Shown one piece after another: positions 1-36,296 of a stretch of 36,296 bases of DNA. This stretch comes from Acidiferrobacteraceae bacterium (GTDB taxonomy: Bacteria; Pseudomonadota; Gammaproteobacteria; Acidiferrobacterales; Acidiferrobacteraceae). Positions within the stretch are counted from its first letter, which is position 1, and each line of letters opens with the position of its first letter. The notes under the pieces are model-generated. The model was given only the letters and a program-made list of their open reading frames with translations, did no database searches and had not been told where the DNA came from. Where the stretch lies: assembly GCA_027343725.1 (NCBI GenBank), contig DAHWKH010000148.1:1-36296 (forward strand). The letters run 5' to 3'. The translations under genes and the position numbers were made by a program.

Positions 1-126
1 CAGGCGGCCAAACGCAAGGCCCGCGGCTATGGCCGGTTCTCGACCATCCGCACCGTGATCTTCTTGATCGCCGGGAAGCTCGACTTCTCCAAGATCAATC
101 CACATATGGCGGGTCAACCCACATGA
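1..126 (+). CDS. ISL3-family transposase, C-terminal end (5' part outside window)
   Basis: Frame 1 reads QAAKRKARGYGRFSTIRTVIFLIAGKLDFSKINPHMAGQPT* (TGA 124-126). The KRxARGY...R..I.L..G pattern is the typical ISL3 transposase C-terminus. Confidence 0.85.
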   Translation, partial: QAAKRKARGYGRFSTIRTVIFLIAGKLDFSKINPHMAGQPT

Positions 127-140
127 AATTCGACAGAGCC
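1..140 (+). mobile_element. Right end of an ISL3-family insertion sequence
   Basis: The transposase stop is followed by ...AATTCGACAGAGCC ending at 140. Its reverse complement starts GGCTCTG, matching the GGCTC start of ISL3 terminal inverted repeats. Confidence 0.8.
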
Positions 141-170
141 ATGTTGGAAGAGTTGCAATTGGATTCCTCA

Positions 171-190
171 TTCACTCCAATTCACTCCAA
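171..190. repeat. 10-bp tandem duplication TTCACTCCAA x2
   Basis: Exact copies at 171-180 and 181-190. Confidence 0.8.
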
Positions 191-368
191 TTTATCCCCT
201 TTCCGACGCGGCTCGTCGGGCATCCATCCGAAGTCACCGACCCAGGACCCGTTCTTGAAATCGATACTCAACCAGCGGGGCGTGAAAACCTTCGCGCGGC
301 GGATGGCGAGGTCCCATGATGTCTGGGCTTCTCTCATCTCCAGAAGGGTACGGGTGGTCATAACCACG

Positions 369-412
369 TTGTGAAATACCCATATTGGGCAGTATACTAC
401 CCAATATGGGTA
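369..412 (+). promoter_or_regulatory. Sigma70-like promoter embedded in a 36-bp palindromic operator of the TA operon
   Basis: TTGTGA (369-374), 18 bp, TATACT (393-398). TACCCATATTGGG (377-389) and CCCAATATGGGTA (400-412) form a perfect 13-bp inverted repeat, and the right arm contains the ATG at 406. Confidence 0.7.
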
Positions 413-1065
413 CGACTCCCGCTCCAAAGAATTCCCGACCCGCTCGCCGGAAGGCGGCCAAGCGCGCGTCCACGCCCACGAGCTTGGCCGATGCCCTATT
501 CGCGAGCACCCGGCAGCGCGTGCTGGCGCTGCTGTTCGGGCAGTCCGGACGCAGCTTTTACGCCTCGGAATTGATCGAGCGGACCGGCTCGGGATCGGGT
601 GCCGTCCAGCGCGAACTCAAGCAGCTTGCATCCAGCGGTCTCGTGACGGTGAAGCGCATCGGCAACCAGAAGCACTACCAAGCAAACCGTGACTCGCCGA
701 TCTTCGAGGAACTGCGCGGTCTGGTGATCAAGACCGTGGCGCTCGCGGAGCCGATCGGTGCAGCGCTTGCGCCATGGGCGGACCGCATAGACCTCGCCCG
801 GGTGTACGGTTCCGTGGCAAAGGGCACGGACACCGCGACCAGCGACATCGACATCCTCATCGTCGCAGACTCGGTAACCCTCGAGGACATCTATTCGGCG
901 TTGGCCCCGGTAGAAGCCGAGTTGGACCGCAAGATCAGCCCCATGCTGTATACGCCGCAGGAGTTCGCGCATCGGAAGGCGTCCGGCAACCCGTTTCTCA
1001 ACCGCGTCCTGACCGACGCGCACTTGGTCTTGATAGACAAGGGTAATGGCTCACCCGCAGCTTGA
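406..1065 (+). CDS. Winged-HTH + minimal nucleotidyltransferase (MNT) antitoxin-like protein
   Basis: N-terminal wHTH (RQRVLALLF...SELIERTGSGSGAVQRELKQL) and C-terminal Pol-beta NTase motif YGSVAKG-x5-SDIDILIV. Start chosen at ATG 406. Confidence 0.85.
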   Translation: MGTTPAPKNSRPARRKAAKRASTPTSLADALFASTRQRVLALLFGQSGRSFYASELIERTGSGSGAVQRELKQLASSGLVTVKRIGNQKHYQANRDSPIFEELRGLVIKTVALAEPIGAALAPWADRIDLARVYGSVAKGTDTATSDIDILIVADSVTLEDIYSALAPVEAELDRKISPMLYTPQEFAHRKASGNPFLNRVLTDAHLVLIDKGNGSPAA

Positions 1066-1468
1066 TAACCTCGTGCGTATCGGCCAGCTCAAGGCCGAGC
1101 CGCCTTCGGAAACCGAATGCCGGGGGCTACTGCACTCAGCCCTGCGCCGCCTGGAAGACGCGGAACGGAACGAACTCAGTCTCGAAAGCCGCTTCGATCT
1201 GGCTTACAACGCCGCTCACGCGCTGGCCTTGGCAGCACTACGCTTTCGCGGTTACCGGTCGGAACACCGATATGTGGTATTCCAGTGCCTACAGCATACG
1301 ATCGACCTACCCCATGCTCAGTGGCGTGTACTCGATCAGGCGCACCGCAAACGCAATTTGGCCGAGTACGAAGGTGATATGGAGGTGGATGAGCAATTGG
1401 TCAGGGCTTTGTTGCGCGTCGCGAGGGACGTGGCGAACCACGTCGGCATGTTATTGAAGTCCGTGTAG
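1046..1468 (+). CDS. HEPN-domain protein (putative RNase toxin of an MNT-HEPN pair)
   Basis: 140-aa helical protein with AYNAAH...ALAAL and RKRNLAEY motifs. It overlaps the MNT gene by 20 bp, the canonical MNT-HEPN arrangement. Confidence 0.75.
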   Translation: MAHPQLDNLVRIGQLKAEPPSETECRGLLHSALRRLEDAERNELSLESRFDLAYNAAHALALAALRFRGYRSEHRYVVFQCLQHTIDLPHAQWRVLDQAHRKRNLAEYEGDMEVDEQLVRALLRVARDVANHVGMLLKSV

Positions 1469-1717
1469 GAGGTCGGATAGAAGCCTATGCCGCCATTGGC
1501 ATCGATTGAGGAAATTACAAAATTCCCGGGGACCACCCACGGCCGTCCACGGAGATCTCGTCCTTCTGTCCTGTTCACCGCTTCGATTCGGAAAAACCAC
1601 AGACAATACTCATCACCCTGGCCGGGTCGCCCCCTACGGCTTTGGTCCCGCTGAAATCGCGATACGAACCCCAGGAGAAAGGCGCTGCGGGACCGACCCA
1701 ACGGGCGGGACATCGTG

Positions 1718-2449
1718 TCACTCAACAGGCCTTTGTCGGTCTTGGGGAGGACGAGGTTTGGTCTCTTGTGCCAGCGTAAGACCGAAAACGCGCATGAAGC
1801 CCTGGCGGCCAGCGGGCGTCACACGCACCGCCCGGCTGTCGAGGTGACCTTCGATCCAGTGGAGCGCGAGGCACCGGCGGTAGATCGCCCGCCCCAGGGG
1901 GCCCGCGAGATGCGCCCGGCGCTCGCTCCAATCAATACACGTCCGTCCGTAGGGGTGGTGGCGTAGGGGTGCGACATCGAGACCCCAGCGCGCGAGGAGG
2001 TCAAGCCCGCTCTCGGTCACGCACGCGGTGTCCTCGCCGAGCGTGATGCGCCCGGCGTCGCGCAACGCATCGCAGAGCGCAACGCCCAAGCGCCCCGCGA
2101 GGTGGTTGTAACAGGTGCGGCCGGCTTGCAGGAGTGGATCGACGCGTGATGGACAGAGGGCCCCGGGGCGTGTACCGCTCGCAACGAGAAGGGTCGCTTC
2201 AAGCAGGGCCGCGACCTCCGAGGAGGCCACCCGAAAATACCGATGCCGGCCTTGGCGCACCGCCGTGACGAGGCCCGCGCGCTCGAGGAGCGCGAGGTGT
2301 CCGCTCGCGGTTTGCGCCGCAACGCCCGCGCAGGCGGCCAGTTCCCCGGCGGGCAGCGCGCGCCCATCGGCCAAGGCAAGCAGCATGTGGGCGCGCGCGG
2401 GCTCGCCTACCAGTCGCGCGATCTCCGCCATCGTGTAGGCATTCGACAT
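1718..2449 (-). CDS. ArsR/SmtB-family HTH transcriptional regulator
   Basis: IARLVGEPARAHMLLALADGRALPAGELA...TASGHL...RQGRHRYFR, with C-terminal RTCYNHLAG and CIDWSERRAHLAG. GGAGG RBS before ATG 2449. Confidence 0.85.
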   Translation of the reverse strand: MSNAYTMAEIARLVGEPARAHMLLALADGRALPAGELAACAGVAAQTASGHLALLERAGLVTAVRQGRHRYFRVASSEVAALLEATLLVASGTRPGALCPSRVDPLLQAGRTCYNHLAGRLGVALCDALRDAGRITLGEDTACVTESGLDLLARWGLDVAPLRHHPYGRTCIDWSERRAHLAGPLGRAIYRRCLALHWIEGHLDSRAVRVTPAGRQGFMRVFGLTLAQETKPRPPQDRQRPVE

Positions 2450-2667
2450 GGGTCCTCCCACAGGAATTCTGCCGCGTATATTCCACGCACGCTTCGCCTG
2501 CCACCGTATCATCGGCTTTCATTGCCGGCGAGGGTTCCCGGCGCAAGATGTCCGATCCGTGCTTGTGGTCATCGTTTCCGCTTGCCGGGTTTGCAAGGCC
2601 CTTGGGGCGCGGATGATCGGCCGGCGCCGCGCGTCCCTGGCCTTCGCGCGCGAGCGCTAGTGCGCTG

Positions 2668-3567
2668 TCAGCGTTTGCGATCGACGGCCAGTGACCCCTC
2701 GATACACGTGACCGCGAGCCCACCGACCCAGATGGTCCCGTCGGGGTCGTATTCGATGGCCACGCGGCCGCTGCGAGAAAGACAGGCACCTTGTGAGGCC
2801 GTGTAGTGCGAGGAGGCGAGCAGGCGGTGTTGGCGCACGAGGGCCGCGACACATCCATTCCCGCTGCCGCATACCGGGTCCTCGGGGACGCCGAGGCGCG
2901 GCGCGACCGAGCGGACCTCGAGCGCCTCCGTGGTCCCTGGCGGGTGGAGGCCGAAGACCGTGATGCCGTCGTAACGCGCGTCCGCGAGCGTCTCCATCAA
3001 CGCCGCGCGGGGCTTCAGGGTCAGCACCTTGCCGGCCGAGGCGAGTTGCACGGTGAACCAGACGGGACCGACATCGACAAGCGCGTGGACGCCGATCTCG
3101 TCCGGCCGAAGCCCCAGTGCGTTGGCCACCGCGAGCCGCTCGCTTTCGTCCGCCGCGAGGATCCGGGGATCCGGGAGGGCGCAGAAGAGGCGCTCTCCTG
3201 CTTGGCGCAGGGCAATGAGGCCTTTGCCGCACTCCTGGACCAGTCGCCCCGGGGTTTTCGGCCTGCGCCCGTCTTGCAAAAACGCCCACGCGCTCCCGAT
3301 CGTGGGGTGTCCCGCGAACGGGATTTCCTCGCCCGGTGTGAAGATCCGCAGCCGGTAGTCCGCCTCGTGGTGTCGCGGGGTGCAGAGAAAAGCCGTCTCC
3401 GAGAGGCGTGTCCAGGCCGCGATCTGTTGCATCTGCGTGCCGGTCAGCGCATCCCCCTCGAGGATCACGGCCACGGGATTGCCTTGGAAGGGTGTGCCGG
3501 TAAAGACATCCACCTGCCGGAAGGCGACGCGCGCGAGATCGCTGGTCGATCGCAAGCGACTCGTCAT
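2668..3567 (-). CDS. PhzF-family isomerase/epimerase
   Basis: Motifs QVDVFT...GNPVAV, LSETAF, EIPFAGHPT and EDPVCGSGN. ATGA overlap with the upstream ABC ATPase. Confidence 0.9.
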   Translation of the reverse strand: MTSRLRSTSDLARVAFRQVDVFTGTPFQGNPVAVILEGDALTGTQMQQIAAWTRLSETAFLCTPRHHEADYRLRIFTPGEEIPFAGHPTIGSAWAFLQDGRRPKTPGRLVQECGKGLIALRQAGERLFCALPDPRILAADESERLAVANALGLRPDEIGVHALVDVGPVWFTVQLASAGKVLTLKPRAALMETLADARYDGITVFGLHPPGTTEALEVRSVAPRLGVPEDPVCGSGNGCVAALVRQHRLLASSHYTASQGACLSRSGRVAIEYDPDGTIWVGGLAVTCIEGSLAVDRKR

Positions 3568-4519
3568 GGACCGGGCCCCCCGGGTGGCAGCGGATAATGA
3601 CAGGCGACCGCATGCGCCGGGCGCCCCGGCGTCAAGGGCGGTCTGTGCGTGTGACAGCGCGCTTGCGCGTATGGGCAGTGCGGCTGGTAGGCGCAGCCGC
3701 CGGGGCCGGCCCCCGCGGCTTTGTCGGGGCGCGCTGCGGCCACGGGGCCGTGCGCGCCGCGCACGAGCGGTGGTAGGGCCGCGAGGAGGGCTGCCGTGTA
3801 GGGGTGGCGGGGGCTTGTGATGAGGGCCTCGGTCGGCGCCGTCTCCACCAGGCGTCCGAGATACATGACCGCGATCCGGGCGGCGAGATAGGCGACCGAG
3901 CCGAGGTCGTGGCTGATGAGCAGGTAACTGAGCCCCGATCCCTCTTGCAGCGCACGCAAGAGGTTCAAGGTCCGCGCTTGCAGGGACACATCGAGCCCCG
4001 ATGTGGGCTCATCGAGGATCAGGAGCTCGGGCGCGGTCGCCATGGCGCGCGCGAGCGCCACCCGTTGGCGCTGGCCGCCCGAGATCTCGCGCGGGAAGCG
4101 GGTCATGAGGTCGCGCGGGAGGCCGACGCGCGCAAGGAGGGTTTCGGCCTCGTGCGCGCGGGCGCTACGCCCCATACCCCGCCAGCGCAAGGGCTCGGCG
4201 ACGATGGCCCCGACCCGCAGGCGCGGGTTCATGGCCCCTTCCGCGTCTTGAAAGACCATCTGCAGCCGCCCGCGCGCGCCGTCCTGCCCCTTGCCCGGTG
4301 TCACATCGACGCCGTCGAGGCGCACCTGCCCGCGGGTCGGCGGGATGAGTCCGACGAGGGCCCGCGCGAGCGTGCTCTTGCCCGAGCCCGACTCCCCGAC
4401 GAGCCCCAAGGTCTCACCGCGCGCCAGCGTGAAGTCGACATCAGACACCGCCGCAAGCGCGCGGCGTCCGCGCGCCTTGGGAAAATCCACCCCCAATCCC
4501 GTGACCTCGAGCCAGGGCC

Positions 4520-4523
<4 letters not shown>
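3564..4523 (-). CDS. Peptide/nickel ABC transporter ATP-binding protein (OppF/DppF-like)
   Basis: Walker A GESGSGKS, signature ISGGQRQR, Walker B LILDEPT, HPYT, and a Cys-rich C-terminal oligopeptide-ABC domain. Confidence 0.92.
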
Positions 4524-5487
<964 letters not shown>

Positions 5488-5491
<4 letters not shown>

Positions 5492-6345
5492 CGGTTTTCC
5501 AGGCGGGCGAGGAGCCCCTGGCCGAGAAGATTCATCGCGAGGATCGCTAAAAAGATCGCAAGCCCCGGGAACACGATGAGCCACCAGGGGCCGATGACCG
5601 CAAGCTGCGCGCCCGTGTTCAGAAGACCCCCCCAGGAGGGGTGGGGCGGCTGGATGCCGAGCCCCAAAAAGCTCAAGCCCGAGAGCGCGAGGATCAGGTC
5701 GGCGGTGAGGAAGGTGGCGTTCACCACCAGCATGGGCGCCATGGCCCGCAAGAGGTGCACGCGCGCGATCGCGAAGGGCCCGGCCCCGAAAAGCCGCGCC
5801 GCCTGCACGTAGTCGCGTTCGCGCGCGGCGAGTGCCTCGTTGCGCACGATGCGCGCAAGCCCCGGCCAGGCCACGAGCCCCAGGAGCCCGATGAGGCTCA
5901 CGACGCCGAGCGGGATCAAGGCCGCGACGAACATCATGAGCACGAGCCCCGGGACCGCGAGCAGGGCATCGAGGATGCGCATCAGGAGGCCCTCGAGCCA
6001 CGCCGGCGCGAGCGCCGCCAAGAGCCCGTAGGGGACCCCGATCGCAAACGCGAGCGCCGTGCCGGCAAGCCCCGCGGCGAGCGTCGGGCGCCCGCCCGCC
6101 ATGAGGCGCGCGAGCAGATCGCGCCCGAGGTCATCGGTGCCGAGCGGGAAGCGCGCCGAGGGCGGCGTCAGGATGTGGTGGACGTGGATCGCCTGCGCGC
6201 CGATCGGATAGATGATCGGCCCAAGCCACGCAAAGACGAGGAGCAGCACGAAGAGCCCCAGGCCCAAGCCGATCGCAAGCGTCGGGCGCGCTTGCGCGCT
6301 CGCGAACACCCCGCGCGTGCGCCCGAGCGGGATCACGCTACTCAT
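5488..6345 (-). CDS. Peptide ABC transporter permease (OppC/DppC-like)
   Basis: PLGTDDLGRDLLARL, EAA-loop YVQAARLFGA, LSFLGLGIQPP.PSWG, multiple TM segments. Confidence 0.92.
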
Positions 6346-7294
6346 AACGCACCGAGACATCGAGGGCGGTGTTGAGGAGGTCGGCCGCGAGATTCCCGAG
6401 GATCGTCAAGGCGCCGATCACGAGCACGATCGCCGTCACCACCGGATAGTCCTCGGCGAGCGCCGAGCGCCACAGGAGCCAGCCGAGGCCTGGATAATTG
6501 AACACGCTCTCGGTCAGAACCCCACCCACGAAGATCTGCGGGATGCTCATGCCTAGGACCGTGACGAGTGGGCGCACGGCGTTGCGCAACACGTGGAAGA
6601 CGGCGATGCGCAGGGGCGGGATGCCGCGTGCGCGCGCCGCGCGCACATAGTCCTGGCGATACTCCTGGCGGACCTGATGCCCGAAGTAGCGTGACAGCCC
6701 GGCCGCGAGCGGGAGCGCGAGCGTGATCGCCGGCAGCACCATGTGGCGCGCGAGATCGGCAAGGCCCGCGTGCCGGAAGCCCCCGGCCCCGCCGATGCCC
6801 CCCGGGGGCAGCCACGGGTGGTCGACGGCGAAGAGCAGGATGAGGGCCGTGCCCACGAAGAACACGGGCAGGGAGTAGACGGCGATCTGCAGGCCGCCGA
6901 TGAGGCGCGCACTCGGCGTTGCGGGGCGCGCGCCCTGCAGGAAGCCGATCACGAGCGCGGTACTCACGGCGAGCGTCAGGGCCAAGGTGTCGAGGAGCAC
7001 GGTGTTCCGCAAATAGCTCCCGAGCAGGGCCCCGACCGGCGCGTGCTCGACGAAGGAATAGCCGAGCCGCCCGTGCATGAGGTGCCACCACCACAGGAGA
7101 TACTGCCGCCACACCGGGACGTTGAGACCGAACTGGCGGTTGAGGGCCGCGACCGCCTCGGGGGAGGCGTGCGCGCCGAGGATGCTGTAAGCCGGCCCCC
7201 CGGGGGTCGCCATGATCAGGAAGAACACCAGGCTCACGAGCACGACCAGGGTGGCGACGGAACTCGCGAGACGCAGCGCGAGCCGGCGGATCAT
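6338..7294 (-). CDS. Peptide ABC transporter permease (OppB/DppB-like)
   Basis: FGLN.P...QY..W...L.HG.LGYSF, QDYVRAARARG, TESVFNYPGLG, DYPVV. ATGA overlap with the binding-protein gene. Confidence 0.92.
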   Translation of the reverse strand: MIRRLALRLASSVATLVVLVSLVFFLIMATPGGPAYSILGAHASPEAVAALNRQFGLNVPVWRQYLLWWWHLMHGRLGYSFVEHAPVGALLGSYLRNTVLLDTLALTLAVSTALVIGFLQGARPATPSARLIGGLQIAVYSLPVFFVGTALILLFAVDHPWLPPGGIGGAGGFRHAGLADLARHMVLPAITLALPLAAGLSRYFGHQVRQEYRQDYVRAARARGIPPLRIAVFHVLRNAVRPLVTVLGMSIPQIFVGGVLTESVFNYPGLGWLLWRSALAEDYPVVTAIVLVIGALTILGNLAADLLNTALDVSVRYE

Positions 7295-8931
7295 GGCCGC
7301 CTCCCGGTCTTTGCAAACCAAAGGGCCGCGGGATTGAAGCCGCCGAGCGGACTGAAGGCTTGATGGAGCCCGCGCAGCGTGCGCGCGACCTCGACGATGA
7401 TCGGTTGCTCGGGGAGCACGATCACCGGCTGCTCCTGCGTGAAGACATTCTGAAAGCGCGCGAGTGCTCGGTGCGCGCCCGGGGTCGTGATCGCCCGCAG
7501 GAGGCGGTCGAGTCGCGGGTTGCAATAATGGTAGTCATTGTTGGCCGCCCCACAGGCGAAGATGTTGCCGACACTCGGGTAAGGGCTCAAGCCCCAGGCG
7601 AGAAACACCGCCTGCCAGTGGGTATTGCGCGGGTTGCCGGTCGCGGCCACGATCTCGTTGAAGGGTTTTTCACGCAGGTGCATGTCGACGCCGATGCGCG
7701 CGAGCATGTCCTTGATGAGGATCGGGGCGCGCACATCGCCCGGGACCACATAGGCCGTGAAGGCCAAGCGCACCCCGTTTTTGCGGCGCACGGCGTGCCC
7801 GTCGCGGCGCCAGCCCGCGGCCTTCAGCAAACGCCGCGCACGCGCCGGGTCGTAGGCGCCGGTTACCTCGAGGCGGCGCGCCGTGCGCGACAAAAAGGTC
7901 GGCGGGTGCGGCGGGATCGGGCCGTAATCGCGCATCCCGTGGCCGCCTGCCAGCACCGTGATGAGCTCGTCTTGGTTGATTGCGTGCATGAAGGCCTGAC
8001 GCACGCGCGGGTCGCGGATGAAGGCGATGCGCGGATTGGCGTAATCGAAACCGAGGCTGTTGAAGCCCCAGACCGGTCCCACCGGGTAGGCCCGAAAGCC
8101 CCGCAGCGCCCGCCGGCCGCGGTAGAGCGCCATGGGCAGATTTCCCAATTGCAAACGGTGCGCGCGCAGCGCGAAGAACACCGACTCCGGGGATTTGAGG
8201 AAGCGGAAGACGAGGCGGCGGATGTGCGGCCGGTCGGGGCCCGAGTAGCGGCGATTGGCGGTGAACACCGCATAGCGTCCGGGGGCGAACGCCGTCAGGT
8301 GATAGGGCCCGTCGACCCTGCGGAAGAAGCGTAGGTCCGTCATATGGTCGTAGAGCGCCGGGATCGAGAATCGCGACCACGCGCGCGCGGGCAGCGGCAC
8401 GAGCAGCGACAGCCCGTTCAAGGTAAACCACCGGGGATTGACCGGGCGCTTGGTCGTGACGGTGAGTTCGTGGCGATTGACGATGCGCAGGGCGGTGACG
8501 TCGGTCGGCATGCCGCCCGCGCCGTAGTTGGGAAAGCGCGGCCCGAGCTGCTGAATGAGGTGATAGGTGAAGGCGACGTCGCGCGCCGTCACCGGCCGCC
8601 CGTCGGACCAGAGCCAATGGTGCTTGAGGACGATCGTGAAGCGGCGGTCGTGGTCTGTGACGCGCACGCTTTGGGCGATGCTCCAGGCGTAGCGGACGGT
8701 GAGGTGGCGGTCGATCCAGAGGAGCGGTTGGAACATGAGACCCGCGGCCTGCTGATCGTAGGCCGAGGACACGAGGAGCGGGTTGAAGCCGTTCAGGCCC
8801 GCGGGGGGCGCAAGCCCCACACCCGGGACGAGCGTCAGGGTGCCGTGAGCAGCGAGTGCCGCCGCGGCACGCAGCGCGCCGGCAATCCCGGCAAGACACG
8901 CCCCCCAGCGGCTGCGGTGTCTGTGGCTCAT
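7291..8931 (-). CDS. Peptide ABC transporter substrate-binding protein (family 5, OppA/DppA-like)
   Basis: Signal peptide, WSDGRPVTARDVAFT, GPY.L, D.RVRQAF.HAIN, YDPARARRLLKAAGW. Start chosen at ATG 8931. Confidence 0.88.
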   Translation of the reverse strand: MSHRHRSRWGACLAGIAGALRAAAALAAHGTLTLVPGVGLAPPAGLNGFNPLLVSSAYDQQAAGLMFQPLLWIDRHLTVRYAWSIAQSVRVTDHDRRFTIVLKHHWLWSDGRPVTARDVAFTYHLIQQLGPRFPNYGAGGMPTDVTALRIVNRHELTVTTKRPVNPRWFTLNGLSLLVPLPARAWSRFSIPALYDHMTDLRFFRRVDGPYHLTAFAPGRYAVFTANRRYSGPDRPHIRRLVFRFLKSPESVFFALRAHRLQLGNLPMALYRGRRALRGFRAYPVGPVWGFNSLGFDYANPRIAFIRDPRVRQAFMHAINQDELITVLAGGHGMRDYGPIPPHPPTFLSRTARRLEVTGAYDPARARRLLKAAGWRRDGHAVRRKNGVRLAFTAYVVPGDVRAPILIKDMLARIGVDMHLREKPFNEIVAATGNPRNTHWQAVFLAWGLSPYPSVGNIFACGAANNDYHYCNPRLDRLLRAITTPGAHRALARFQNVFTQEQPVIVLPEQPIIVEVARTLRGLHQAFSPLGGFNPAALWFAKTGRRP

Positions 8932-9027
8932 GTCGCAGTCCCCGTGTGAGTCGGTATTATGCGGCGCGCTGCGCGGTTTTCCTAGCGGACACAATCGCTT
9001 GGCGATCATCGCCCTTTGGGAGCGCGC

Positions 9028-11049
9028 TTACCGTTGCCACCGCCACCAGGCCTCGAAGTCGGTGACCGCGAGCGGCTGCGCAAAGTGATCGCCCTGCCCG
9101 ATGTCACAGCCGAGGTCGGCGAGGATCGCCCGGACGCTCTCGGTCTCGATCCCCTTGCCGACGACGGTAAGCCCGAGGCCGTGACCCAGATCGATGATCG
9201 AACGCACGATCACGCGGTCGTTGCGGTTTGCCTGAAGATCGGTCAGGAAGGATTTGTCGATCGCGATGCCGGCGATGGGGAGGCCGCGGAGATGGAACAG
9301 CGAGGAGTCGTCGCTGCCGAAACCCTCGATCGAGACCTTGACACCCTGGCCATTCAGAAATCGGATCGTCTGTTGCACACGCTCGGGGTCGCGCATCAGG
9401 GCCGTTTCGGACATTTCCATTTCAATGAGAGAGGGTGCGATGCCCGCCTCCCGGAGGAGGCGCTCCACGTGTTGCGGGAATTGGGTGTCCTCGAGATTGA
9501 TGGCGGAGATGTTGACCGCGACCGGCAGCGGGTGCCCGGCATCGGCCCAGCACCGAGCCTGATGCGCCGCCTGGCGCAAGACCTCGAGGGTGAGGGCTTC
9601 GCTGAGATGCGCGCGTTCGGCGACGGGCACGAAGCGCGCCGGCGCCAAGAGGCCGAGTGTCGGGTGTTGCCGGCGCACGAGTGCCTCGACGCCGCGGGTC
9701 GTGCCGGATGCGAGATCGACGCGGGGCTGGTAGTGCAATAGGAGTTCCCCGTGCGTAAGCGCGCGCTCGAGATCGGCTTTCCCGTGCAGGCGGTCGTTGC
9801 CTTCCGCTTCCATTGCGGTCTCGAACAGGGCGTACCCGAGGCGCTTGCGCTTGGCTTCGTACATCGCGCAGTCGGCGCGCCGCAACAGGTCCCCGACGTC
9901 CTCGCCGTGCCGCGGGCAAAAGGCCGCCCCGGCGCTCGCCGTGATACGCACCGTCTCCGCGCCGAGCGTCACCGGTTCCGCCAGCGCGCCCAGGAATGAG
10001 CGTGCCCGGGCTTCCGCGTGCTCGGGGGCGGCGACCGCCGGCAAGAGGAGGGCAAACTCATCACCGCCCAGGCGCGCCACTGTGTCCGACTCGCGCGCAT
10101 TCGCCACCAGGCGCTGGGCCATGACTTGCAAGAGGCGGTCACCCGCCTCATGGCCGGTCGCGTCGTTGATGTCCTTGAAGCCGTCGAGGTCCAGGATCAT
10201 GAGCACGAAGGGGCGTTCGTCCCGGCGCTGCGCACGGATCGCCTGCAGTAGGCGGTCCTTGAGCAGGATGCGGTTGGGGAGTCCCGTCAGGGAGTCGTGT
10301 GTGGCCAGATAGGCGAGCTTGCGATTGGTGTCGGCGAGGGTCTGGGTGCGCTCATGGACACGCGCCTCCAGTTGCGCGTTCAGGGCCACGACCTCCTGGT
10401 GGCGGCGGTCGGCGATCGCCTGCAAGTCCGCAAGCTTCGCCGACATCGCGTTGAAGCCCGCTATGAGGCGCGCGAGTTCGTCGCGCCCGGCCAGCGGCAG
10501 CCGGAATCCGAATTCGCCGTTCGCGATGCGCGCGGTCCCCGACTCGAGCGCTGTGATCTGGCGCATGAGATAGCCGCCGAGCAGCCAGGAAAAGAGACCG
10601 GCGAGCAGCATCTCGCTGACGGCGATCACCAGGATCCGACGCTGGTCGGCGCGCAGCGTCGCGCCGAAGCCGTGGGGTGAGAGGCCGACCTCCACCTCCC
10701 CGTACCGGGTGCCGTCCACGGCGATATGGTCGACGCGCCGGATCAGCACCCTGGTCTCCGCGCGACCGGCCCGCGCCAGCACCCGCCCGCGCCCGTCGCG
10801 GGCGGCGGCATACACGACACCCGGTTCGCGCGCGACCTCGCGCACGATCCGGCGCAGGGAGGCGACGTCCTCGCTGATGAGGGCATTCGCGCACGCCGCC
10901 CCGAAGAGGCGCGCATCGCTTCGGGCACGCAGCGCGAGCGCGTGGCGTTGGGATTGGGAGAGGACGGCGAGGCTGCTGATGAGGATGGCCGACAGGAAGA
11001 GCGCCTCGATGAGCGCGATCCCGACGATCATTTTGGAGCGAAAGGGCAT
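9028..11049 (-). CDS. Membrane HAMP-GGDEF-EAL protein (intact GGDEF, degenerate EAL)
   Basis: Two TM segments around a periplasmic domain, HAMP (GRDELARLIAGFNAM), HDSLTGLPNR, DLDGFKDIND, RLGGDEF. The EAL domain has VEALVR but IEGFGSDDSS, IAIDKSF and VGKGIET in place of the catalytic motifs. Confidence 0.9.
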   Translation of the reverse strand: MPFRSKMIVGIALIEALFLSAILISSLAVLSQSQRHALALRARSDARLFGAACANALISEDVASLRRIVREVAREPGVVYAAARDGRGRVLARAGRAETRVLIRRVDHIAVDGTRYGEVEVGLSPHGFGATLRADQRRILVIAVSEMLLAGLFSWLLGGYLMRQITALESGTARIANGEFGFRLPLAGRDELARLIAGFNAMSAKLADLQAIADRRHQEVVALNAQLEARVHERTQTLADTNRKLAYLATHDSLTGLPNRILLKDRLLQAIRAQRRDERPFVLMILDLDGFKDINDATGHEAGDRLLQVMAQRLVANARESDTVARLGGDEFALLLPAVAAPEHAEARARSFLGALAEPVTLGAETVRITASAGAAFCPRHGEDVGDLLRRADCAMYEAKRKRLGYALFETAMEAEGNDRLHGKADLERALTHGELLLHYQPRVDLASGTTRGVEALVRRQHPTLGLLAPARFVPVAERAHLSEALTLEVLRQAAHQARCWADAGHPLPVAVNISAINLEDTQFPQHVERLLREAGIAPSLIEMEMSETALMRDPERVQQTIRFLNGQGVKVSIEGFGSDDSSLFHLRGLPIAGIAIDKSFLTDLQANRNDRVIVRSIIDLGHGLGLTVVGKGIETESVRAILADLGCDIGQGDHFAQPLAVTDFEAWWRWQR

Positions 11050-11848
11050 CACCACCGGCCCGCCGCGGCCTGATATTCCGCGTCCGAGGCGCGCACGAAG
11101 CCCGTAAACCCAAGACGCGCAAGGGCCTCGGGCACGACGCGCGGCAAGCGCAGGAGCCCTACCCGCAGGCGCGTCACGAGGGCGTGCGGCAGATCGCGGC
11201 GCGCGGCGAAGGGGTGCGTGAGCGTCTGAGGGCCGGCCCACAGGATGCGCAAACGCCGGCGCAACGCCGGCGCAACGCCGGCGCGAGCAGGTCGTAGGTC
11301 CGGCGGATGCCCCCGCCGCCTACGAAAAGTCCCATGGCCACCGCACGATAGACGGAGTCGTGCGATCCCACGTAGCGCGCCCGAAAGGCGATGTGCGCGT
11401 CCTTCAGGACGTGCCGCGGCTCGATCGAGGCCGCGAGCGCGTGGCGCGCCGGAAACGCGAGCGTGTGTCCCGTGAGTCCCGTGAGCGTGTGTACGGGGCT
11501 TGTACGGCGCACCACGAGGATACCCTGAAGCTGGCCGCGTCTTCGGGCAAACGCGCGATAACGTTTGCGGTTGCGGATGCAATCGGCGGGATTCAGGTAG
11601 ACCACGTCATACGCCCCGCGCGCCACCCGGCGCTCGAAGGCCGTGATCGTGGGCGCCGTGCGCAACGCAAGCCGCACGCCCGCAAGCCGCGACCAGGCCT
11701 CGAGGACCGGCGTCCAGCGCTGCGCAAGCGTCCACGGGCTCATCTGCGGCACGATGCCGATCGTGAGCGGGCGCTCGCGCGCGCAGGTCGCAGCCGCCAG
11801 GACCCCGAGGAACACGCCCACAAGCGCTCTTTGGCCGGACCGCCCCAT
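11049..11848 (-). pseudogene. Phosphate/phosphonate-type periplasmic binding protein (PhnD-like), frameshifted
   Basis: The N-terminal frame (LTIGIVPQ...GILVVR...LAFPARHALAAS...VGSHDSVYRAV..G) switches frame at 11252-11284. The second frame continues RLRILWAGPQTLTHPFAAR...GFVRASDAEY to a TGA overlapping the GGDEF start (TGATG). Confidence 0.85.
11252..11284. repeat. 11-bp tandem repeat AACGCCGGCGC x3 causing the frameshift
   Basis: Exact copies at 11252-11262, 11263-11273 and 11274-11284. With two copies the gene reads LLAPALRRRLRILWAGP in a single frame. Confidence 0.92.
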
Positions 11849-11919
11849 ATCCACCCCCTGACCGTACAGGAAAACTATAGATCAGGCGCGGCGTCCCCGG
11901 GTGAGGGCGCGCGGGGTGG

Positions 11920-12507
11920 TTAGGTCGAGAACCAGTAGCCGAGCGAGATCTGCGCGAGATTGATCCCGGGGTTTGGAAGCCGGATGTTGGCGTTCGAGAG
12001 GTGTTGCAGGCGCACCCCGACCTCGAACTGGCGGTGGGCGCCGAGGAGCAGGCCCGCGCCGATCAAGGGCCCGAACTGAAAGGCCGTCGAGAGAAACTTG
12101 TTTCCGAGTTCGGCGTGCGAGAGCAGATGCACGCCCACGCCGATCTCGAGATAGGGCCAGGGTCCGGCTGCGAACAGCGGCCGGCGCGTGCGCAGCCGCA
12201 GAACCGGTGTCACCCCCACCTCGGTGAGGGACGTGACCCCCGTCACACCGGGGTCGCTCTTCAAACGATGGACATCGAACTCACCATAGCTCGATACCAC
12301 CGCTCCCGGGAGACGCCAGAGGGGGCCCCAGGACCAGCGCAGTCTCAGGCCGATCGCGCGCGTGCCGTAAGGGGCCCCAAAACTCCGGATACCGTGGCCG
12401 GCATCGACGGCGATCCCGAAGCGCTCGTGGGCGCGCGCCGGTTGGCCGACAGCCACACAACACAGGAGACCCGCAACGATCAGGGGAAGGCGGTCTGTCT
12501 TGGGCAC
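11920..12507 (-). CDS. pagL: Lipid A 3-O-deacylase / acyloxyacyl hydrolase (PagL family)
   Basis: Signal peptide, beta-barrel alternation, GVTPVLR, PYLEIGVG, STAFQF, catalytic QHLSNA...PNPGIN, C-terminal aromatic YWF. AAGGAG RBS before GTG. Confidence 0.85.
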   Translation of the reverse strand: MPKTDRLPLIVAGLLCCVAVGQPARAHERFGIAVDAGHGIRSFGAPYGTRAIGLRLRWSWGPLWRLPGAVVSSYGEFDVHRLKSDPGVTGVTSLTEVGVTPVLRLRTRRPLFAAGPWPYLEIGVGVHLLSHAELGNKFLSTAFQFGPLIGAGLLLGAHRQFEVGVRLQHLSNANIRLPNPGINLAQISLGYWFST

Positions 12508-12514
12508 AACAGGA

Positions 12515-12642
12515 CTCCTTAAACGTGCGGCCGGAATCCCCGGCCTTTAAGGTTGATGCGCCCCTTCAGGAACGCGACGGCGCTTTCCTGACAGACAATC
12601 TTCAAGGATGTTCGTGACAAGCCGGTCGGACGATACGACCGG
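12515..12642 (-). promoter_or_regulatory. Putative structured 5' leader of pagL (three hairpins, one covering the RBS)
   Basis: CCTTAAA(12517-23)/TTTAAGG(12546-52) with inner GGCCGG/CCGGCC; TCAGGAA(12566-72)/TTCCTGA(12585-91); CCGGTCG(12622-28)/CGACCGG(12636-42). Confidence 0.35.
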
Positions 12643-12879
12643 GGTGGCCACCATGCGCCGGAACTATGATGACGTATTCATTCGCGCCCTGTCCACGGGC
12701 CCGCCGTGCGGCAGAGGGCAGACCTTTGGGTGCGAGCGGGAGACCCGGGCGTCTCGAGAGGGAATCGGGACGGTCCCACCGAACGGTCCTCGCGGGGCGT
12801 CAGGATAATGACCCTGCCTTGCCCGCCCGTACCCGCGGATCGATCGCGGGCATCGTGTTTGGTCGGGCCAGGCCGGGAT

Positions 12880-13239
12880 TCAGGAGCTTACCGGCGCATA
12901 GAGGATGCAGTATCCCATGGGGGCGATCCGTCCTTGCACCAGCTGGCAGGTCCCGGCCTTCATCATCGCGCCCCGCCCGCCCATCATGCCCATCATGCCC
13001 GGGCCTTTGTGACCCATCATCCCGTGGCCCGCGCTGCCACCGGGGGGGATGAAGTGGATACACATGCCGCACATCTTGCGGCCGTTCGGGTGGTCCTGGT
13101 AATGCACCGCCGCTTTCGCAAGCTTGTGCGCAGGCGGCGCGCGCAGGGCGAGCGCCGGGGCGGTAAAGGCCGCGCCGATCAGGGCGGCGAGGCCCTTGAG
13201 CCAGGAGCGGCGCGAGAGGCGTTTCGGGAATGAGGTCAT
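12880..13239 (-). CDS. Tat-exported high-potential iron-sulfur protein (HiPIP, Iro-like) with Met/His/Gly-rich insertion
   Basis: Tat motif LSRRSWLK, then AKAAVHYQDHP, CGMC..F, C-QLVQGRIAPMGY-C, giving the four HiPIP Cys ligands. 37 residues lie between Cys2 and Cys3. Confidence 0.88.
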   Translation of the reverse strand: MTSFPKRLSRRSWLKGLAALIGAAFTAPALALRAPPAHKLAKAAVHYQDHPNGRKMCGMCIHFIPPGGSAGHGMMGHKGPGMMGMMGGRGAMMKAGTCQLVQGRIAPMGYCILYAPVSS

Positions 13240-13400
13240 CGTTGCGATTCCAGGACAGATCGCGGACATCCTCGCACCACCGGGAGGAGGGGGCAAGGAC
13301 TTGCGTCCCCTGTCGGCTCCCGTGCCGTGGAAGGTCGCGTTGGGGCTTGCGCTTATCAACCCCCGCTCCCAATGGCTCCGCCTGCGACTCGCCGTCCGTT

Positions 13401-13428
13401 TCTGCCCGAGGCCGTCTGCCCGAGGCCG
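13401..13428. repeat. 14-bp tandem direct repeat TCTGCCCGAGGCCG x2
   Basis: Exact copies at 13401-13414 and 13415-13428 in the divergent intergenic region. Confidence 0.8.
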
Positions 13429-13691
13429 GGTTTGTCTCGGCCCCTGCACGGACGGCCCTCGGCGCCCAAGATCCCCGAGACCTCGCGCTCGGGCCGACCG
13501 ATGGTTTTGGCAGGGGGAGTCGTCAGCGGGCGGGGCCTTGGTTGTCTTGGCGAAGTCTCCCGTGCGTTTGTCTTTGGAGCCGATCGTCTCTCTGGATATG
13601 GTGAGGCGAGCGGGGGACGCAAGCCCGGGGCGTGATCAGGACCGGAGGTTCCCGCCGGAATGGGACGGTGCTCTCGGCTGCGGCACGTGCC

Positions 13692-13721
13692 TTGACAGGG
13701 GACGGCGGGGTTTGCGAACAT
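13692..13721 (+). promoter_or_regulatory. Candidate sigma70 promoter for the leader ORF / efflux operon
   Basis: Perfect -35 TTGACA (13692-13697) and weak -10 GAACAT (13716-13721). ATG follows at 13728 with no SD. Confidence 0.4.
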
Positions 13722-13727
13722 CCCCGC

Positions 13728-14060
13728 ATGCGCGCGGCTCGCTTACGGCGTTTCATCAACCCCCTGCTCCTGGTGGCCTGGCTTGCGGTCCTCCTCGGGT
13801 GTCTGGCATCGCCTGCCCATCGGACAGGCCATACCGCCCCGGATTGCGCCGCGGTCCACAGTGCCATTGGCTTGCAGGCGCCCGCCAAGGTCGCCCCTCA
13901 CCACCCTGGGGTCATGGCCCTGGTCGTGATCGCGGCCTGTCTTGGCCTCCTCGTGTTGCCGGTCGCCTTGTCGCGTCCCACCTCCTTGGGCGCGCCCGCG
14001 CTCAGCCGTCGCAGGCGCCCCGCGCAACCGAACGCCCCACCCGCCTTCTCTCACGCATAA
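13728..14060 (+). CDS. Putative exported leader/arrest peptide (DUF2946/CruR/CutF/CzcI-like architecture)
   Basis: 110 aa: basic N-terminus and hydrophobic signal, HRTGHTAPDCAAVH, HH, a second hydrophobic stretch, and C-terminal RRRRPAQPNAPP. Directly upstream of the efflux operon. Confidence 0.65.
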   Translation: MRAARLRRFINPLLLVAWLAVLLGCLASPAHRTGHTAPDCAAVHSAIGLQAPAKVAPHHPGVMALVVIAACLGLLVLPVALSRPTSLGAPALSRRRRPAQPNAPPAFSHA

Positions 14061-14108
14061 AGACACCCGCGCCGATTCGCGGCGCGATCCCAGTCGTTTG
14101 AGAAGGTG
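14042..14108 (+). promoter_or_regulatory. Putative translational attenuator (anti-SD/SD stem) for the efflux operon
   Basis: CGCCTTCTC (14042-14050) can pair with GAGAAGGTG (14100-14108, the SD before ATG 14111; one G-U pair). It encloses the hairpin CGCGCCG-ATTCG-CGGCGCG (14068-14086). Confidence 0.6.
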
Positions 14109-14110
14109 TT

Positions 14111-15376
14111 ATGGACACAAAAGCCACGCGCGCGTGTCGGGCCGCACTCGCGCTCATCGTCGCAATGGCCTGGTCTGCGCATGCCCCCGCCGATGTTCTG
14201 AGTTTGGGTTTGGCGGAGCGCCTCGCGATGCGCGACAATCCCTTCATTCAGGCCGCTCGCCCGGGCATCACGGCCGCGCGCGGCCAAGCGCGGCAGGATC
14301 GGTTGTGGCCGGACCCGCGATTGACGGTTTCCGGGGGCGTTGGGGGCCCCTTGGGCAGTCCCGGGGAATTCAGCAGTCGCGCCATGGTGACGCAGGCCGT
14401 GCCGCTCACCTCCCGGATCGCCCGCGACGCGCAGGTCGGGCTGGAGGGCGTTGATGTTGCGCGCTGGCGATTCCGGACCCTCGCTTGGCGCCTGCGCGCG
14501 ACGGTGGCGATCGCCTATGCGCGCCTTTTAAGCGCTCTGGCGGCAGTCCCGATCGCGCGCGCTCTCGTTGCAACGAACACACGGCTTTATCGCTTGGCGC
14601 GCGCCCGCGCCCAGGCCGCGCAGATATCCCCGCTCGTCGCCGGCAACGCGCGGCTTTTGCGCAACGAGGCGCGCTTAACCCTTGATCACTGGCGTGCCCG
14701 GCGGCACGCGGCCCGCATGGCGCTCGCGCGCGCCATGGGATACGCGCCGCCTCGGCCGTGGGCCGCCCTTGCACCCGTGTCCTGGCGGCCGCCCCGTGAG
14801 GCGGCGGCCCTGCGCGACGCCCTTGTGCGCCGCCCGGATCTGCGCCTTGCCCGGCAGACGCACGCCTACGCGCGCGCGCAGCACCGCTATCAACGCGCGC
14901 GCCGCTTCGGTTGGCTGACCATCGGCGCGGGTGTCGGTTGGGACCGCCAAGTCCTGCGCGGCGTGCCTTCGCAACCCATCGATCGCGCCCTGGCCCTCAG
15001 CGCCTCGCTGCCCCTACCGTTCTGGAACCGCAATCAAGGGAACCGCGCCGCGAGCCGGGCCGCGGCCCTGGCATCCGGCGCGCGCGTGCGCGCATTGCGC
15101 TGGGAGATCCGCCGCGTGGTCCGTCAGGACGTCTTTCGCGTGCATGTCCTCACGGCGCGCGCGCATCGCTACGCGCGCTTGCGCCGCCGCGCGCGTGCAG
15201 CCGAAGCCCTTGCCTTTCAGGGGCTGCGGCTGGGTCAGGTGCGCACGGCGAGCACCATCGCGGTATTCACGGAACAACTCACCATCACCCGCACGTGGCT
15301 TGCGACCTTGCGCGCGTTGGCCAAGGCGCGCATGCGCCTGCGCATCGCCCTGGGCGGCCCCGGGGAGGGCCCATGA
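14111..15376 (+). CDS. TolC-family outer-membrane efflux protein (CzcC/CusC-like)
   Basis: Signal peptide, A...NP.I.AAR, WPDPRLTV, AL.RRPDL, SLPLPFWNRNQG. First gene of an OMF-MFP-RND trio. Confidence 0.88.
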   Translation: MDTKATRACRAALALIVAMAWSAHAPADVLSLGLAERLAMRDNPFIQAARPGITAARGQARQDRLWPDPRLTVSGGVGGPLGSPGEFSSRAMVTQAVPLTSRIARDAQVGLEGVDVARWRFRTLAWRLRATVAIAYARLLSALAAVPIARALVATNTRLYRLARARAQAAQISPLVAGNARLLRNEARLTLDHWRARRHAARMALARAMGYAPPRPWAALAPVSWRPPREAAALRDALVRRPDLRLARQTHAYARAQHRYQRARRFGWLTIGAGVGWDRQVLRGVPSQPIDRALALSASLPLPFWNRNQGNRAASRAAALASGARVRALRWEIRRVVRQDVFRVHVLTARAHRYARLRRRARAAEALAFQGLRLGQVRTASTIAVFTEQLTITRTWLATLRALAKARMRLRIALGGPGEGP

Positions 15377-16272
15377 CCAAACACCTTCTGGCGCTCATCA
15401 TGACAGCGCTTGTCGTACACCCCTTACCGGCGCGCGCCGCGCGCACACCATGGGTGCGTCTCAGCGCCGCCGCCGCGCGCGCGATCGCTTTGCGGGAGGT
15501 CCCGGTCCGGACTCGGGTCTTGCGCGAGCGGCGCACGCTCTACGGCCACTTCGTGTTGCCACCCGGGGCGGAGGCGGTGGTCACCCCGAGGATCCGCGGG
15601 CGCGTGACAGCACTGTACGCCACGATCGGCGAGCACGTCCGGCGCGGCGCGCCGCTCGCGCGCATCGAGTCCCTGCTGGTCGGCACGCCGCCCCCGAGCG
15701 TCGTGGTGCACGCCCCCCTGAGCGGGGTCGTGGAGGCGCGCCCGGCCCTTTTGGGCGAGGCGGTGGCCCCCGGCACGCTCCTCTATCGCCTGATCGACCC
15801 GAAAACCCTGTGGCTCAAGGCCTTTGTCTATCAAAAGGACATCGCCTTGATCCACCACGGGCGGAGGGTGCGCATCCGGGCGCTGGGTCTCTCCCGGCCC
15901 TTGACGGGCCGTGTGACCCTGATCGCGCCGGGCATCAACCCCCGGCGCGGCAGCGAGACTGTTTGGATCCGCCTCGTCGGTCCCAAGGCCCCCGTAAAGC
16001 CGAGGCTCTTTGCCCGCGCGCGCGTGACGGTCGCGCGCGCACGGGCCTTGTCCGTGCCGCAAGGTGCGGTGCTGCGGGTCAACGGCCGTCGGGCCGTGTT
16101 CGTGAGCGCCGGGCACGGTCGCTTCCGCTATACGCCGGTCGTGACCGGGATCCATGCGCGCGGGTTTGTCGCCGTGTCGGGGCTTGCGCGCGGCAGCCGG
16201 GTGGTAACGCAGGGCAACGCCGAGCTGTTCGCGATCTGGACCGCGGGTGGCCGGTTGCGGGCGGGCGGCTGA
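15373..16272 (+). CDS. RND efflux periplasmic adaptor (MFP, CzcB/CusB-like)
   Basis: VTPRIRGRV..LYATIGEHVRRGAPLARI, V.APLSGVV, LSVPQGAV, GLARGSRVVTQG. ATGA overlap with the OMF gene. Confidence 0.88.
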   Translation: MTKHLLALIMTALVVHPLPARAARTPWVRLSAAAARAIALREVPVRTRVLRERRTLYGHFVLPPGAEAVVTPRIRGRVTALYATIGEHVRRGAPLARIESLLVGTPPPSVVVHAPLSGVVEARPALLGEAVAPGTLLYRLIDPKTLWLKAFVYQKDIALIHHGRRVRIRALGLSRPLTGRVTLIAPGINPRRGSETVWIRLVGPKAPVKPRLFARARVTVARARALSVPQGAVLRVNGRRAVFVSAGHGRFRYTPVVTGIHARGFVAVSGLARGSRVVTQGNAELFAIWTAGGRLRAGG

Positions 16273-16273
16273 C

Positions 16274-19200
16274 ATGGGGGATTGGTTGATCGCGCTTTCG
16301 CTGCGCAGCCGCGCGCTTGTGATCGGTCTCTTCGCGATCCTGACGGGCCTTGCCGTGCTCGCCTGGCGCAGCATGCCCATCAACGTCTTTCCCTCCTTCG
16401 CGACACCGCGGGTGGTGATCGGCACCACGCTGCCCGGCATGGCCCCGCGCGACATGGAAGCGCTCGTGACCTACCCGATCGAGACCGCGGTGAGTGGGAC
16501 CATGGGCGTGCGCGTCGTGCGCTCCAAGACGACGCTTGGGACCTCGCTTGTGACCGTGGTCTTTCACGGCGGCACCAATATCTATCACGATCGGCAGTTG
16601 ATCGCCGAGCGCCTGCAGGACCTGCAATCGCGACTCCCGGCGGGTGTCCGCGGACCGGAACTCTTCCCGCTCACGTCCGCCATCGGCTGGCTCGTGAAAT
16701 ATTCCCTCACGAGCTCGCTCTGGCCCGCGCAACACTTGCGCACGCTCGCCGACTGGGTCATCCGACCGCGGCTGCTGGCCGTCGGCGGCGTCGCCGACGT
16801 CGCCGATATCGGTGGGGCTGTTACGCAGTATCAGGTGGCACTCGACCCGACCGCCCTGCGCGCCTACCACGTGAGCCTGCACGACGTCGCGCGCGCCTTG
16901 CACGGCGCAAGCCGCGACCTCCCGGGCGGTGTCGTCAACACGCCGGCGCAAGAGCTGGCGGTCTCGGCCGCCGGGCGCCTCTATGCACGTAATGCCCGCG
17001 CGCGCCTGCGCCATACGGTCGTGGCGCTACGCGCGGGCCTGCCGATCACGTTGTCGCAGCTGGCGAAGATCCGGCGCTGGCACGCCATTCGCCTGGGTTC
17101 GGCAGCGCTCGGGTCAGAGCCGGCGGTCGTCGGGACCGTGTACAAGGCCTACGGCGCGGGCACCATGAGCACGACCGCGCGCGTGCTCAAGGCCTTGCGC
17201 TCGGTGCGCCGGGCCTTGCCGCCGGGCGTGCGTCTCGATACCCATATCTTTCGCCAGTCGACCTTCATCAAGGCCGCGATTCACAACTTGTGGACGGCAC
17301 TCTGGCAAGGGGCGCTCATCGTGATCCTGGTGCTCCTTGTGTTTCTCGCGAACTGGCGCGCCTCGCTCGCGACCTTTATCGCCCTGCCGGCGTCGTTCGC
17401 CCTGGGCGCCTTGATCCTCTATGCCTTTCATGCGGGCGTGAACGCGATGACCTTGGGAGGTCTGGCGGTCGCGATCGGCGAGGTCGTCGACAACGGCATC
17501 ATCACCGTCGAAAACATCGTCCGGCGCCTGCGCACGGCACCCCCCGATGGGGGCGGCACCGACACACTCATTCGCAGCGCCGTACGGGAAGTGCTCGATT
17601 CCATCGTGTATGCAACCCTGATCGTCATCCTGGTGTTTCTGCCGGTGTTTTTCCTGCAGGGCCTCGCGGGGCGCATCTTCACGCCGCTTGGCATCGCCTA
17701 TCTCGCCACCATGCTCGCCTCGCTCGTCGCGGCGGTGACCTTGTTGCCGGCGCTCTGTTCGCTGCTCTTTGGCCGCATCGATGTCGCGCGCGCAGCGGAC
17801 CGGCGCGAGACCGGACTCGTGCGCTTTCTGAAACGCCATTACCGGCGGCTCCTGGGATCCGTCCTGCCGCGATCGCGCGCCGTCTTTGCCGTCGCCCTCG
17901 TGGCCGTGATCGCCGCGGGCGTCGGGTTCGCGCATCTCGGGCGCTCGTTTTTGCCCGCGTTTCACGAGGGCGATTACATCCTGGTCATGACCACCTTGCC
18001 CGGGACCCCGTGGCGCGAATCGATGCGCCTGGGCGCGATCGTGCGCCACGACCTGTCGGCCTTTCCGCAGGTGGTCTCCATCGACCAGCGCGCCGGTGCC
18101 GGGACCCTCACGCCCGGGGCCAATACCCCCAATACCTCGGAATTCGATATCCGCATCCGGTTCCATCGCGGCTCCGCGTCGCCCCACCGGCTCCTGCGCG
18201 CCATCCGCGCGCGCTTGGCGACGATCCCCGGCGTCGCTTTCAATCTCGGCCAATTCATCGCCCACCGCATTGATGATGTGGAGTCGGGCGTGCCGGCGGA
18301 CGTCGCGGTTAAGATTTACGGTCCGAGCCTGCGCCGCCTGTATGGTCTCGGCCAGGCCGCGCAACACGCCATCGGGTCGATCCCGGGGATCGTCGATTTG
18401 CACCTCGAGCAGCAGATCCGCGTGCCACAGATCGTGATCACGCCGCACCGGCGGCGCGATGCCCGTTATGGCGTGCCCGTCGGGCGTCTCTTGCGCGACG
18501 CCAACTGGTATCTGAACGACGCGCCGCTCGGCCACGTCCTGCGCGGACCACGACGGATCGCCATCACCCTGCGCGCACAGCACAACGCCCGCCGTTCGGC
18601 CCGGGCGCTCGGGCGCCTGCCGATACGCGCCCCGGCGCTCGGGGCGCGCGCCTCGCTGCCGCTTTCGGAGCTCGCCTCGATCAGAACGCGCCCGGTGCCG
18701 TTTGCAATCCGCCGCGCCCACGGTCATCGCGTCTTGTTGCTCACTTTCGATGTCGCCGGGCGGCCCCTGTCGCGGGTCGTCCATGAGGTCAAGGCGCGCA
18801 TCGCGCGCGACGTCGCCCTGCCGCGCGCGTATTTCGTGCGCTACGGTGGGACGTTCCGGAGCCAGAGGCGCGCCAACACCACTTTGTGGCGCCTCGGTCT
18901 CCTGGCGCTCATCGTCTCCGGCCTTCTGCTCCAAAAGGCCTTCGGTTCGCTGCGCGATGCCCTGCTCGTGCTCGTCAACCTGCCACTCGCCCTAGTCGGT
19001 GGGGTGCTCGCGTTGATCGTGACCGGGGCGACCCTCAGCACCGCCGCCGTCATCGGGTTCATCGCGCTGTTCGGTATCACCGCACGCAACGGGATCATCC
19101 TGATCAGCCATTACAAGGACCTTGAGGCCGACGGCCGGCCCCTCGACGAGGTCGTGACCGAGGGTACGCTCAATCGCCTGGTGCCGATCCTCATGACCGC

Positions 19201-19387
19201 GATCACGCCCGCGCTCGGGCTCCTCCCGCTCCTGTGGGGGTCGCCGGTCGGTAAAGAGCTGGAGCGCCCGCTCGCCGAGGTGGTGCTCGGGGGCCTGATC
19301 ACCTCGACCCTCCTGAATCTCGTGGTGATCCCGAGCGCCTATCGTTTCTTACGGGCGGGTGCTTCGCGGTCGGGGAGGGGGCGATAA
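16274..19387 (+). CDS. Heavy-metal efflux RND permease (CzcA/CusA family)
   Basis: About 1037 aa; MPINVFP, VTYPIE, TM4 NAMTLGGLAVAIGEVVDNGIITVEN, GFIALFGITARNGIIL, RLVPILMTA, PLA.VVLGGLITSTLL. Confidence 0.93.
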   Translation: MGDWLIALSLRSRALVIGLFAILTGLAVLAWRSMPINVFPSFATPRVVIGTTLPGMAPRDMEALVTYPIETAVSGTMGVRVVRSKTTLGTSLVTVVFHGGTNIYHDRQLIAERLQDLQSRLPAGVRGPELFPLTSAIGWLVKYSLTSSLWPAQHLRTLADWVIRPRLLAVGGVADVADIGGAVTQYQVALDPTALRAYHVSLHDVARALHGASRDLPGGVVNTPAQELAVSAAGRLYARNARARLRHTVVALRAGLPITLSQLAKIRRWHAIRLGSAALGSEPAVVGTVYKAYGAGTMSTTARVLKALRSVRRALPPGVRLDTHIFRQSTFIKAAIHNLWTALWQGALIVILVLLVFLANWRASLATFIALPASFALGALILYAFHAGVNAMTLGGLAVAIGEVVDNGIITVENIVRRLRTAPPDGGGTDTLIRSAVREVLDSIVYATLIVILVFLPVFFLQGLAGRIFTPLGIAYLATMLASLVAAVTLLPALCSLLFGRIDVARAADRRETGLVRFLKRHYRRLLGSVLPRSRAVFAVALVAVIAAGVGFAHLGRSFLPAFHEGDYILVMTTLPGTPWRESMRLGAIVRHDLSAFPQVVSIDQRAGAGTLTPGANTPNTSEFDIRIRFHRGSASPHRLLRAIRARLATIPGVAFNLGQFIAHRIDDVESGVPADVAVKIYGPSLRRLYGLGQAAQHAIGSIPGIVDLHLEQQIRVPQIVITPHRRRDARYGVPVGRLLRDANWYLNDAPLGHVLRGPRRIAITLRAQHNARRSARALGRLPIRAPALGARASLPLSELASIRTRPVPFAIRRAHGHRVLLLTFDVAGRPLSRVVHEVKARIARDVALPRAYFVRYGGTFRSQRRANTTLWRLGLLALIVSGLLLQKAFGSLRDALLVLVNLPLALVGGVLALIVTGATLSTAAVIGFIALFGITARNGIILISHYKDLEADGRPLDEVVTEGTLNRLVPILMTAITPALGLLPLLWGSPVGKELERPLAEVVLGGLITSTLLNLVVIPSAYRFLRAGASRSGRGR

Positions 19388-19433
19388 GAGGAGGGACCTT
19401 ACTGGCGCCCGGGGCTTGGGGTACACTGGGCTT

Positions 19434-20231
19434 ATGACGCTCCTGTCCTGGCGGGCCCCGCGCGTACCGGTCGTGTCCTTGCGCGGCCTGATCGCGGCTA
19501 AGCCCTACGCCATCAATATCGCGGCCTATCGCGAGCCCATAGGGCGTGCCTTTACGCTCGCCAAGCGTGGCGCGAAGGCCGTGATCCTCGCGATCGAGAG
19601 CCCCGGCGGCTCGGCCGTGCAGTCGGACCTCGTGGCCTCCCTGATTCGCGAGCGGGCCGAGTATCACAAGGTGCGGGTGTTCGCCGCGATCGGCGACGTC
19701 GGTGCCTCCGGGGGCTACTGGATCGCATGCGCCGCCGATGAGATCCTGGCGCATCGCATGAGCATCGTGGGCTCGATCGGGGTCGTGGGCGGCGGGTTTG
19801 GCTTCGTGGATTTCATCGCCCGCCACGGCATCGAGCGGCGCGTGTACACAGCCGGCGAGCACAAGGTGCGCCTGGACCCGTTTCGTCCCGAGTCCCCGGA
19901 TGACCTGCTGTTCACCAAAGACCTCCTGAGCGATATGCACACGGAGTTCAAGGCCTGGGTGCGAGAGCGCCGCGGCGCGCGTTTGGGTCCCGAGGAGACG
20001 GTGTTCGATGGATCCTATCGGCTCGGGACCCAGGCCAAGGGCCTGGGTTTGATCGATCGCTTCGGGAGCGTTGATTCGCTCGTGCGCGAACTCGCCGGCG
20101 CCCGCGCCCGGCCCGTGATCCTCGAACCCAAGCGCCCGCGCGGTCTCCTCAAGCTCATGGGCCGCAGCGCCACCGAGGCCGCATGGGATATCGCCGAGGA
20201 ACGCCTGCTGTCCCCCGGTCTGCGACTCTAA
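19434..20231 (+). CDS. S49-family signal peptide peptidase (SppA/SohB-like)
   Basis: IESPGGSAVQS, DVGASGGYWIACAADEI, SIVGSIGV, TAGEHK..LDPF. Confidence 0.9.
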   Translation: MTLLSWRAPRVPVVSLRGLIAAKPYAINIAAYREPIGRAFTLAKRGAKAVILAIESPGGSAVQSDLVASLIRERAEYHKVRVFAAIGDVGASGGYWIACAADEILAHRMSIVGSIGVVGGGFGFVDFIARHGIERRVYTAGEHKVRLDPFRPESPDDLLFTKDLLSDMHTEFKAWVRERRGARLGPEETVFDGSYRLGTQAKGLGLIDRFGSVDSLVRELAGARARPVILEPKRPRGLLKLMGRSATEAAWDIAEERLLSPGLRL

Positions 20232-20364
20232 ACCCTCTCCTCCGAGACCCGATCTCCTCCTGGCGCGTTTCTTGAAAGGATCCCCTCGGGGTTCTCGTTC
20301 GGGAGGGTCCTCGCCGCAACGCGGGGACGAGGCCCCACCCCCATCCGGGTCTACCGTCAGGGGT

Positions 20365-20414
20365 ACTGCCGCAAAACGGCAGTCGGATCGCGCTTCTCCT
20401 GCCGTTATACGGCA
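20365..20414. promoter_or_regulatory. Two TGCCG-N5-CGGCA palindromes, putative enhancer (UAS) for the pilA sigma54 promoter
   Basis: ACTGCCG-CAAAA-CGGCAGT (20365-20383) and TGCCG-TTATA-CGGCA (20400-20414), 33 bp apart and about 160-200 bp upstream of the -24 box. Confidence 0.6.
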
Positions 20415-20570
20415 ACTGCCCCCGGTGAGTTGCCGTTCCGCGTCACCTGGTTTGCGGGTCGAATCACCCCATGCGCCCCACCGCTCGTCGGGCAAAATCG
20501 ACCGCTTTGAGGGCGCGTCTTCGAGATATGAAGGACTTAACGCTGGATCTGCCCCGGCGGCCTCGGCCTT

Positions 20571-20586
20571 TGGCATAAAGCCTGCA
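20571..20586 (+). promoter_or_regulatory. Sigma54 (-24/-12) promoter of pilA
   Basis: TGGCATAAAGCCTGCA, with GG (20572-73), N10, GC (20584-85). pilA is commonly sigma54/PilR-dependent. Confidence 0.75.
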
Positions 20587-20644
20587 AGTGAACCATACCC
20601 ACACCGTCCATCGTGGACGGTGCCCTAGTGAGAACGAGGAGCGT

Positions 20645-21340
20645 ATGGCCATGAGAACAAAGAACCCGGTACGGGCCGGCATCCAAGCCGGCTTTACCCT
20701 CATCGAATTGATGGTCGTGATCGCGATCATCGGGATCCTGGCGGCCATCGCCATTCCGCAGTATGAGAAGTACATCGTGACGACCAAGGCCCAGGACGTC
20801 GCGCAGAACTTCCATTCGGCGATTACCGCTGCAACCAGTGCCGTCTCGGCGTCCCAGGCCGGCCAGAACACCCTGCTGGCCATGCAGGTCACGCAGGGTA
20901 CCGCAGTGACGACTCCGCCCAAACCGGGCACAGGCACCCCTGTGTTGAGCTATACGGCGAGCGATCCGGCGGCAAGCGGGACGACGGCCGCTAAAATCCC
21001 GAATTTCGCCTTCAACGGGAAAGTCGGCACCAGTTGGACCACACCGACTGTTTGCGGTGCTATCGATATAAACGGCGCCGCGACGCCCACCGGCTACTCG
21101 ACGCCGGGCGCCTGGGTTCCGGCCGGTCTCAGTCAGCCGATCTTCATCTCCGTGGGTGTGGGCACGACCTGCACGGCCAGCAAGACGCTGGGTGCCGACA
21201 TCGTCAACGCGATCGTGGGTGACGGTTCGGTCTCGGCCACGGCGCAGACCGACTCCGCCGGTAACACCACGACGGCCTGTACCACGACAGCGGCGGTTTG
21301 TGAGGCGGACGTCGGCCCGAACGGGACCGTCACGCCGTAA
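20645..21340 (+). CDS. pilA: Type IVa major pilin
   Basis: Class III signal QAG/FTLIELMVVIAIIGILAAIAIPQY, GAGGA RBS, four Cys including a C-terminal pair, and its own promoter and terminator. Confidence 0.92.
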   Translation: MAMRTKNPVRAGIQAGFTLIELMVVIAIIGILAAIAIPQYEKYIVTTKAQDVAQNFHSAITAATSAVSASQAGQNTLLAMQVTQGTAVTTPPKPGTGTPVLSYTASDPAASGTTAAKIPNFAFNGKVGTSWTTPTVCGAIDINGAATPTGYSTPGAWVPAGLSQPIFISVGVGTTCTASKTLGADIVNAIVGDGSVSATAQTDSAGNTTTACTTTAAVCEADVGPNGTVTP

Positions 21341-21374
21341 TAATAATATTCACGTCTTCAAAGAGGTGCGATCT

Positions 21375-21402
21375 GAGGGCGCAGCGATGCGCCCTCTTTT
21401 TT
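21375..21402 (+). terminator. Rho-independent terminator of pilA
   Basis: GAGGGCGCA-GCGA-TGCGCCCTC followed by TTTTTT. Confidence 0.9.
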
Positions 21403-21423
21403 CTTTTGAGCTCGTCGTTCCCG

Positions 21424-22107
21424 TCATGGTTTTGCAGCGTCGGCCTTGAGCACCGTTTTCACAAATCCATGCTTGCCAAGATCAGCCAACAACCATTCGG
21501 CACAGGCCTTAATCTGCAGGACCTTTTCGCGTTCCTCCGCGTTAGTATCCGCGTGTGACAGCGCCCGTAGTTTGTGTTCGCATGCATCCGCAATTTGGTC
21601 GGCCGGGAAGCCGAACATCGCAAGCTCCGCGGCAGCGCAAAGGCCATAGTCTGCCTCCAGGATCTCACCTATACGCATGTAGGCTTTGTAAAGTGCATTT
21701 ACGACCGACATGTAGAGTTCGAAGACTGCGACGAACCGGCTTCGGGCACCGGTACTGTATCCACTGCGTGAATACTGCATTAGCCAGGAATACGCTACAG
21801 TCACTGTAAGGACATCCATTGCAGAGAGGCGGGCATGAAGCACTGCCGCGTGGGTGCGATACATTAAACTCAGGTCATCTGTGATTGGCGGCGGCGATCC
21901 CGATTGGATAAAGTTCTGTGCCGATATCACCGAACCGGCAATGCGATTGACGCCCACCAGGAGTTCAGTGCGGATGGCAGCAAGGGCTCGGCCTGCACGT
22001 CGCTCTTCTTCTCTTTGGGCACGACGCTCTGTGGCAAACCATGTTATGGCGCCGCCCACTCCAGTTCCAACGAATGAACTCACACACGTCTGCAACCAGC
22101 TGCTCAT
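21424..22107 (-). CDS. Hypothetical protein with N-terminal membrane anchor (lower GC)
   Basis: 227-aa ORF in a visibly lower-GC stretch; VSSFVGTGVGGAITWFA followed by a charged helix. No recognised family. Confidence 0.6.
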   Translation of the reverse strand: MSSWLQTCVSSFVGTGVGGAITWFATERRAQREEERRAGRALAAIRTELLVGVNRIAGSVISAQNFIQSGSPPPITDDLSLMYRTHAAVLHARLSAMDVLTVTVAYSWLMQYSRSGYSTGARSRFVAVFELYMSVVNALYKAYMRIGEILEADYGLCAAAELAMFGFPADQIADACEHKLRALSHADTNAEEREKVLQIKACAEWLLADLGKHGFVKTVLKADAAKP

Positions 22108-22471
22108 TTCACGCCGTCCGAATCGTTATCATGTATCGGCCTGTGTAGCCCCAAGCCACGTGGCTTAAACCTTCTGTATGTTCCCCTACGTTGTATTGCA
22201 AGGGAGTGCCGGCCTTCGGGTTCAGGATCGGTTTGCGTAAATATATCCGGCCCCTAATGGGTTCGTTGACACCGGCCCTGATGACATTCGCGCACGGGCT
22301 TTACTCTACGGGGCGTGTGGTGGTCACGGCTTCACCCCCGTTGGTTGCGTTCACAGGATAGGGGTAGGATGCCTCATACCGGTGATGTGCCTCCTGACCG
22401 CAAGATGGCTCTCGTGAACGATCTCGTGTGGTGTCGAGCGCGCTCATAGGTGTTGCTGTGCTTATGGGTGG

Positions 22472-22619
22472 CCGCCGAAACACTTTGCCAAGCGGGGTCT
22501 GGTCGCGTTGGCGGACATCCACCAGCGGCTCCAGGGTACTTGCTTGAACCGCCGGATGCGGAACTGCACGTCCAATGGTGTGAGAGGGCTGAGGGGGGTG
22601 ACCCCTCACCCTACTCGAT
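22472..22619 (+). mobile_element. Decayed 3' remnant of a class C (IIC) group II intron
   Basis: Domain V-like GAACCGCCGGATGCGGAACTGCACGTCCAATGGTGTGAGAGG (from 22546, CGC triad) and domain VI-like GAGGGGGGTGACCCCTCACCCTACTCGAT ending in AT at 22619. It is preceded by PPKHFAKRGLVALADIHQRLQ, which resembles a maturase C-terminus. Confidence 0.8.
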
Positions 22620-22725
22620 TGGAGCTTGTGTGTGGCGGGTGGGCCGGGGATTCGGCCCCTCTGGGTTTCGTCGGCGACGCGTGTGCCGTACCATCGCAGT
22701 CTAGTGATGGCGAGGGTATCGGGAC

Positions 22726-24099
22726 ATGGGATCCCACAAGGACATCGATAAGGCGGTCGGCAATCTCATGCGCTGGGCGGATCGCCCGGAGTGGGCCGAT
22801 GCGCGCGCCCGGGTGTTCGCGGCTCACATCGAGACGACGAGCCGTTTTTTGGGCATCCCCGAGGCGGAGTGGCTCCAGGAGCTCTCGGCGCTCGGCTACA
22901 GCGGCATGGTGTTCGGGATCGCGTTCGAGGATTTCGCGAGCCGCGACCTGGAAGGCGGGCGCAATCTCATCGAGGATTATCTGAAGCGCCGCGGCTGGCA
23001 TGAAGGGGTGTTCGGGCGGCGCTATCTGCAGGCGCTGCGCGTCTCCGCGCTCTCGCTCTACGAGGTCGTGGCGGTGACCCCCGGGAAGCACTGCGATATC
23101 CGCGACCTCATGCGCGGCGGGGACCCTATCCGCGTGTACGAGAACCAGGGCACGCGCCATCTCGTGCGCTGGGATCATCTTGCCGCGCGCGTGCTCGAGG
23201 TCAACGGGACCCTGGGGTTTTCCGGCGGGATGCTCGCGTTCCCGGCCGACGCCGCCCAGGTCCTTTTGCGGGTCGTGAGCCAGACCCGGCAGGAGGTGCG
23301 GCGCACGTTGAAGCGCCGAAAGGGGCCTTCGTCCGCCCTGCCCGCGGAGGCCCTCGATGCGGTGTTGCTGAAGGAGGCCTGCCCGGCGTTCACCCAGACC
23401 TGGGTCGTGCACACCTGGGAGCGCTTGCACGCGCCCCTTCCCACGATCGTCAATCGCGACGGCGAGGCGATGGTCCTCACCGAGACCCGGTTTCCGGTCG
23501 ATGAGGCCCAGCGAGAGGCGGCATTTGCCCGCTTGGACGCCGCTCCTCAGTGGGAGCGGGAACCGGACGGACCGTTCGTGTGGGCGTGGTTTCCCGAGGA
23601 GGGGGAGGTGCAGGCGTCGTCGCGGGACGCTGCGCGCAACCTCTGCGGGATGCTGGAATGGAAATCCAAGGCCTTGCTTTTGGTGAGCAACTCGCGCGAG
23701 CGCGCCGAACGCGGCACGCAGGCGCTTTCCGAACTCTTGCAGGGGCTTGTGGGCACACCGCTTACGACGCTGCGCACGCCCGAGCAGGTGATGGCCGATG
23801 CCGGGGATCGGAGGCCCGAGGCGGCCTCGCCTCTTCCGGCTCTCGACCCGCAAGTGGAGGCGGATCTCGTGCGCGAGACCTTGGATCGGCACTATCGCCA
23901 ATGCCTGCGCGAACCCATTCCGGCGCTCGGCGGCAGGACCCCGAGGCAGTGCATGCGCAGTCAGAGCGGGCGGCTCAAGATCGTCGCGTGGTTGAAGGAC
24001 CTCGAGAACCACGAAGGGCGCAAAGCCGCCCAGACGGGGGGCATCCCCTACGATTTTTCCTGGATGTGGGAGACCTTGAAGGTCGAGGACCTGCGCTAG
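22726..24099 (+). CDS. Hypothetical protein with C-terminal Xre/MbcA/ParS-like (DUF2384-like) motif
   Basis: 457-aa ORF with coding-like codon pattern; SLYEVVAVTPG...RDL and C-terminal EPIPALGGRTPRQ...WLKDLEN. Confidence 0.65.
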   Translation: MGSHKDIDKAVGNLMRWADRPEWADARARVFAAHIETTSRFLGIPEAEWLQELSALGYSGMVFGIAFEDFASRDLEGGRNLIEDYLKRRGWHEGVFGRRYLQALRVSALSLYEVVAVTPGKHCDIRDLMRGGDPIRVYENQGTRHLVRWDHLAARVLEVNGTLGFSGGMLAFPADAAQVLLRVVSQTRQEVRRTLKRRKGPSSALPAEALDAVLLKEACPAFTQTWVVHTWERLHAPLPTIVNRDGEAMVLTETRFPVDEAQREAAFARLDAAPQWEREPDGPFVWAWFPEEGEVQASSRDAARNLCGMLEWKSKALLLVSNSRERAERGTQALSELLQGLVGTPLTTLRTPEQVMADAGDRRPEAASPLPALDPQVEADLVRETLDRHYRQCLREPIPALGGRTPRQCMRSQSGRLKIVAWLKDLENHEGRKAAQTGGIPYDFSWMWETLKVEDLR

Positions 24100-24279
24100 T
24101 AAGCCCCATCCGACTCACGTCCCCGCATCCCGCCCGTGGGGCTCGCCCTCCCCTCGGTTTCCGGCCGGATCCGCCCATCCGCGCGATCGGCTAGGCTCCC
24201 CATCGCCCCGAGGCCCGACACGGGCCGGGGTGGGATTCCGGGCGGGCGCCCGGGGCGTGTGATGGTGGGGGAGCGGGCT

Positions 24280-24927
24280 GTGTTCTATCCCTTATGGCTT
24301 GTGGTTCTCGCTTGGGCCGCGCTCGTCTTGGCGGGCCTGTCCGCTGCGCTTGTGGGCTTGGATATCACGCGCCACCGCCAAGCGATGACGGTCATGGAGA
24401 TCACCTGGCCCGTGACCGCGCTCTACCTCGGCCCGCTCGGGCTTTGGGCTTACCAGGCCTTCGGGCGCGAGGGCGTGCGCCCGCACAAGTCCTTCCGCCA
24501 ACGGGTGTTCGTGTCGGCCACCCACTGCGGCGGCGGCTGCACGCTCGGCGACATCCTCTCCGAGAACGCCCTCGCGGCCCATCGGGTGACGATCGCCCAA
24601 AGCCCGCTGATCACGATGTTCGTCTGTGACTTCGTGGCCGCCTATGCGATCGGCATCCTGTTTCAGTACTGGCCGATCCGCGCGTCCACGAAGCTTACGC
24701 GCGGGCGCGCCCTGCGCGCCGCGATCCAGGCCGACACCCTCTCGCTTGTGGCCTTCGAGGCGGGCCTTTTTGGGTGGATGGCGCTCGTGCATCCCCTGAT
24801 CCCGCGCCCGTCCCCGCAAAGCCCGGTCTTCTGGTTCGCGATGCAGATCGGCATGGCGGTGGGCTTTCTCACGACGCTCCCGGCCAACGCCTGGCTCGTG
24901 CGTGCCGGGATCAAGGGCGCCCTGTAA
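24280..24927 (+). CDS. DUF4396-family membrane protein
   Basis: Multi-TM protein with M..M...[44 protein letters not shown] start with GGGGAG RBS (alternative ATG at 24262). Confidence 0.8.
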
Positions 24928-25019
24928 GGATCCTGGAGGTCGGGACAGGGGCTGCGTGCTATGCCACAATGCGGGCGATCAGCAAGGGGGCGGCCATCGC
25001 CGATCCCCGAGGGAGGGCT

Positions 25020-25511
25020 ATGGCGCCTTTGGTCGGCATCATCATGGGGTCGCGCTCCGATTGGGAGACGATGCAGCACGCGGCCCGGATCCTGGAAGAC
25101 CTCAAGGTCCCGCACGAGACCGAGATCGTGTCCGCGCACCGCACGCCCGATCGGCTCTTCGAGTATGCGGCATCGGCCCAGGGCCGGGGGCTCGAGGTCT
25201 TGATCGCGGGCGCCGGGGGGGCGGCGCACTTGCCCGGCATGGCCGCGGCCAAGACGCTTTTGCCGGTCTTGGGGGTGCCCGTGACCTCGCGCGCCCTGAA
25301 CGGCCTCGATTCGCTGTTGTCGATCGTGCAGATGCCGGCGGGTGTGCCGGTCGCGACCTTCGCCATCGGTGAGAGCGGGGCGGTCAACGCCGCCTTGTTC
25401 GCCGCGGCCCTGCTCGCGCCCCGGCACGCCGCGATCGCCGCGGCCCTGGCGGCGTTTCGCAAGAACCAGACGGAGGCCGTGCTCGCGGCCCGTGACCCGC
25501 GCTCGCCATGA
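25020..25511 (+). CDS. purE: N5-carboxyaminoimidazole ribonucleotide mutase
   Basis: [44 protein letters not shown]. Confidence 0.97.
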
Positions 25512-26578
25512 TCGTCGGCGTGCTGGGGGCGGGCCAACTCGCGCGCATGCTGGCGCTCGCGGGGTACCCCCTGGGGGTCCGTTGCGTGTTCCTGGATCCC
25601 TCGCCGGATGCCTGTGCCGCCCCCGCCGGCACCCTGATCACGGGCGATTACGACGATGCCGAGGCGCTTGCGCGTCTTCGGGGGGCGGCGCAGGTCGTGA
25701 CCTACGAGTTCGAGAACGTCCCCCCGGCCAGCCTCGAGGGGCTCACCGACGTGCCTGTGTATCCGCCGATGGAGGCCTTGTTCGCCGCGCGCGATCGCTG
25801 GCGTGAGAAGACGCTCTTTCAGGCGCTCTCCATCCCCACGGCCCCGTGCCGCGCGATCGATGGCCGCGCCGATCTCGATGCGGCGCTTGCGGAGATCGGG
25901 CTGCCCGCGGTGTTGAAGACCCGCACGCTCGGCTATGACGGCAAGGGCCAGCGCGTCTTGCGCGCGCCATCGGATGTGGCCGCCGCCTGGCAGGCCCTCC
26001 AGGGCGCGCCCTTGATCCTCGAGGGGTTCGTGGCCTTCGACCGCGAAGTGTCGCTGATCGCGGTGCGCGCCCGGGATGGCGAGACGCGGTTTTATCCCCT
26101 GAGCGAGAACACCCACGCGGGCGGGGTGCTGCGGCAATCACTCTGCCGCCCGCACGATCCCCTGGCCGCGCGCGCGCGCGATTACGCGCGCCGCCTCCTC
26201 GAGCACTTCGATTACGTGGGCGTGCTCGCGCTCGAGCTCTTCGTGCAGGGCGATCGGCTGCTCGCGAACGAGATCGCCCCGCGCGTGCACAATTCCGGGC
26301 ATTGGACGATCGAGGGCGCCGAGACCAGTCAGTTCGAGAATCACTTGCGGGCGATCCTCGGCCTGCCGCTCGGCGCGACCGACCCCGTGGGACACGCGGG
26401 CATGGTCAATTTCGTGGGGCGGGTGCCGGATACGGCCTCGGTGCTCGCGGTGCCGGGCGCGCACCTGCACCTCTACGGCAAGACACCCCGGGCGGGGCGT
26501 AAGCTCGCGCACGCCACCGTGCGCGCGGGCGACGAGGAGGGCCTGCAGCGCGCGCTTGCGGCCCTCGCGGCCCTCTAA
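25508..26578 (+). CDS. purK: N5-carboxyaminoimidazole ribonucleotide synthase
   Basis: [58 protein letters not shown] overlap with purE. Confidence 0.97.
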
Positions 26579-27102
26579 CCGAGGACCTGCTCGGTCTCCT
26601 CCCAGTCCATGTATTCCGGTGCCGGCACCTCCTGCTGGCGCATCAGGAGGTCGATCTGCCCGAGGTGGTAGGCGTGGTGGCCAAGGATCGACCAGAGAAA
26701 GCCCATGCCGGTGTAATGACGCCCCGCGAACACGAGCGCCTTCTCGAGGTCGCGGGGCGTCAAGGCGCGCAAGTGCTCCATGTTCTGGCGGTGGCGCTCC
26801 TCGTAAAGGGCGAGAAAGCTCGGCACGGTCTTGACCGCGGCCAGCGCCGGGTCGGGCTGCGGCATCGGCAGGGGCGCGCCCTCGGGGAGCCCCGGGAGCG
26901 CGCGGATCCACTGGGACTCGGCGCTTGCGAGGTGACGGGCGAGGGATGCGATCGTGATCTTCTGGACGCGCTCGCCCAGGAACAAGACCGAGGAATCCGC
27001 CGGCACCCCCTGCCATTGCGACTCATCGATCGCGCGCAGGTAGTCGAAGGTGTGCAGGACCTCTTGCCGAAAAAGCGACAGAAAGCGTTCGTGTTCGGTC
27101 AT
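26575..27102 (-). CDS. DinB-family protein
   Basis: TIASLARHLASAE and C-terminal HHAYHLGQI (His triad). GGAGG RBS. Confidence 0.85.
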   Translation of the reverse strand: MTEHERFLSLFRQEVLHTFDYLRAIDESQWQGVPADSSVLFLGERVQKITIASLARHLASAESQWIRALPGLPEGAPLPMPQPDPALAAVKTVPSFLALYEERHRQNMEHLRALTPRDLEKALVFAGRHYTGMGFLWSILGHHAYHLGQIDLLMRQQEVPAPEYMDWEETEQVLG

Positions 27103-27167
27103 GTGGCCTCCTGACTCGGGGAGGGAAGCATAAGACGCCGGGGGCCTGAACGCGTGCGCCGAAAGGT

Positions 27168-28487
27168 TCAGCGCGCGCCGTCCACGGTGCGCTTGAGATA
27201 GCGGTAGAGCGTGCGTTCACTGACCCCCAGGGCCTCGGCCATGGCGCGCCGGCGCCCGCCGCAGCGGGCCGCGAGCGCCTGGAGTTCCGCCGGTTCGGGG
27301 CTCGAGCGCCCCGCCGGGCGTTCGGGGGCGACCGTCTCGCAGGGCCCCTCGAGCGCGAGATCGGCGGCCTCGATCGTCTGCTCATGGCAGAGCGCCGCCG
27401 CGCGCTGCAGGATATTGCGCAGTTCGCGCACGTTGCCCGGGAAGTCGTAACGCGCAAGATGCGCGCGCGCGCCGTCCGTGAGGCGCGCTTGAGTGCCGTT
27501 TGCGCTGTTGATACGCATAAGCAAGGCGTCGGCGAGGAGCGGGATGTCGCTTGCGCGCTCGCGCAAGGGCGGCAGGGCGACGGGGATGCAGGCGATGCGA
27601 TAGTAGAGGTCCGCGCGGAAGCGGCCTTCGCCGATCCAGGCGCGCAGCGGGCGGTTGGTGGCGGTCACCAGCCGCACGTCGGTATGCAGGGTCTCGCGGC
27701 CCCCGACCCGGCGGAAGGTCCCGGTCTCGAGGACGCGCAGGAGCTTGGCCTGTTGCGCCAGGGGGATCTCGCCGATCTCATCGAGAAAGAGCGTGCCGCC
27801 GGTCGCGTTCTCCAAAAGCCCGGGTTTGCGGCCGGCGCAGCCGGTGAAGGCCCCGGCCTCGTGCCCGAAGAGTTCGCTCTCGAACAAGTTCTCGGGCAAG
27901 GCCGCGCAGTCCACGGCCACGAACGCGCGCCCCCGGCGCGCGCTGTGGTCGTGCACAAAGCGCGCGGCCAGTTCCTTGCCGACCCCGCTCTCACCGGTCA
28001 GCAGGACCGCGGCGTGGCTTTGCGCCGCCTGCGTCAATTGATCGATGACCTGAAGCCAGGCCGGCGCGCGCCCGATGAGCGGCATGGCCCCGCAATCCGC
28101 GCTCTCGGGCGGCGCCAGCCGCTGGATCGACTCGCCGAGATACGTGGCGCCATCCGGCAGGACCACGGGATGCCCCTGGATCCCGACGTATTCCGGGCGC
28201 CCCTGGCCGTCGAAGTGGGTGTGCACGACGCGCTGGGCCGTGCCGGTGCCGAACACCTGTTGGTGCGGGCAGTCCTCGCCGTGCAGATGGCAGGGGCTTT
28301 CGCGATGGTGCGAGACCTCGAAGCAATGCCGCCCGATCAAGTCCTCGCGGGTGATCGCGTAGGCCCGGCGGTAGGCGCGGTTCGCGGCCACGATCCGGTA
28401 ATCCCGGTCGATCACGACCGCGGGGCGGTCTTGCATGTCGATCAGGGACTGCAAGGAGCGCTCGGCAAGCGAGGTCGTCTCTGTCAT
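27168..28487 (-). CDS. PAS-domain sigma54-dependent transcriptional activator (bEBP)
   Basis: N-terminal [53 protein letters not shown], and a C-terminal Fis-type HTH. Confidence 0.93.
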
Positions 28488-28522
28488 GCTGTCATGACAC
28501 CACTAGCGCGTTTGTCATGTCA
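28482..28522. promoter_or_regulatory. Cluster of TGTCA/TGACA motifs, putative UAS for the divergent bEBP
   Basis: TGTCA at 28482, 28490, 28513 and 28518; TGACA at 28495; palindrome TGTCATGACA at 28490-28499. Confidence 0.55.
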
Positions 28523-28570
28523 AGGCCGGTTTTTCCGGGCGAGGACCGCGTCGCGACGCGCCCCGCGGTC

Positions 28571-28585
28571 CGGCACGGGTCTTGC
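28571..28585 (+). promoter_or_regulatory. Sigma54 (-24/-12) promoter of the dsrE-tusA-sqr operon
   Basis: CGGCACGGGTCTTGC closely matches TGGCACG-N4-TTGC, with GG at 28572-73 and GC at 28584-85. Confidence 0.8.
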
Positions 28586-28633
28586 CTACTCTCCTCCCTC
28601 AAGGGGCGCATGCCCGTAGGCTCAGAGGCCATC

Positions 28634-29023
28634 ATGTCCGATCGTTTGGCTATCATTATGACATCCGGGACCCGCGAAAAGCTGCAGATGGCGGCCATGA
28701 CCGCGGCGGTCGCCGCGGCCGGCGGCAGCGAGGTCCTGGTGTTCGTGTCCATGAACGCCCTTTTGGCCTTTCGCCGGGACCAGGCCCCCGAGGCGCCCCC
28801 CGAGGGCGAGGTGGGGCGGCTCCTTGCGAGCAAGGGCGCCCCGCGCCCCACCGATCTCTTTCGCCAGGCGGTGGAACTGGGGTCGGTGAAGGTGTTCCCG
28901 TGTTCGATGGCGATGGACGTCCTGGCGCTCGCCCCGGAGGCGTTGCTCGATTATCTCGACAAGCCGACCGGGCTCACGAAGTTTTTGAGCGAGTTGGGCG
29001 CCTACCCGACACTCACGTTCTGA
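28634..29023 (+). CDS. DsrE/DsrF/DrsH-like sulfur carrier protein
   Basis: LAII.TSGT.EK...A...A..AAA.G.EV.VF and conserved Cys in KVFPCSMAMD. Confidence 0.85.
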   Translation: MSDRLAIIMTSGTREKLQMAAMTAAVAAAGGSEVLVFVSMNALLAFRRDQAPEAPPEGEVGRLLASKGAPRPTDLFRQAVELGSVKVFPCSMAMDVLALAPEALLDYLDKPTGLTKFLSELGAYPTLTF

Positions 29024-29034
29024 TGCGAGGGGTT

Positions 29035-29265
29035 ATGAGCGATACCAAGATCGTTGATGCGCGCGGGAGCTTCTGTCCGGGTCCCCTGATGGAATTGATC
29101 GCGGCCCTGAAAGACATCTCGGTCGGCGACGAACTCGAGGTGTTGTCGACCGACCAGGGCTCGGCCGCCGACATCCCGGAATGGGTGGCGAAGGTCGGGC
29201 ACACGCTCACCGCGAATTTCGAGGATCAGGGCGTCTACCACCTGCGCATCCGCAAAGCCAAATAA
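29035..29265 (+). CDS. tusA: TusA-family sulfurtransferase
   Basis: 76 aa; VDARGSFCPGP (CPxP), GDELEVLSTD.GS..DIP.W. Confidence 0.92.
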   Translation: MSDTKIVDARGSFCPGPLMELIAALKDISVGDELEVLSTDQGSAADIPEWVAKVGHTLTANFEDQGVYHLRIRKAK

Positions 29266-29281
29266 AACGGAAGGAGGGGTC

Positions 29282-30418
29282 ATGAAACGCATCGTTATCG
29301 TGGGCGGGGGCACGGGCGGCACCATCCTCGCCAATAACCTCGCGCGGCGCTTGGAGCGCGAGCTCGAGGCCGGGCGTGTCGGCATCACCGTGCTCTCGGC
29401 GAGCGCGCAGCACATGTACCAGCCGGGGCTTTTGTACGTCGCCTTTGCGCGCATGGCGCCGGCGGAGCTCTCCGTCGATGAGGCCTCGCTGCTCAGGCCC
29501 GGCATCGACTTCGCCGTCGACCCGGTGACGGCCTTCGATCTCGATCACAAGGAGGTCAAGACCCAGTCCGGCAAGACCCACGGTTACGATTACCTGGTGA
29601 TCGCGACCGGCTCGCGCGCCCTCCCGGAGAACGTGCCGGGCCTCAAGGAGAGCGCCCACCACGTCTACACCGAGGAGGCGGCGCTCAAGACCTGTGCGGC
29701 CCTCAAGGCCTTCGAAGGCGGACGCATCGCGGTGGTGACCGGTGTGCCGCACAAGTGCCCGATGGTGCCGCTCGAGATCACCTTCATGATGTATGAGTAT
29801 TTTCGTGACCGGGGCCTGCTCGACAAGGTGTCGTTCACCTACACCTATCCGATCGGGCGCGTGCACTCGCTCGAGAACGTCGCCAAGTGGGCGGTGGGGG
29901 AGTTCGCGCGCCTCGGGATCCACTACGAGACGCTTTTCAACGTCAAGGAGGTCGACGGCGCGAAGCGTCAGGTCAAGAGCGAGGAGGGGGGCACGCTCGA
30001 TTACGATCTCCTGATCGCGGTGCCCCCGCACAAGGGCATGGAGGTGGTCGAGACCAACGGCCTCGGGGGCTCGGGGTGGATCCCGACCCATCGCACGACG
30101 CTTGCGATGGAGGGGCGCGAGGACGTATTCGTGCTCGGCGACACCACCAATCTGCCGATCAGCAAGGCCGGCTCGACCGCGCACTACGAGGCCGAGGTCC
30201 TCGGCGAGAACCTCGCGAACCTCGTCACGCGCGGACTCGCCTTGCGCGCTTACGAGGGCAAGGTCTTTTGCTTCATCGAGGCGGGCAAGGACCGCGCCAC
30301 CTACGCCTCCTTCGACTATCAGCACCCGCCTGAGCCGCAGCCGCCGACGCGCGCCATCCATTGGTTCAAGCTCGCGTATAACCGGCTTTACTGGAACAGC
30401 GTCCGGGGACTTCTGTAA
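29282..30418 (+). CDS. sqr: Sulfide:quinone oxidoreductase-like flavoprotein (short, type III-like)
   Basis: GGGTGG FAD motif, YQPG, YDYLVIATG, two redox Cys (HKCPMVPLE and VFCFIEAG), FVLGD.T.LP.SKAGS. Confidence 0.8.
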   Translation: MKRIVIVGGGTGGTILANNLARRLERELEAGRVGITVLSASAQHMYQPGLLYVAFARMAPAELSVDEASLLRPGIDFAVDPVTAFDLDHKEVKTQSGKTHGYDYLVIATGSRALPENVPGLKESAHHVYTEEAALKTCAALKAFEGGRIAVVTGVPHKCPMVPLEITFMMYEYFRDRGLLDKVSFTYTYPIGRVHSLENVAKWAVGEFARLGIHYETLFNVKEVDGAKRQVKSEEGGTLDYDLLIAVPPHKGMEVVETNGLGGSGWIPTHRTTLAMEGREDVFVLGDTTNLPISKAGSTAHYEAEVLGENLANLVTRGLALRAYEGKVFCFIEAGKDRATYASFDYQHPPEPQPPTRAIHWFKLAYNRLYWNSVRGLL

Positions 30419-30427
30419 GGAGGCGGT

Positions 30428-31006
30428 ATGGCCGTCGAAAAACCCGAAGAGAACAAAGCCGTGGACAACGGCGTGGACGGGCTGGTCGCAGCCGGCTTTG
30501 CGACGCTCACGGACGATATGGTGGGGCGTTTGAGCGAGACCGCGAGTGAGGCGCTCACGGTGCTCGATGGCGTAAAGCGCGCGCGCCTGGCCGAGGCGTT
30601 ACCGGTGCTCGAGGCCCTGGTCTCGTCCGGCGATCTCGCGAGACTCGCGCACATGGCACGCCTCCTGGGCGCGGCCGAGGACGCCCTCACAGACGACCTC
30701 GTGACGCGGCTTGCGGCGCTCGGCAGCGCCGCCATGACCTGGCTCGATCGCCTGCAAACCGTGGACGTGGAGCGCCTCCTGGGCGCCCTCCCGGGTCTGC
30801 TGGCGGTTGTCGAGGCGGCGCAGGCCGAGGGTCTCGTCGATGACGCCGTGCGCGCGATGCGCACGCTGCGCGCCCGCATGCAGGCTGTACCCCCGCCGGC
30901 CGGCGGGCTCGCGGGCCTCTGGGCGCTCGCGCGCGACCGCGACAATCAGCGCGTCATGCAGGCGCTTTTGATCGCGGCCCGGACCGTCTTCGACACGCGG
31001 GCTTAG
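30428..31006 (+). CDS. DUF1641-like protein (SQR-associated)
   Basis: Internal repeats LTDDMVGRL and LTDDLVTRL, C-terminal GGLAGLWALARD.D.QR. AAGGAGG RBS directly after sqr. Confidence 0.7.
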   Translation: MAVEKPEENKAVDNGVDGLVAAGFATLTDDMVGRLSETASEALTVLDGVKRARLAEALPVLEALVSSGDLARLAHMARLLGAAEDALTDDLVTRLAALGSAAMTWLDRLQTVDVERLLGALPGLLAVVEAAQAEGLVDDAVRAMRTLRARMQAVPPPAGGLAGLWALARDRDNQRVMQALLIAARTVFDTRA

Positions 31007-31611
31007 GCGCGCGCGGGACGGACGCGCAAGCGCCCGTACATGTGAAAGGCGCTCGCATGCCCGGGCACCGGGCAGAGGTAGTAGTAGGTGCCGGGCCGCC
31101 GGGGGGCCGTGAAGCGCTCTTGACTCATCGCGTAATGCGCCTTACGAAGCGCCGCCCGCGAGCGCGGCCCGAGGATCGGCGTGCGCACGACGGGGGACAT
31201 GTCGCGCGGCTGTACCGGATACGGGGGCTTTTTGCGCGTCACGACGACGCCGTGCTCCATGCCGGCCCCGTAATCCATGTTGAGGAATGTGAGGGTGACG
31301 CGGCTGCCGGCGTCGACCGCGATCGTCGGGTCGGTGCGGCCCGCGATCTCGAAACTCATGTCCGGGTGATGCGGGGCGTTGGCGACGATGGTGATCCGGG
31401 GGGCGTGTCCCGGGAAGCGCACGACGTGATGCCGGACCACGCCTTCGTGTCGCGAGGTCGCGAGGATCCGATCGGCCTGTCTCCAGGCGAGGGGCCGGTG
31501 TGTGGGCGCGGCGGGTGCGGCCATGGTCATGCCGGCCATGTCCGCGCAGGCCGCGGGGGCGGCGATGGCCAGGGTCAAGGCGGCGGCACAGAGGGATCGG
31601 ATCGGTGTCAT
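31003..31611 (-). CDS. Rusticyanin-like blue copper protein
   Basis: Signal peptide, SFEIAGRTDPTI...G..VTLTFLN, H ligand (GMEHG), KKPPY, GTYYYLCPVPGHASAFHMYG (C/H/M type-1 Cu ligands). GGAG RBS. Confidence 0.88.
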   Translation of the reverse strand: MTPIRSLCAAALTLAIAAPAACADMAGMTMAAPAAPTHRPLAWRQADRILATSRHEGVVRHHVVRFPGHAPRITIVANAPHHPDMSFEIAGRTDPTIAVDAGSRVTLTFLNMDYGAGMEHGVVVTRKKPPYPVQPRDMSPVVRTPILGPRSRAALRKAHYAMSQERFTAPRRPGTYYYLCPVPGHASAFHMYGRLRVRPARA

Positions 31612-31661
31612 GCGGGCTCCGGGGTCAGAAGGCCTCATCATAAAAACCGCGCGCGCGATGG

Positions 31662-32468
31662 TCAACGCGCGCCCAGATCGTAGCACGCGAAGGTCTGCGT
31701 GAAGGGCCCCTCGGTATCGAGTGTGAGATGGCGCAGGACGGCGTCCACCGGCGGTTTGAGGAGGGGGCCGCGCACCAGGGTCTCGATGTCGGGGGGCTCG
31801 CCCCCCAAAACCCGCGCGGCGGTCGTCATGTACAGCCGGTGCACGGCGTGATCGGCGAGCAGTGCATGAAAGAGTCGTGGGCCGCCGACCATGTAGGCGC
31901 GCGTCAGTCCGCGCGCGGCGAGGACCGAGAGCAGGTCCTGCCCCGTGATCGGCGCATGCCCCAGCACCAGGAGCTCGACGCCGGATGCGCGCGCTACGCG
32001 TTCCGTCACCGGATCGGACAGGCCGGTCACGGCGAGCACCGCGCCCGGATGGGCCGCCTTCAGGGCCGCGGCCGGCAGATCGAGGCGCGAGCCGACCACG
32101 ACGCAGGCCGGGTGGGGCGTCAGCCCCTGGGCACGGCGATAGCCGCGCAGATCGGGATAGCGCTCGTGGGCGAGCGTCACCATGTCGCTTTGCACACCGC
32201 GGGCGATCGCCGCGGCATGGCGTCCGGTGGTGAGGACCGCGTCCGCCTGCATCAAAAGCTCGGTATAGAGCCGCCAATCCCGATCGTTGGCGATCGCCGG
32301 GGGGACCGTGGTGAGCCCTTCTTCCCCGCGCACCGCGATGCGCCCATCGAGGCTTGTGAGGAAATTGGCGTACACGAAGGGAGATCGCGTCGGTTCGGGA
32401 ATCTCCCCGAGATAGAGCCCCGCGAGCGGTCGTTCGTGTAAAGGCCCGGGATGGACGCGCACAACCAT
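31662..32468 (-). CDS. RibD C-terminal-domain (pyrimidine reductase/DHFR-fold) protein
   Basis: PFVYANFLTSLDGRIA, ADAVLT, VGGPRLF..LL....V.RLYMT. Confidence 0.8.
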   Translation of the reverse strand: MVVRVHPGPLHERPLAGLYLGEIPEPTRSPFVYANFLTSLDGRIAVRGEEGLTTVPPAIANDRDWRLYTELLMQADAVLTTGRHAAAIARGVQSDMVTLAHERYPDLRGYRRAQGLTPHPACVVVGSRLDLPAAALKAAHPGAVLAVTGLSDPVTERVARASGVELLVLGHAPITGQDLLSVLAARGLTRAYMVGGPRLFHALLADHAVHRLYMTTAARVLGGEPPDIETLVRGPLLKPPVDAVLRHLTLDTEGPFTQTFACYDLGAR

Positions 32469-32508
32469 GATTCGACCGTAAGGCCAAAGATGGCTTGCGG
32501 CTTCGGCC

Positions 32509-34887
32509 TTAAGTCTGAAGACGCAACAGCTCGGCGACGGCCGCCGCCGCCAGGGGCTTGCCCACGAGGTAGCCTTGGGCGAGGTCGCAGCGCTGGCGGC
32601 GCAGAAATTCGAGCTGCGCGCGTGTCTCCACGCCCTCGGCGATCACCTCCAGTCCGAGTTCGTGACCGAGTGTGATGATGGCGCTCGGGATCGCGCCCGC
32701 GTCCCCGGCGCGGTCGAGATCGGCGATGAAGGACTGGTCGATCTTCAAGGCGTTCAAGGGGAAGCGCTTCAGATAACTGAGCGAGGAATAGCCGGTCCCG
32801 AAATCATCGACCGCGAGCCGCACGCCCATCTCGCTCAAGGCCTCGAGCATGTCGATCGCCCCCTGGGCGTTTTCCATCAACACCGACTCCGTCAGTTCGA
32901 GCTCCAAAAGCCCCTCGCTCTCCGGGCAACGCGCGAGGATATCGGTGAGCGCCGCCAGGAGCCCGCGATGCCGGAACTGGCGCCCGGAGACGTTCACCGA
33001 CATGCGCAGGACCCCTAAGCCGCTTGCGCGCCAGGCGTTCATTTGCGCGATCGCCGTCTGCAGGGCCCATTCCCCGACCGGCACGATCAGGCCGGTTTCC
33101 TCCATGAGGGGGATGAAGCCCGCGGGGTTCACGAGGATCTCGTCCGTCTGTTGCCAGCGCATGAGGGCCTCCACCGCCACGATCCGCCGGCGCGCGATGT
33201 CCTCCTGCGGTTGATAGAAGAGGCGCAGTTCCTCGCGCTCGAGCGCGCGTCGCAGGCGGCCCTCGAGCGTCAGGCGTTCGAGGGCCTTGGCGTTCATGTC
33301 GGCGGTGTAGAACTCGTGGGTGTTTCCGCCGCGGCCCTTGGCGCGATCGAGCGCGCTCCCGGCGTTTTTGATGAGGGTCTCGGAATCACGGCCGTCGCTC
33401 GGGGCGACACTCACGCCGATGCTGGCGGTGAGGACGAACTCGTGGCCGCCGATCATGAAGGGCTCCGCCACGAGCGCCGCCAGGTGGTCGGCGAAGACAC
33501 TCGCGTCCTGCGCGTTCTGCACGTGTTCGAGCAGCGCCCCGAATTCATCGCCGCCCAGGCGCGCGATGAACGCCGTCTGTCCGAGGACCGCGCGCAGGCG
33601 CTGCGCGAACTCCTGGACGATGCGGTCGCCCATGAGCGGGCCGAAGGTGTCGTTCACGCGCTGAAAGCGATCGAGGTCAAAGAGGAGGATCGCGAAGGCG
33701 TCGGCGCCCACGCGCGCGCCGGCGCGATCGATGTGCTCGGCGAACAACACGCGCGCGGGCAATCCCGTGAGGGGGTCATGGTGGGCGAGATAGCGGATGC
33801 GTTCCTCGCTCGCCAGGTGTTCGGTGATGTCCTTGCCGGTCGATACGAAGTAGGTGATGGCGCCGGAGTCATCGCGCAACGGCGTGATCGTCGCCTGCTC
33901 GTAATAGAGCGCCCCATCCCTGCGGCGATTGACGAACACCTCGCGGTAGACGTGGCCCTGGCGGACCCGGCGCCACAAGGCATCGTAAAAGGCGCGCGAA
34001 TGCCGTCCCGAGCGCAGGATGCGCGGCGTCTGTCCGAGGGCCTCTTCGCGCCTGTAGCCGGTGACGGCCTCGAAGGTCTTGTTGACGTAACGGATGACCC
34101 CGCGGGTGTCGGTGATGAACACCGAGTCCCCGGATTGCTCGATGGCGGTCGAGAAGCGCCGCAGCTCCTGTTCGGTGCGCCGGCGCTCGGCGATTTCGGC
34201 CGAGAGCTCGGCCGCGCGGCGTGCGTGCAGGTACGAGAGTCTGCGGATGTGCGCGCGCCAACGCTCGCGCTCGAGGGCGCTGGTGATGCCGTGGCCGGCG
34301 GCGAGAAGCGCTGTGCGGATCGGGGGGGAGAGGGCATCGATGCCGGCGCTGAGATCGATGAAGCCGATGATGCGGCCGCCGTCGAGCAAGGACAGCACCA
34401 TGCGGTGGTCCTGGGGCGCAAGCGGCAGCGGCGTGAGCCGGCGCGGGCTCAGGCGCGGCCGCCCGAGGCGGCAGGGGTCGATCAGGGTCATCGGGGGATC
34501 GGCGCGCGGCGCCGTGCGGTATTCCTCGTAGAGCACGACGCGCGCGGCGTGCACCCCGGGAAAGCGCAGGAGCGCGCGTTGCGCGCGCGCGGCGACCGCC
34601 TTTTGGCCGTCGACCGCGAGCAGGTCGGTCATGAGCGCGGGCAGCGCCTTCAGGAGTGCCTGCGCCCGGTGTTTGCGGTCGAGGCGCATCGTGCGCGGCA
34701 CGGGCTTTAGGGGGCGACCCTGGGCCCGCCTGCGCGGGACGAGCCACAGCGCGGCCTCCCGATGGATCCCGTTCGGCGAGACCTGGGTGCGGATCACGCG
34801 CGCCCCGTCCGCGCGCAGCCACGGGGCGAGTTTACGCCCGCAATCGCCGGGGTCCATGAGTACGACGAGGTGAGCGGTATCGTCCAT
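32509..34887 (-). CDS. PAS-GGDEF-EAL c-di-GMP enzyme
   Basis: PAS/PAC (ITD..G.I.YVN..F...TGY..EEALGQTPRIL), RLGGDEF, VEALMRW, DDFGTGYSSL, KIDQSF, EGVET. GGGAGG RBS before ATG 34887. Confidence 0.93.
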   Translation of the reverse strand: MDDTAHLVVLMDPGDCGRKLAPWLRADGARVIRTQVSPNGIHREAALWLVPRRRAQGRPLKPVPRTMRLDRKHRAQALLKALPALMTDLLAVDGQKAVAARAQRALLRFPGVHAARVVLYEEYRTAPRADPPMTLIDPCRLGRPRLSPRRLTPLPLAPQDHRMVLSLLDGGRIIGFIDLSAGIDALSPPIRTALLAAGHGITSALERERWRAHIRRLSYLHARRAAELSAEIAERRRTEQELRRFSTAIEQSGDSVFITDTRGVIRYVNKTFEAVTGYRREEALGQTPRILRSGRHSRAFYDALWRRVRQGHVYREVFVNRRRDGALYYEQATITPLRDDSGAITYFVSTGKDITEHLASEERIRYLAHHDPLTGLPARVLFAEHIDRAGARVGADAFAILLFDLDRFQRVNDTFGPLMGDRIVQEFAQRLRAVLGQTAFIARLGGDEFGALLEHVQNAQDASVFADHLAALVAEPFMIGGHEFVLTASIGVSVAPSDGRDSETLIKNAGSALDRAKGRGGNTHEFYTADMNAKALERLTLEGRLRRALEREELRLFYQPQEDIARRRIVAVEALMRWQQTDEILVNPAGFIPLMEETGLIVPVGEWALQTAIAQMNAWRASGLGVLRMSVNVSGRQFRHRGLLAALTDILARCPESEGLLELELTESVLMENAQGAIDMLEALSEMGVRLAVDDFGTGYSSLSYLKRFPLNALKIDQSFIADLDRAGDAGAIPSAIITLGHELGLEVIAEGVETRAQLEFLRRQRCDLAQGYLVGKPLAAAAVAELLRLQT

Positions 34888-34938
34888 TGGCCCTCCCGCG
34901 AGTGTACGGGCGGGCCGGGTCTGGGACATCGCACCATG

Positions 34939-34969
34939 CGCCGGGGGCGCGAACAGGTCGCCCCCGGCG
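34939..34969. other. 11-bp perfect intergenic hairpin
   Basis: CGCCGGGGGCG (34939-49) and CGCCCCCGGCG (34959-69), with no U-tract. Confidence 0.45.
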
Positions 34970-35010
34970 TTCGGGCCCTCCCTGGCGCCGCTCGCGCGCG
35001 CCGGCGGGCC

Positions 35011-36294
35011 TTAGGTGATGGCGATCCGGACGTCCACGGGCGCCTCCGCGTCTTGCGCCTCGATCCGGCATGCGAGGGTGCGGGCCTTGCGCAAGGCGGC
35101 GGCCGGTATGATCGCGACGTAGGCAAGCCCCCAATCCTCGGCCGATGTCGCGTGGGTCAGCGGCGCGCCGTCCGTGCCCCAGTGCACGCGGAAGGGGTGT
35201 TCGCGCACGAGGCGCAGCTCGTCGCCGGCCTTCAGCGCCCGCGGGCTGTGATACGGATGCCAGACCCCGTAGCTCAGGACCGGACGCTGGCCCTGATAGC
35301 GCCTCCAGGTGGCCACCGGCCGGTCCACCGGATAACCGAGGAGGCGGCTGTGACAGAGCTTGATGAATTCGGCGTGCGCCCAGGCGAGCGGCATCGCCGA
35401 GCCCGTGGGCTCGCCGGGCCGGAGGCCGTGCTCGGGGAGGGGAGGGGCGTCCCAGACCTGTTCCGGCAGGAGCCCACCCGGGCCGGTCATGGCCGCCATC
35501 GCCTCCAGGTAGGGCCGCGGGTCCTCGCCCGCGAGCAGCGCGTAATGGCCCCGTTCGCCGGTGAGCAGCGGCCAGGCGCGGCCGATGCCCTTGCCGTCGA
35601 GCGAGCTTGTGACGAAGGGGCTGCCGTCGAAGGGGCTGCCGTCCGCGTGTTCGCCGTAATCGTCGCCGTTGTAGCGCCGCCAGGCCGGGCCGTTCGGGGT
35701 CTCGTGCCGCAACAGGCCGTCGGCGACCGCGATCGAGGCCAGGATGCGCGGGTCGCGGGCGTCGCGCAGCCCGAAGCGCACGAGCTGCAGAAAGTCCGTG
35801 GACACCTGGCGGGTGGCGTTTTCGATCTCGCCGTCGTGTCCGCAGGCGGCGAGCGCCTCCTGATCGGGGGTGTTGTCATCGAGCGCGCACCGCGGCGCCA
35901 TGCGCACGTAATGGCCGCCCACCCCAAAGCGCCGGGCGAGCTCCGTGTCCTCCGCGTAGAGCCAGGCCTCGAGGCGCGCGTTCCAGTAGTCGGCGACCAT
36001 GAGGGCGCATGCGCGCGCCGGCCCGTCGAGGCATTCCGCGCCCTCGACCAGGGCCGCGATGACGACTGCCAGGGTGAAGGCGTTGATGCCCGGGTCGCGC
36101 TCCCAGCGATCCTGCGAGGTGACAGGCCCTATGTGGATGAGGAAGCGCAAGGCGCGAACGACCATGTCGTGCACGTGGATCTCTTCGAGGGCGTTTGCGT
36201 CCTTGAGGGCGCCCGCGAGCAGCACCGGGAAGCCGGTCTCGTCGAGCTGGATGTCCTGCCAGAAGGGCTGGCCGCCGAGCCACTGATTCTGCAG
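35011..36294 (-). CDS. Glycoside hydrolase family 15 (glucoamylase-like); 5' part outside window
   Basis: QNQWLGG.PFWQDIQLDETGFPV, QDRWE, DFLQLVRFGLR, GRAWPLLTGERGHY, LPEQVWD, GSAMPLAWAHAEFIKL. The frame is open to the window edge. Confidence 0.92.
   Translation of the reverse strand: MQNQWLGGQPFWQDIQLDETGFPVLLAGALKDANALEEIHVHDMVVRALRFLIHIGPVTSQDRWERDPGINAFTLAVVIAALVEGAECLDGPARACALMVADYWNARLEAWLYAEDTELARRFGVGGHYVRMAPRCALDDNTPDQEALAACGHDGEIENATRQVSTDFLQLVRFGLRDARDPRILASIAVADGLLRHETPNGPAWRRYNGDDYGEHADGSPFDGSPFVTSSLDGKGIGRAWPLLTGERGHYALLAGEDPRPYLEAMAAMTGPGGLLPEQVWDAPPLPEHGLRPGEPTGSAMPLAWAHAEFIKLCHSRLLGYPVDRPVATWRRYQGQRPVLSYGVWHPYHSPRALKAGDELRLVREHPFRVHWGTDGAPLTHATSAEDWGLAYVAIIPAAALRKARTLACRIEAQDAEAPVDVRIAIT
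35614..35643. repeat. In-frame 15-bp tandem duplication in the GH15 gene
   Basis: GAAGGGGCTGCCGTC x2, encoding DGSPF-DGSPF. Confidence 0.8.
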
Positions 36295-36296
36295 CC

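What the first reader, a model, noticed from the sequence alone, without database searches (positions are those of the whole stretch)
13728..14113. Candidate ribosome-stalling, metal-sensing attenuator (NAPP leader peptide) gating a heavy-metal RND pump
Seen: a 110-aa ORF with a signal-like N-terminus, an H-x3-H-x4-C-x3-H cluster and a C-terminal NAPP (codons 14031-14042). The nucleotides from the last Pro codon onward, CGCCTTCTC (14042-14050), are complementary to the SD region GAGAAGGTG (14100-14108) of the OMF gene, and a 7-bp GC hairpin between them brings the two close. Established: exported leader ORFs such as Bordetella CruR (DUF2946, CxxC + RAPP) and Rhodobacter CutF control downstream copper genes post-transcriptionally, and RAPP-type motifs cause ribosome arrest. 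Inference: a ribosome paused at Pro-Pro would cover the anti-SD and free the efflux RBS. The NAPP variant, the His-rich rather than CxxC sensor and the efflux target would make this an unusual member. I cannot tell whether it has been described.
Basis: partly seen in the sequence, partly recalled or inferred. Interest (0 to 1): 0.82.

Follow-up and report, generated by a model that had tools for sequence, protein, structure and literature searches.

The report
NAPP-tailed leader gating metal pump
A small conserved membrane-protein gene ending in Asn-Ala-Pro-Pro precedes a heavy-metal efflux pump, and its last codons are predicted to pair with the pump's ribosome-binding site, so it likely switches pump translation on when a ribosome pauses there, probably in response to a metal; such leaders are published, but I found no report of this tail.

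Summary
The 110-aa ORF is a real gene: it precedes the same efflux outer-membrane gene in 8 of 8 loci, dN/dS is 0.18-0.63, and C25, H35, C40, H44 and QPNAPP are invariant in 20 aligned homologues. The hairpin hiding the pump's ribosome-binding site folds in all 8 loci (z -3.5 to -5.0; weak covariation). A footprint at Pro-Pro lowers the computed opening cost from 7-13 to 3-6 kcal/mol. Best reading: a CutF-like translational attenuator of an HME5-like RND pump (0.55). Stalling, the signal and the metal are untested. The efflux target is not unusual: outer-membrane efflux genes are the commonest published neighbours of CutF-like leaders, and His-rich clusters are described. It is not DUF2946 by HMM. 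What I did not find in print: the NAPP core, which alternates with the tested QAPP and HAPP in a second family found here; a two-helix hairpin with a fixed 56-59 residue sensor-to-motif spacing; and a predicted leaderless transcript. Against: Arg-to-Asn abolishes arrest in ApcA, ApdA and ApdP, and a terminating ribosome would open the stem too. The scan noted similar leaders on other DNA. Verdict: new variant of a known kind, 0.42.

The parts
13692..13721 (+). Predicted sigma-70 promoter: -35 TTGACA (13692-13697), 18-bp spacer with TG extension, weak -10 GAACAT (13716-13721). The start codon lies 6 nt after the -10, so the transcript is predicted to be leaderless.
   Evidence: Same layout (TTGAC[A/C/G], 18 nt, xAxxx[T/C], start codon 6-7 nt later, no SD-like word) in 8 of 8 loci, with unrelated DNA further upstream. 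The consensus scan does not call it (0 sites). No RNA data.
13728..14060 (+). Leader gene, 110 aa, CutF-like; no Pfam or NCBIfam family
   Evidence: homologues; dN/dS
13752..13808 (+). Hydrophobic helix 1 (signal anchor or signal-like), ending in invariant Cys25
   Evidence: no signal-peptide predictor available
13800..13859 (+). Candidate metal site C25-x9-H35-x4-C40-x3-H44 (H31 nearly invariant), predicted periplasmic loop
   Evidence: Invariant in 20 of 20 aligned sequences; metal binding inferred
13911..13967 (+). Hydrophobic helix 2 (res. 62-80), followed by an Arg-rich stretch
   Evidence: 19-residue hydropathy maximum 2.0-2.9 in the 28 of 30 proteins with both motifs; helix 60-82 in the model
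14025..14042 (+). QPNAPP, candidate ribosome-pause motif; predicted P-site Pro codon CCA at 14037-14039
   Evidence: 27 of 29 homologues QPNAPP, 1 QQNAPP, 1 without; CCA in 8 of 8 loci against 6.4% of Pro codons in the genome
14042..14050 (+). Anti-SD strand, inside the last leader codons
14068..14086 (+). Apical 7-bp GC hairpin of the sequestering stem
   Evidence: 89% of cells paired across 8 loci
14100..14108 (+). Shine-Dalgarno region of the outer-membrane gene, paired in the stem
14111..15376 (+). Outer-membrane efflux protein (PF02321)
   Evidence: ATG 47-51 nt after the leader stop in 8 of 8 loci
15373..16272 (+). Periplasmic adaptor (HlyD_D23; CzcB-like, below cut-off)
16277..19387 (+). 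Heavy-metal RND transporter (TIGR00914, 721 bits against cut-off 701), HME5-like; lacks the CusA Met triad

Best explanation
A conserved leader gene whose last codons are predicted to pair with the pump's ribosome-binding site likely acts as a translational switch: a ribosome would pause at Asn-Ala-Pro-Pro, the pause would probably be prolonged by metal binding to the exported Cys/His loop, and this would unpair the site and let the efflux operon be translated. Steps: (1) a predicted leaderless mRNA starts at the leader's ATG (inferred from the promoter layout). (2) Helix 1 targets the nascent chain to the translocon and puts C25-H44 outside (inferred). (3) At NAPP the last His is 56-59 residues from the motif (shown), about enough to have crossed tunnel and membrane, while helix 2 is at the tunnel exit (inferred). 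(4) Without metal the weak Pro-Pro pause would be resolved, probably with EF-P (gene present), the stem refolds and the pump stays low. With metal the pause would last (by analogy with CutF, untested). (5) A ribosome with the first Pro in the P site covers +13 to +15 and so breaks the basal helix (computed). The metal is undetermined; a divalent ion such as Ni or Co, or Cu(II), fits an HME5-like pump better than Cu(I)/Ag(I).
For: Gene is real: 6 of 6 orthologous pump loci with upstream DNA carry it; 7 of 14 other genomes of the genus; dN/dS 0.18-0.63 in 28 of 28 pairs. C25, H35, C40, H44 and QPNAPP are invariant in 20 sequences at 36-44% identity to the window's protein. Spacing is 56-59 in the 28 of 30 proteins with both motifs. 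Stem in 8 of 8 loci, 0 of 200 shuffles as stable in each; anti-SD helix 91% paired with 2 two-sided and 2 one-sided changes. SD-core opening cost falls from 7.2-12.7 to 2.7-6.1 kcal/mol at a +15 footprint; in the 7 orthologous loci it is almost unchanged at +9 and drops at +12 to +15. The stall register (third residue in P site, fourth in A site) is published for RAPP peptides. The rare CCA codon is kept in 8 of 8 loci; CCA is linked to stronger pausing in PMC8129111. A second family ends WPNAPP in 31 of 32 proteins and WPHAPP in 1; a distant member ends WPQAPPR before a CopA multicopper oxidase. QAPP and HAPP peptides arrest in vitro, and the Asn of NAP-stop is needed for arrest (PMC10987492). 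CutF works by this logic.
Against: No experiment and no RNA data. All 19 substitutions of Arg, Asn included, abolish arrest in ApcA, ApdA and ApdP (PMC12992588 section 7), so NAPP is not a drop-in RAPP. A ribosome near the stop codon opens the SD at least as well (1.1-3.7 kcal/mol at +21 to +27), so plain coupling is not excluded. Covariation is thin: 3 pairs, 18 of 500 shuffles, and two slid controls also show 3 such pairs; 8 related sequences, structure derived from them. In the orthologues a +15 footprint leaves the upper helix paired (up to 6 kcal/mol left). In the second NAPP family the one intergenic region tested against shuffles has no significant stem (z +0.65) and two of three loci use CCG-CCC. 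Homology of the two families is not shown (hhalign probability 11%). If the host is an acidophile (homologues named Acidiferrobacter), His ligands may be protonated in the periplasm (own knowledge).
Confidence: 0.55

Rival explanations
1. The same pause-and-stem switch, but the signal is not a metal. It would report membrane insertion (SecM/MifM-like), the C25-C40 disulfide state, or protonation of the His residues.
For: Two-helix hairpin with helix 2 ending 18-29 residues before the P-site Pro; N-in/C-in double-helix monitors are described; two invariant Cys; likely acidophile host.
Against: The target is a metal pump, not Sec/YidC. Three His/Cys residues around one predicted helix are invariant. 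Related leaders precede copper oxidase and efflux genes.
Confidence: 0.15
2. CruR-like control of Rho-dependent termination: the paused ribosome hides a C-rich rut site, and the stem is secondary.
For: The 30 nt from the Asn codon hold 12-17 C and 3-6 G in 8 of 8 loci. Rho is encoded. Synonymous positions of NAPP are frozen.
Against: The patch is short, partly forced by Ala/Pro codons, and runs into a stable hairpin. The gap is 47-51 nt against 162 nt in cruR. CruR logic represses on metal, the wrong sign for an exporter.
Confidence: 0.1
3. Plain translational coupling: any ribosome finishing the leader melts the stem, with no regulated stall.
For: Footprints at +21 to +27 open the SD most. 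R-to-N kills arrest in three tested peptides.
Against: Does not explain invariant QPNAPP, the rare CCA codon, the fixed 56-59 spacing or the invariant Cys/His.
Confidence: 0.12
4. The protein acts after translation, as a small membrane metal chaperone or accessory subunit of the pump (as once suggested for CzcI and CutF), and the stem only damps expression.
For: Two hydrophobic helices and purifying selection along the whole gene; CzcI lacks the proline motif.
Against: Strongest conservation is in a predicted unstructured Pro-rich tail. CutF and CopL do not act in trans.
Confidence: 0.08

Closest known systems
CutF of Rhodobacter capsulatus and 'CutF-like' proteins (PMC9973294 / bioRxiv 2022.11.11.516240; bioRxiv 2025.02.05.636593)
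   Same: Short exported leader, Cys/His site, C-terminal Pro-Pro, short gap with a stem over the next gene's SD, metal-detoxification target. RND outer-membrane genes are the commonest listed neighbours.
   Different: NAPP instead of PPP; C-x9-H-x4-C-x3-H instead of CxxxC; second hydrophobic helix; no cleavable signal shown; predicted leaderless mRNA; no detectable sequence similarity to any library family.
CruR of Bordetella pertussis, DUF2946/PF11162 (PMC9426467; arrest shown in PMC12992588)
   Same: First gene of a metal operon, N-terminal export signal, xAPP a few residues before the stop, fixed sensor-to-motif spacing.
   Different: No CxxC, no RAPP, spacing 56-59 against 45 +/- 2, no PF11162 match. 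CruR represses an importer through Rho, has a 162-nt gap and a start site 45 nt upstream.
RQH-family arrest peptides (RAPP, QAPP, HAPP) and uDF_NAP-stop (PMC10987492, PMC10951233)
   Same: xAPP near the C-terminus of a membrane-targeted small ORF; Asn-Ala-Pro occurs in NAP-stop with Asn required.
   Different: Those precede sec/yidC genes. NAPP is not among the motifs in the passages read. NAP-stop arrests at termination.
nieI and czcI at the head of nieIC-cep-nieBA (HME5) and czcICBA operons of Cupriavidus (PMC7060636)
   Same: Small gene heading a heavy-metal RND operon; the pump here shares part of the HME5 HRLDH motif (HRIDD).
   Different: CzcI lacks the proline motif. nieI was not compared here.

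Membership tests
DUF2946 / CruR (PF11162) | Match to the PF11162 profile | tested here: not met
   0 of 7 and 0 of 20 members at E<=10; 0 of 19 family genomes (control rang in 2 of 14). Language-model neighbour at 0.91 with PF11162 in 40% of members is a lead only.
DUF2946 / CruR (PF11162) | CxxC motif | tested here: not met
   The two Cys are 15 residues apart
DUF2946 / CruR (PF11162) | C-terminal RAPP about 45 residues after the Cys motif | tested here: not met
   NAPP; 56-59 residues after the last His
CutF-like proteins (rule set of PMC9973294) | Shorter than 150 aa with Pro-Pro in the last 15 residues | tested here: met
   110 aa, 5 residues after Pro-Pro; 2-6 in homologues
CutF-like proteins (rule set of PMC9973294) | Next gene on the same strand within 1000 nt, in metal homeostasis | tested here: met
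   47-51 nt to an OEP gene in 8 of 8 loci
CutF-like proteins (rule set of PMC9973294) | Cys and/or His candidate metal motif | tested here: met
   C25, H35, C40, H44 invariant
CutF-like proteins (rule set of PMC9973294) | Sec or lipoprotein signal peptide by SignalP | tested here: inconclusive
   Basic N-terminus plus hydrophobic helix; no predictor available; LWAC/LWVC/LWTC fit a lipobox poorly (recalled consensus)
CutF-like proteins (rule set of PMC9973294) | Hit by the authors' jackhammer profiles / presence in list D | not testable with these tools
   File S1 not held; Fig. S6 logos are images
CutF mechanism | Stem-loop over the downstream SD within reach of the stalled ribosome | tested here: met
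   Computed only:
CutF mechanism | Metal-induced stalling, EF-P dependence, action only in cis | not testable with these tools
   Needs bench work; EF-P gene present
RQH arrest peptides | R, Q or H at the first position of xAPP | tested here: not met
   Asn in 28 of 28 homologues that have the motif; N/H/Q alternate in the second family
CusA-type (HME4) Cu(I)/Ag(I) pump | Periplasmic Met triad (M573, M623, M672; numbering recalled) | tested here: not met
   Aligned to V570, T620, D667; the adaptor has Met only at 1 and 10
HME5 pumps (NrsA, NieA, cyanobacterial CopA) | Clade membership and His motifs such as HRLDH | tested here: inconclusive
   Cyanobacterial pumps are among the best plasmid hits (38-39%, below Legionella hits at 48%); HRIDD keeps one of two His; no tree built

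The most novel reading that the evidence does not exclude
NAPP is a fourth natural xAPP arrest core: a deliberately weak, EF-P-resolvable pause, translated from a leaderless mRNA, that is locked on when metal binds a Cys/His loop held between two membrane helices in the acidic periplasm of mine-drainage bacteria. It would give the first mechanistic case of an arrest peptide switching on an RND efflux pump.
Probability: 0.35. Interest if true: 0.65.

Novelty: new variant of a known kind. Interest (0 to 1): 0.42.

Why it matters
Only CutF and CruR have been worked out among metal-sensing leaders (in the papers read), and neither controls an RND pump, although pumps are the commonest predicted targets. 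This family is small, alignable and has an invariant tail, so it is a clean test of two open points: whether Asn can replace the 'irreplaceable' Arg in its own context, and how ligand binding can prolong rather than release a stall. It would also add a post-transcriptional layer to metal resistance in mine-drainage bacteria. The class itself is no surprise.

Tried and rejected
Pfam, NCBIfam and Rfam gave nothing for the leader or stem. The AlphaFold model (20 sequences, pLDDT 70, pTM 0.30) gives three helices but no reliable fold, and Foldseek found no PDB match. DNA patterns for QxNAPP and PNAPP-stop across 61 and 6 genomes matched at about the rate of their reversed controls and were dropped. 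The upstream GTG at 13632 and TTG at 13692 were rejected as starts: they lie before or on the conserved promoter and are not kept in orthologues. The consensus promoter scan found nothing; a genome-wide count of the promoter layout was too sparse to be informative. No RNA holder listed. Contigs of four DNA runs from one study showed no variant letters; one may be the source of the window. The metagenome scan gave 2 loci: one near-identical to L029, one cut before the motif; neither was counted. P0030 found only itself. The second-family profile found 0 of 400 genomes scored in the class, 1 not scored. Four of ten orthologous pump loci (L021, L023, L025, L026) end at a contig edge before the leader and were left out of the 6 of 6. 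P0027 (divergent tail) and P0029 (N-terminal fragment) lack one motif each. The iron-oxidase gene upstream is not kept in orthologous loci, so it is not part of the system.

Full report
Observation. Downstream lie an outer-membrane efflux gene, an adaptor and a CusA/CzcA-family RND transporter. The leader has no Pfam match and no meaningful NCBIfam match.

The leader is a gene. The RND protein has 80-81% orthologues at 10 loci in 9 of 14 other genomes of the genus. Six of these loci reach far enough upstream and all six carry the leader; four end at contig edges. A profile search finds it in 7 of 14 other genomes of the genus and 0 of 4 genomes of other genera in the family; the seventh locus also precedes the outer-membrane gene. 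Protein searches give 28 homologues plus one distant one; the named ones are Acidiferrobacter sp. or an unclassified gammaproteobacterium, so I infer that genus for the window. Across 20 aligned sequences at 36-44% identity to the window's protein, C25, H35, C40, H44 and Q100-P105 are invariant. Of 29 homologues, 27 end in QPNAPP, one in QQNAPP and one has another tail. dN/dS is 0.18-0.63 in all 28 pairs of the 8 loci, with dS above 1 between the window and the others. Two of the eight loci are nearly identical, so there are at most seven independent ones, all related.

Anatomy. Hydropathy and a low-confidence model agree on two hydrophobic helices (about 9-27 and 62-80) around a loop and helix that carry the Cys/His residues. 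Basic residues before helix 1 and after helix 2 suggest both ends inside and the loop outside (inference). The last His lies 56-59 residues before the Asn in all 28 of 30 proteins that have both motifs, and helix 2 ends 18-29 residues before the first Pro. The first Pro codon is CCA in 8 of 8 loci, against 1252 of 19453 Pro codons and 32 of 1155 Pro-Pro pairs (CCA-CCC) in 565 long ORFs of the genome. PMC8129111 (passages) links CCA to stronger pausing in E. coli; an RNA constraint could also explain it. In 8 of 8 loci a -35 box, 18 nt and a -10-like hexamer end 6-7 nt before the start codon, there is no SD-like word, and DNA and genes further upstream differ. I read this as a leaderless transcript from a self-contained cassette. 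The window's -10 is weak and the scan tool does not call it. CruR has a 45-nt leader; 'leaderless' does not occur in the main text of the CruR or CutF mBio papers.

The stem. Segments from the anti-SD to the ATG, chosen by me to span the stem, fold into the same long hairpin in 8 of 8 loci, z -3.5 to -5.0, 0 of 200 shuffles each. On the alignment, 90% of 183 cells pair against 40-50% in slid controls. Three pairs change on both sides (18 of 500 shuffles; two slid controls also have three). The anti-SD helix has two such pairs and two one-sided changes. This is modest support, and the alignment misplaces parts of two rows. Geometry: RAPP peptides stall with the third residue in the P site (PMC10951233 passages; PMC12992588 section 7). 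Counting from that Pro, the anti-SD starts at +6 in the window and at +12/+13 in the orthologues, which have two more codons between the motif and the anti-SD. Forcing +1..+15 single-stranded lowers the cost of opening the SD core from 7.2-12.7 to 2.7-6.1 kcal/mol; in the orthologues a +9 footprint does almost nothing. A 13-15 nt reach of the ribosome is from my own knowledge. A ribosome near the stop codon opens it further (1.1-3.7), so the calculation shows that a pause can work, not that it is needed.

Is NAPP an arrest core? Against: all 19 replacements of Arg abolish arrest in ApcA, ApdA and ApdP. For: natural QAPP and HAPP peptides arrest and need their first residue, and NAP-stop needs its Asn (PMC10987492 passages). 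The nearest non-orthologous pump (51% identity, another family of the order) is headed by a leader ending WPNAPPR. Its 32 homologues end WPNAPP in 31 cases and WPHAPP in one. Its profile finds 3 of 103 genomes of the order: two before outer-membrane efflux genes and one, ending WPQAPPR, before a CopA multicopper oxidase. Three of 20 members touch PF11162 at E 0.08 at best. So Asn, His and Gln alternate at that position in one family of metal-operon leaders. That family is not shown to be homologous to the window's, has CC instead of the His/Cys motif, and the one intergenic region tested against shuffles lacks a significant stem.

The pump. It passes TIGR00914 and is about equally far from ZneA and CusA. 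The CusA methionines (numbering recalled) align with V570, T620 and D667, and the adaptor has no Met beyond residue 10. Legionella (48%) and cyanobacterial (38-39%) pumps are the best plasmid hits. The HRIDD motif resembles HRLDH of HME5 NieA (PMC7060636 passages). I call it HME5-like; characterised members export Ni or Cu, so the metal stays open.

Mechanism. A pause opens the SD, so pause means pump on, and for an exporter the metal should prolong the pause, as in CutF (bioRxiv 2025.02.05.636593, first part of the text and passages). A weak, EF-P-resolvable core fits that logic (inference; EF-P is encoded). I put 0.85 on a cis-acting leader working through the stem and 0.55 on the whole metal-prolonged-pause model. 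Rivals: non-metal signal 0.15, plain coupling 0.12, Rho control 0.10 (C-rich patch in 8 of 8, Rho encoded), trans-acting protein 0.08.

What is known. PMC9973294 (passages of the preprint and the paper, sections 11 and 25, supplement search) lists 5,334 CutF-like proteins, with RND outer-membrane genes as the most frequent neighbours and two His-only clusters. Source data of PMC12992588 show RAPP uORFs enriched 16-fold before RND adaptors, 5.5-fold before TolC and 28-fold before CusA/CzcA genes. In my own sample, 7 of 12 non-orthologous RND loci have a Pro-Pro-tailed small ORF directly before the outer-membrane gene (one locus was cut short). The arrangement is therefore common. The leader fails the DUF2946 tests (profile, CxxC, RAPP, spacing; PMC9426467 passages and section 10) and meets the looser CutF-like rules that I could test. 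NAPP as an arrest motif was not found: 0 papers with 'NAPP' and 'arrest peptide', no relevant title among the 15 of 29 listed for PNAPP-type strings, none in the main texts of PMC12992588 and PMC10987492. Unseen material may bear on this: File S1 and the Fig. S6 logos of PMC9973294, file 10 and the cut part of file 8 of PMC12992588 (22 of 24 'napp' strings not viewed; the two seen were internal), preprint supplements, and subscription journals. PMC8456105 and PMC8277102 were seen as passages only. Earlier notes of this scan describe similar leaders before metal pumps in other genomes; none matched this sequence or held the strings PNAPP or WPNAPP. They agree with, but do not support, my reading.

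Verdict. Real, conserved and well placed; a new variant (NAPP core, two-helix sensor, predicted leaderless start) of the published CutF/CruR kind; every functional step is untested. Interest 0.42.

Noticed in passing
L031:2597-2983 (-) = G034:C170; L097:1453-1914; L098:1483-1884: A second leader family ending LWP[N/H/Q]APPR with a CC motif, before outer-membrane efflux genes or a CopA oxidase; 32 homologues, faint DUF2946 similarity, longer gap to the next gene and no significant SD stem in the one locus tested against shuffles.
   Followed up: partly
L032, L033, L035, L036, L037, L040 (upstream of outer-membrane genes): Unrelated small exported His/Cys ORFs ending RAPP, RPP, PPP or QPP head six more RND operons in the same order.
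   Followed up: no
window 12880-13248 (-): Iron oxidase (Iro/HiPIP-like, below the NCBIfam cut-off) with a Tat signal and a Gly/Met/His-rich insertion that splits the profile match in two.
   Followed up: no
window about 11049-11854 (-): The phosphonate-type binding-protein gene seems to change frame near its 3' end: the expected tail reads in a neighbouring ORF. Frameshift or assembly error.
   Followed up: no
L049:264-1448 (-) = G008:C2: The leader and stem are intact but the outer-membrane gene stops at 296 aa next to a transposase-like ORF, and this genome has no close orthologue of the RND gene.
   Followed up: partly
L095:1249-1626 (Acidithiobacillus caldus plasmid): A related pump has a divergent ArsR/SmtB regulator and no Pro-Pro leader was seen, so related pumps may use either transcriptional or leader control.
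   Followed up: no
G001:C47 and G001:C71: One genome holds two copies of the orthologous pump; only one could be checked for the leader.
   Followed up: partly
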